A DNA stretch of 64,000 bases from Auanema rhodensis (lineage: Eukaryota; Animalia; Nematoda): positions 7,254,001-7,318,000 of the forward strand of contig OZ059898.1 in assembly GCA_964057225.1 (NCBI GenBank), in the 5' to 3' direction. The notes beneath the pieces were generated by a model. It made no database searches and was not told the DNA's origin. It worked only from the letters and a program-made list of their open reading frames with translations. How positions within the stretch are numbered: position 1 is the stretch's first letter; each line of letters begins with the position of its first letter. The position numbers and the translations under genes are program-made. Below are positions 1-64,000 of the stretch, in pieces.

Positions 1-317
1 CACTTATTTTGTATAATCATTCCAAAACCTAGTTAAAAACTTTCGCCATACAAATCAATGGATTGCGAGTCATTTTAATAATTCAATAAGGCCAAATTAA
101 CTTATTTTTTGTTAATCGAAAATTCCACTTGATAATTTTTTCCCATTCTTTATGCCGTGCTCTTCCACTTAATAAGTTGAACTTATTGTGATTTTTTCTA
201 GTATAATACTTGTGATCAGTCTTTTGTTTTCACATGTTCTCTTTCGGGTAAATTTTGGTGATGAGGGAAATTGATGTGCAAAATTGTTTTCAAACGTGAT
301 AAATAAATCTTTCAGAA

Positions 318-400
318 TCATTTTTTCCCAGTGTTAGTTTTTCTTCTTCTGCATGAGAGGATCCAAACTGAAATATATAGTTCATTTACTCTCAACACAT

Positions 401-487
<87 letters not shown>

Positions 488-3028
488 ATACCTGCAACTG
501 AAATAAAAATTATAGATCCATTTAGGATGTGGACAACTAAAGGTGCTTTAACATAGTGAGCATCTGGTTTCATTCTTGCTGATTCATTTCTTACTGGAAT
601 GGAAAATCTCTGAAAAAATAAATCAGAAAATATGTGACAATTATAACTACAATTTCATCTGTACAATCCTTTATAGTTTCATTTCCACATAACTCTGAAA
701 ATACTCCACGTGGTTTATAACGCAATGGGCAACTACATCGTTTGAAACAGGGAGAGTATGTGAGAGGCTTGAATGTAATAAAATATAATATAAACCAAAT
801 ATGCTGTCTATCACCTTCAAAGATGTAAAACACCCTGGTCCTTTGTCCAACATTTCAGAAAGCCTAATGCTGTAGATAGTTTTGTGTACAGCATGCTTAT
901 TCAATCGTAGTAACCTAGCTAAATCTAAGCAATAACCACTAAAAAGAAAAATATCTCTTTAGTTTTCTGAATTAGTAACCTTGCTATCAAAAAGCCTTGT
1001 CCTTCTAAAAAAAGATTGTGATAATTCGGTTTAGGGTAGAAATGAGATCCAAGGAAAATATCCTGATAAAGTTTCTCAGTTCTACCTGTTTGCTTTTGAA
1101 TATGGTCCATAACCTTTAGTTGTTGAAAATATTATGCAGAAGTTGTATCACTTAATCATACTTTATACCAAGGTAAACATTTCTTTCCTGATTCCGAAGT
1201 TGTTTTATGGCCAAAGTAAGGAAGTGTATGATGTTCCTCGAAATTATCAAAAAATAATTTTGACGGTTTTGGCCAGCATCTGCGAATGAAACCATAACTC
1301 CAGTCATTAGTTTTGGTAGATATACGTTATCGTAGTGTCTTCGCAAGCTGAGAAACATGAATCCCACAATTGTCTTCCAACTTCGTTTATCATATAAGCT
1401 TGTGCGAAATTTTGATACAAACTATACCTCTTGTGGTTATTTATAAATCTGAGAAAGTGTTAGCAGTAAATACATGACTGATCGTCTTTTACGAAATCAA
1501 ATGGCTGGGAACATATCCTTGTACAGGAGCCCATGGTCCTAAAATTTCTGTTTGCATCCCAGATTGGTAGCACCTAAAGCCCATATAAAAACTTGAACAG
1601 TACTTTTTATCACTTTTTTCTGGTGGAAAATGATAATCCTTTATGCCATCCTCTGATAGATGGAATACCCAAAGGTCCAACTAAAAATTTTGTCTTTCAA
1701 AGTGAATCTGTTTAAATTATTTTCCTACCTTTATGTGATGATGTGAGAGCAGGTATGTTTCCAAGTATAGCGTCAACATCCAACAGATCTGTCAAATCTA
1801 AAAAAATATATTATTTTTTATCATTATGACATATAATAGACAACCAACCAATGACTTTATTATGCTTTTCAATCGTAACAACATCAATTACTTCTCGTGA
1901 GAATGGTAAATATGTCTCAAACGGCAGAAAACGATGATGCAAGCGAAATGGAAAATGACTTTTCCTCAAACATATCTGTTTTATATTGTGATTGCACGGA
2001 TTAAAGCATGGATTTCTGGCAATCTGGTTAAATATACAGGTTGCACCCCAAACGAGCTATAAGCTAAAATGCTTATAAGAATTTACCATCTTTTTTCTGT
2101 TAATATAGTAGCACCATGGTCCTAACGGATCATTATCAGGATTTCGACAATAGTTATGATGATCAGATATTATAACTATACTTTTTCTCAAAGAATATTC
2201 CAAAGAAGGTTTTTCAAAACGATTAAAGTCGTCAATAGTGAAATTTAGAGATGGAACATTATCCCATCGAATACATATTTGGTTTCTTAAGTTAGTTATA
2301 GCTTTATGAACTTTATGAAGCATAATTCTGAAGTATACCTGACTGTTACATCTTGATACCCACGGTACCATGTCATCCGATCATCAAATGGACGGCAAAC
2401 TATTCGTTTATCTTGCATAGGTGGTGGACGTTCTTTTTTTATCATTATCCATGCTTTATTATTCTTATTTGCTCTTCAGTCATAATAGTAAAAATATTTT
2501 TTGAAAAGCCAATCTTACCGACCAACGCAGCAATAGTCGTTCGGTGCTCCACATTGAGAACTCGAATTTTTCCAGCAGTCTTTTTCTTGAAGTATTAACT
2601 GAATGTAATATTTTAAAAAACAAATCTTCTATTCATTACTTTAGATTGTTCCAGTTCTATTTTATTCCAGCAATTGTGGGTGCAATAAAATGATTTATCA
2701 TTTGGCCAATCAACTTTAACACTTCGAGGTGTTGTTGTTATAACTAAAACATTTCTATAAGTTTTATTTCATTTATATACTAATAAAATAAAATACAAAT
2801 ATAATAATTGATTTGAAACCTGGTTTAGAGTTCAACTTTAACGAAGTCTTAGGCTTTTTGCTGGTTGTTCGAACTAAATAACATAAATAACTCAAAAATT
2901 CTGGAAAACAGTGACTTTCATTAACCTGTGGTTTTAGAAGAAATTTTATTTTTATTTTTATCTGTTGGTTTAAGACAATAAGTTAATGATAATATAATCA
3001 TTAAAATGAACAACCGATTAACATACAT
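318..3028 (-). CDS. Multi-exon type I membrane protein with kringle-like domain(s)
   Basis: Signal peptide MYVNRLFILMIILSLTYC. First kringle: CRPFDDRMTWYRGYQDVTV..ICIRW..HNYCRNPDNDPLGPWCY. Second, degenerate kringle: CWP..YFGHKTTSESGKKCLPW..GPGCF. C-terminal TM LVVHILNGSIIFISVAVWILSC followed by RRRK; TGA at 318-320. Middle exons only partly resolved. Confidence 0.75.
413..478. repeat. (TA)n microsatellite in the last intron of the kringle gene
   Basis: Directly visible TA run, preceded by a short (CA)n. Confidence 0.95.
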
Positions 3029-4278
3029 TTGTTAATAAAAATGAAAATTTTTCACGTAATTCACGTGAAATTGTATTTTAATTATTTGACAAGGAAATTG
3101 ACATATAAACGGTTGTTTGATGGTTTCAGAGAATATTTGATACTATACATATAGTTTTCATATAATATTTAATTTTTCACTACATTGTAATTTAAATATT
3201 TTTAGCGAATTATAATGTAATATATCAGAATTTGATTAATTTATCAATAGAATATAAGGCTGCTTTCATGATTACGAATTCATATCTATATAGTATATGT
3301 TAAAAGTGTCATTCACACACATATATGAATATAATTTTTTTTTTAAATATTTTTAAACAAATTAAATGTTATATATTTATATTTATATAATTTATTTTAA
3401 ATATAATATTGATAAATGTATGTATTTATTTGAATTAAAATCTAAACGTATAGTAAATGTTAGCGCTTTATATATATATCTATCTATATATATATATATA
3501 TATGCTATACTAATAATTTTAGTATTAGTTTATGCTTGAAGTCTTGAAGTCTTGAGTTTCTTGAAAAAAAAAACCCCGATATGGGTATGTTTACGAACAT
3601 ATATTACTATGAGGTATTACTTGAAGTGTAAATTCAGTCAATTTTCAATGATTAAGATTGAAGTATTAATTTTCTATAATTAGTTGATATACATATAGGT
3701 ACATATGCAAATTATATCACATAAATATTTATAATCATCTTTTTGCTTTAGCAATTCGAAGCAGTTGGTAAAAGCTGTCATGGCCGTTTCCATGACCACA
3801 CGTACATAGCAGCCTGAAATAGTGGAGAAATACGAACAGAATAAGAGAGTAATATAGGAAGAAATAGAAATGAGGAGATTGAGAGAAAATAAAAGAGAAA
3901 TATAAGTTGTATAACAGAAAAAAGAGAGAAAGAGAGAGAGATACGAAGTGAGAGAGAAAAAAAGGAATGTAGAGGAGGAGAACGAAAAGCTAAACCCCTC
4001 CTATGCATGAAAATCATATGTGAAATATACATCCATCGTCTTTGTTATTTTGAATTTGCTTTCTTATAAGTTTCCTTATAACAAGATGATTATTTGATAT
4101 TTCAATAGTTATATACAGGTGCATGCATATATTAAGTGATGTTCGTATATTTTAAACATGTATCTCGTCATGTTACTCTCTAAACTTATCGTTTTATTAT
4201 AATAATTATTTTATCTTCAAACTTGATTTAAACTTTATATAGAAAATAAGACATAAACAGGCTGCACAGGCAATTCAA

Positions 4279-5409
4279 ATGGAGACAAACGCTTCATCAG
4301 ATTTGGTAGCCCGATGGAGTGTTCCATTACAGGACAAAGTAAGCAATAATATATATTTTTCAATTATTTTTAATACATTTTAAATATTTAATATAATTAT
4401 ATAATAAAACAAACAATAATAAACGAGAACGTTATAGTTTTATTACTAGATTCATCGTATTGAATTTGAGCATGGAACAACAACTGGAAAACGAATTATT
4501 CGTGTTGATGGAAAGGTATTTTCTTTTCAACTTTTATATGAATTGAGAGTAATTAAATATGTTAAATTTAATCAATAACATTATAAAATAAACAATACGA
4601 TTATTTTATTTTAAAAAAATTAAAATAACTGTATAAATACTCTATAAAGCCTTAACTATTAATATTTTAAAATTTTTAGGAAGTTCTCCGGCATGATTGG
4701 ATGTTTAAACTTGTTGGAAAAGAAACGTTTACTATCAGCAACATGAAATGTGTTATTGGTGTTGAAGCTTTAGGTACTTTTGCCTATGAATACAGTTTGG
4801 AAGTACGAAAGCTTTGTATTTTTTGCAACCATATAATGCTAACTATATTTATAGGTTAATGGTAAGCCATTCGAAAAATTCCGAGAAGAACAAAGTAAAA
4901 AATTACAAAGTTGGGAAATTCATATAAACGGAGATGACACCCGTATCGTATTAGGTTTCGTTTTATTTAAGTATAGGAAATTAAGAATTTATATTTTTAG
5001 ATAAAGACACTATGGAAGTTTGGGTCAATGGTCAAAAGATAGATACAGCTGTTAGTACTTTGAAATTATAATTCAAAATTAAATTTTACGCTTATTTTCA
5101 TTTACAGGGAGAATTTGTTGATGATGGAACTGAAACACACTTTGAAATTGGAAGACATTTATGTAAAATACGTTCCGTATGTATTATATAAATAATTTAA
5201 TCTTATATCTCACAATATATGCACATATATTTCATTATCAAAAGAACAAAAATTTTAAAATATTCATATTATTAATTAAGATAAGTATTCTAATGTTTTA
5301 GGTAAGTAGTGGAAGAAAAAAAGTTGGTGTTGTTCATGCTCTATATGTGGATGGTGTGCCACAAGTTTGTGCTGAATATGGAACTGATGCAGGACCATTA
5401 GCAAGCTAA
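4279..5409 (+). CDS. FAIM: Fas apoptotic inhibitory molecule (FAIM) family protein
   Basis: Spliced product METNASSDLVARWSVPLQDK/IHRIEFEHGTTTGKRIIRVDGK/EVLRHDWMFKLVGKETF..YEYSLE/VNGKPFEKF..GEFVDDGTETHF matches FAIM motifs; GT-AG introns. Confidence 0.92.
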
Positions 5410-7015
5410 TAGTTTACTTATAACATTGAATCTCTATATATACATTTGAATATTTTTTATATATCCTTGTATTTTTATAAAAGAAAAAAGAAAGAATATT
5501 TCAGTATTCTTGATTTAACTATATTACATATAATATTCTTTTAAATCTATACATAATTGTGTGTACAAGAGAAAACCTAATAGAGGTCAAAATGAATAAA
5601 CATAATAATATTTCTCTCAATAATATATTTTCTATCAATAAACATCTGAACTTTTACACTATATTTCAAAAATTATTAAAGAATTTATCTATTTGACCTA
5701 GCATGCACTTCGGATATCTCAAAATTTCATATAAATAACTGTTTCGTTGCTGCACGCTTGAGCTTCCTTTAAATCTGTTTTTCAATTTTTTGCGCAAATT
5801 TACGGTTTTTCATAATATAAATCAAGTTTTTATTCTTTTTGTACATTTAAATAGTTATGCTTTAATCAATAACATACTATAATGAATATCTATATGATTC
5901 AAAAGAATCAAAATTTTTATTATAAATTAACATTTCAAAGCAAATTATCTGATAATAAGTTGTTGCTCTTCTAGTTGAAACATAGAATTGAATGATAATC
6001 ATCATAATCTATACAAGATTCAACTTCAATCATAACAATAATTTTATAATTTAATATTCTAGTATGTACATATATATATATTTATTTATTTGACAAGTAT
6101 TTATATATTTTATATTTAAATTGTTTTTTTTTGTTTTGAAAAAGATAAATAATTCTAATTATATTAATATATGTTTTTCATTTCTATTACACATATGGTT
6201 GTGATGCATGTATTTACAATATGATCTTTATGATTTAATCAATTTATAACCTTATATGCTATAAGATATTAAAATAATATAAATTAAAACCAGTTAAATA
6301 TTGAAATGTACATGTTGATTAGCGATAAGTCAGAGGATATTCATGTAATCTATGCTCGTTTTGTTCGTTGCCATAGGTCTTTCGTTAGGGAATTCCTTTG
6401 TCTTATTCACTATCATGTGTAATTATCTTTTTCCTTATATCTTATGGGTTGATTGAATTGGTCTCTATTCATATCTCTATCCCTTCTCTTAGTTATACAG
6501 ATTGATTGCTAAAATGTATATTCGTATACCTAATAGCTTTTAACTTCTTTATGTTTTCACGACTTTTCACATGACAAGTAAGATCATGACTTCAAGTTCA
6601 ACATAAGTAAAACTTAAGATCTCAAATGACATTCAATCCATCCAAATAACTTCAGACAGAGAGATGAGACATTCAGGCATGTCTATGAAGAAAGAATATG
6701 ATGAAAGAGAACGGCAAAAACGTTGAAGAACAGAAAACACATACTGCCCATGGGGAAATTCAGAGAGGTACAAAGATACATAAAGGAAAATGAGTACAGA
6801 CTCAAGCTTGCCGTCATAGCATCCGCCCGTCTTTGCTTAAGCTGGACGACCCTCTGTTCACTCTGTCTGCTAGTTACCCTTCTACCACTATCTCGGCTAC
6901 CTAGTTCCGCCCTCCGGCTATTCATCTAGCCAACAACCCCACACACACTCATATATACACGTACAGCAGTGAATGTATGGTGTAGTGAGCTAAGCTGAAA
7001 AGAGAAAAAAAAGAA

Positions 7016-7016
<1 letters not shown>

Positions 7017-7066
<50 letters not shown>

Positions 7067-7072
7067 AAGAGA
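7017..7072. repeat. (GA)n microsatellite
   Basis: Directly visible. Similar GA/CT tracts occur near 10816-10865, 13680-13790, 57257-57310, 60975-61075 and 62047-62142. Confidence 0.9.
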
Positions 7073-7575
7073 GCAAGAAGAGGTGAAAGAAGAAAAAGAA
7101 AGATATATACAAGCTATAGTTAGTCCAGTAGTTCACAACGGACGGCCTCTTTGAAGGGTTCATCTGTTATAATATTCCTTTTTTTCTTCCTTCTTATATT
7201 TGATTATATTATTTCTCCTTTTCTTCTTTTAGTATATTATAGTATTTTTGATTTTTGATTACGAATATGAATGTTTGAGCTTGTTTTCTATCATAATTTC
7301 TCAAACACATCAATTCCACAGAGGTTTATCAGGACTTCTTGTATCCTTTACGTACTGAACTGTTCTTACATGCTTTCTATAAAATTATGAGTCTATCACT
7401 ACCTCTCTTCCTTCATCCCACTGTCTCTCTATTTTCTCCATCTGTCTCTCTCTCTAACTTTTTCATTTTACAAATTTCTGTAAATTCATGTCGATAGAAT
7501 CATTTGTTCTTTCTTTTTTCAGAAGTATAAAAATATATTTCAAATTATTTCTATTGCATTGTCCGACAATCGGAG

Positions 7576-10500
7576 ATGTTTCGTTCACGGTCCAGTTCTA
7601 TAACCTCTATTCATGGCAGATCCAGTAGGAAAGGTAAGATTGAATTTCATCACAATTGAACCTTATTTTTCTATGATATGCACTTCATAAATATTCTTTT
7701 TTAAATTATTATTTATTATATTTTTAATGAAAAAAAAATGAAAAAATTTTTTTACTTAATTGGCTGATGAGGAATTATTTAAAGAAAAATAACAATTTCA
7801 ATAACATTTTGTTTTGTTGGCTCTATTCCTTTTTTTTTCAGTCAGAAAAAAAAGAAAATGATATTTCTTGCTCGGTCTCTCTCTCTTTCTACCATTTTTG
7901 TGAGCTTGTTTTTTTAAAAATCAGCATTTGATCTTTTTCCATGTTCTATACACATTTATTTTATATTTTAATTTATTATATAAAATAATAATTATATAAC
8001 ATAAATAATCTTGAAATAAATATAAATATTTTTAGGAATATCATTGGACCGAAATAATAATCATATTCGTATTGATAGACAAACACGCCTTGTACATAAT
8101 ACCTCAAAGCATGTTAATGAAGGCTTTTTCGGGGTCAGTTTCATTTTTATTAAACGGAAAATAGCTTTTTTTCTTTAATTAAAGTAACTAATTTAAAATT
8201 GCAATCTTTAATTACATACACAAAGCTTTCTCCTTTCAAAAAGCTTTTTTTTTCATTTTTAACGAAATCAGAGAAGAAATTCAAATAATCAAAGATGGTT
8301 GTCTGTTTTGTGATTCACACACATATATAAATATACATTAATTCATTCATTTTCTTGCAAACTTCTATGGAATTAATCAAGAAATGATACTGAGGTTTGG
8401 TTGCCCAACTTTGCTCACATAGTCGTCATGATTTTTGTGGTTTTTTTAAAACTAAAACAAGCAAATAAAATTATGAAGAAATGAAAATTAGCTCTTAACA
8501 GTTTATAATTTTTATTATTTGAAATTAAATAATATATTTAAACATTTTGCACTAAGCTTATCTCAAATGAAATCTATTGTTCAAAAATAATACATTTTTT
8601 TCTTTTTAAAATTTGATAAATGAGTATATGTATATTAATAAAATAGATTAAAATATATTATACTATGCTAACTATTTAGCTTTTTTTTCTGTTTGAAATG
8701 AATAAAATATGTATAAGTAACAATCAAAAAAAAGGTTAGTCAGCTGATTTAGAAAGCAGTTACCTACATTACAAAGCAAATGCAATAACATATTCGTTTT
8801 TCAATGAAATATATTTATTTATATTCTTTTTAAAATAATTAATTCTTCTCACCTTCAACGTACTTTTTAATTTTGTATGAAAATTCACTTTTCGTGTATA
8901 GAATGTTGCCGGATGCTCTTTTAGCATACATCCGGAAAAAACTTATATCGTCCTCAAGTTCGTATTGAGAACAACAAGATATTTTGACTATTCTGAACGA
9001 TAGTAAAAGAGAATGAGAAGAGTATCTTCAAGGGAATTTTTAATTTGACCAATGAATATGAAGTTAGCTTGATACCCAAATTTTGAAAGAAGTATTCTAT
9101 TCATTATTGACTTTTCATTCTCTTCATCATCATCTTCATCATCATCAACATCATCAACATCATCAACATCATCAACGTCATGATCGTATAGTTAGAATAG
9201 GAAAGAAAAAGTTCCTGTGGAGAACTAATGCCTAGTTCCTTTTTCTAGACTGCTTCCGGTCATTTTTCCTTGTTCTGGGCATTGAAAACCAGAAATGGAG
9301 ATAGTGCTTATGAGCTGGAGATCTAAATTCGGAAGAAAAGTAGAGAAAGCATGAGAACGCCGAAAGATTAAAGTATAAAAGGTTGATTTTCTCGATTCAG
9401 GTTTAAGATGTTACAATGTAATTGAACCATGAGTATACTACGAGATATTCCGGATATGCTTTACGTTGGAAAGCATATTTAAAACTTAAAAATGCATGCT
9501 AAAATACAAACAAAATATATGGAAGAAAATTTCCAAATATCATTGAGAGCATTGCAACCTTCCAATTCAAATAGTAACAATAGCATAGGAAAGGCTTTTA
9601 TGTGCTCCTCTTAACTATGTGTTCTTAGTCAGCTATTCTGTTCATAGATGTCAATTATGTACACGCACATAGCATATAATCTATAAGAAAAGGTGACTGG
9701 CTGACTACATGACGAATACATCTCAGGTTTTTCTGTCAAACCCAACAGTAGCCGCTTGCTCAAGAGCAACAAGCACATCAAATCAGCCAGCTGCACTGTG
9801 AAACCACAAATTTATGAATTGTATTGAATCAATTAGCCAGGCTAAAGCACCTTTAGTTGGTAGTCTCCAAGCCATATGTAGGCAAGCTTCTGCTTGTTCA
9901 AAGCAAAGCTATTAGTTGAATGAATGGATATAAACGAAAAACTAGCGACAATTATAAAAAGAGGAGAAAGACCTGAAAATATATACATATATTTAGTAAA
10001 AAAATTTTTTTTAAACTTTAAAAAAATTTAATCACATATAAAAATATTGTTATTTTTTAATTATTTTATTCTATTTTTTATTAATTTAGTTATTATAGGC
10101 TTCAGAAAATATTCGTGTGGTTAATGCTCGAACATGTTTGGAACGAAGCTATGAAATTGGCCCATTAGTTGGACAAGGCAACTTTTCACGTGTATATTTT
10201 GCTCTTCGACGAAAAGACGAAAAGAAATGTGCTTTAAAGGTATGGTAGTTAACCAAATTTTCTTTTTCCTGTAGTTGAAAGTTCGTCGTATATATCTTCA
10301 TATATATACATATGTATATATTAAAAATGTGCACGTAAGGTAAAAGTAGTCTGAAGGACCAAGTACTTCCGGTCTAGAATGCCCTTGGTCTGACCAAATG
10401 TTGAACCAAAATGTGAATTTCCAAAGACCGGAAGCTGATTTGAGCCCTATGACACAGTGGCCAGTAACTAACAGAGCTTTACAATTGCCTACGAATCCCA

Positions 10501-10812
10501 AGAAAAAAAAAACAGAAAAAGTGTATTAAAGGGGGAAAAAGATGCTTAGTATCTACTTATTATAACTTTTTTTGACTTAACTTGACAAAATCTATATTAT
10601 TTATGAATATTAAAGTTATAGTATATAGTAATTCTTTCAAGTATTTGTGTGACTTTTTGTTCAAAATATTTGAAAAAGGCAGTTATCTGCTTTTATGTCC
10701 TTTTTTTGTTTTCTTAATAATTCATGAAAGGCCACAAAAATTCTTTTCTTCGTTAAGGCATCCTTTTTCTTTTTCGTTTTTTTTCCTGACCTAACCCTTT
10801 TCTGTCCTCTAA

Positions 10813-10865
<53 letters not shown>

Positions 10866-12756
10866 ATTCCTCTTTCTCTTATTCTCCCATCTCTCCAAGA
10901 GTATCTGTACTATGTCGTTGTCTTCAACCCAATGTCTCTCTTTCATGTAGTTTTTCTTTTTCTGTTTTACAATCATCTCTCCTTCTTCTTTCCTTTCGTC
11001 ATATTTGGCGTTTTCATCTTCTTCAAAGCTTATACGTTCTGTTGTTCTGTTGAAATGGAATAGAGAAAAAGCTAAAAGAGCCAGTTAACTATGTCAAACA
11101 AAAACCAAAAAATTGACCACTGGAAAAGAAGAGAAAAGGCATAACAGCTCATTGTAAGAAGAGGGGGGATAGTGCTACTACATGTAGTAGCATGCCAGAT
11201 ACTAAAGGAAAACTTGAAAAACAATGAAAATAATTGTGAAAAAGTTGAAGAAAACTCTAATAATAGAAATAGAAGAAACCTCTTCATTGATGATATAAGT
11301 ACAAAGTCTTATAATTCAAAATGAAAGATTTATTATATAATATAGAATGAACAATAATTCTTCTAATGAAAAAGAAGAACCAAATTTCAATCATTAAAAA
11401 GCATCTCTTTCTTAATTAAAACTTTTTTTAGGAAATAGATAAGACACAGTTGAGAGGAAAATGGTTTTTTGTGGAAAATGAAGTGGAAATTATGGAGATG
11501 TGTAATCATCGTAACATCGCTCGATTGGTTGATGCTTTCAAGACTTCTCACAAATATTTTTTAATATTTGATTATGCTCAAGTAAGTATCTAAAACATGT
11601 TTAAAATATATTTCGATATTATCAATTTTTTTTGAAAAACAATTTGTATTTTATTCAATATAAATACAAAAAAAAGAAAAATATTATAATATATGTATGC
11701 ATAAGTTTATATTAATCTAAAATTATTTTATTAATTATTTATATTATATTTCTTTTTATATACAATAACTATATAAATCTATTTATAATTATTATAAATA
11801 GAAAACGAAATCAAAATATTATTTTGCTTCTTGACTTCACCCAAAACTCAATTTAGTACACAAAACCATTTTACTCATTCATGCAAGTATAATAATTTCA
11901 TATAGTAAACTTTAAGTTGAAACTTGAATATGTTTTAAAATATTCTCAAATAAATGAAAAAAATTTTAAAAATGTTTTTATGTTTCATCTTTAAATGTAT
12001 TTTTCAGAATGGTGACTTGTTTGAAGCTATTCGGGTACGTGGTAAACTTGGTGAACAAGAATCTGCCAGCATTATTTCTCAAGTAGCTCATTTAAAATTT
12101 ATTTAAACATAATTGAATTGTTTTCAGACTTCTTCAGCTTTAGCATATCTACATTCACGTAAGATTGTACATCGGGATGTAAAACCCGAGAATCTTCTTC
12201 TGTATTCAAATTGGCATGTACGTCTATGTGATTTTGGCTTAGCATGTACTGTTCTTGGTCCTTTGTTTCGTGTCTGTGGTACTCCATCCTATTGTGCTCC
12301 GGAAGTACTAAGAGAATGTGGTAAGCAACAACATTTTTTGATTATGCTTCAACTTGTAACATATTCTAGGTTATGGTACTGCTGTTGACGTATGGTCTAT
12401 GGGTGTATTACTACATATAATGCTTCTCGGTTATGCTCCATTTCGTTCATCCGATCGAAATCGATTATTCCGATTAATCATGCAGGGACGTTTGCATTTT
12501 GATTTACCCGAAGGACGCAAACTTAGTACTCGTATGTTTATGTTCTTTCTAGATTTACGGAACTAATTATACTTATGTAGGTGCTCGTGATCTCATTGGA
12601 CGCATGGTTAATACGAGGCCAGAAAAACGGCCTAAAGCAGCAGAAGTTCCATTACATCCATGGATTGTTCAACATTGTTCCGATTCATCAGATGACAGTC
12701 TAACCGGAAATATAACTAAGCATATTGGATCAATAAACTTGGATTATGATGAATGA
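7576..12756 (+). CDS. Ser/Thr kinase, CaMK group, DCLK-like catalytic domain with no DCX domain seen
   Basis: Exons give [76 protein letters not shown] and HPW; stop at 12754-12756. The first two small exons (7576, 8036) are less certain. Confidence 0.85.
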
Positions 12757-13798
12757 GCTATTCCTAACATACCATGACAACCAAAATAAAATGAAGTTAT
12801 TTTCAAACAATGATCTGAAATCATTTTTTCTTCTTCGTGTCATGCGAAAATTTTTAGTTTTCAGTCTTTTCTTTGAGATTCTTTTGTCTTTCTAATGTTT
12901 CAAATAAGTGACATTCCTTGTTGATTACTTATATTATCACAAATCTTTATATAATTTTGATTTTTTTCTCGTTTTCTTCATCTTTCTTTCTATTATATTC
13001 CTCATCCAAAGAATGTCTTTTCATTATGATACATATATTTCAATGATCTAGTCAGAAATCAGTATACTGTATGTATTATATTTTATATTTTCAATTTTTT
13101 TCCGTAAAAAATAAATATATTTTTACATTTTACAATTAAATAATATTAAAATAGATAAGATTTACATTATTAATTAAAAAAATAAAACTTTATTAACATT
13201 ATTAAACATTCAAGATTACAATATTTATATTTGTTCTAAGTCAAGGATAAAACTGAGACAATTCGAGACTGGATATTACAGAAAAGGGGGGAAGGGGGGA
13301 TCTGTACAATCAGGCAAGTATAATCTTCTTCTTAATTATTACTTAATATAAAAACTAATATAAAAAATAATTATATATTGTATACTTAAAGTGATGAAAT
13401 GATAACTTTAAATCTATTTCATATCTAAAACTATGATTTTACAATTCATTCTTCTAAATAATAATAAATGTATGTAACAGTATCAGTTATCTCAAACATT
13501 TTTGATAAAAAACGGTAAAACCACGATACCGAAGCTTAATTACTTTTCTTATCGGAAAAATTCAATCAAACAGCTACTGATCGAGGAATAAAAAGAAATC
13601 TTGATTACCAAAGAAACATGAAGAACTTCTGATAGATCGGAAAAGAGAAGAAAGAAAGATAGGGGAAGAGAGAAACATTGAGAGAAAGAGAGAGAGATAA
13701 AAAGAGAGAGAGAGAGAGAAAAGAGAGAAGGGGTAGAGGGAAAGAGGGAGAAGGGGTAGAGAAAAAGAGATGAAAGAAGAAGAAAAGAGTTTATTACC

Positions 13799-15021
13799 TT
13801 AAAGACCAACTTGCTTACGAATTAAAGCTGCTACCAACTTATATGGTCTTTGTTCATATTCCACGTACTGATCATGCTCAATTTTGACTTGATCACCATT
13901 CATACGATTCAGCAATGCTACACATACAATGGCAGCTTAAATGTCCAAATTAGATCATTTCGAGATAAAACTCATGATAAAACATGATAAAAAAAGTTTT
14001 TAAATGATTTTACCTTTAACTCCAGCTCGGAAGGTGAGGGAGGAAAAGCATGTGCTTTCCATTTCAATGTTGCGAACACCCTTGTCATAGATAGTTTTCA
14101 AGAAAGCAAATTTATCCTCAGACTTGTATTCACAGAAAAATCCATCCAATCTCATTTGACCTACAAATTGAAAAAGATTTTAAAAAAATTATTAGTTGAG
14201 ACAAACCTTCATAGAAATCATCAGTGCACAGTGTTTTACCAGTTGTAGCAGGAATGTTGAGGTCCTTAGCTAAGTCTAACAGATCACTACGAAGCTGAGT
14301 ATCAAGGTGGGTATTGCGGACAACCTAAAAAATTAGATATTGATTATTATAATTATAAATATAAATAACTCACTCGTTTACCAGCAATCCATTGAACGAA
14401 ATAATCTTCCAATTCACCATTCATAGCAGCTGATGTAACTACTACAGTTCCTGGCTCAACACCAACTCCGCCAGAAGTTCCAAGACGGATAAATCTATAA
14501 ATTAATATATGAATATTGAAAATTATTATTTATTTTTAGAAAAACTGAAAATGATAATAAGATCCTTACTTAACATCAGTAGCCTTAGCATGATGCATCA
14601 ACTTCAATGACTCAACAAGCATAATGCTCAAAGATGGAGTTCCCATACCATGCTAAAATGAATTAATATAATGCATAATATGAATAATATTATATAAGTA
14701 CGTTAATCCAACAGACAGGTCCTGTCTTGTAGATACAGAAGCGATCAGAACGTGAAAGGTTCTCGGAGCATGGAATTCCACATTCCTTAGCAAACCAATC
14801 AGCATAAAGCTTGAAACGAGATGGAGATCCTCCAGTACAAACAAACTATAATATTGTTTTTATAAATACAATAAAACATAAAAATGTTTTACCTTGGTGT
14901 CACCAAAAACAGCTGGAATATCTAAAGTCTTGATTCCAAAACCAAAATGATAAAGGAAATCGTCATCAACATTTTCCAAATACTTGTTACGTAAAGCGAA
15001 TTCAGGATCAGTAGTCATCAT
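13799..15021 (-). CDS. upp-1: Uridine phosphorylase
   Basis: LRNKYLENVDDDFLYHFG..FGDTK/FVCTGGSPSR..INHGMGTPSLSIML..FIRLGTSGGVGVEPGTVVV..CTDDFYEGQMRLDGFFC..GVRNIEMES. Confidence 0.95.
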
Positions 15022-18000
15022 TGCTTAGATTGAAACTTAAATATAATTATTATAGAATAACGATATGAAATAAATACAAACAATTCATATAATAAAAGGT
15101 AACGGAAGAAAAAAAAAAGAAATCATACAACTTTCTTAGAATAATAAGAATAGAAAGATCAAATATGATATCTGATCAAACTAAAAAGATGTAATAAAAA
15201 CAAAATAGAAATCATTAATTGTTTATAAATAAAAAGTTTTTTTTCTGATTGATCAAACTATGTATTTTTCTTTTTTTATATTTATATAATATATAATATA
15301 TATACTACGTTATATATGAATATATATGGTTAAATTAATTTTTATCTGAGTATATATGTTTTATATATTGAAAATCATATATAATTTTATTTAGTAAATT
15401 TAATTAGATTTTATAGTATTAGGCTAATACTATGAGAGAATGGGCTAAGTGTAAATCAATTAATCTCAACCGGAAGTAGAAGAAGTTTCTATCATAAAGT
15501 TTATATAAATGATGTTTTTTATCATTTTAAAGATAAAATGTTAATTGGAAATTAAAAAAGATGATGACAAGTCATTTTACAATAGAAAGTTATCAAATTA
15601 ATGAAATCTTGAAAAACTTCTTATCTGCATGTTAGTCATAAAGGATTTTATGAATTATGTTTATCTTTTTTCATAATCAAACGTATTTTTTTCTATCTTT
15701 ACGTTAAAGTGTAGGAATAGATAGATCTCAAAAGTGTTTTTATGTTTTAAATTTATTTTTTTATTTGAGAAAAACTATTTTAATTTTATTGCTTTTCTTC
15801 TTTGTATTTTTAATTTTAACTGATTACTGTAAATTAGAAAAAAAAAGTTATAATCTTAAAATTACAATATATAAATTTTAAAAAGAATAAGATAATATAA
15901 CAAAAAGATTGGCTTGAGGAATACATATAGCTAGAGAAATGATGAAAAGAGACGTCTGGACACTTCCACTTTGAAGGCTCTTTCAGAGGAAACTACGGAT
16001 CGATGGGTAGCAGGCTAGTCTCAAAGATACACGAGACTTATATGGAAATTGGTTGAAAGCTAAATGCTTCGAATGAAATATAGCACATGCTGTTATGTTA
16101 GATAAACATGTTCTCCTTCTCCGATTTATTTCTGAAATTATGAGAAAAAGATGGGAAACTAGGCAGAAATAGTGAAATTCAAATTATTAATAATTTGTGA
16201 ATATGGATTATGAAGGTATTTCTTTCTTAACTATATGTTATAAAATGTTGTCTATTCTGTTCAAATAAGCTTTAATTTTCTTTTAAATTTGTATAAATGA
16301 TAATGAAGAAAAGAATAAGATTAATGAATCGCTGAAGCGGTATTAGCGTTATTCGGACACACATAGTTAAGATGAAATGCACGACAAATGGTTTCGTCTT
16401 TTCATTATATCTGGATGCATTCGAAACGAAAATGAATTCTCTGAAACTTTATTGATAAGAAAAACTTAAATATATGATTTTGCAAAGTAATCCTATTATA
16501 TTAGATAAGCGATTACGTGAGCTGGGAAAGAGCTTGCGTGGGATTTTTTCTCGACGTAGAATCAGGTTATAGTGTCTACGCAACCATGCCATGACAAGAG
16601 AATGATAATTTTGAGAACCCATGAAGAAAAGAAGAATAGTCTAGAACGATCTGTGATAGCAGATCAAACAAACGGTTTTTTTAATTGAAAACTACTGAAG
16701 AGTATGATCGGTGTAACGAGACAGAGTAATAATCTTTATTACCTTTTTTTCTGAAAGGTGTTAGAAGGTGTGGGAGATAAAACAAAAAAATGAACGTGAC
16801 GACGGTATGTTAAAAAGATAATTTATCATTTCTAAAAGTATAATTAAGTCTTCACAACCATTTTTCCGTTCTTTTATTCTCTTGTCAACTAAATATCATC
16901 ATAATTTTCGGCTTATCAAGTTTATCTACACAAATTAACAATAAGAAAATAATGAATGTAATTAAGAAAATGATGTAAAAGCTGGAAGAGTAATGATTCT
17001 ATGAAAGAAACTTTATTTATTCTATTCTCTTATTCTATTTCTATTTCTTTCTCTTTATCTCTCTCCTATCTCTCTCTCAACTTTTATTTCCACCTTTCAC
17101 CTCATGATTGGCATACGGTGATGATGAAAATAGATGGTACCAACACAAAGTATAAAAGAGAAAAATAGAAATGCTGACAAGCCAATATCGAATAATGCAA
17201 TTGGTGATTTTTCATGACGAGACAACATTATAGAAGCTTGATGCACAGACAGACAACCGGACATCCTACGTCTTTTGTCATTATCTGTATTATCACTTAG
17301 TATTTTTGAGTAAAAGTTGAAAGCTAAAATCATTGTCTTCTTTAGGTGTACCTTCTACATAAGTAGAAGAATATATTAATTTTTTGATTTGTGCTAATAA
17401 TAGAATTTTAAGTTTGATTTTTCAAAATTTAAGTGTTTAAGATGAAGTTTTCTGTATTTTTATGAAATATTGTTCAATAAAGCTTTAAACACAAAGAAAT
17501 AATAGAAATTCGAAGAAGACTAGTCAGAATGGTAACTTCTAATACAACTGAACAGTCAGTTTCTTCATCTATCGTTTGTAATGACAGCTCCGCCTACTTT
17601 CATGGTAAACGATGATGAATTGGATGAAACAGATGAAAATCTTCATGACAACACGAAGCTTAAAAACACAAAAAATTTAAAAAAAACCTTAAAAGTATTT
17701 TTTCTTTGTTTTCTAAATGAAATGTTTTTTTTTAGTTGAAAGATCAGATATAGATTATTATTTAATGATAGCTATGGTATATATAAAAAATGTATTTTTT
17801 AAATAGTTTAATATATAAATAAAAATAATAAAAGAAAAAAAAGAAATATTGAAAATGATTTTCAACAAGCAAACAACTAATATGCGATTTATAGTCAATA
17901 TCCTATATCAATTGATTGAATATACATATGTATATAATATACACATATCTAAAATCGATTATTAAGTTTAATAATAAAATATTTATAAAAATAAAAATTA

Positions 18001-18894
18001 TTATTCAAAGCTATATTCATATAATAAATATATTTTCACTTCAATTTTTTTATATTTCATTAATAATACGAATGAGATGATGATACGTTTCTAGTGTGAT
18101 ATATGGGAGGAAAATACAATCTCAACTGTTTCATGCAGTATCAAAACTTAAAATAAACATTTTATGTTGTTTTTCCTTTTTTTTTGCAAACAGCCATGTG
18201 ATCTAAGGTACGTTAATCTAGCATATACTATATCCTTTTGTTTTTTATTTTATTCACAAAACTCTTTCGTCACATCTTCTTTCGCAAGTGATGAAAGCTC
18301 GATGATTGGTCACGGATGCTACATCTTTTGACGTCATCTAGTATTTTAGCAAACTTTGACATCCTTCTTGTGAAACAGTTCAAACTATTCGGCATGTATA
18401 CATAATATATTACGTCAAATACAAAACAAAAAATGAGAGAAAAAAGAACAAATGCTTAGCAAGGCTTTTACTTTGTTTGGATTCAGTTTGTGAAATGATA
18501 AGAAAGAGAGAAAAAAAAAGAAGAAAAATCTATCTGTTTAACTTCTTCTAATATATATTCTGAAAATATGATACTGTGAAGTATTTTTGGAGTGTGAAAA
18601 TCAAGGTCAAGATGTGGACGATAGGTGAATAGCTTATGATTCAGAACAATCTTATAATCATTTCTTGATTTTCTTTTGAATGGAACATCACAAACATTCA
18701 TCAATTCCAGAACATTTCAATCATTCATAGGATGCTAAAAATACAAAAAGGTGGAAGAGGTCATTCAGATGAAGAAATCAATTTCTTTTAACATAAAAAT
18801 GAACAATTTATTTCTTATCTTAACTCTTCTATATTATTTCCTGGTTATTTCATATATTGTTTAATGTTTTGTTATATAAATAGTAATAATAATA

Positions 18895-18930
<36 letters not shown>

Positions 18931-19868
18931 ATTATTTATATATATATATTCATGATTTATCGGTCAGAAAAATTGCTATTCAAACATATTCCTTCAACTC
19001 TGTCTCTTCAACAGTTCTTATAGCTTTTGACATGATAAAGCTTTGATTTCTCATCTTCGATCATAGTTTCAATGACAAATGAGGAGGTTATGGTCACATG
19101 ATCTTATGACCTTCTATCAACTTTTAACTTGTCAGATGATTATCGAGTATGTATGGAGTTGATTAATCACTTTTGAGATTTTGAATTTAGTTAGCCTCAA
19201 ATAAATTTTCTTCTTAGGTTTACTGAAAATCAAGATGAACATTTGTTCCTTATGTTCATTGAACTTGTTACATCAAACAGATATTGCCGACGACAAATAC
19301 TATTATCTGATGTTTTTGTATAAAATTGACAATCCGTATAGATAATTTTGTGAAATACATAGAATTCGACGTTCAGGGTCTGGCACTAACTTAAGATTGT
19401 TTTAATTATATTTAACCATTGGAATACACGATAAAAAATATTTAAATATCAAATAATGGTTACCTGAATTCATTCAAATGATATGTCTTTTGAATTCAAA
19501 ACTATTTGGATTTAATACTCTAATTATCGCAAAATTGTGTTTTATGTAAGTAAGTAGAAATGAATTTTTGAACAATGTCTAATTTTAAGAAGTTTTTATG
19601 GTTTCTATTATTTTCAATGATATCTTGTATAATAGAGACACAGAAGAGAGCAATTATTCTTTATTAATGAAACCTTTTTCAAAAAGGTATAAATCTAAAA
19701 TGAGCAGTTCACCCACGTAGGAGTTCATTTAAAGCACCTTTTACAGTATAAAATATCTCACAACAATATAAAAATTAGAAACATAATATTTTGATCTTGA
19801 AGACGTCTGAGAGACAGTCAAACAAATGACAATGTTAGTTATTAAATGTAAATTTTAAAATTTTATAT

Positions 19869-22800
19869 TTATAAGCCTTTGTTCTTATTGCCGGCGTAAA
19901 CAGGATTACGGAATGTTGTAGTAGCCTGCTTGTAAATAGGATTTTCATTCTAAAAAATATTCATAAATATTGATTAGAATTTATCTGGGCTTACCGTATC
20001 CCATTTAGCCATCAACCTGTCATTAGCAAAGTTGGCATATTCAGCACGATCGTGAAGTACGGTTAACAACTTCCAAATTAGAAGAAGAATAATTCCGAGA
20101 ATTACTATTCCGGCAATAACACCAAGTACAATAGCAAGTACAGGCACAGGAGGTGGACAGTCTATAGATTGCAAAGTATGCTAAGATTCAAAAGTTAATA
20201 GTATATACCTTTATGTCTTCTAGCCCAAACAGTGGCATCGCCAGTATTTTCATCATAAAAGTATAAATAATAGAAAGTACAATCGTCAGCTGGATCAACA
20301 AATTGACAAGAAGTTGTGTCGTTGATTACTGGAAAAAAATATAGAATTTCTGATAACGTAATAGAATAAATATTACCTGGAAGCTCATCAACAGGGATAA
20401 CTTTGAAAGGACATTCGTCACAACGCGATTCGTTATATGGACCAGTTTTCCACATTTGGCACATAACACATGGCTTATACTCAATACATTTTGTTGGGCA
20501 GGTCTAAATCTTTATATGAAAAACTTCAAAGTATTTTATAAAACTTACGGGGCAAATCTCGCATTTCGCTCCGGAATAACGATTTCCATCGGGACCATCA
20601 AAACAACGACAACGGCCGCAAATACATTCTCCCTTTCCGTTACAGATTTTGCCATTAGCAGACAAGCAAGAATCAGTACTGATAGGGCATTCACAAGCTC
20701 TTCCAGTCCAGCCAGGGGCACAAATGCATCGTCCACAGTTACAGACTCCGTGTTCAGCACAAATTTTACGATCGTGTCTGGGACAGTTAAAATTATCGCA
20801 TTCACAGAAGTCTCCAGATATTTGTTCTTCAGGATTCTGAAAAAAACACGTTGGCTAAAGTTACTTGGACAAATTTAACTTACTGATCTGGGGTTACATT
20901 CACATCGGCCACAGTTACAAACACCACGGCCTTCACAGATAGCGGATTCATTTGTTCTGAACATATTTTATAATAATTTCAAGAGGTTAATGATCCCACC
21001 TTTTGCATTTCTCATTAAGAGCAGCAGTACTCATTCCAGGGCGATTACATTCACAATACTTTCCAACATGACCATTCTTGCAACGACAAACGCCACAAAC
21101 TTGATCTCCTCCATGACATTCCTCTGCATCTTTCACAATACGATCCTACGAAGAAAGAGATTTCAAACGAGGAGTATATTAAAAAATTACCTCGTTCTCA
21201 CAATCACAATCACAAAGAACTTTAACATTAACAAGAAGAGTTTCATCTAAACCAGATGGACCAATACGAAGAACAAAATCGCGTTTATCAACACAATGAG
21301 TATTTTCCAGTGTAACCTAAACACAAGATAAAAACGATATTCCCTACTAAACAAACCTCAAATTGAACTTCATCACCAACACGAATACCCTCACAAACAT
21401 TAGTATCTTTAAGAGTTGTACCGCTAAACATAAGAACTTAAAAAACTGCAACGATAATAAGAAAACTTACTCTAAACACATGCTTCTGTATGACAACTTT
21501 AATCCGTCACTGACATTAGCATTATCAACCATAATAATCTTTTCACTGATCTTTAAGTATTCGTTGGCAATTAACTCTACGATGTTACGAGAATCATTGG
21601 CAAGAACACCAACAGATGAGGAGACATCAGGCAGAGCCTCAGATAACTTAAAAAAATTATATAAACCCAAAATAGTTACACGAATGCAAACCTGAGTATA
21701 TAATTCCCTGTTACTTTGGGTAACAGCGAAGATTATGTTAGCTTTTCTATCTTTGATCATTTGATGAAGAAGAGCAATGGATGGGAAATCCTATAATCAC
21801 ATCATATACGTCAAACTTTTTTGACAAAGAAATACCTGATTCAATGTTTCAGTATAGTAACCATGGTTATCAAGATGACATTGACCATCGTTGGGCTCAA
21901 CGACTCCAGCTAACTTAAAATCAAAAGACCTTTATAAATCTTCATGGGAAGCGAAAACTTACTCTTCCATCACCAGCAAAATGGAATCCTGCGTCCGTAG
22001 AAAAGACAATCATCTTACGGGCACGCTCACGCCATCCGGTTTGCTGAAAAGAGAAATTGCAAAATTTCAAAAATAAAATGTGTATGTACGTTGCAAGCTA
22101 GAGCCTGAACAACAGCATCAAATCCTCCTTCCGGAGCATCCAAGTTACCAGAAATTTCGGCTTTTTCAACTTCAGCCTAAACAAAAAATTTAATGAATAA
22201 ACAACTATTAGAATAGAATTGAAATATTAAAATAAAATCATTTTGAGACTAACCTTGAATTTTTCAGTGTTAGTAGTAAGAGTCATTTGATGTTTGAAGC
22301 CATAAGGCTCAGCACATGGCTCAGGACAAGGTGATTTTTGCCTAAATTTAAATTAAGAAAAAGTGTAACTTGAATCAAATTGAATAAAACTAAAAATATT
22401 TAATGAAAAATACTTTTCAGGGCGAGGATCAATGAAGGGCATAAGTTTTTTGTCCACAAAGGAACCAAATCCTAGTCGGAAATTCTTGGTGATTGATCTC
22501 ATTCTTTCGGCTAAATAATTCATTGACATAATAAAATTTATATTGCAAGTTACCAATTAAATCTCCAAGTTCTGAAAGTTTTTTCTTGTCATCTTTCATA
22601 GAATAAGACAAGTCCATCAAATAGTAAAGATCAACAGGATAATCAACGGCTTGGCGGTAAGTAACATTAAAACGAACTCGAGATTCTTTAAAAATCAGAC
22701 AATAAATAAAAGATTAATGAGAAAACTCATACTTGGTCTAATTTCAACAAAGATTTCCTGGGGCTTTAATTGAGTAGCGTCTTCCTCTTTTTCTGCTTCA

Positions 22801-23264
22801 CCTTGATTAGTAAGTGGTTCATTCTGAATATTTTTATAATCAAGAATAATAGTCAAAAAATGGTTTACTTTCTCAATATTAAGTTTTGTTTCTGGATCTT
22901 CAATAAAACTTTCCGGACATCCATGTTCAATAAGACTAGCTCTATTATCACATCTTGGAAAAGATTTCTTTTGATCGAAAAGCTAAAAAGTTAAGATTTA
23001 TAAAAGCATTAAATCAGTAAGAACGTACTGGAGCTCCACACCACGCACATGACTCATGGAATTGAATACAAGCACCGCAGGTATAATTATCACGGGATAA
23101 AGAATAACATGGAAAATCTTTCTTTTCAACCACTTCCCCCGTTACTAGAAACAAAAATGTAAATTGTGCGTGAATTAATAATTATTACCATCTCCGGTTT
23201 TCCAATCACTTACTTCAGCGGCCAAACAGGCGCTCAAAAAAGAAACAAGCAAAAATGCTCGCAT
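19869..23264 (-). CDS. pat-3: Integrin beta subunit
   Basis: N-terminus [34 protein letters not shown]; MIDAS motif [18 protein letters not shown]; [11 protein letters not shown]; Cys-rich EGF repeats; [28 protein letters not shown]; cytoplasmic NPIY and NPVY. A probable non-coding 5' exon lies at about 23315-23368. Confidence 0.97.
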
Positions 23265-25423
23265 TCTTAAACTTTAACAAATAATAATAAGCTATACTCA
23301 ACTAAATAACTTACTTATATGCCTAGGCTTCACTGTACCCCAATTTAAACCGGCTATTCTGGTGTAATCTAAAAATAATGTTTGAAAATCGATAAAAAGG
23401 TTACAAAATAGATGAAGTATAAAAAGAAACGATTAGTTGATAATAACAATAATATCTAGGAAAAAATGATAAAAAAGAACAAGAAAAGAAATTTTTTTGG
23501 ACTATATTGCATTGAGTCGCAAAAAATATGCATTACAAAAGATGCTAATATTCATGAAGAAAATAAAGAAGATGTCTTAAAAAACTCAGTTCTAAGTCAG
23601 TCGATTGGATATAAACTGAACAGATTTCGATCGAAATGCTCTCCCACAGTGTAACACAGCGCTCAGTGATACTTCGGCAACTATTGCTGAATGAGGGGGA
23701 GGAGAACAAAAAGTGATGGCAGCACTAAGGCTATGTTCCGATGATTACGAAAATGTTTGCTATATAACCGAAAAAGGATATTAGGATGCGTTTGCCATAT
23801 AAATCGAAGAAAAGAAAGCGTTTCAATCGAACATATGCTGTGCATATGATTCATCATGCCCGTAACAAAAACACCAAATTATTATTGAAGCGAGAACCAA
23901 AATTAAAATGAAAATAATTTATGAAGGTTTTATAAAAATGAACTACAAGAAGATGCAGGCTAGTATGAATAAAGAAATGAGATTGATATCGAGCGTCTCT
24001 AAAAAAAGGTATGCATACAAAGTAAACACAATCATCAACCTATATTAGTTATAACCAATTGATTGATTTGAAGTAAAGGGTTTATGTTAGAATGCGACCA
24101 AGTTAAAGTGCATTGTCATCAATGATCGCAACTGAATATAGAAATAGAGTTACCAATCACTAAAATAGATAGCGGATCAACAAGTAATAAGCGAAGAAAT
24201 TGTTTAAATCAATAAACATAGAAGGCGTGGGCGAGTGAAGAAGAGAGACAAGGGGGGCAAATGGCCTCTGCGGCTCTATATCCCCAAAGCACAGTGTAAC
24301 GAAAAGCCTGGCAATTTTGAAAAAGACCAAACAGTAGAATGGAATAAGAAGAGAACCAGAAACTAGCAGAAAGATATGCGATCAAAGATGTGGTAAAACT
24401 ATAGAAAACAGCAATATTATTGAAGTTCACATAGATGTTGAAATCAGCTATAATATTCATAGTATAGTGAGAAAACGAGCACGGTTAAGAAACCAAAAAG
24501 TCACATCCTATGAATCATTCTCTAGTTACTAGTTAGATCATTATATAGTCAAGGCACAGAAGGCAAAAGACATGATGAATACAGGGCGATATATCGATTG
24601 GTCAGAGGGTGACTAGAGCATATAGACCATAAAGAGAACCAGGCGGCACTCAAACAGCACTATACCCGTTATACATCCTCAGTTAGCTATTCCTTTGCCT
24701 ATTTCCTCTTGGTATACCCAAGAACCTCTAACCTTAGTTCAGGGATAGGATGAGAAAGAAGGGCAAAGTGGAGAGAGATGACGATAACAGATGCCACAGA
24801 AGCAAAGACAAGGCCAACAGATGAACGGGTGGACATTAAACTGTCCTGGGTCAGTAACAGAAGACACGCAGAATAAAATATGAATGTCTGTCCGGCTGAC
24901 TAACCATCTATATTTTAATACAGAAACAGAGGCTATCGGCTTAAGAAAAGAGTAAGCGGTACAAAACAGATCTGACTATTGAAAAAATCTGTTCATAGAT
25001 TGAAAGAACTCTCTTCAAAAGGGTGGGGCAGAAAAATTAGATAGCATCATTTGATGGGGTCTAAACACAACAATTAGCGCCCGTCTGTCACCCCAAATAT
25101 AAAATCTCTTTATAGTTAGCAGTGTCACAATTAGCAGCCATTCAGGAAAAACTTCATTTTCAATCCTCCAAAATAACAAACAAAAACAAACAAAAAGAAT
25201 TACTGTAAAATATATAAAAACTTACTAAAATAATTATATTTTTTCTATTATTAAACTCAGTTCGGAGAGAAACAATTAAGACCATAGGAATTGTACAAAT
25301 GATAGCATAATTATTGGAAAGAACCAATGACAGATTCAGATTGAAGAACAACATTTGATGAGCATTTATTCAAGTTATTTTTATACAGTTTCTTTTTTTT
25401 CAAATTCAACGCAAACAAGAAAC

Positions 25424-28333
25424 TTATTTAGATGTGAACTTTCTTTCCATATACCCATGAGAACTCTGCAGAGATCTCTTATTACTTTGTAGCCTTTGTT
25501 CCATTGACTGTTCCGAAGCTGCTACTACTTGTGACCTATAGAGAAATAAATGTTACATAAAAAAACAAGCATCAATACCGAATAAAATTAGGTACTTTTC
25601 CTTGCTGTTCTTCCTCTTCTTCTTTTTCTTCCATTGATTTTGTTGCTTTCAAGTTCATATTTCTTGTAGATTCACGCCAATTGACATTTTCCTATAGTAT
25701 TTCAATTGATGATGAATCTTCAAAGCGATCAACACACCTGCATTTCACGTAAACGAGCTTCCTTTTCTTCTTCGGTTAATGGCTTTCGTTTAACAGGAAC
25801 CTGATTTGAATGTTTAATTAGCTGTCTATATTCATTAAAGTTTTACCTTGTTTATAACTGCATCAGGTAACTGTCTGGCAGCTTGGTAAGGGTTCACAGG
25901 GGCCGCTTTATTATCACGTTCTTTTTTTTTTACCTAAACAAATAAATTAGTTAAATATTCACATGCCAACATACTTCAACAAGGCCAAACCCAGCAAATT
26001 TCTTTTTCCTTTCAAATTCCTCCATATCAAAATCTGGCGGCAACGGCACTTCCTTTTCACTATCGGAACTTTCAACTGATTTCTAGAAATTGGGAATAAA
26101 GGCAAAATATAAAAAAAAACTAACTATATTTTTCCTTAAATGTTCTGGAATGTGAGAATCGAATTGACGAGAAGCAGTTCTAAAGTTGGATAAATTTATC
26201 AACTCAAAAGAAACAAGATTAAAAAAATCAATAGAACTAATAAACAAAATTTCAAATAGAACAGAACACCTTTTGGGTTAAACACTAAATCAGGGGATAC
26301 AAATTTCTAAAAAGAAATAAGATACAAAGCTAAATTAACCTTTCAGAAGAAGAACTTCTTTCTCTTTTCCTTTCTGATGATTTTGAACTAAATGAGAATA
26401 GTATTAAAATTATAACAATTCTGAAAAACAACCTTTTCTTTTCAGGAGAAGATGAATATCGTTTTCTTCCGCGTTCCTCGGTTCGATCTCTTCTTCGGGA
26501 GGCAGGAGAAACTGATTTTTTTTTAAAACTATTTTCACCCCTTCGTTTAGGTGACGACGAATCTCTTCTCTTACTCCTATTAGGAGAAGGAGAGGCTGAA
26601 GAATCATGCCTCTTTGTCCTTCTACTTGATCTATTATCAGACTTGGAAGGAGAAACTGACGACTTTCTCTTATTTCGAGGACTATTCCTTCTACCTGACT
26701 GTTTAGGAGAAGGAGAAGCTGAAGAATCATGTCTTTTTGTCATTCGACCTGCTCTATTGCCTGATTTGGAAGGAGAGGTAGATGAGTTCCTCCGTCTTCT
26801 AGGACTATGCTTTCTAGCTGACCGTTTAGGTGAAGGAGACTCTGAGGAATCATGTCTTTTACGGTTTCGATCTACACGATCACTCGACAAATCTCCTTTT
26901 CTGCGAGGACTATTTTTTCTAGCTGATCGCTTAGGAGAAGGAGAAGCTGAAGAATCATGTCTTTTTGTCATTCGACCTGCTCTATTGCCTGATTTGGAAG
27001 GAGAGGTAGATGAGTTCCTCCGTCTTCTAGGACTATGCTTTCTAGCTGACCGTTTAGGTGAAGGAGACTCTGAGGAATCATGTCTTTTACGGTTTCGATC
27101 TACACGGTCACTCGACGGATCTTTTCTTCTGTGAGGACTATTTTTTCTAGCTGATCGCTTAGGAGATGGCGAAACTGAAGAATCATACTGCCTAGATTTG
27201 GAAGGAGATGCAGATGAATCCCTCCGTTTTCTAGGACTATACTTTCTAGCTGATCGTTTAGGAGAAGAAGAAGCTGATGACAAAGGTTCAGATTGCTTTC
27301 GATTTTTCCTCTCCTTTGAACCAGACCTACTTCGTGACGTATGTTTTCTAAACATATGCAGTTCAATTTGTAAAAAAATAAAACAACAATTTACCTTTTG
27401 TAAGCTATGGATCGTTTTTCCTTGTCTCTTCTTGGTGATGGTGAAGATCGTCTCCTGTAAATAAACAGATTTTCATAGAAAATTATATATAACAGACCTC
27501 CTATCTTCTCGAGAATGTTGAGGAGAACGTGGGTGTCGTTTACTTCTTGATGATTTTTCGCATGACTGAGATCTTTTTCGCATTCTAAAAAGCCTTTTCA
27601 AATATAGAAGAGTATATTAAACCTTTCATTAGATTTGTCCATGGATCTAGATCTTTTTCTAACTTTCTGAAATATTAAATTACAACATAAACATTTAACT
27701 CAAACCTTTTCATCATCTGATGAATCTGAACTATCGGTCTTCTTCTTTTTCTAAGTGTTAAACAGTTGGAGTAAGACATAAGAAATTAATTATACCTTTT
27801 TTTCTTTTTTATCTTTTTTTTTCTTTCCCTTTTTTTTTTCCTTTTCGCACATCATTTCCTTAATCATTTTCTGAAGTTTCATCCTAACCAATGGGTTCTC
27901 CATTTGTTCTTTGCGACGAAGCTCCTCTTTCAACTAAAAAAAAAATTTTAAAAAGGAGGAAGAAAGAAAGTATGACAAACATACTCTGACTGCAACAAGG
28001 GGGTCCTCAGTTTTGATAACACTGGTTTGAAGAGTTGTAATTTTAGGTGCATTTGAAGTTTCACTTCGATGGGATGTTCCAAAAAATGAGCCAGTTATAC
28101 TTCTGAATATTCATTGGAAGAATACCTGTTATTAATCAGATGCTCAAAAGCATTCGGCTTCTGTTCAACTACAGCATCTGAATATTTTTCAAAATTTTTG
28201 TCAATCTGAAAGCAAAATTACAAAAATTTTAAAAATGGACAACAACTTTTTTTCCAAGTAAATAATCTTCTCGATTTACTTGAGCTTTCACGCCCTCATA
28301 CATCCATCCTATATCTTTTTCTTTTGCAGCCAT
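25424..28333 (-). CDS. CWC25: Pre-mRNA splicing factor CWC25 (mog-3-like) with an expanded RS-rich region
   Basis: GWMYEG..VNREDYLLGKKIDK; TEDPLVAV; MENPLVRMKL; C-terminal EKEARLREMQENVNWRE..SMEQRLQSNKRSLQ..MERKFTSK*. Confidence 0.82.
26570..27260 (-). repeat. Coding tandem repeat with a 228-bp (76-aa) higher-order unit built from HDSSxSPSPKRS sub-repeats
   Basis: GAAGAATCATGTCTTTTTGTCATTCGACC recurs at 26721 and 26949 (period 228); more degenerate units flank it. Confidence 0.9.
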
Positions 28334-28897
28334 TCTAAAATATGTTAAAATTAAATAATAATATTATATTTATGCATAAACAATAATATCAGAAAAAAAC
28401 AAAAAAATCTTTTTTAAATTATCAACTAATGTTAAGATGAATCAGAGTTTAGCATTGTATAACAAGAATTTAATTCATCATTGATGATGAAGAATCAAAT
28501 GTTTTCTAAATAAAACTTTTTAACTAGTAACTAATATACTTAATTCAGCTGCAATCACTGTTCAAGAGAGAAAATATTAAATTAATTATAGATATGCGTA
28601 AACGATTCTATTCATTATGAGTGTATTAAAATAATAAATAGTAATTTATACTTAATGTTCCTGATTTATAATGCTACCTTTTTCGAATACGATTATATAA
28701 TATTTTTAAAATTATGTACGTGATTGCGTACGCATATATATTACTAATTCTAGGAACACATTTTTTTATAAGAAATACATATTTATAAAGACTAAGAATA
28801 CAATCATTTCAAATTTTAAGTTTTCACATAAATATTTATCACTTTTCCATGAATACCTATAACATTATGAATGGATAGAATGGCATGAACAAAAAAA

Positions 28898-29746
28898 TTA
28901 ATTTTTAAAAGAGTTAATAGCTTGTTCGACTACTACTTCTAAGACACCTTGGTTGTTTAAGTTAACTGTGTCGTCACAACCACCAATGTATTCACCACTA
29001 ATAAAAACCTAAAAAATTATTAGTTCAGTCAACTTATCATAAAAATTACCTTCGGAACGGATCTACTACCATAGCGTTTGATGAACTCTTGCTGGATTTC
29101 TTCACAATCATCTCGTTCATCTAGTTCTATGTATTCGTAGTGAGCATCAGACAATCGAAAAGTTGCTAAAAGTGCCTTTGCCTTTCTAAAAAATTGAAGT
29201 CAAAATATTTAACGAAATTTGTACTCGCCGGCAAAATGGACACCAAGATTTACTGAACATTACAATAGGTTTCGAAGCTATATAAGCATCAATTATTTCT
29301 CCTGGACTGTTTTTTTTTAACGGTATCTTTCCGGTATTAGAAATTGAAGAAGAGGCTTTTTTTTCCTATAAACATTTTTATATCAAAACATTACCATTCG
29401 AGAGAGAAAAATACCTTCATTATTTCAGCTAATTTCTCTGCTCTTTTTTGATCATGTTTTGCTTTAAGCTCCTCCGAAATAAGGTTATGTTCCTCTTGCT
29501 GACGAAGTCTAACCTTTTCCAGATCATTAGAAATTTTAGAGTGTACTGATGTATCATATTTCTTTCTGTTCACCATCTCAGACTCTGCTCTCATAACATT
29601 TAATTTAGGTAGAACAACATTAGTGTACAAAGCATAACCAATACCAGCTGATAAGACCAATAGCCAGCCATAGGTTTCGAAGAAACCCCAAACTAAACAT
29701 ATATTGAAAACTTCTCATAATAGCTAGACTTACTCATTGAAATCAT
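28898..29746 (-). CDS. Selenoprotein S (VIMP)-like TM/coiled-coil N-terminus fused to a dithiol glutaredoxin
   Basis: MISMIWGFFETYGWLLVLSAGIGYALY (TM)..LEKVRLRQQEEHN..KRAEKLAEIMK, spliced in frame to PIVMFSKSWCPFCRKAKALL..IELDERDD..SVPKVFISGEYIGGCDD. Confidence 0.85.
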
Positions 29747-30132
29747 TCTTCAAAAAAAATAAACAGAATAATTCCAAGTTTTGAATTGAATCTGAAAAAA
29801 TCTAACATTTATTATTTCAAGCGAATTAACTGATTTAACAACACATAACAAAAATAGTAATTAAGAAAAGTGAGAATATATCACTTAAATTTAATTAATT
29901 TATGTTTCAGATTCTTAGTAAACGCATCATATTATTAATTACAATGATATCAATATTCTGCTTATACATGGTCAACAGCGCAATATATTAACATATTAAC
30001 AAAATTTTAAAATACGTGATTTAGCGTTTCCGTGAGAGGTTAATACGTGAATATTCAAACTTAGTTTTATATTATATACAAAATTATATACTACTGTTAT
30101 CTTTCATTAGCATATTCATTGATTAAGAACTA

Positions 30133-30610
30133 ATGGATCGTAAGGACGCTAAGAAAAGCAATAAACTTAATTCAAAAAAAGTTGTTCACTCTGAAAAAAT
30201 GTAAGTTTATATAAAAATTGTTTTGATTTAGTTTAGCTTCGTACAGGGTGAAGAAACAAAAAATTAGTAGTTTTGAAAAAGCTAAACAGGTTTATGAGCA
30301 AATTCAAGAACAAAAAAAAAAGGAAAGAGAACAGGTACGAAAATATTTAACCTTTTAAATTCATTATTGATGGACAGAAAAATAAAGATCGAGAGCAAAA
30401 ACAGAAAGCAGTGGAAGAATATAATTCAAGAAAAAAGAAAATGCATAACGTTAGTTTTATTTTTTCTTAGTTTGTTATATTGTTTAACTCCAATTTGTCT
30501 GTTTGTAGGCCATTAGAAAACGCAATAAAAAGGGTCAACCTAATCTCGGAAGTCAAATGGAAGCTATATTAGATAAAATTCAAAACAAATCGAGAAAAAA
30601 TGAATTGTAG
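30133..30610 (+). CDS. CCDC59: CCDC59/TAP26 (Fyv7-like) small basic coiled-coil protein
   Basis: Four exons; the C-terminus KRNKKGQPNLGSQMEAILDKIQ matches the family KKGQPxLxxQMExLLxKI motif. Confidence 0.8.
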
Positions 30611-31214
30611 AAAGTTAGTTATTATGTTGTTTTCTATTTGTTGTTATGTTTAATAAATCCTTTTTTTAAAGTTTCTTCTTTTAAGAAGTGCCAGTGAAAC
30701 TTTCTGTAATTTTAAATACTTACGAACGCTTTTTTGTTTTGACTCATTTATTATGCACGACATGTGGGGGAATTCTATTGCTTCCTCTTTTGCTAAATCA
30801 ATCGATGCCCACGATCTAATCTCTTTCTTTTGTCGAGCGAAGAACAGTGGAGGCATGTGTGACAGCGCGTCCTGTCTCTTTGTAATTTATACTATTCGAA
30901 AGCGTTTATCCTCAGTGATGACCTTCATTCTATCCATCTTTACCATTTCTGAATAAACTAAAAAGTTAAATCTATCTTTCCCATTTATTGATTATTCATA
31001 TTTTTTTCACAGCTATATGGATTAGTGTTATGTTCACCTGTTGTTTAGCGCATTATTGGCATAAGACATGCTGACCTAATAGGTTACGCAACCTATTCCC
31101 GCGTTCTCTCAGATTAACAAAGCCATTTGCCTAGCTTTTATTTTAAATATTGAAAAGTACTATTTTACAATTTTTATTCCTTTTATATTTAGTTATTTCG
31201 ATAAGACGGTGTTT

Positions 31215-34200
31215 ATGGCTGAGAAGGGGCAACACCCCGCTGTGCAGCCTGCAAGGCCTCCATTCAAATTTTTGCGCAAAGGATCAGGATCTCATCAATT
31301 TGATAAAGTATACTTCCTTATGTGCTAATTTATTCTTACGTTTTTTATTTTCTAGAAAATATCATACATTACTAATCCAAAAGGAAGTTCCAGTAGTTCT
31401 GCACATTCTCACAGTGTGTATCCGTCAAATCATTCTGAAAGTGAATTGTAAAATTATTATTATAATATAATGAAAAGTTCTTTCAGCATCTTCGGTATTA
31501 TCAGATAATGTTTTTCGCGCACCAAGAGATAATGAACCATTACTGAGTGCTGAAGAATTAGATGAAGTGACTAGTAATCACCAGTCCAGACGAAATCTTA
31601 CATCTCCTGTTCAAATTCAAATGCCTAAACGAACTGATTTGGACAGCGGAAGGGGTAGTGGAAACTCCCCTTCTAGTGTATATAAAACTCAAACACGACC
31701 TGATAGTGGTTATTCGGAATTCGGTAGGGTGGCCGGGATACTAGTATGAAAATATTTTTTTTACAGATGCTGTTTCTCCTAATAGAAGCGAAGCTCAGGA
31801 ATCGGAAGTCACCGTAGCCAGTAGAATACCTGAAGATGCCGAAATAACTTCAGAACCAATTCAAGGAATTGCTCACGGTAACTAAACCTAAGTGTTGAAT
31901 ATTCTTATTACCATTTTTAGAAAAAACTGTTGTCTCTTTAGTTCCTGTTGATGATGATGTAGCTACTGAAGACCAATCTGTTGCTCGTAAGTTTGGTTAT
32001 TTCCATTCCACTCTTACATTTTTTGTACAGAGCATGACTTTCGTAATGATACAGAATCATTTTTACAAAAGGAAATTGATGTTGATGATATCAGATCTCT
32101 AAGTCCTAGAACCCGTGATATCAGAGCTCAGGTTGAAAAAAACGTTCCCGGAGACCGTGATGTAAGCTAAATGTGTTTTTCATCGTTTATTATATTTGTT
32201 TGTTTAGTCCATGACAAATTTATCAGATAGAACTACAACTAATTCGTTATCGTCTTTTTCTTCGCGAATTAGCCGTCCATTACCTCAACATTCCGGATTT
32301 AATCGCGAAGCTCCAGTGAATGTATTTTCAAGTTCTTAATTGAGAGAAACTTATTTAATTGTAGGGTCGTGATTCTGATAGAGTTTCTAGTGCGATACCA
32401 TCTCCAACTATTGATGTACTCCGGCCATCAACAGTGGCCAGTTCGTCTTCCCTTGATGCTCGTCAATATATTGGTTTGATTTTTTTTTGAGTTTCTTCAT
32501 CTATTTTGTTTTTTAAGCTGCGAGAGATAAACCTCTTCATGTTGCATTTCCTCCAAACTTGTTAGAAACCCAAAAGGTTAGCGTTTCTTAGCCAGCAAAA
32601 TAAAATAAATGATTATAGAGACCGTCCAGAGATAAGATAAGAGCTTCTGAGTCTACGAGACATCCTGTCGCTATACAAACTTCTGATCGAATGGATGACT
32701 ATTCTTCTGATATAACATCAGTTTCTGCAATTGGGCGAGGTCCACGTGCATCAAATGCAAGAGTAGATAATAAACAAGATGTAAGAAGCTTAGACGACTA
32801 TTAAAACAGAACATAAAAAAATTTAGGCTCAAAATTCTCCTGTTTCTATAGCTTCTTCCTTCGATGCGGAGCCAGCAACACCTTATCAGTACGTGATTTG
32901 ATAAATGATAAGTTACTATTATTTGATATTTTAGTCCGCGAGAACAAAAACAACATGCTGCTAAATTTAGTGATGAAAGGATCCGAAAAATACTGGAAAA
33001 ACAGTTACGTGACGCTATAATTCATACAGATATAGCTCGTCATAATATGCAAAAACAAGCACATAAGGTTAAATGCAACATATTGCTTATAAAATATATT
33101 TAATTATAGATGAATTTGTGTATTGTTAGTCTAGATGAGGCATCTGCCAAAATACAGAAAGAAAGAGAATTTCTTGAAGAGCAAAAAGAAAAACATCGAG
33201 TTGAAGTTTTAAGATCATTAAACCAAATAAAAAAAGATCGCGATGCTTTAATAAAGCGAGAAAAAGAATTGAATAAGAATATAGCAGATAATGTATTTCT
33301 TTTTTTTTTATTTCGCTAAGTATTATATTTATAGCAATCAGAAGCAAAGGAAGCCATTCAAAAAGCGTCAATTAGTAAAGCGGAAATGAGAACGAAGCTG
33401 AATGAAAAAGAAAGTCAAATTAAAGGTTTCTTTTTGGTGATTTTCTTATAATTTTAATAATTTCCAGAACTGAAATTAGAAATAGAAAAATTAAAAAAAT
33501 CAAATGAAAGATTAGATAATATTGTGAAACAAAAGGAGGTTTGTCATTGTTTCTTTCTATTGGACATTTTTTTTCTGTAGAAACGTATGAATAGTTCTTT
33601 AAAAAGCAAAGACACTATTATCGAACGTTTAACAACCGAGCTGAACGCCGCAACTAAAACAACGAAGCGTAATGGATTCACTCCACGCTCCAGAATGGAT
33701 TCCTCTGACATTTCTGCCATTCAAAAAGCTGATCCCATTGTAAAGCCTGTATCTCGACGACAAGTATCATTTTTCATTGTAGGCTGATCATTTTTTTATG
33801 AATTTAGGTTCATTTCAATGATACCACGGACACAACTATTTATTTGCCAGAAGATACATTTTCATCAAACTCAACCAATAGTTTCCGTGAGATAAAGAAA
33901 TGGGTATATTAGCTATTATACTTGAATTTTCTATAATCTATACTTTCAGATTCTTAAAAATACTGTAAACTTACCTAAAAAAGGCGTCTGTTATACATAT
34001 TGTTGTAAAGAAAGCAATGCTGATGGTATATTGTAAATGCACATAGTTGTAATTATTCCATTTTTCAGTTTTAAATGAAGTTGGTGTATTCGATTTACGA
34101 CATGTAAATGGTCGTATGTGTGGAGCAAAGCTCTATCAGTACTCCAATTCAGATTGCCGGTTTATCTACGGTCCTCTGGAAGTATACTATTATGGTCACA

Positions 34201-34956
34201 CCCGAATGATTGTTACTTTACATGGTCTAGATGTTAAAATAAGATGCTTTCAAGATGAGGTTGTTGCTTAACACGTGGAATTCGGATCATTGACTGATTT
34301 TCAGATTGAAATAATTCGGCCGAAAAATGAAATATCTAAATATATTTATAAAACTAACAAACTCATAGAAACTAAAACCAGAAAAGACACCGGAATGTAC
34401 AGTCTTGTGTAAGTAATCTTGATCAAAAATAAGTTTTCCTTACTTGTTTCTAGTTTCGATGGAAGCCGGTTCCCAAATGTTATGGAGCGGCACGGACATA
34501 GTGATCGTAGCTTCGAGGAAGATCGTGTTGTTTTACGAAGAGGTACTATAAATGACATGTTGGAGCATGTCATTATTGAACAATCCGGTGTTCGATGGAA
34601 GAGCCACCAAATCAATTCAACCATTAATGAATGGGATGTGAGTAGTTGCTGTGTTAGACCTTTTGTTCTAGCTGTTATTTAGGTTTATGCTCATCCAACG
34701 AAGCGTCAAGTAAAAATTCAAGTGGAACTTGGTACTGGCGAGCCATTTTCCGTGAGTTTCAATCCTTTTTAAAAATCTGAAGTAATTATCTGGTTCTCAG
34801 ATTCTTTTTTGCCCTTCGTATGATTGGGTCTATATTCGGCACCTTGATGTTCAAAATCCTGCAAATAGTGAACCTTGTTGTGATATGGGAAGTGCAACCA
34901 GGCGAAGAGAGCGCAATTTGGAATATTGTTCTGTAGGTGACATTGTTAAAACTTGA
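31215..34956 (+). CDS. sas-4: SAS-4/CENPJ-like centriolar protein
   Basis: N-terminal PFKFLRKGSG (CPAP PFLKRG-like), disordered S/P-rich region, central coiled coil (about 32940-33660), and a C-terminal TCP-like beta region YQYSNSD..VYYY..GLDVKIRCF..EIE. The last exon frame is ambiguous (stop at 34936 or 34956). Confidence 0.72.
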
Positions 34957-35236
34957 TATTAGTTGTTTTTGAAAGCAATATGATTGTGAATGCATAGCAT
35001 CTTTATTATTTGCACGTAATTCTATTATACATATTATATTTTATCTAGATTATGCTTTTCATTGTTTCCTTTAGAATTATCTTATCCCAATAATTCCCAT
35101 GTATCTTGCTTAGTTAACATAGTTAACTACTAATATTGTTTTATCTATTATACTACAAATCTCTTTATATGCATCTCTACCATTAATTGACCTCTGTTTC
35201 TTCTACCTCATAATCATGGTGGATTTTAACAATACC

Positions 35237-35628
35237 ATGACATATCATCTTGAATGCTCTTAAATCTAAAAGCCTTGTAAAATTATTGAATGAATGTTTT
35301 ATAGTTAAATGTTGGCGTTAATATGTTGAAGGCAGGTGACCAAATTGGAACATAATAAAAGGGACTCAGACACTGTACCAAATTTCCATCTTCTTGATTA
35401 AGCGTGAACGCTGGGTTCAACTTTATTCAGATTATGACATATCATCTTGAATGCTCTTAAATCTAAAAGCCTTGTAAAATTATTGAATGAATGTTTTATA
35501 GTTAAATGTTGGCGTTAATATGTTGAAAGCCAGGTGACCAAATTAGAACATAATAAAAGGGACTCAGACACTGTACCAAATTTCCATCTTCTGGATTAAG
35601 CGATAACGCTGGGTTCGACCTTATTCAG
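35237..35628. repeat. Two-copy tandem duplication, period 197 bp
   Basis: ATGACATATCATCTTGAATGC...TTATTCAG starts at 35237 and 35434, with only a handful of differences between copies. Confidence 0.95.
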
Positions 35629-35679
35629 GTCACGCACCGACAGAACCCTCGGACATGGCACGAACTTCATCAGCGCCCC
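35559..35679 (-). ncRNA. Candidate box C/D snoRNA (alternative: body of a tRNA-derived SINE)
   Basis: Minus strand reads GGGGC-GC-TGATGA ... CTGA ... CTGA-GTCCC-TTTT: C box at 35667-35672, D box at 35564-35567, terminal stem GGGGC/GTCCC, then a T4 terminator. Confidence 0.5.
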
Positions 35680-35743
35680 GGAATCGAACTAACGAGTGTT
35701 TCACATAACTGCGACATAACCGACTGAACCACTCAGCACGCTG
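35680..35743 (-). promoter_or_regulatory. tRNA-like Pol III internal promoter (A and B boxes)
   Basis: A box TGGTTCAGTCGG (35720-35731) and B box GTTCGATTCC (35680-35689) at tRNA-like spacing; no intact anticodon arm or T arm. Confidence 0.65.
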
Positions 35744-36091
35744 TCTTAATGATTGTTTAGTTACCCAAATAAATCAAAAATATTAGAACCAAACCATTTA
35801 TAGACAATCATCAACATACGAAAAACAAATTCACCCATTCAAAATAAAAGTAATGATTAGAAAAAGTTTCAAGACTTAAAAATTTATTTAAAACAGCAGA
35901 TTTGCTTCTAGTCACACACCATTCGACCAAGTCCAAAATAACCGAAAAGAAATGATAGAACGTATATAACAGCGACCAAAAAGTCACAGCATATTACCTA
36001 ATATTGTAAAACAACACTCTTTAACAACGAAATTTGCAAAGACTAACATGAACAGATGTGCAAAAACAGTGAAACAAGAAAAATCAACAGC

Positions 36092-39000
36092 TTAATTTCT
36101 TCGCCAGTTGTTGGAGTCAGATCCTCCATCCCTAGGCTTATTCATTGGTGGACGACGATTACGATCCATTGGTGGTCGATCCATGTTGCGATCCATTGGT
36201 GGTCGGTCCATGTTGCGATCCATGTTACGGTCCATGTTACGGTCCATGTTACGGTCCATGTTGCGATCCATGTTGCGATCCATGTTACGATCCATGTTGC
36301 GATCCATGTTGCGATCCATAGTTCGGTCCATGGTTCGGTCCATGGTTCTGTCCATGGTTCTGTCCATAGTCCTCTCCACATTACGATCATTGCGATCGAA
36401 GCCACTCATGTCACGGCGAGGCATAGGCTCGGACTTTTCTGGTATTCCACCCTTTCCAACTTTGGTGAAGCCCTTATCTTCAGTAGCAGAAGTACCAGAA
36501 GGAGCTTGGTCAGCGCGTTTAATAACATTTCCTCTGCTCCACCTATCTTCGTTCTGAGTTGGAACCATTCGAGGAGCAGGTCTAGAAAACTCTGGTCTAG
36601 AAAACTCTGGTCGTGAGGGAGCTTCGTTTCTTTCTTCTGCAAAGAATAAAAATACATAACATAGAAAAAATAGAAAACGTACCTGGAATATTTTCCTTCT
36701 TGATGACATTACCTCTGCTCCATTTATCGGCTGGAGCTTGGTTACCACGGAACATGGATCTAGACCCGAAATCTTCACGGGACTCGCGGGGCTCACGAGA
36801 TTCACGAGGCTCACGGGATTCGCGTTGTTCACGAGCTGGTGGGGCTCTATGTCCGGAGCGCCAGTCGTTATCTTGCATAGACTTAGATTCCGTATCATCT
36901 CTTCTTCTTCTTTCAGGATCACGAATATCACGAGCAGCTTTCCATTGCTCTTCAACGACTTTTTGGCGTTGTCTTTCATCCTCCTCACGCTTTTGCTTCT
37001 CCTTTTGAGCCTTTTCCTATAAATATATACGCATAAAAGTACGCATATAATATAGAATAACTTACAGTGAGCCAATCTTCTTGTCTTTTCTTCTTTCTAT
37101 CTTCAGCTCTTTCAGATAGACGAGAAGATCTAACAGCTTCAAGCTTGTCACGCCAATCACATAACTTCTTTGCGAAGTTGTCTTCATTATTATCTTTAAC
37201 AGATTGAATCCATTGGTTAGCCTCGTCACGAATGGCTTCCAAACGATCCCATGTTTTAACAGCGCTCTCATGAGCATCACTTTAATGAATCAGAGAATTA
37301 AGAAAATAAAAAATTATACTAACATGGCTTTTTGAATGCGTCGTTCCTCATAGTTTTCGTGTGCGGAAGGCGCATCAGATATTCTCTTATTCATAATAGC
37401 CTTTCTCTCCAACATTTCTTCTAAGTGAATAGCGCGAACGTGGTGATCGAAAGTCTTCTCCTGTTGTTGGAGTCGTTTTTGAGTTTCCATACGTTCCCTA
37501 TCCAATCGTTCTCTCTGTAGGTAACATGTACTTGACGATGAATATAATGGTTTCTTACCTGCTCGCGAAGAACGGCTTCTGGATCCATATCTTGGAAAGC
37601 GCTTTCTCCCTTCTCTTTGATGATTGCCTGATATATAGCAGATTGTTGCATACGGCGAATTTGATCCTGACGAATTTTGCGCTGAATCTCTTCTTGTTCA
37701 ACTTGCTTGCGCTTTCTTTCACTTTCGATATTTTCCTGCTCAAGGCGTTTCATCTCTTCGGCACGTTTAGCCTCTTCCTTTTTCAGAATCTCAGCTTGAA
37801 CCTGTTGAGTTCTCTCAGCCTTAGCGCGCTCTGAGCTCTCCTTATAGCTCTCGATCTTACGACGGCGCACAAGAATGCGGTCAAGTTCCTGTTGTCGATT
37901 TCGTTCGTAGTTGATAGCGTGTTGTTTCACCTAGAATATATGTATCATCTCAAGACTTAATACACCTTCATACCCTAGCAACCATCTCTTCTTTACGCTT
38001 ATCTCCATCGAGAAGTTCAACGGTTGTTCTTAGCTTGTTGTACATAAGCTCCAGATGAGCACGAATACCTTCTACTCCAAGCTGTGAATCATCCCCTAAA
38101 AATATTTTTTTAATATTATGCCATTATTTATATTTGTATTTACCTGTGAAGCCATCAGCTTCTTCCAGATCAACACCACCAGCTAAAGTGGCATCCGCAG
38201 CACCAAAACGAACACATCCCGAACGATGATCAATTTGAGCACGCACATAGCGATGCTTAGAAACATCAACTACCAAACGCTCCAATTGAATTTCATTGTA
38301 GAATGGAACAATTGACTGAATTCTAGCCCAGCTTATGGAATCATAAATAACAGCAATCTAAAAAAATAAATCAACAAATATATTTTAAAAGCTTTTAAAC
38401 TTGTTTCAAAGCCTTTGTAGCTACAACATATCTCAAGGACTCGACATATTCCTTGTGCTCAGATTGGGTAATCAGTTGAAGCTCTTTTTCAACATCATGA
38501 GCTAGTCTAAAAAAATACACGATACATGTATACTTAAAAAATATTGTAACCTCAAGGGAGCAAAATTGTTCTCCAATAGCTTGTAAAGTGACTTGGCCGA
38601 ATCAGAAGCAAGCTCAGGGATACCAAGACGAGCACACTCTTTTAGAATTCCAGCACGAATTGGAGCAATAGGGAGACGAAGCAAGTTTGATAAAAGTCTA
38701 AAATATTTCCATTACTATTGGTCTTCCGTATTACTGAATTCAGAAGATATTCCAGTTGGACAAATCAATATCCCGTTTCGATCAAAGTACAACCCATGAT
38801 AAGAATTGTACATAGACAAATTTAGAAACGGCGCATATGGGAACCGAACCATAAACTAATTCATATGGTTCACACGTTATCCAATACACTACTGATTCAT
38901 ACTCACCTGATATTGGATGCATGTTGATCTTCAATATCCAAGTGACGAGTTAAGTCGGAAGGAGCATCGGCTCCGTCTGGAATAGCTAAGGTAGCCAGCA

Positions 39001-40292
39001 AAACTCTAGTGGCCTGTTCTTGAGCTTCATCAGCGGTAAAAGACTTTTTCATATCCTAAAAAACAGATTTTTGAACATATTTAAACAGTAACTAAGTATA
39101 CCTTATAAATTGTAAACTTTTGAAGTAACGCAGCAGAATGAAATAAGCTATTTCCAGCTTTCCAGAAAACAAGTGCAAGCTAAAGTACAACAAAACTTGC
39201 ATAAATGTAACTTATTGGAGGGAAAAACCTTATCATAATAGTTAACATAACTAGCGGGCTTAACAGTTTTCTTATCTTTGTCCTTACTGAGTTGCATCAT
39301 ACCATGAACATCCTCGGCACTTTTGTAAGCTTCTTGCCAAAGTTCCATTTTAATAGCAGTATCCAACTGGTGAAGGCGAGTTTCCTGCATCATGGAAAGC
39401 GATTCAGGGTTATTAAGCTTCACACTAGAAACAGTATTTGAGTATGATACTATTTTATAATTTCTCACGTATGGGGGAGATGTTGTTGCTTTTGGATTTG
39501 ATTGAGATGAAGTCTCAACAACTCGCAAAGCTTTTTAAATTCGGCTCGACGCTGATACTTAGCACAGAATTCGAATGATTGTCTGGTAATTCTGTGATAC
39601 AAGTGTTCAACCTAAACCAAACTTAGAACAAAGTGTTAACAATTTTTTGAAACCTGAGAGTTATTTCTTAACAAATCAAGACAATTTCTATAAGAGTCCC
39701 AGAGGAATCGAAGCCAGGGAGCTAAAACTGTTCTGTCCATCCTATCCTGGGCAGCAGCTCCGGACACAACAGAGAGTAGTAATCTATACAGATCTGATGA
39801 TTAGTTCAGTATTGATAACCTTACGCTTCAGGAATATCTCCTTGATCCAAATCATCAATTTCTTCTACTTTTTCAATTGATGTCTTTTGGGCCTCCTCGG
39901 TTTTTGCTTCAGCTAAGCTCAAAAAATGTTCAATAACAACTTCCAACGATTTTACAGCAATCTAAGAAAACAATATGATTGAGATTCGTGCCCTCTTATT
40001 GTTCACCTGCTGAGTAACGGATTTATAGTGAAATAAAGCATCCTTAGCAACATGCGGTTTTTTTAGAATAACGCAAAGTTCAAGATGCTTTCGCATAATT
40101 TGTTCGTGAACTTGGGTCCATTGTTTGTGACGTCGGGACTGAAAAAAATACAAATCAGCACAACATGACTTAAAGCGAAACCTTAATAGTGTCATGAAGT
40201 GTCTCCAAGGCATCAGCTTCCTTGTCAACTTGAATTAATTCCTGAGCACGCTTCAAAGCTGTCTCGGGCTTTTGGAAAAAATTCGGCGGCAT
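36092..40292 (-). CDS. egl-45: Eukaryotic translation initiation factor 3 subunit A
   Basis: [70 protein letters not shown]; coiled coil; repeat-rich C-terminus ending NNWRRN*. Confidence 0.97.
36162..36371 (-). repeat. 12-bp coding tandem repeat (T/N)MDR in the eIF3a C-terminus
   Basis: About 14 consecutive (T/N)MDR units plus PPMDR variants; open in several frames on both strands. Confidence 0.95.
38716..38886 (-). ncRNA. Candidate structured intronic RNA of unknown class in an eIF3a intron
   Basis: The 209-nt intron (38698-38906) folds into a closed multibranch structure with six stems; G-U pairs favour the sense (minus) strand. Confidence 0.5.
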
Positions 40293-40723
40293 GATTGCCG
40301 ATTTACCTAGAATTTAAAAATCTTGTATAACTAGAAGCATATAATAAAGTTAGATAATTCGACGAGTAAAGTTTCCCAAATAGCAGAAAAATTAAATTGC
40401 AACACTTCTATCCTAATTTGCATAATTTAAATAATACATAATCACATAAATAACAATAATATTAATTTTGATATAAGAAACATCAATGAACAAAATGAAT
40501 TTCATCACGGTCCTTTAATTTCAAATGAAAATCGTGACGAGACCAATTTGTATATAAAACGGTCATCAATGCCTTTAAGTTAAAGCATTGCTTAAATAAA
40601 AAATACATATAAACCGTAAGTTTTAAGTTTTTTACAATATGATATATTAAAAAAAAACAATATGAAAAGAATATTATTTTGCAGTATTATATTATATATT
40701 CGATATTATTTTAAAGAAGTCGC

Positions 40724-43588
40724 ATGGCTAACAATTCTCAAGCACTCCATGAAGGTAATATAAATCTTACATAACAATCTAAACAAAACTTCGTATTAGG
40801 AGTTTCATGTGATGGATGCATGATGGGTAATTTCATTGGAAATCGATATAAATGTCTTCAGTGTTATGATTTTGATTTATGCTATTCTTGCTATCATACA
40901 AATCAGTTTAACAATGAACAGGGGGGAAGTAAGGACATTTTGATTTTGTAGTCTTTAAATATCTTTTAGATCAAAATAATGTGCAACATCGGGAAGATCA
41001 CCCAATGCAGCTAATTTTATCTCAAAGAGATTTTGGTAATAAATAATTATGTATGCATATCTATGTAAAAATTTTCAGAAATTTGTTATGATGGGGATCC
41101 TTCTAAAAGCTATGAAAACTGTAAAATTGCTTCATTCACATGTCCTTGCTGTTGCATGGATGGATTTAGTCATCGAAATTTAGTATCTCATGTTCTTTCA
41201 AATCATAATACCCAAACTTCTGAATCTTTGGTTAGTTGCTAACCTTTTCAGTAATATTCACATAAAATGTTAAAGCTGTGCCCAATATGCCTTAGTTCTC
41301 CCGATTTCGACACTTCTCGTAGTATAACAGATATGCGTACACATATGTCTACTGTACATGGAAAGTAATGCTTTTGATTACGTTTTCTTTAAATATTTTA
41401 AATTTTCTATTTAAGCCTTATTGATACTTCTTATCGAGTACAAGCTGAAGTTACTACTCGTAATGCGAGCAGAAGACCAATGTTAGCTCGCCGTACTCAA
41501 AGAGCTCCTATGGCTCCCGGACGTAATTTTTAAAAATTATATTTACATAATATTTTATATTTAAGATGTTCTTAACCCCGCGAATCCGGGAAACAATACG
41601 GCCATGGGCTGGACAGCTGATATTACTGATGTAGATGAAATGTTCAGATTGGTCTCTAGAGTTCCTACAATGCAGGTTTTATATTTTTTCTAAACTTCTT
41701 TAAAATACTAGCTTCTTTTAACAGACCATTGCAAACTCATTCAACCTAGGAGCTGTCAGTTTGGGTATGAATCAAAGCAATCCTGCGCCTAACACCAATC
41801 TTCAACGAATGGGACAACTCTTTGAGGTTTTTTATCTTGAACGTTTAATATTCAATGAAATTATTTTTTTCAGCAATTTAATCACCAGCAAATTCAGCAA
41901 CAGCAGCAACAACAACAACAACAACAACAACAACAGCAACAAAATGAACAAGCAATCCATAGAAGTGCTGGTCATGGCTTTTTGTCATTGGCTCTCAACT
42001 CTAATACTAGATCTAATAACTATACTATGAGATTAGTGAATGAGTATGCACAACCTCGGCAGCCAAATAATGGACCGCGTACTCATCAAAGTTCAGCTGT
42101 GAGCCCCGTCACTCTGCTGCTGTTGTTATTCTTCCTTTTCAGACTCCTGTTGCCCGAATTGTTCGAGTTCACTCTGTATACCCATCAACTGGATCACAAA
42201 CAACCACAGTTGTCCAGGTTTATAACTCTTTTTTTCATATTTGTTCTTATCATTTTTTAGAATTCTTTGGATGACTTTGAACCCTATGATGATCTAACTG
42301 ATGCAGAAACAGAAACAGGAGAGAATGGAATACCTCCATTAGAGGAAATTAGCACAGATGAAGCTTCACCGCGGTTTTTTTAAAGAAAATAATTTATTCA
42401 CTTTTATTTGACTTGTAGGGAAGAGGATAAACCTATTGCCGTTGTCGAGCATGTTAGAGAAAATAATAGCAAAGAAGAACTAAAAGAAGATTTTGCTTTT
42501 GAAAAAAATGATAAAGAAGATGTTTGTTTATTTATTTATTTCTGAAATTAAATTACTTTAATTATTAGGACTCGAGCGATGAAGAAACATGTCCAACTCT
42601 CTTAACAAAGGGTGTGTTTTCTTGGAACACTGATCTTAAAATCACAAAAGAAAACATTAGGAATTGTATATATATATATTTCTTGATTTGGATGTATATT
42701 TATATTATAGCGCTCAAAGCAAATCTAACAGACGAGGAGTTAAAAACCATTCAAAATGTTTTAAAACAAGACTGTGGTTCAGATTCTGACGTTGAAGAGC
42801 CAGTTGATCTCGGTAGAATGTCCAGGTACTTTTGTATTTTATAACCATTTGATGACAAATTATTAAGTCACAGATTATCTGATCCATTAGATTCTCAAAG
42901 TTGGTTAGCTGTACAGTTCGATGTTCCACCTTTATCAACTTTTGGCACCGGTGGATATTGGCACGACAAAAGATTCTTAAGACATAGGTAGATTACATAG
43001 TATGTTTTACATACTTTTGTCTTTTTAAGGAAAATATACAGAGAGGTTAGTGCGAATGAAAATGTGGAAGATTCTCTTGAAAAAACTGACATAATGCTTG
43101 CTCTGATGAGATCAACAATAGGGGATGAAGGTGGCCAAGGATCATGTAAAGTCTTTAGTAAACCAGGTACGAGTTTAGATTAAATAAATAAATATTAATT
43201 CTGAATTAGATCGATCGATGAGGAAAATTTTACGAGGTCGCTCCAACGCACTCGCGTCTACTCCTTCTCCTGATGGCCATAATGACTTCTCATCTTCTCC
43301 TAATAAAGATGTAATTTTTTTTATAAAGATTATCAATAAAGCTTCATGTTCCAGGATCTTATCGAAGAAGTTTCAAGGAGACTTGAGTCTGGACCTGATT
43401 ATACTGCTCCTAACTATGATTGTATATCTGGTCCTGAGCCCCTTGAGCCTGCTACATATTCAATGTAGGATAGATTTACAGCTAAAGCAAAATAATAAAA
43501 AAATATTTTTTTTAGAGAAGGCGAGTCGTCGGAAGATGATGATGAAAGATCTAGTAGGCAGGATGATGATGAATTTCGAACTTTGTAA
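40724..43588 (+). CDS. KCMF1-like protein (ZZ zinc finger plus Di19-type C2H2 fingers), putative E3 ligase
   Basis: [64 protein letters not shown]; a poly-Q tract near 41890-41940; acidic C-terminal half. Confidence 0.85.
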
Positions 43589-45776
43589 TAGGTATAATAG
43601 TGCTGTAAAAATGCTCGTATTCCGAAGACAATATTCAAAAAAAAACTTGTCTTTGTTTTAAGCTAGTCTTATGGGTAGTGACTACATGAGTCTTTGTAAG
43701 TGCGTTCAATATTTTGTGTTTAATTACGTTGTCGAAGTCAAATAATGCTATAACATTTAATTTTTAATTTGCACATATTACCATAATGTTTTTATATAAA
43801 AAGAAGAAATGAATTAATACTAATGTGTTTGTTATTATTTCTGTAGATTCTTTTTTAAATAGCCAAAACCTTTCGTGATTTTTAAAATTATCTTCAAGCT
43901 TTTCCTCAATGCGGGTGGTGGATATAAACAGACGTTTTGGATTCACCTACAAAGGAAATGAGTGAAATTTATAAATCTCTATCTTCTGACGCCATTTGCC
44001 TATTTTGAGAGAAGCTTTATGAGAAATGCTCTTTGGATTATGATAAGTTTGGAAGACGAGCAACATGATATCAAAAGTGATGTCTGTCCTTTAGCAACAT
44101 GACTCTGTTTTTGATATTTAATTTAATAAACTTCCTATAAACATAGTTTAACCTTTCTTATTCTGTCGTATTATTATGATATTTCTAACTTTTTCAATGA
44201 ATATAGATCTTTTTCTTGTTCTAAAATCATATAATCCCATTTATAATTCAAGACGTCATCGCCATATTAACTACGTATTTTAAAGATTAGCTTTATTGCG
44301 CTATTAATACAACAGTAAATAAACGAACTCCCTGAACGCTCTACTGCCTATCTACAGAAATATTAATTCTCGTCTTAACACCAACCTTTCTAGCTATTCC
44401 CGCCATTTGCATTGTATTTCCTTTTTGTTCTTTTATACTAAACAGATGTGAACCTTTTTGCATTCAGTCGATTATAATTCTTAAAAAAAACCGCGTCAGT
44501 CTTTTCATGTGCTGATCCGCCTCCTTCGTCATCAAACTGACGTAGCTAATAGATGATCAACTCTTATTCGATACGAATTAGTATGTTCAACAAACAATCT
44601 AGTGCACTATGAATAACAACTAATCCAACAGTTTGTGTCTGTCTCAGCAGCGTACTACTACTTGCTCTTACTACAACAGCTATGCTTCATCTTGAAAAAG
44701 TTTAACTATGTCAAATCCATATGAATACCACGCTAAAAAAAGAATAATGAATCGCTATGTCTGTCTGTGTCTGAACCAGCCAGTGTGTGTCTTATCCATT
44801 TTCCCACTGCTAATATTTTTGATCAAGTAGTTTACTCGACCTTTATAAACATAGCTTAGCAACATAAGCTCCGGTTTCTTTTTTTTTCGTCAAAAAATCA
44901 TTTTCTAATTAAGTATTCTATTTTTTATCTAATAAATAGTTTATATGAAATATTGTACCGTAGTACCGAATCATAACATTCATTTGAACTTGGTATTAAA
45001 ATACTTTAATATTATAATATAATTATATTATATAATAACTAATATTATTCATTTCTGTATTATTTGCTGTTATATAATTCTTTTTTCCAATGAATAAAAC
45101 TATACGAAAAATCTGAAAAAGATTCGAATTTTTTAGCTAATGTTGCCTTTTTTCTCGATGAGCATTTTTCCTAATGATGACGATCAACGGCAATACAATG
45201 AGATTTGAGCACATCTTCACCAAAAAAAATATAAATAATAGTTTTATCCAATCTGAATTGATTCAATTTAATACAAATCTATTAAAGAGTTAATCCTATT
45301 TACGCAATATATCTACATGTTCTGGATGAACATATACATATGTATATGTATATTGAAGATGAGCAGTATTTAGTTTCTTTTATAACTTAAGCATTCGAAT
45401 TGAAAAGTTACATATATATAGTTTCTTTCATATGAATTAAAAAAAAATTTTTTTTTGATTATGAAATTAAAAAATATATAATATCGGAAAGGTTAAAGAA
45501 GATTAAATATTAAATTGAACTCTTATGTTTAGGAATCGAATTAATATACATTATTTGTTTTCATTTTTCATTATATTCAATCATATTATAATATCCATTG
45601 TTATTTAGATCTTTTCAAACTTTTATATTTTCTCTGTCACTTGATTTGTATGTGACTTTGAAGCTTAATTTGTCGCGTTATGTGAGAAGAAATGTTGAAG
45701 TTTATATCGTGTTTTCTGTTTTCCTCCTCATATTCAAACTCTTGCTCGTCGTTTACTCTTTTTTATTATTATATTA

Positions 45777-45823
<47 letters not shown>

Positions 45824-46636
45824 CTGTGCCTAGAAAAACTACGAACAGATAAGTTAAATGTATATTTCTTATTGTGAATTATTCAGAAAATATAGGAACT
45901 AATTGATAGTTTATATTTAAACCAATAAGATTATCATTAAAAGAAGCTCAAATCTCTTTCATGTGTCTTAAAGAAGCCTTCAATTCGATTATTTGTAGTT
46001 CTTCTCATGATTTATTCTAGAAAAGCATTATATGATAATATTGCAAAGAATCCATAGCTTTCAGTTTATTAGTTTACTTCAATTGATTTCATACTATAAC
46101 AAGAGATCATCAATTTATCATAATATTTTGATCTATTTCTCTCTTTTTTTTTATTTAAAAGTTGTTTTTTTATCTTTTCATTGATTACATTAACTTGTTA
46201 AATATACAAAAAAATAATAATATATTATATTATATTATAATTTATAACATTATATATATATATATATATAGAGATAGATATACTATATTCATATCTATAT
46301 GTATATACAATATAAATATGTGTGGGAGATTGAGAACATGAGAATGATAATTAGTATGTACAAATATTCATTTGAATATATACGTATTAAGTTAAACATC
46401 AATAAATATGAGGAAGAAGTATTCCGCGATTTTTGATATTATAGATACCACGTAATGATAAAAGATATAAAAAGATTTAAAGGTTTAGAAATTGAAGCAA
46501 TTTGCACATGTATAATCAGCTCAGATTAGCTTGCGTCTATATGAGTTTTAATTATAAGTTAGAACTTTTATTGAAATTATTAACCATAAAGCTTATATAA
46601 TCTTACTTAACACATGTTGCAATGCTTATGAATAAG

Positions 46637-46669
<33 letters not shown>

Positions 46670-48746
46670 ATAAATATATAAATGTACATACATATTTAGT
46701 GTAAATTATAATATTTGAAATATTGAAAGAAATTGTTTTAATTTGATAACATGTTCCAAAATATGTTCAACTTGAACTTTGAGCATTTTTCTTTATATTT
46801 CATTTTATTTATAAAAATAATGAAGTATTCTTATATATATATTTTTTTTTGATTTTAATTTCATTTACTATGTATTTTGAATATATATTCGTATATAAAA
46901 ATACGAAATATACTTTTTTCATCAGAAGCGCTCATTCTAGCAACATCGGCTACTGAATACGATAACTTTTCTGCTAACGACGATTGATAAATTTTTTTTG
47001 AATTCTGTCGTGAATTTCTACAAAATCGAAAAAAATACCTAATTAACTTCCAATTTTCGAAAGTTGAGATATATCAATTGTTAATATATTTGTATTTTGT
47101 TCAATGTTTAATATAATATTATATATTCATCTGTATATATGGTATTTATTTTTCCTCATTTTCATATTTCACAACTGAACATGATAATAGAAATTTTATA
47201 ATACATATATTCAGTTTTAACTAAACATTATAAATATTTTAAATAGTTACCTGATTTAATATCAAAATATAATTTAAATTACTAAGAATGAATAAAAAAA
47301 AGAAAGAAAAGCTCTATATAGATTTTCTGTCCAAAATTATATTCTTGATAATTCTGTGTTTGCCTTGGAATTGCTCTAATTACATTGACTTGTTATCCAT
47401 GTTTATATTCTATAGTCTGATTATAGGTAACACAATCTATATACCAATTTTTAAGAGATAAATTAAAAAAGAAATAGTTATTTTTTCTATTTCATTGATT
47501 AATTTAAAAATTTCTTCTTCTCTAACATTTGTCTAAATGAAAGAAATTGGAGACAATAAGATAATCTAATACTCGTTCGAAAAACAAATTCAGTTAATAG
47601 ATGTCATTCATCTATTTGTGATGTTGTAACTATTTTAATTCTTTTAATCCGATTATGATGACATAAAACGTTTCTTTTCTTTTACTTTTTCTCTATTCAA
47701 ATGTTTTTTTTTTTGAATTTCCTCCTAATTAATAGTATGCTTAACATTTGTTAATTATAATATCATATTATATCCGTCTAATTATTGTTTTATTTTTATT
47801 TAAAAATTTTGTATTTCTTATTCAAAATCTTTTTCTCTAATTCAATTCAGAAGTAAAATTATAGAGTTTAAGATGATTGGTTATAATTTGTTTGAATCTC
47901 ATATAATCTGTGCATATTTCCGAGTTATCATCTCAATTATTTATCAAACTTGCATCATCTATCAATTTCATATTGAATTTCATCTAAATCTTGAATAAAT
48001 TTAACTATTAATGTCTCGTATACATATCATCTTCATATGTATATGTTGTTACTCAATATTTATTTCATTTAAATTTATACTTTAACTACGAATTTGAAGC
48101 ATCTCACCTACTGTTAACTTAGATTTTTGATCTCATTCCAAGAATTTGGCAAGAAAAAAACCAAATTTTTTCCTATTACCATTCATTAAACATCTATTTC
48201 ATCAAAAATAATCTTTTTTTCTCTAAAAAATATAATTTTCTTCATAATGTGATAAACGTTATTATATATCTAATCTAGATCTATCTTCTAGTTAATTTCC
48301 GTTTTGGCAATAGCTCCACTTATAATATTTGCTGAAGTGCGTCATGATTATGGAGGGAGGGAGCTAGATCATCCGATTTAACTCGTACCTGTGGATATAT
48401 GGGTTTCAGGGTCTACCTGGAAACTCCAAAAATCGGTCCGGATATTCTTTGGAATTAGCAATATGTATCCACCCTCACAGCCGGAAATCAATTACATAAT
48501 AAATTTTGCTTTCAAAGTTCATAAGCTGTGAGATTACAATGTCTAAATCTTTGCAGTGGACAGTAAGCACTACGAAAGAGAATCAAAAAAAAACTCATCA
48601 TACATACTTTATGTAATAACGATAATACTAATGAAGATAAAAAAATATAATAAGCTTGCTATTTCTTTCCTTTAAATATAAAAAGTCTTTAATATTAAAT
48701 AGATCATCAATTATATTTATATATCTAAATTTATATAATATATACT

Positions 48747-48777
<31 letters not shown>

Positions 48778-50110
48778 TTATATGAATTTATATGTTATTA
48801 TACATAAATATATATATATTTTTAAATAATTAAATAATTTAAATATTCTATTTATTCATATTTAAAGAATAATATTTAAAATATATTTTGTAATAATCTT
48901 AATTTATTTATTATATTTTTAAAATAAAACAATTTTGTAGATATGATTGTCCATTTATAATAATTAGCATAAATAAGCTCTGTTATGTATTAAAATACAT
49001 ATGTATATATGTTCTTTTACAAATAATATTTATTCTATTTTGTCACATTTATCATGAAATTTATAAAATGAAAGATTTGCAACAAATATCTAATCTTCAA
49101 GTTATTGTTGAGCTTAATCCTAAATTCTCATAAATATTCTTTTATTTTTTTTTGTCCATAGAACTATAATTATATATATTTGATAAAATATTTGAAAATT
49201 TTAGTTTTAAGATTTAATTAAATTAACAGAATCATCTCTCTATACAATATATTGTATGAATATCTATTGAAAATTGATTATAATCAATTAAATATATTCT
49301 TATATTATAACTTATAACTTATATTTTTTTATTTTATGTTCTTTATATATGTATTTATCACGTCATTTTCATTTTGGATTAATTTTGATTCATAAAAATA
49401 CACGCATCTTCTAATAATACGCAGTTAACTTTTTCTTGAGCTTGGCCTCTGATCTGCGTCATCATCTGATTATCCCATTATCATTTTCCTCATCTTTGCT
49501 ATCATGTAGTTGATTTTTCATCAAGAAAAATTTATGTTTCCTTCTTATATCTTCTTTTCTCGGTTTCATTTCATATTCAACCTTGTCTTCATTCGTTCGT
49601 CTTCACTTTTTTTCCTTAAAGATCTTCTCCTTCATTCATGTTTTAAGTATAAATTTATCTTTTGTTTCTCTATAAACATGAATAGTTCAGTTCTTGGTTA
49701 CTATATGTATATTCAAAAATTCTTAACAAGGATAAGAAAACATGTTAATATTCTGATATTACAATTTTATTCTCGATATATTATCTTAAAACAATAAACT
49801 TCATTATTTTAATTAATATTGCAGTTTATTATATATATTTTAGTAATTATTTCAATTATAGCTCCAATAACATCAAATATATTCTTATTTTCACCTGAGG
49901 CAACTGCAAACTGTACCGGAAATCCAGTTGCTGATCAATTGTAATTGAACACAGTTCCTGCTTCCTGGTTCTAAATATCACTGAAACATCCCAACTTTAA
50001 TTGACTTTTCTTAACTGGAATCAGTTTTTGCTGGGTACTATCTCAGCTCGTGCTCATCCTCCACCCACACCTTCAGTTCTTCCTGCTCCGCCCTCACCAG
50101 CATCTGATTG

Positions 50111-52436
50111 ATGTCGTGCTTTGACGTGAATACAACTAGTAGCATCAGTGCAGCTGCTGCGGTAGCTGCAGTAGGGAATTCCACAATTCCGAACTTCGAA
50201 CGTAAGTTGAAACTTAGGATGAAACATTCTTCAACTACTTCTTTCTGCTTATCCTTTTTGGATAACTCATTGTATATTCTTATTATCAAGATTGCAAACT
50301 TCAAGTTTCAGTTGTGTGCGTAATGGATCAGCTGGCTCAATTGTATCCATCATCCACCAATTTCTTCAATTTTCAAATGACTTCTCAGCCTGCTGTGAGT
50401 ATTTTTTCTTCAAATGGGAAATATATATAATCAAAGCCATCTAATGACGTTTATTTTCTTATTATACTTATAATTAAAAAATAAATAATATTATTTATTT
50501 TTAAAATTCTTATATTCATTCGATTAATTTATAATTTTAATATCTATTTAATATCCTTTAATTATATTTGTTTATATACACATAGTTAAGAATTATGTTT
50601 ATGTAGATGGTATATGCTCTTCATTTGAATTTTATTCCTGGAATCAATTGCCATCTCATGACAAACTGCTCGATCTAGCTTCTAGCTTTTCGATTAGTCT
50701 GATTAAAACTTTGTGTTACTTAAGCTCATTCACGAGGGTTTGTACAGCAGCCTGATTCGTTTTATTTTGTTATCAATATGATCTGAGAACATTCGATTTA
50801 ATTAGGATAATATACGATAAATCATTAAAAATTCTTTAAATCTTTATTCTTTCTACTGAAGAACAATTATTATGATTCTTATCCATTTTTTAATTAAATT
50901 TTTTTAACATTAAGAATTATTATTTTATCTCAAGTTTATAAGCTTTATTTCTTTCAAGTATTTTCTTGATGTCATACCTCCCTCTCTAAGCCTCTTATCA
51001 TTTTTGGCTTAAACATCAAAAATTTTCAACAAATTGTTTATGAAATTATTATTCATATCTAATATTAGTAGAATATGAGGCAAATAAAAACCATAAATAT
51101 AACTATAATAATCAGGTTTAAATCTAATTTTTAGTCTCTTTCTCTACCATTGCTGTCTTTTACAACACCGTCTACGATATCATTATCTATACCTCCAGAT
51201 CCAATTAGTGATACAGTATCTCGTTGTTCTGCTGCTTCTCAACTACATCTTGGTAACGTAGGTACGGCTCCAGTTAGTCGTTTAAGTGCCTTAAGTAAGA
51301 TTCATAACCACGAAGGGCATTGTCAACCTGAATACTCTTTTCAGACATTTCTGACTTACTGTCAGCACCCATAAGCATTCAAACATCTTTGAATACAGGA
51401 GTTTCTGGTAGTTTCGTGCCACCTTTGCCTTCTTCAGCAAGTGGCTTACAAGAATCACCATCATCAAGCTCATCAATATCGGGTCAACATCTGTCTCCTG
51501 AACTGATACCCTCTGCGTTACGTCGTAAAAGTGCTCCAGAAACCTTGATACGTACCACAACAGACGTAACTCGTCGCCGGTAAGCATAGAAGAGAATTTG
51601 CATCTCGATCTTCATGTTCTAGATATTCGGATTTCAATGTAGAATCTTTATTGAATCGAGTCACAGATGTTTCACATATTGATCATCGTCGTTGTGTAGG
51701 ACGGAAACAAAGGTGAATTTCAAGTTTTCTTTTTCAAAACTTAAGAAGAAAACTGTTTTCTATTGAAAAATCAATTTAATACCCTTTGAATGAATATTTA
51801 TATGAGAGATGTATAACAAGTAATTTTCAAATATAAAGTTATAAGTACAACTGAATCAAAACAAATTTTTACATCTGAATATATGTAGATTTGATTGTTT
51901 TCAACTAATTATCTTTGAATTTACAATTAAAATTCCATAAACTTTGATAAAATTACAAATATGTGGATTATGATGTCTTTTGATCACTGACCAAAAATTA
52001 TATTCCCATCAAAATTTTTCTTTTTTTTCTGTAAATTTATTCAGGAAATAGAATTAACATGAATATACTTGTTCCATCAAATTAAAAGTCCATATGAAAA
52101 ATATTTAAAAATAAATATTAAAATGAAAATGTTTCTATAATCTTTTTTTCAGAACCATTTATGGTGCAAAACAAACTAAAGTACTAGAAGAAGCATTTAC
52201 AAGCCAGAAGTATATGGTTGGCACAGGTAAGATAATAAGAATAATATTATATTTTACTTTTTCTTCATAAAAATACAAATTAATATAGGAAATTTTAATT
52301 TATAGAACGTGAACTACTAGCATCTCGATTGGGCTTAAGCGAAGCACAAGTACGTGTGTGGTTTCAAAATAGACGAAGCAAACAGCGTAAAATCCTTCGA
52401 ATTGAAGAAGAACGTCAAACCCGTTTGTTATCTTAA
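50111..52436 (+). CDS. ANTP/NK-like homeobox transcription factor, Not/Noto-like, with an eh1-like motif
   Basis: Seven exons splice in frame. Homeodomain RKQRTIYGAKQTKVLEEAFTSQKYMVGTERELLASRLGLSEAQVRVWFQNRRSKQRK; upstream YSDFNVESLL. The start exon is less certain than the homeobox. Confidence 0.85.
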
Positions 52437-53301
52437 TAATAATTAAAATTTTAATTAACAATCTTTAAGATTATTAAACAGCCTTAACATGTAAATAATA
52501 GAAGATAATCTATGTATCATACATACATACATGTATATCCTTTGTGAACGGTTAATGGTTTTGCTTTCAATCCATTTGTAATATTTGAATTGATGAACAA
52601 CACATTATTCGTGATATCAATTTGATTTCCTTTAATCTCTTTTTGGGTCATTCTTTCCAATTTAAATATATTTATATATTTATTTAAATATTATTATTAT
52701 TATATATATATATAGTATTTCTAAAAAAAGATTTAATATTTTGCCACCTGAGAAAAGAATGTTTAAAACCTCATCTTCAATTCAATAATTGATCTCTCAC
52801 ACATAACTATTCATTATAGTATAAATTGCAGAATTTATTATAATTTCAGTTATTATATGTATAATTTTAATAATTAATAAATCTTATGCAAGTTAGGTCT
52901 TATTATTGAAAAAGTTCAGAATATCAATATAAATAGCGATAGTAGCTAAAGTACATTTAGACACAAAAGAAGAAAAAACAAGTTATAAGTTCATTAAGTT
53001 GTTTCTGTTTATATAGAAATATCCGAAAAGTTGTTTGTTTGTTGATAAAAAGGTGAAATATTTCAAATATATGCCTAAGTTTATTCAATAAATGGTAGCT
53101 TGACCAAGTAAATGTTATCAAACTTGATAACATTAATGGTTTGTGGTCAGAATACGAAATGATATCTTTACTACAATATATAAAATATTCTTAATTACAT
53201 CTATACAATATATTCTTATAATACATTCTATTTATGTTTGTTAATTATTATTTATATTTCTATTATTTTATAATTTAAATACATTTCAGATTTGGTTTTT
53301 A

Positions 53302-54172
53302 ATGTATTTCCTCTTAAAAATTCTTTTTATTTTTATTTCCATGTAAGTTTTGATTTCCTCATATATAGTTAATAAACAAGTAAAATAAACTATTTCTTTT
53401 TTAAATAAATAATAGAATATTCATTCTAATTTACAAAACAAAACCAAAAGTTATTCAGATTTCATCACGTTTCTGCTAAAGTGGAATGTTTTCATATCGT
53501 TGGCAAGCTCAAATGTCCTACTTTTCCACAGAAGTCTACTTATGTACAAATAGATTTAATGGATGAAGATCGTAATTTTTTCAATAATTATACTCACTTC
53601 CTAAATATTTTAAATTATATTTTTATTTTCAGCTTTACCATTTGAGATTGATGATACAATGGGGCGGACGTGGTCGGATAAAAATGGAAACTTTAGTAGT
53701 AAGTTTATTTTTCAAATTAAAAAGAAATAAACATTATATATATAAATATATATAAATATATATTAATAAATATTTTATATATAGTAAGTACCTTTAGTAT
53801 CGGGATGTGGCTCAGATTTTGGTCCCATTAATACACCTGATGGATATCTGCGAATATATCATCAATGTCCTCATCGTGTGGGTAAACCGATACCAGGACC
53901 ACTTCAGGTAATATATTTTAAAATATATTAATTATATGAAGAAATAATAGAATTAATTTCTAAAAAAATGTTAAATTTTATTAAATTTATTATATAAAAA
54001 AATGATTTAATTAACAATTTGCATAGATGACTGAATCAAAAAAAGTAAAACTTTTTTTTTTCAGATTGACGTACTTCCTATCTTCATGCCGCGCATCATT
54101 AACATGGGTTCCATTTATTTAGATCGATATGTTGATGATGATGATGAGGAGGAGGAGGAAGAAGACGCTTAA
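53302..54172 (+). CDS. ttr-52: Secreted transthyretin-related protein, TTR-52 orthologue-like
   Basis: Signal peptide; [78 protein letters not shown], closely resembling C. elegans TTR-52 as I recall it. Confidence 0.88.
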
Positions 54173-54639
54173 ATCTTAATGTAGATCAAACTTAGCTTTA
54201 TTGGATAGCAATCTCCTTTCTAAAATAATTTATTTACATTACATATAGAATACATTGTAATTAATCTTAAATACTTTTAATATTCTGAGATATCTTCAAA
54301 TTGAAGTATAGAAAGATTAATTTACTTCTTAAACTTTTTGATCTGAAAATTTGAAATTATCAGATAAAAATTGTATGTGGAAGTCGTTGAACTCAAATAC
54401 ATATTTCCTGAAGAATTGATTTTTAATATTATTTGAAATCAAATAAACTTTATTCTTGAGTAACTAGAATCAAAATAATATTTTTAAAATAATTATAGTT
54501 TATTTAAAATATTCTTTTGTTAATTATTGTATTTCTATTACAATAGTGAAATCAGATAATGCAAGTAGATGACATCACTGATTGTTATGATGCTGTTTTC
54601 CATGAGGAATATGAAGGAAGATACAGAAAAGGAAAATTT

Positions 54640-54823
54640 TTTCCCTGACTCCGGATTGAAGCTTCCCATTCGGTCGTTCGTTTATTGGTGTACACGTTCA
54701 ACAGCTGACTTCAACTACCATATATGGCTTCTTCGAGACGTCGTAGACGGAAGTCTTGCGTGCCCTGAAGTCAACGCATATGTGAAGTTGGCGATGATGA
54801 TGATGGCAATTGATGATGACTGA
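54640..54823 (+). mobile_element. Possible degenerate 3' end of an RTE-type non-LTR retrotransposon
   Basis: GC-richer island ending ..NAYVKLAMMMM followed by a (GAT)n tail; the resemblance is weak. Confidence 0.25.
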
Positions 54824-57253
54824 CGTTTTCTGAACGTTTTCTGATTTTGTTTTTTGACTCACTTCATTTCTCTTACTCTCTCTCTGAATTTATCTCTATA
54901 TTTCTCTTCCCTTCCTATCTATCTCTTGGAAAGCTTTTACTTTGTCATGAGCATACACGTCTTCAACACGAGTCATTGTCTGCACATCTGTGACGTCAGA
55001 TTCTGTATTCGATTTCGGTTTCGTTTGATGTTTTAGTTGCATGAGATGAAATTTGAAGACATATATTGTTTCAAACTGTTATGGTACGAGCTTCAACTTT
55101 AAGAGTATTCTTCTTATTATTCTGAAGTACTGGTAGTAAGATGAATGAGCATGTTAACGACCATTCTATTTTTACCTTTTCTTCTTGTTGAACACTACCT
55201 TTGTAAGTAAGTGATTAAGTTTATTTGAATATTTTCATAAATTAACTGAAAACAATGAAAGTTAATTATTCTAGGACGTTCATTCTTCTTATTGCTCTAA
55301 TAATATAGTATAAGTGTATATGAGTGTCTTATTTATATTCTTACTTTTTTATGCTTTTCTCTGTTTCTCTCCTATAAGAATATAATTTCTTTTTTTTTCT
55401 TTCCTTCATCAATTTGGTGTCCAATCTCATTTTTTTTCTTCACAAATATATAAATTCTCATATTTAATATGCATTTATCTAAACTATAATCCATCACATT
55501 TTAGTTAAATTTACTCTTAATAGATCATGAACTTGATGATGTGATAGCATAGTTACGACTAGTTCACCATCACTCCAATTAATTTTTTAAACATATCAGT
55601 CATATTGCTTTTTACGCTTTCACGCCCTCATCAACTTGTTGTAATATTAATAACTTTTGACCACTTTTTTTGTCTTTTAAAACATATGAGGAAACGAAAA
55701 CTTTTCATGATCAATGTTCAAGTAAATGGCCACATTTTCATGCTTATATGAAATAGTTGTAAACTTCCTGAAACAACTTGTTTTCTTTTGAAACAAATTA
55801 GCATTATAGTGTCTTTTTTCGGTTCTTTACTTCATTATCTTAACATTTGATTATGTTATTGGATGTTTAGATGTTTGTACCTAATGTTTTTACTCACTCT
55901 TTGTGGTCTCAGTTTTTACCTTTAATATCTCCTTATCTCAAGTACCCATAATCTCCCTCCCCTTTCTCTCTTTCTCTATCTCTTTCTCCCTCCTCCTCTC
56001 TCTCTCCCTCCTTCTCTCTCTCTTTCTCTCTAAATGTTACCTTTCTTTGAAATAAGTTGTTGCCTTTAACTACTTTACATTCCCTTAATACAGTGTGTAA
56101 TGAAGTTACTCTTGAATCATCATTGAATATGCTAGATGACTTGAATCTATTCATATTGTTGATTGCTGTGGTTTTCATCACGTCATTTAGAGTATTTAAG
56201 TTTGTGAACTCATTGAAGCAAACATTTTGGAATGAACGAACTAAAAGAATCAAGTTAAGTGACATTACATATTCGTTCCAGTATTCGTTTTACCTACATG
56301 TATACATAAGCATATCACATCTTATATAATTCTAAGAATTCAATATACAAATATGAATATGTATCTTTAATAATTAAAATCTAATAATAATCATAATAAT
56401 AATTATTATTATTAAAAGTATTATTATGAAATAATTTATAAAGAAATTGTATTTTTAAGAAAATACAAAAAAAAATTCACTTTAACCATTAGAAAATAAC
56501 TAAATATTATTATATATTTTTATACTTAAAGGTATAAGTATATGAATATATTAATAATTTCTTTAATTTAATACTTTCAAACACATAATTTTAAAAAATA
56601 AGAAAATCTATTTATAGTTTTACTTTAAATGAAATAACAAATTTATGCAAATTACATTTGAACTACAGGTCAAAATTAAATATTTGTAAGCATCAATGAA
56701 AAACCTTATAACTTGAACATCAATTAGGATGAAGTAGAGTTGAAGATTATTGTTAAAGTTAGCTTGTACTTTCATTGTCCCTTTCTATCTATTCTGTTCT
56801 TCAAAATTTTTAAAAACTTATTATACTTTATATACCATATTCAAAAAGTAGTTGATTCAATGTTTTTCCGTTAAAACTTTTATTATCAGGAAAAACATCC
56901 TGTTATGGAATTTTTTTTCATAAAAAAATCCGACGTATTTTTAGAATTTCTATAAACCTATTGAATATACATGCATGTATTAAAGTTTGCTACAATTATA
57001 TTAAAATGTCTAAGCAAAATCAAAGCTAATTCATTTGGCTGGAATTTTGCAAGTTTAAAGAAATGTAAAAGTCTATGTTAAACATTCCATGCTGACATTT
57101 GTACTCAAGACAAAGTGCTATTTCCTTGTTTTAGATATATCATTTTCAGAACAAAAAATTTATCTTTGGTATAGCTTTTGATATAAGGGGATATCATGTC
57201 ATAGAACCAATGCCTTCTAATTGAATAACAGAATTACATGAGCTTTCTGTACA

Positions 57254-57291
<38 letters not shown>

Positions 57292-60200
57292 TTCTCACTC
57301 TCTTTATCTCTCCTCTTCTTTTATTTCTTCTTTCCTCTAACATTCTCTGTTACATTTACTTGTCTATGATCTTCTGCTGTCCATCATCCAACGCCCTCCA
57401 TGGTCCATTTCACCGAGATTTCAGGATACCACTAGCAGATTTCATTAGTAGTGAACCATTCAGAATAGGAAGCTCTTTTCTACCAAATCAACTTCCTACG
57501 TCTTTTATATATCTGGATACAAATACATATACGTATGTATGTATGTGTGTATATAAAATATTTTTGATATTCTGTATTATATACATTCATATCTATCTAT
57601 CTATACTATATGAATATTAGACAATATTCATATTTTCTATTAAAAATATGAAATATATCTTAGATTTATTATTATTATAATAATTATAATTAATCATCCT
57701 ACATATGTATATTTGAACTTTTCTTTCTAAATTTTTAAATTTAAAAGTGCACCTTGATCAACATAATGAGTTTATATCTATATCGAACAATTGAAAGTTG
57801 AGACATATGACATTATTCATTTTGATATTTGAACTCTACTATTTAATAATTCCATAACAGGATGCACTCAAAATCACATAAAGAAATAAACATAGATATA
57901 CATATGTATATATCATTGTTCTTTTATATATAATATAATATTATATATAGTATACGTATATACATATATAGGTACGTAGGTATACAATATTTTTAATTCA
58001 TTGATTTCATCAAATTAGTTTATTTGAGCTTCTTGAATCGAAAAACAATTTAAAAAACAGTTGAAAGCTTTCATAATTCGTCATTTATGCTATCAGGGAG
58101 AGAGAGAGAGAGAGAGAGAGACAACTTTGATCTCTCTATTTTCAGAATCAAAGTATTCATTACGAAAAAAAAATTATTTTTGGTTTAGATCAATTTTTTT
58201 TTCATTCTAGTGGTTGAGGTTGGGTTATTCATTTATAATTATTCTTTTTACTTACCTACTTATAACCTTCACTTTTCATCTTAACTCACTTCATTTATTC
58301 TGATTTAACTATATGTATATACATACTTATATGTATCTATAACCCTAGTTTCATCTTTTTGATTTATTTGAAAACAAAACTCTCGTTTTCCAGTGATGTC
58401 ACTGAAATTAAATTTTTTTATTTTCTTCTTCGACTATATTTAGAATGCGCAAAAATCCTTTTATAGAAAGATGCTCGACCATGTGTGCCTCCCCCTCAAC
58501 AACTTATCTGAGTTCATCGCCACTTCTAATATTTCATAGAAGCCGTAGGCTATAAGTGCTCATTGGGATAGACCATGTTCCAACTTATATATAAACGTTG
58601 GACGTTGCCTAACCCATAACCTCTCTAGCTCATCTACCAGACTTCAACGAATTCAAGTAGATTTTGCTTTCCTTTTCCGCTTTGTCGCCTACAACGTTAG
58701 CGAAATAGCATATTTTCTCATTTTCCCTACTAACTCACATAGATTATACAATATATTATCAAAAATCACTGAATATTTTCTTGATATCTGTTAGTAATTC
58801 GTTCTATTAACTATTAGAAATGACGTGAAGCGATTCCCAAACAAAAAAATTGCCATCACGATCAGCAATGCTATATGAAGATTTTTGAGACTATATCATA
58901 TCAATCATAAATATGAAGTATTGAAATGACTTTTGTTCAGTTTCTCAGACATTTGTACTCCAGAAGTGTTTGAAATGTTCTTTGTTTTTCTCTTTCCCTA
59001 CAAAAAAAATAACAATTTTTGTTAATATGATATACAATTATCCAATTTCCTTAGAAAAATATCAAAACAAGTCTGAACAATAAGTGAACTGAACTTATAA
59101 GCAAACCTTCCTTCTCCACCTACACAAACTAATGTGACACAAACACCCAAAAAAGAAAGTTTTCAACGTCATCCATAGCTTTAATTCTTTAGACCAGTGT
59201 GAACTTCTTGTAAGTCTCTCTGTTCCTTATATGAACTTAGCAGTGCTTGTTCTTAGAGCTATTCACTCACATCTTACTTTCAATTTTTTTAAAACAGATC
59301 ATCATCAACATTGACATTCGAGCATCATCATCAAAGATTACTGTAACCAAGCATGCATTTATCTACAACAAATATCTATTTTAAGCTTCTTGTTATGCGT
59401 TTTGTAGCTAAAAAAAACGTTCACTTGAGCTTATTTCAACAATAACATGGGGAGAGAGAGTGAGAAAGATTATATATTTCGGATATCTTGACGATAAAGC
59501 ATCGATATCAGTACAATAGTTGGCGTACTTACCACGTGTTGCTCTTCGTCCTTTTTTCACTTTTCAATCTTCCCCTTCAATTATCAACAGACACCAACTA
59601 TGAACTAGGTCGATGAGGTCAAGTTCTGAGATGGCTAAATGGTAATAAGATCTTGGTATACGTCAATTCTTCCCACTTCTTCTATTGAATTAAATCTTCG
59701 TTTATCTGATTAATTAAGAAAGAAATTTCTTTAAATTCTGAGATTTTTTGCTCCGCCATCAGTGTTCTCAACTTCAAGCTTCCAAATCTCACCCGTCTCT
59801 CTCCAGGGGCTGTGGAAGCACTCCAGTGCTTTCAGTTCCCTCCAATTATTCACCACAGACAAAGCCCGTTATCATTAAAGCGTTTTGAAAAGAGAAAAAT
59901 TCTTGCTTTAACATTCGGTCATGTTGGCCCTTTTTGTTGTTGTTTTGCTGAATTTCAAAAAGAAGTTGTCACTTAACGGTCGACATCGTTGTCGTCGACG
60001 AAGATGACGATGGACGACGCTCCATCGCACCCGCCCATCATCCTTTCTCTTGTGAAGCAGATAGTGGTTGTAGTATTATGGCAAGTTCTGAATTCAGTCA
60101 TTCGTTTTTCTGGAACACTCTCCAGTCATTGTCATTATTGACTTAGTTGTTTCAGTTACTTTTCCCTTTCTTTATAATTGTCGGTAACATAATTTTAAGT

Positions 60201-61008
60201 TTTTGAAGGCAATTTAAAGAAATCATAAAACATTTTGGACATTATACCAAATCAAATTATTTTCACACAACAAAAAAAATACTAAGTGGAATGCTATCAC
60301 TCTTTATCTGAAAATCTCATAACTTGAATTACCTATACTACAATCATTTATATTATATTTACCTTCTCATATATGTAACTCAGAACAAGTCTTTTATCTC
60401 TAATCACTTTGTTGTGTTAAAAAAAATTTTTTCTGAGATTGTGGCTTGATTTCAATTTCGAAAATTTTTGAATTTAGAGATTGAGAAAGAAATGAAAATT
60501 TTAAATTATTATGTGTATGTGTAAACAATCATTGAAGGGATTCCATTTTTAATTTTAAAAAATCATTTCAAACTTCAATCACACATGCATTGAGTTCTAT
60601 AATCTGTTATATGGCTTACTTAAAAGTTTCTCTCCAAAAACTTGCTAAAGATCTTTTTAATTTTTCTATTCTCTTGCTTTTCATTATCAATATCTCCAGA
60701 CGTTGTTGTTTTGTTGATCTGAAAATCATTCGAATATTGAAACAATTCTACCTTTTCAGAAATTCATTCCTGATTTTGAAAATTCATATGCAAAATATTA
60801 AAATTTTATTTTTAATAATACAAGACATTGCAAGAAATTCAAACTCTAAACGCCTGATTGAACATTTGGCACTTCTGCATATCTTATTTACGTGATTTCT
60901 ACGTCGTATTCATTTGAATTTATGAACAGAAAATAAGATATGATTGTTACTTTCTTTTTTGAACTTTAACTATCTATCTCTCACTCTCTCTCACCCTCTC
61001 TCCCTCTA

Positions 61009-61057
<49 letters not shown>

Positions 61058-63104
61058 CTCTCTCTCTATCTCTCTTCCTTCTTCATTTTTTCAAAAGATT
61101 GCTTACTTTTAGTGTTTCAATCCTTTTATTTTCATGTAGTTGTTCTTGTTTCAGCTTATTGTTCCTGTCATAGACATCCCTTCTCCCCCCCCCTCTCTCT
61201 CTCTCTCTTCATACATTTTTCTCATGTTTCTTCATCGTATCCTCTACCTCTTCTTCTTGAAATCTTCCATTCTGCTCTGACTATTAGTCGCTATCATTAA
61301 ATGTGAAAACTTTCCTTTGGGAAATGTTTCGAAAAGCACAGAGCCAGAGCCGTTAAGCTCCACTAAATACACAATCAGGAAGCTTCACTTCTATTCGTCT
61401 TCAACATCTTCATAATCGGCAAAGAATAGGAAAGATATTCTTTTGTTGTTGAAAGCACAATTGTTACATCATCATCATATAAAAAGAAGGAAACTACATT
61501 TGTTGTTGTGATAAGATTTTTCTAAAATAAGAAAATTCCCTCTTAAGTAGCGACCACAGTTCTCTTCTTTTCCAATTTTTCGATTATTATTTCATCATTA
61601 AGTAGAACAACAATTTATTTTATAAATTACTTGAAATGAATTATCCAGATATAACTAAAGATCCTATTAAGTTCTTAACCAATTTATTAGTCATTCCCTA
61701 TGAACAAGTTTCTATTTTTGCATCGGCTTTTGATCTACTATTGGACTAATTAATTTAAAAAATTTATTGCTGAATTCCAAAAGTATTTAACTCAAAAAAC
61801 TTGAAAAGTTAATAATAAGTGAGAAAAGTCTATTTGGTATATAAAGTTCCAAGCTCAATCATGAGCAAAAAGCAGCTAAAGGGAGGAGCTAACCCAAATG
61901 ATCTAATTGTAAAAATGGCTGGCAGTTATCAAAGTGCATCTAGTTTAGAATTCATTTATATATTGAAAAATGAATAAAAAAACGTCTGCAATTTTGTGAT
62001 AGTAGTCTGAATGAAGGAGGAGACTTATATGAGCATCATGTAAATACAGAGAGCAAGAGAGAGAGAGAGAGAAAGAGAGAGAAGTTTAAGAGAGCAAGAG
62101 AGAAGGAGAGATAAGTTTAAGAGAAAGAGAGAGAGAGAGAGAAAAAAAATTTTCGTAGCTAATGCTTATGTATATAAATGGTGTTCGTTTGCTTATGAAT
62201 TCTTGTGCTTTACCACAACTACGGGAAATAAGAATCTTTCCTAAATTACTTAGTTTCTTGAGTGTAATAACTCTTAATTTCCTTTTAAAGGACATCTCCT
62301 TATGAACATTCAAAGATTTATTCAAACATCTACTGATTTTGATTGCTTTCTATTTAATTCTAGTAGCTTGAAAATTTATTTTGATTGTTCTTTCTCATTT
62401 TAATTTTATTAAAATCTGACATCATTATCCGATACACCTCAAATAACTACCTTCAGCCAGCCCATACACACATCGCTGATTCTGCTTTCACATGGTTGTT
62501 TCAGTTGAAACAACCTTTTTCTCGAAATACGATCCATCTGAGAATCAAGAGGAAAACCATTCAGTTGAATACAATATTACATTCTGCTTTTCTTTATATT
62601 CTTAGGCTTCTTCTTTCACTTTTCCTGCAGCACTTTTCTACTAACATTCCGACTTATTGGCTTCTAGACTATCTTCTGTCTACATCGTTGATTCTAATTG
62701 CTTAATAGAGCTTTATAGTTGGCAGGGAAGTAACGATTGTTCAAAATATATTTTTCCTTTGTAAGAGCAACATATAGCTCAACATCCAATTTGTCTTTTA
62801 CTTTTTCTTATTAAAATTTTCTTTAATTTTCCTTTATTCAAATTATTCTTTCAATTATTCATTCAATACCTCACAATCTTTCATATCTCTCATATCTTGT
62901 ATTTTCCCACCAAACTCTTTTTCTATCTTTGCTCTTATTTCCATGTTAATGTTACTAACAGATTATTCATATTTTAATTTCATGACATAATAATTTATAT
63001 ATTTAATTTAAAATATATATAATATTTAATTATATAATTGTCGCATTTTTATTATATCTTCATATTTTTAAAAATATTTTATTATTTTATTTTTAGGCAT
63101 TTAA

Positions 63105-63772
63105 ATGGCGCCACCGCGCCTTCTACTACTTGTAGGACTATGCGCACTACTTGTGATGTCATCACGGTAAGCTATATAGAAATTCAAGTTTTAAACTTAT
63201 CAGAAAACCTATTATAAATCTTTTTTAATGATAAAATAAAAGTGAATGCAAGACAAATTAATAAACTTAGGACATATGTATGTAAAAGGAAATGAAGAGG
63301 AAATGAAAGAAAAGCTTAGTTGATGTATTCTTAAGAGTTTTAAAAATCAAATAGTTCATGCAAATGAAAAGTAAAGAAAAAATGTTTTTTTTTCTTTTAA
63401 AAATGTAACAAAAATGAATTAGACGAAAAGAATTATCATGACACATGTCTATCAAAACTAATCTTTTTTTTATAAAAACATATTTTTCGAGGATAAAGTC
63501 ATTCTATCTAATAGATGATATATAACTTTTTTTGTCATTATTTTGCATCATTTTCAATTTATTCCAAATTATTTTGTTGTTTTGTTTTCAGAGCCCTATC
63601 TGAACCTGTGAAAGATAAAAAAATGTCCAAGCAAATGTCACCTATTGGACCATCGTATATGAAAAGAGCGCCGTTTTTAGTTCGACCACATCGTACTTTG
63701 GGTAATTCAATGAAAAACATTGTTTGAAACCGTTATTCAAATCTATTTTCAGCGTTACTACTATTATCGTGA
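63105..63772 (+). CDS. Small secreted protein, possible neuropeptide precursor (63 aa)
   Basis: TTTTAG acceptor just before the ATG. Exons 63105-63166, 63592-63701 and 63753-63772 give MAPPRLLLLVGLCALLVMSSRALSEPVKDKKMSKQMSPIGPSYMKRAPFLVRPHRTLALLLLS*. The third exon is uncertain. Confidence 0.55.
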
Positions 63773-64000
63773 CCAAATCTGTTCTTTAAAATACTCTTAT
63801 CGTACACAACACATTCTCGTCTTCGTCGTCCACTTCTCTTCTAAGCCATTTTTCAAGTCGTCGGTGTTGCTGTCGTTCTCATGGCCGTCAAAACGTCTTG
63901 GAATTCAGAATAACTTCAAAATATTTTTAATATAAACATCAGTATACTGTTTCCTGTCACCCATCCTCCATTCGTCTCATACCGTAGTAACATGTAACGC

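What the first reader, a model, noticed from the sequence alone, without database searches (positions are those of the whole stretch)
28898..29746. Selenoprotein S-like ER anchor fused to a CPFC glutaredoxin in place of the selenocysteine tail
Seen: a YGW-TM segment and an RLRQQEE-type coiled coil splice in frame into a complete dithiol glutaredoxin (CPFC, SVP, IGGCDD); there is no in-frame TGA. Known: SelS/VIMP is an ER membrane partner of p97/Derlin in ERAD whose redox activity is a penultimate Sec/Cys in a disordered tail, and nematodes have lost nearly all selenoproteins. Inference: Sec chemistry was replaced by domain fusion, giving a membrane-tethered glutathione-dependent reductase at the retrotranslocon. 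A similar fusion may already be annotated in other nematodes; I cannot check.
Basis: partly seen in the sequence, partly recalled or inferred. Interest (0 to 1): 0.7.

Follow-up and report, generated by a model that had tools for sequence, protein, structure and literature searches.

The report
Selenoprotein S anchor fused to glutaredoxin
This roundworm gene really does join the membrane anchor and stalk of selenoprotein S to a complete glutaredoxin enzyme in place of the usual selenium-bearing tail. The same fused gene is kept across many roundworms but seems never to have been described in a paper.

Summary
A five-exon minus-strand gene (29746..28898, 675 nt, 224 aa, four GT/GC..AG introns of 41-49 nt) has no in-frame TGA.

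- **N-terminal part.** Exon 2 alone passes Pfam's Selenoprotein_S cut-off (33.2 vs 29.8 bits). It is 34% identical over 90 aa to a true Sec-type SelS whose gene ends GGG-TGA-GGT-TAA.
- **C-terminal part.** Exons 3-5 encode a class I dithiol glutaredoxin with CPFC, SVP and GGCDD.
- **Conservation.** The same architecture (PF06936+PF00462) occurs in at least 11 named nematode species of clades III, IV and V. The model aligns end to end with them (53% identity to Auanema) and shares their intron positions.
- **Transcript evidence.** A cDNA contig from an unnamed relative, still carrying its SMART oligo, holds the fusion as one uninterrupted ORF. It is therefore one gene, anciently fused.
- **Decay in Caenorhabditis.** C. 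angaria has CPFS and C. briggsae has lost the Grx domain, which probably explains why the fusion went unnoticed. Databases call these proteins 'Glutaredoxin domain-containing protein'. I found no paper describing the fusion.

Inferred only: ER location, cytosol-facing topology and glutathione-dependent reductase activity. p97/Derlin partnership is doubtful, because only 2-3 of the 7 human p97-contact residues are kept.

The scan had not noted this fusion before on other DNA.

The parts
29734..29746 (-). Exon 1: 13 nt, ATG plus four codons and one base (M-I-S-M), donor GTAAGT
   Evidence: The same 13-nt phase-1 first exon is annotated in Auanema, and a 16-nt one in Steinernema and C. briggsae. 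The N-terminus MIS... is shared with Auanema and Heterorhabditis.
29415..29692 (-). Exon 2: the SelS-family module, made of a transmembrane segment and a charged helical stalk
   Evidence: Pfam PF06936 scores 33.2 bits against a cut-off of 29.8, E 6.3e-08, model positions 32-114 of 192. BLASTP gives 34% identity over 90 aa to the Sec-type SelS P0007.
29610..29672 (-). Predicted single transmembrane segment, aa 12-32, opening with the SelS-type YGW motif
   Evidence: Best hydrophobic window, mean Kyte-Doolittle 1.6. G and W are invariant in 15 aligned sequences. Flank charge is -1 on the N side and positive on the C side.
29502..29534 (-). Stretch equivalent to the human VIMP p97-binding motif (human residues 78-88), only partly conserved
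   Evidence: Profile alignment to PDB 5KIU/2Q2F. Contact residues are taken from PMC5725882. The Arg equivalent to human R86 is invariant in nematodes, but the R78, M89, L93 and V97 equivalents are I, Q, H and S.
29366..29414 (-). Intron 2 (49 nt, phase 0) at the boundary between the SelS module and the linker plus Grx
   Evidence: The same position and phase (after nt 291) occur in Auanema, and a phase-0 intron lies at a similar place (after nt 363) in Gnathostoma.
29225..29365 (-). Exon 3: Ser/Lys-rich linker (aa 98-120), the start of the Grx fold, and the active site CPFC (29231-29242)
   Evidence: Under the GC-donor model the exon ends at 29229.
29050..29185 (-). Exon 4: the middle of the Grx domain, including the SVP cis-Pro motif (29053-29061). 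It begins at 29181 with the GT donor or 29185 with the GC donor.
   Evidence: Pfam PF00462 scores 21.5 bits on this exon alone.
28898..29008 (-). Exon 5: the end of the Grx domain with IGGCDD (28970-28987), the C-terminal helices and the TAA stop
   Evidence: The preceding intron (SVPK|VF, phase 0) is at the same place as in Auanema.

Best explanation
One protein-coding gene gives a 224-aa single-pass membrane protein with three parts. The first about 100 residues are the conserved N-terminal module of the selenoprotein S (SelS/VIMP) family: a YGW-type transmembrane anchor followed by a long charged helix. A disordered linker of about 20 residues follows. Then comes a complete class I dithiol glutaredoxin (CPFC), standing where canonical SelS has its disordered Gly/Pro-rich tail with the Cys...Sec redox loop. 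The fusion is old: it is present in nematode clades III, IV and V with shared introns, and it is most simply explained by a single origin. Inferred mechanism: the anchor inserts N-out/C-in, as in SelS. The stalk then holds the Grx domain on the cytosolic face of the ER membrane, where it is recycled by glutathione and reduces or deglutathionylates disulfides on membrane-proximal clients. A folded GSH-dependent thiol-disulfide module would thus do the job that the selenylsulfide loop does in animals with canonical SelS. Shown here: the gene structure, the homology of both halves, conservation of the fusion, and a fused mRNA in a relative. Inferred: ER location, topology, catalytic activity, and any link to CDC-48/p97 or Derlin.
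For: Gene model: four short introns (41-49 nt), none a multiple of 3, one stop only. Exon 2 matches PF06936 above its cut-off. An exhaustive phmmer search of 1.84 billion proteins with exon 2 gave 11 hits: six proteins of 207-241 aa that carry both PF06936 and PF00462, three further SelS-type proteins without a Grx domain (one of them a canonical SelS), and two long proteins (1210 and 2752 aa) that I did not examine further. That canonical SelS ends GGG-TGA-GGT-TAA, which reads Sec-Gly-stop, and aligns to exon 2 at 34% identity with E 3e-16. A profile of the nematode N-termini finds human SelS chains 5KIU and 2Q2F as its top PDB hits (E 0.02). Named fusions occur in Auanema, Mesorhabditis, Haemonchus, Heterorhabditis, Diploscapter (two copies), C. 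angaria, two Steinernema species, Onchocerca, Elaeophora and Gnathostoma. The window model aligns end to end with them at 28-53% identity. All four of the window's intron positions coincide with Auanema's (the CPFC one in phase too if the GC donor is used), and the intron after CPFC is shared with Steinernema and Gnathostoma. Contig L002 starts with the SMART template-switch oligo and carries the 234-aa fusion as one uninterrupted ORF, so it is one mRNA. An AlphaFold model of the Auanema orthologue shows a helix at 13-100, a disordered stretch at 101-116 and a Grx fold at 117-221, with mean pLDDT 84. Foldseek's best matches are zebrafish and human Grx2 and poplar GrxC1, with TM-score 0.85-0.94 on the target. 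No SECIS or other Rfam match lies in 28000-30300. Human SelS is a reductase in vitro through its Cys174-Sec188 loop (PMC13524514).
Against: The Grx Pfam hits on single exons are each just under the cut-off (17.3 and 21.5 vs 22.9 bits), and the joined model was not sent to any search tool. The SelS match covers only a TM plus a charged helix, which is a composition prone to weak spurious hits: UPF0697 and TMEM210 also scored, though below their cut-offs. The p97-contact face is mostly not conserved. In the Grx-domain tree the two Steinernema sequences do not join the other 12 fusion domains, although no well-supported branch forces a second origin. Some orthologues have monothiol or odd active sites (CPFS, CPYS, CPPC), and C. 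briggsae has dropped the Grx domain altogether, so the redox function is dispensable in some lineages.
Confidence: 0.75

Rival explanations
1. The N-terminus is only a generic signal-anchor plus coiled coil that resembles SelS by composition. On this reading the protein is a membrane-anchored glutaredoxin of the secretory pathway, like yeast Grx6/Grx7 or plant GrxC3/C4, with the Grx domain in the lumen.
For: Yeast GRX7 and plant GrxC4 appear among the Grx-domain hits. Other TM plus helix families give weak hits to exon 2. The PDB match to human SelS is weak (E 0.02).
Against: The PF06936 score is above the curated cut-off in the window and in every orthologue tested. The match to a bona fide Sec-SelS runs through the TM (YGW), a KKYD motif and the R..Q.EH motif in register. 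The charge distribution favours a cytosolic C-terminus. The yeast and plant Grx domains sit far from the fusion clade.
Confidence: 0.08
2. It is a mitochondrial Grx2-type glutaredoxin, as UniRef names the Steinernema orthologues, and the N-terminus is a targeting or outer-membrane anchor sequence.
For: UniRef uses the name 'Glutaredoxin-2, mitochondrial' for the Steinernema proteins. The closest solved folds are Grx2.
Against: The N-terminus is a 21-residue hydrophobic segment preceded by an acidic residue and no Arg or Lys, so it is not an amphipathic presequence. It is homologous to the SelS ER anchor. The database name is an automatic transfer from the Grx domain only.
Confidence: 0.07
3. 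The architecture is real, but the Grx domain is not a reductase here. It would serve as a glutathione or Fe-S sensing domain or as a binding module, on its way to being lost as in Caenorhabditis.
For: The active site has decayed to CPFS in C. angaria and CPYS in one unnamed contig. The domain is lost completely in C. briggsae. Haemonchus has CSYC, a motif type known from Fe-S-binding Grx2 (the Fe-S link is my own background knowledge).
Against: In the window every catalytic and GSH-binding motif is intact: Lys before CPFC, both Cys, SVP and GGCDD. Most orthologues keep a dithiol site.
Confidence: 0.08
4. These are two separate genes (a small SelS-like gene and a glutaredoxin gene) wrongly joined by the reader.
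For: Reading through intron 2 gives a stop after 9 codons, so an anchor-only product is conceivable, and Caenorhabditis does have an anchor-only gene.
Against: The gap is only 49 nt, with GT..AG ends, and lies at the same position as an annotated intron in Auanema. Exon 3 has no start codon upstream of the fold. A cDNA contig from a relative carries both halves in one ORF.
Confidence: 0.02

Closest known systems
Selenoprotein S (SELENOS / VIMP; Pfam PF06936)
   Same: It has the N-terminal single transmembrane segment with the YGW motif, followed by a long charged helix. It matches the family profile above the cut-off and is 34% identical to a Sec-type member over 90 aa. A redox-active pair of chalcogen residues sits at the C-terminal end of the same scaffold.
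   Different: It has no Gly/Pro-rich disordered tail, no Cys174...Sec188-Gly loop, no TGA and no SECIS. A folded glutaredoxin takes their place. The p97-contact face is mostly changed. The expected electron donor is glutathione rather than thioredoxin reductase.
Class I dithiol glutaredoxins (Grx1/Grx2, plant GrxC1-C4; Pfam PF00462)
   Same: It has a CPFC active site with the preceding Lys, the SVP cis-Pro motif and GGCDD. The predicted fold of the orthologue superposes on Grx2 and GrxC1 with TM-score 0.85-0.94.
   Different: It is tethered to a membrane through a stalk of about 70 residues and a SelS-type anchor, rather than being soluble.
Yeast Grx6/Grx7 (membrane-anchored glutaredoxins of the early secretory pathway)
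   Same: Both have an N-terminal membrane anchor followed by a Grx domain.
   Different: The yeast proteins are monothiol and face the lumen (my background knowledge). Their anchor is not SelS-like, and their Grx domains are distant from this one in the tree.
Thioredoxin-glutathione reductase (Grx domain fused to a selenoprotein TrxR)
   Same: It is another case where a Grx domain is fused to a selenoprotein-family scaffold. Its Grx domain appears among the structural matches.
   Different: There the Grx is added to a Sec enzyme that keeps its Sec. Here it replaces the Sec-bearing part.

Membership tests
Selenoprotein S family (PF06936) | Match to the family profile at or above the curated cut-off | tested here: met
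   Exon 2 alone scores 33.2 bits against 29.8, E 6.3e-08. Orthologues score 30.7-40.4 bits.
Selenoprotein S family (PF06936) | Single N-terminal transmembrane segment followed by a long helix (coiled-coil region) | tested here: met
   The hydrophobic segment is aa 12-32. The stalk region (aa 34-100) is 45% charged residues. The AlphaFold model of the 53%-identical Auanema orthologue has one helix at 13-100. For the window itself this is shown by alignment only.
Selenoprotein S family (PF06936) | VCP/p97-interacting motif, with contact residues R78, L82, R86, M89, L93, V97 and K88 of human VIMP | tested here: inconclusive
   The window equivalents are I, L, R, Q, H, S and R. The core A/V-R-x-R-Q-Q-E is the best conserved stretch in nematodes, but most contact residues differ.
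Selenoprotein S family (PF06936) | Disordered Gly/Pro-rich C-terminal tail with a Cys...Sec (or Cys) redox loop, plus UGA and SECIS | tested here: not met
   The profile match ends at model position 114 of 192. There is no in-frame TGA, no Rfam SECIS hit and no Cys in the linker. It therefore carries the SelS N-terminal module but is not a selenoprotein S in the strict sense.
Class I dithiol glutaredoxin (PF00462) | Profile match | tested here: inconclusive
   Searched exon by exon only: 17.3 and 21.5 bits against a cut-off of 22.9. The joined model was not searched. Colinear orthologues score 31-73 bits.
Class I dithiol glutaredoxin (PF00462) | CxxC active site and glutathione-binding motifs (Lys before the site, T/SVP, GGxDD) | tested here: met
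   SKSWCPFC, SVP and IGGCDD are read directly from the translation.
Class I dithiol glutaredoxin (PF00462) | Thioredoxin/Grx fold | tested here: met
   Shown by proxy. The model of the Auanema orthologue has pLDDT of about 90 over 117-221. Foldseek's top hits are Grx2 and GrxC1 at E 1e-10 with TM-score 0.85-0.94.
Class I dithiol glutaredoxin (PF00462) | GSH-dependent disulfide reductase activity | not testable with these tools
   This needs an enzyme assay.
ERAD p97-Derlin-VIMP complex | Physical binding to CDC-48/p97 and Derlin at the ER membrane | not testable with these tools
   Only partial motif conservation can be stated.

The most novel reading that the evidence does not exclude
The nematode fusion is a natural domain swap. 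A folded, glutathione-recycled glutaredoxin functionally replaces the disordered Cys-Sec redox loop of selenoprotein S on the same ER-membrane scaffold. If so, it is independent evolutionary evidence that the in vivo job of the SelS family is thiol-disulfide reduction at the cytosolic ER face. It would also show that this job does not intrinsically need selenium. It would offer a Sec-free, genetically tractable entry to finding SelS substrates.
Probability: 0.4. Interest if true: 0.7.

Novelty: new variant of a known kind. Interest (0 to 1): 0.55.

Why it matters
Human SELENOS is a strong reductase in vitro, but its in vivo substrates are unknown, and why it needs selenocysteine is posed as an open question in the 2026 interactome paper (PMC13524514). 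A lineage that kept the SelS anchor and stalk but swapped the disordered Sec loop for a textbook glutaredoxin argues, in the manner of a Rosetta-stone fusion, that redox catalysis is the conserved purpose of the scaffold. It also predicts a change of electron donor to glutathione.

The fusion corrects the published view that Caenorhabditis has no SelS homologue (PMC4114682). A Grx-less SelS-like gene exists in C. briggsae and a decayed fusion in C. angaria.

The protein is present in filarial and strongylid parasites (Onchocerca, Haemonchus), where thiol-redox enzymes are studied as drug targets.

Tried and rejected
- **PDB, single sequence.** A search with exon 2 alone gave only a chance hit. 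The profile search was needed.
- **Canonical SelS word search.** A search with the canonical SelS P0007, meant to find named canonical SelS in nematodes, returned only two unnamed proteins. Whether any nematode keeps a canonical SelS stays open.
- **Rfam.** It gave no SECIS on the P0007 contigs at gathering threshold, although the TGA-Gly-stop ending is plain. It gave nothing in the window region either.
- **Literature.** Searches for SelS/SELENOS/VIMP combined with glutaredoxin, nematode and related terms found no description of the fusion.
- **C. elegans glutaredoxins.** GLRX-21 was considered as a possible orthologue and rejected. [quoted passage not shown]
- **Species.** The species of the window could not be named with the tools left. 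By the Grx tree it sits with clade V rhabditids.
- **Joined model.** It was built from window.fa only inside scripts, for counting, alignment and the tree.

Full report
**What is in the sequence**

The region is AT-rich eukaryotic DNA; the window as a whole is 30% G+C. On the minus strand an ATG at 29746 opens a 13-nt exon that ends at a GTAAGT donor. Four more exons follow: 29692-29415, 29365-29225, 29181-29050 and 29008-28898. They are separated by introns of 41, 49, 43 and 41 nt, and none of those lengths is a multiple of three.

The spliced CDS is 675 nt, which is 224 codons plus TAA. It has no internal stop and no in-frame TGA.

| Motif | Residues |
|---|---|
| YGW | aa 12-14, opening a 21-residue hydrophobic segment |
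| RLRQQEE | aa 66-72 |
| CPFC | aa 139-142 |
| SVP | aa 185-187 |
| IGGCDD | aa 196-201 |

The stated ends (28898, 29746) and the stated 29415/29365 junction are exact.

**A detail of the model**

Intron 3 has two in-frame solutions that differ by one residue.
- A GT donor at 29224 must pair with a weak acceptor (tttagaaag|G) and gives R144.
- A GC donor at 29228 pairs with the strong ttttttag|A acceptor and gives K144.

The second solution reproduces the phase-2 intron that Auanema, Steinernema and Gnathostoma have directly after the CPFC/CPPC motif. It also reproduces a Lys that is invariant in nine orthologues. I prefer it, but only reads can decide.

**Is the N-terminus SelS?**

Several results say it is.
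- Exon 2 alone (92 aa) matches Pfam Selenoprotein_S at 33.2 bits against a curated cut-off of 29.8, E 6.3e-08, over model positions 32-114 of 192.
- An exhaustive phmmer search of 1.84 billion representative proteins with exon 2 gave just 11 hits. Six are proteins of 207-241 aa that Pfam scores for both Selenoprotein_S and Glutaredoxin.
- Of the other five, three are SelS-type without a Grx domain: P0007, the 130-aa C. briggsae protein, and an Ancylostoma protein with only a weak SelS match. Two are long proteins (1210 and 2752 aa) that I did not examine further.
- P0007 is a canonical 191-aa SelS (141.8 bits to the family). On its contig the ORF ends GGG-TGA-GGT-TAA, which is the Sec-Gly-stop ending typical of SelS.
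- Exon 2 and P0007 align at 34% identity over 90 residues, E 3e-16 pairwise. The alignment stays in register through the YGW membrane segment, a KKYD motif and the R..Q.EH motif.
- A profile of 15 N-termini finds the human SelS chains 5KIU/5KIW/5KIY and 2Q2F as its best PDB matches, though weakly (E 0.02).

**Is the C-terminus a glutaredoxin?**

By rule I searched exon by exon. Exons 3 and 4 hit PF00462 at 17.3 and 21.5 bits, each just under the 22.9 cut-off because the domain is cut in three. The joined model was not sent to any search or fold tool.

Inside scripts, the spliced translation aligns without rearrangement to 15 full-length orthologues, whose Grx domains score 31-73 bits. The catalytic and glutathione-binding motifs are all intact in the window.

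An AlphaFold model of the closest orthologue (Auanema, 53% identical) shows three parts, with mean pLDDT 84:
- one helix from residue 13 to 100;
- a disordered stretch at 101-116;
- a confident Grx fold at 117-221.

Foldseek places that fold next to zebrafish and human Grx2 and poplar GrxC1, with TM-score 0.85-0.94 on the target.

**One gene or two?**

The evidence points to one gene.
- The gap between the two halves is a 49-nt GT..AG intron. Reading through it stops the frame after nine codons, and exon 3 has no start codon ahead of the fold.
- All four of the window's intron positions coincide with annotated introns of the Auanema gene: after nt 13, after nt 291, at the CPFC site and before VF (in phase at the CPFC site too under the GC-donor model). 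The intron after CPFC is shared with clades III and IV.
- The 1100-nt contig L002, from a public run, begins with the SMART template-switch oligo. It carries a 234-aa SelS+Grx protein as one uninterrupted ORF with untranslated ends, so it is a cDNA of a fused mRNA in a relative.

**Distribution**

Proteins with both domains were found in the following nematodes.

| Clade | Species | Active site noted |
|---|---|---|
| V | Auanema sp. JU1783, Mesorhabditis belari, Heterorhabditis bacteriophora, Diploscapter pachys (two copies) | CPFC |
| V | Haemonchus placei | CSYC |
| V | Caenorhabditis angaria | CPFS |
| IV | Steinernema carpocapsae, S. hermaphroditum | CPFC |
| III | Onchocerca volvulus, Elaeophora elaphi | CPYC |
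| III | Gnathostoma spinigerum | CPPC |

Every named hit with both domains is a nematode.

In C. angaria the site has decayed (CPFS, and GGYEE for GGCDD). In C. briggsae the orthologue is a 130-aa anchor-plus-stalk protein with no Grx on the same strand downstream.

A tree of Grx domains puts 12 of 14 fusion domains together (support 91/82). The window sits inside a well-supported clade V group, in an unresolved cluster with Auanema, C. angaria and Diploscapter. The Steinernema pair is unresolved, and no well-supported branch forces a second origin. A single ancient fusion with later decay in Caenorhabditis is the simplest reading.

Absence from clades I and II was not established, because the searches are not sensitive enough to claim it.

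**What is known**

Databases label these proteins 'Glutaredoxin domain-containing protein', 'hypothetical protein' or 'Glutaredoxin-2, mitochondrial'. The last is an automatic name from the Grx half. Both Pfam domains are already precomputed for them.

I found no paper that describes the fusion.
- The nematode selenoproteome paper states that no homologues of selenoproteins other than those it listed were found in Caenorhabditis, and SelS was not on its list (PMC4114682).

**Mechanism**

*Shown:* a SelS-type anchor and stalk joined to an intact dithiol Grx.

*Inferred:*
- **Topology.** The anchor probably inserts with a short luminal N-terminus and a cytosolic C-terminus, as in SelS. The charge is -1 before and positive after the membrane segment.
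- **Position of the Grx.** The Grx would then sit on a stalk of about 70 residues at the cytosolic ER face, where glutathione and glutathione reductase can recycle it.
- **Parallel with SelS.** Human SelS is a strong reductase in vitro through its Cys174-Sec188 loop, but its substrates are unknown (PMC13524514). The nematode protein has a folded redox module at the same end of the same scaffold.

Seven human residues reduced p97 binding when mutated: the p97-facing R78, L82, R86, M89, L93 and V97, plus K88 at one side of the interface (PMC5725882). The window keeps only the L82, R86 and K88-like positions; the others are I, Q, H and S. The invariant Arg and the surrounding R-x-R-Q-Q-E are still the most conserved stretch in the nematode family. 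Some partner is probably bound there, but it need not be CDC-48.

The causal claim that Sec loss drove the swap is untested. Other agents' notes say this genome still has a Sec-containing selenoprotein K with a SECIS. I did not check that. If it is true, Sec insertion was still available to this lineage.

**Verdict**

This is a real, conserved, nematode-wide variant of the SelS family. It is present in databases under uninformative names, appears to be undescribed in the literature, and was lost from the model Caenorhabditis species. It is of moderate interest as a natural experiment on what SelS does.

Noticed in passing
window 29186-29228 (minus strand): Intron 3 may be a GC-AG intron (donor GCGAGT at 29228, acceptor ttttttag at 29186). 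This choice, and not the GT donor four bases downstream, keeps the intron phase and the invariant Lys of the orthologues.
   Followed up: partly
window 26330-27355 (minus strand): A 341-aa open frame is very rich in Ser, Arg, Pro and Lys, with repeated SPSPKRSARK...SPRR units. It looks like an SR-related protein. It has no Pfam match at E 0.001.
   Followed up: partly
L004 4001-4483 (C. briggsae CP090893.1): Caenorhabditis briggsae has a 130-aa SelS-family protein (anchor and stalk only, PF06936) with no glutaredoxin downstream. It shares the first two intron positions of the fusion genes. A published survey reported no SelS homologue in Caenorhabditis.
   Followed up: partly
L007 154-735: The canonical SelS used as comparator ends GGG-TGA-GGT-TAA (Sec-Gly-stop). 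It has Ser, not Cys, at the place of the human resolving Cys174 (SSGWRP against CSWRP). Its Sec would therefore have no partner in the loop.
   Followed up: no
L001 1072-2964 (minus strand): A second contig carrying the same 234-aa fusion ORF as L002 also holds an uninterrupted 630-aa ORF on the opposite strand, convergent with it. This is probably two transcripts merged through overlapping 3' ends in an unstranded assembly.
   Followed up: no
P0008 / P0021 (Ancylostoma ceylanicum) and P0031 (Steinernema glaseri): The Ancylostoma protein has the SelS-like N-terminus followed by an Arg/Pro/Ala-rich C-terminus with no Pfam Grx match. The S. glaseri protein is 400 aa. Both may be gene-model errors at fusion loci, but I did not test this.
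   Followed up: no

Follow-up and report, generated by a model that had tools for sequence, protein, structure and literature searches.

The eIF3a gene of Auanema rhodensis lies on the minus strand of the window, by which we mean the whole 64-kb stretch of DNA that was analysed, and its exon open reading frames (ORFs) are 75–80% identical to the PCI-region proteins of strongylid nematodes. One of its introns is 209 nt long (Table 1), and the exons on either side of it give eIF3a PCI-region peptides on translation. Four RNA-type runs from this organism yielded contigs with the exact 38697-to-38907 junction, which has CT..AC ends when read on the plus strand, and these contigs likewise skip the neighbouring eIF3a introns, which measure 43, 44, 46 and 49 nt. 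The GC content of the long intron is 0.35 compared to 0.14–0.31 in these neighbours. Taken together, the splice junctions and the contrast in length and GC content indicate that the long intron is real, spliced and exceptional within eIF3a, in agreement with the original prediction, which had singled it out for its length and lower AT-richness. The four RNA runs consist of mRNA-type contigs that hold only the spliced form and no contig of the intron, and are uninformative for a small non-polyadenylated RNA.

Table 1. Positions of the eIF3a gene, its long intron and the parts of the predicted snoRNA in the window
Feature	Position	Strand	Remarks
eIF3a gene	~40292 to 36093	-	exon ORFs match eIF3a PCI-region proteins
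eIF3a host intron	38698..38906	-	209 nt, GT..AG (GTGAGT...TTTTAG), junction seen in RNA contigs
Extra 5′ hairpin, apex GAACCAUA/UAUGGUUC	38832..38889	-	folds alone at -17.8 kcal/mol
Predicted H/ACA snoRNA, ~131 nt	38701..38831	-	intron positions 76–206, presumed ends
5′ hairpin	38773..38831	-	lower stem CCGUUUC/GAAACGG, upper stem GUACAAUUC/GGGUUGUAC, internal loop 13 and 7 nt
H-box position AUAUUG	38766..38771	-	aligned with the canonical AUAUCA of L001 and L130
3′ hairpin	38708..38760	-	lower stem UCCA/UGGA, 11-position upper stem UCUUCUGAAUU/AAUACGGAAGA
5′ guide strand of the predicted pocket, ACUGGAAUA	38748..38756	-	invariant in three species except the first base (G in L130)
3′ guide strand of the predicted pocket, CCAAUAGUAA	38712..38721	-	CCA(A)UAGU conserved
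ACA-box position AUA	38704..38706	-	aligned with the ACA of L001 and L130

Folding and conservation of the intron

The sense strand of the intron folds at -52.6 kcal/mol (z = -2.17), and of 200 dinucleotide-shuffled versions 3 were equally stable. The antisense strand gives z = -0.83, consistent with the sense-strand preference that had been proposed for the structure. The excess of folding energy over dinucleotide shuffles is only modest, and the z-scores of the window intron and of its relatives L001 and L130 (-2.2, -1.5 and -0.9, respectively) are unremarkable. The minimum free energy (MFE) fold contains the three local hairpins listed in the original prediction, i.e. GAACCATA/TATGGTTC, CCGTTTC/GAAACGG with inner GTACAATTC/GGGTTGTAC, and the CTGAATTCAG apex. 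In contrast, the closing stems listed with them (TATTGG/CCAATA and CGTGT/ATACG) and the hairpin GATATT/AATATC are missing from both the MFE and the centroid folds. The 3′ partners of the proposed closing stems are the guide strand and the upper stem of the conserved 3′ hairpin, and the first ~60 nt of the intron are unmatched in either relative, so that long-range closing stems cannot be conserved.

For the comparison with related nematodes, the flanking exons were searched one at a time; the upstream 48-aa exon found ORF fragments of other nematodes, and the contigs carrying them were then compared. The intron at the same codon measures 163 nt in L001 (identical to L131) and 167 nt in L130, and the other local introns of these two are absent or ~36 nt. 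Elsewhere, it measures 109 nt in L132, 75 nt in L004, 53 nt in L010, 184 nt in L005, 469 nt in L007 and 650–730 nt in L006 and L011; in L003 it holds more than 550 nt of unrelated sequence, and L002 has none. Local alignment of the window intron with that of L001 scored 47, compared to 17 ± 2.5 for shuffles, and the L130 intron aligns with the window intron as L001 does, the alignable conserved part being the 3′ 125–133 nt. The introns of L003, L004, L005, L006, L007, L010 and L011 gave no above-chance alignment, and neither these loci nor that of L132 contain a match to the covariance model R1, which was built from the hinge and 3′ hairpin of the three sequences without reference to any target. 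The element is also absent from the L132 intron by inspection, and the 184-nt intron of L005, read by eye, has no acceptable pocket geometry. The element is therefore known from three species only (the window, L001/L131 and L130), and both of the closest relatives by exon sequence, L132 and L003, are without it. A different H/ACA-like element was observed in the same intron of a more distant group.

In the alignment of the three sequences (A3), 89.6% of the cells in the 16 pairs of the 3′ hairpin are paired and 7 of the 16 pairs have changed on both sides, a covariation that none of 500 column shuffles reached. When the 3′ partners are slid by 1–3 columns, pairing drops to 31–50% and compensatory changes fall to zero. 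The original prediction had pointed to covariation in orthologous introns as a test of the structure, and it is by this covariation that the element rises above chance, the excess in folding energy being modest. The stems surround two loop strands, (A/G)CUGGAAUA and CCA(A)UAGU(A/U)A, and covarying stems around invariant single-stranded loop strands are the signature of a guide RNA.

Probable H/ACA anatomy of the element and competing classes

A hairpin–hinge–hairpin–tail layout of 127–133 nt is common to the folds of all three copies (window, L001 and L130), and the hinge and 3′ half of the window copy score 89 bits (E = 1e-17) against R1. From this anatomy, we think it likely that the eIF3a intron hosts a box H/ACA snoRNA gene. 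The original prediction had seen no H/ACA layout, a view that does not survive the comparison, as the 3′ 131 nt read as hairpin, hinge, hairpin and tail and the boxes of the relatives are canonical. The window copy departs from its relatives at both boxes. At the H-box position it keeps A1 and A3 of ANANNA but has G at position 6, with strict ANANNA absent from the window hinge, and its 3′ hairpin is followed by AUA in place of the A-ACA of the relatives, then by UUU and the UAG of the 3′ splice site.

The two hairpins differ in how they have been conserved. A 5′ hairpin occurs at the matching place in L001 and L130, where its lower stem reads CCCUCG/UGAGGG and CCCUCUU/AAGAGGG, respectively; loop sequences differ between the copies, and the L001 and L130 hairpins fold almost without a pocket. 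No consistent rRNA target was found for the 5′ pocket and no conserved loop, and this hairpin probably has a structural role in RNP assembly only. The lower stem of the 3′ hairpin is UUCAA/UUGAA in L001. The distance from the 3′ upper stem to the ACA-type box is 15 nt in the window, 14 nt in L001, 15 nt in L130 and 15 nt in a paralogue in L130 described below, and that from the 5′ upper stem to the H box is 15 nt in the window and L130 and ~13 nt in L001, so that spacing lies within 13–16 nt across all copies. Such box-to-upper-stem spacing reportedly defines the H/ACA pocket, according to Ganot, Bortolin and Kiss in 1997. The MFE folds shut part of the pocket by an ACUG/UAGU pairing, leaving a 5 × 4 loop; as this pairing is also conserved, part of the loop conservation could be structural.

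Upstream of the predicted snoRNA, the extra 5′ hairpin is mostly gapped against L001 and L130, with a 5-bp ACCAU/AUGGU remnant in L001 only, and it is probably species-specific and outside the mature RNA. It was rejected as a third guide: its 6+6 bp site in the LSU of L017 has no counterpart in L081, ~9% of shuffled guides reach an equal match, and it is not followed by a box. The element itself showed neither a tRNA-like leader nor an upstream promoter motif or oligo-T terminator; it lies on the sense strand of its host and abuts the splice acceptor, an arrangement that fits processing from the spliced intron.

Rfam 15 returned nothing in the intron at E ≤ 10, whether searched within 2.5 kb or as 146 nt, the best hits being at the chance level of 12–15 bits, and no family was found in eight related loci or in L130:600–1170. 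The expectation that a database check would bear on novelty was thus answered by the lack of any matching family, twister included, and these negatives reject known nematode snoRNA families and riboswitches. The only gathering-level Rfam match in the window is the C/D snoRNA ceN40 at 35559–35678, outside eIF3a. The literature search found no publication that pairs egl-45 with a snoRNA.

An assignment to some other class would make the element a ribozyme, scaRNA, telomerase-like RNA or mirtron, or else a chance fold or transposon relic, and it draws on the fact that no curated family matches, so that our own class assignment is made by reading the anatomy. The particular candidates fare poorly. 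The resemblance to twister proposed before was mistaken, the architecture being H/ACA, and no twister or other ribozyme matched the 146 nt at E ≤ 10. The absence of a box C/D layout and of a telomere template, by comparison, had been called correctly: UGAUGA does not occur in the intron and no canonical C box is present, the single CUGA lies inside a hairpin apex, and no telomere-template k-mer was found. Both hairpin cores are unique in the 64-kb window at ≤3 mismatches and R1 finds no second copy there, which argues against a multi-copy element or MITE; orthologous position together with covariation excludes both chance and a MITE, and a miRNA precursor would need longer hairpins with fewer interruptions. 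We therefore hold membership in any of these other classes to be extremely unlikely. The snoRNA reading retains one half of the inference in the original prediction, that of an intronic non-coding RNA on the sense strand, while the word 'unclassified' gives way to the H/ACA anatomy, the covarying stems and the 18S match presented below. The predicted snoRNA is new to the databases although its class is well known; its orthologues in two related nematodes are canonical, and its presence accounts for an eIF3a intron with four times the length of its neighbours.

Predicted target in 18S rRNA

Metazoan rDNA was drawn from metagenome contigs via a 28S primer sequence, and SSU, 5.8S and LSU were delimited by Rfam on two complete units; a search of viral contigs for an 18S source found none, and the 18S fragment, used for a text search of the literature, brought up nothing of use. 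By their 18S signature, the rRNA-bearing contigs are probably from nematodes, though from genomes other than that of Auanema rhodensis. Pairs in the target scan had to run without interruption from the pocket top, and a site needed ≥3 of them on each side and ≥9 altogether. One best site, SSU GUCUGG[U]UUAUUCCG with 3+7 bp, is shared by the guides of the window, L001 and L130, and this is the sole site with at least 9 pairs in the L081 and L017 rRNA. In the predicted duplex, UGGAAUA of the 5′ guide strand pairs with 18S UAUUCCG and CCA of the 3′ guide strand with the UGG immediately 5′ of the target U, which is position 1273 of 1755 in the L081 SSU. The 3+7 bp were equalled by 36–71 of 500 shuffled guides for the window and L001 copies and by ~21% for the orthologous copy of L130 (7–21% overall), and a predicted match of this size, taken alone, is weak.

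The target assignment is mainly supported by a paralogue that was found blind and converges on the same U. R1 had one match beyond its three training sequences, L130:688–764 (E = 0.007), which sits in the preceding eIF3a intron of L130 (605–773, 169 nt) and has a complete H/ACA layout with the H box AGAGUA and an ACA box. Its pocket strands, GUCGGAAUA and CCAGUUUUAA, have diverged from the main element, and every difference in the pocket raises complementarity to the same 18S U, giving 4+9 bp, which 12 of 1000 shuffled guides equalled (p ~0.012). From the comparison of guides with rRNA, the most likely role of the RNA is to direct one 18S pseudouridine.

The guide fits the UUUAUUCC form of the site, present in 5 of the 28 SSU copies matched at the site in rDNA loci, and not the UUAAUUCC form of most eukaryotes, which is the common one. 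The UUUAUUCC variant is probably the nematode form, and the 18S of Auanema rhodensis is predicted to contain GUCUGGUUUAUUCCGAUAAC around the target. Counted along the human 18S sequence, the target U presumably corresponds to Psi1367, and the same count reproduces the known positions Um1288, Um1326, Gm1328, Am1383 and Cm1391. On this assumed equivalence of sites, the stretch predicted for the eIF3a snoRNA would be the conserved one served in human by SNORA15 and SNORA83. Psi1367 of human 18S is a documented pseudouridine assigned to these two snoRNAs, and the snoSeeker table includes validated human H/ACA antisense elements down to 3+7 nt (PMC6466398, PMC1636440). The SNORA83 antisense elements of 5+7 nt are of the same order as the 3+7 or 4+9 here (PMC6466398). 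No similarity of sequence or model between the eIF3a snoRNA and SNORA15 or SNORA83 was detected. The reading yields a testable prediction, namely a pseudouridine at the conserved 18S position within GUCUGG-U-UUAUUCCG.

Divergent boxes, the splice acceptor and snoRNA turnover

If the element behaves as known intronic H/ACA snoRNAs do, its two hairpins would be bound after splicing by dyskerin, Nop10, Nhp2 and Gar1, and these proteins would shield the ~131 nt from exonucleases while trimming would remove the remainder of the intron, the 5′ hairpin specific to this species included. The pseudouridylation pocket would be formed by the internal loop of the 3′ hairpin, in which the two conserved strands are predicted to pair with 18S on either side of one U, and dyskerin would convert that U to pseudouridine. 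The element resembles the intronic H/ACA snoRNAs of nematodes (C. elegans) and other animals in its sense-strand position within an intron of a translation-machinery gene, in its ~130-nt hairpin–hinge–hairpin–tail layout with boxes 13–16 nt from the upper stems, and in the bipartite guide within an internal loop, where covarying stems surround invariant strands. Unlike typical members, the window copy has AUAUUG and AUA for ANANNA and ACA, and no more than 6 nt separate its box from the 3′ splice site. Human SNORA19, which resides in EIF3A, is linked to the element solely through the host gene.

The divergent boxes raise the possibility that box function has been lost in Auanema rhodensis (H box A6 to G, ACA to AUA) and that a decaying relic is carried along as a passenger of the intron. 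It is in the window copy only that both boxes are off consensus, those of L001 and L130 being canonical; upstream, the window copy has gained a species-specific hairpin of 60 nt, and the nearest relatives, L132 and L003, either lost the element or never had it. However, the stems have kept their pairing at the level of the relatives (10 of 11 and 4 of 5 pairs), the two guide strands are preserved, and the intron is still long where the other eIF3a introns are 43–49 nt. AUA, a middle-position variant of the ACA box, moreover occurs in working H/ACA RNAs, and we regard a relic as unlikely. As both boxes are off consensus, activity of the predicted snoRNA may be reduced in Auanema rhodensis, and the window copy may be a weakened or dying one, with stems and guide strands as intact as those of its relatives.

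A second alternative, already raised in the original prediction, is that the structure acts in cis on the splicing or expression of eIF3a, for example by autoregulation through occlusion of the 3′ splice site. The box and tail do overlap the UUUUAG acceptor, the last conserved stem stops 10 nt short of the AG, and the structure is strand-specific. Yet L132, L003 and L004 lack the element with flanking exons that are 81–88% identical, and its absence from the closest relatives by exon sequence, L132 and L003, argues against a structure needed for the regulation of eIF3a itself. Nor is the overlap conserved, since the distance from the ACA-type box to the AG is 6 nt in the window and 7 nt in L001 but 13 nt in L130. 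A paralogue with the same loop core occupies another intron, and invariant single-stranded loops within covarying stems fit a trans-acting guide, which makes a cis-acting regulator very unlikely in our judgement.

A snoRNA whose ACA-type box and 3-nt tail lie directly on the UUUUAG acceptor might nonetheless set H/ACA RNP assembly in competition with U2AF at the 3′ splice site, which would tie eIF3a output to the availability of the dyskerin complex. If true, such competition would create a feedback loop linking ribosome biogenesis with a translation initiation factor; we give this model a very slim chance and attribute the overlap of box and acceptor to the tiny size of nematode introns rather than to a mechanism.

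In summary, the analysis adds an unannotated, lineage-restricted H/ACA snoRNA, as predicted from sequence comparison, to a nematode genome, and leaves the understanding of how snoRNAs work unchanged. It offers a small case of snoRNA turnover in one host gene, with three species that carry the element and nearest sampled relatives that do not, and this turnover includes, in the one species L130, duplication into the adjacent intron.

Local eIF3a introns and a paralogous H/ACA layout

In L001 and L130, contigs from relatives that carry the orthologue of the predicted box H/ACA snoRNA at the same eIF3a intron position, two of the five local eIF3a introns of the window are missing (L001:8880-10008 and L130:409-1667), and introns of ~36 nt are retained at others. 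The only long local introns there are those of 163-170 nt, and all of them carry an H/ACA element. The preceding eIF3a intron, which holds the paralogous layout in L130, compares with a window counterpart of 49 nt. In the paralogue the H box reads AGAGUA and the second box is ACA; its guide pairs through 4+9 bp with the 18S uridine that the main element also matches.

Features in and around eIF3a in the window and in related contigs
Feature	Location	Strand	Context
C/D snoRNA ceN40 (nematode)	window 35559-35678	minus	Rfam gathering-level match
Long tandem peptide repeat	window 36150-36400	minus	end of C-terminal eIF3a exon
Species-specific 5' hairpin with pocket-like loop	window 38832-38889	minus	
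Complete paralogous H/ACA layout	L130:605-773		eIF3a intron preceding that of the main element, 169 nt
Different conserved block, GCAUGCA...UGCAUGC-AAAAGCA...ACAUGA	L011:3181-3320; L006:2127-2265; L007:3241-3560		

The species-specific 5' hairpin and the eIF3a surroundings

The loop of this hairpin in the window intron pairs through 6+6 bp with LSU GGAGUC[U]AGCAUGU in a metagenome rDNA set (L017); this pairing is absent in the second rDNA set scanned, and ~9% of shuffles equal it. A motif check of the intron found no H or ACA box downstream of the hairpin.

The eIF3a C-terminal repeat consists of ~17 copies of MDRT/MDRN, with a DNA repeat unit of 12 nt. A short way downstream of the gene's 3' end lies the ceN40 match (58.3 bits, E = 2.7e-11 in an Rfam search of the window).

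The orthologous position in other relatives

The JGI metagenome contig L002 (1-3327) encodes eIF3a with just two breaks across 3.3 kb, a 514-aa ORF and no intron at the position of the main element, and represents either an intron-poor relative or a transcript-derived sequence. In the more distant relatives (L011, L006 and L007), the orthologous intron is 470-730 nt long and holds the different conserved block. A search for its rRNA target gave none that was convincing. The block can also be read as an H/ACA layout, with a spacing of 15-16 nt, and L007 has two related copies of it in tandem.
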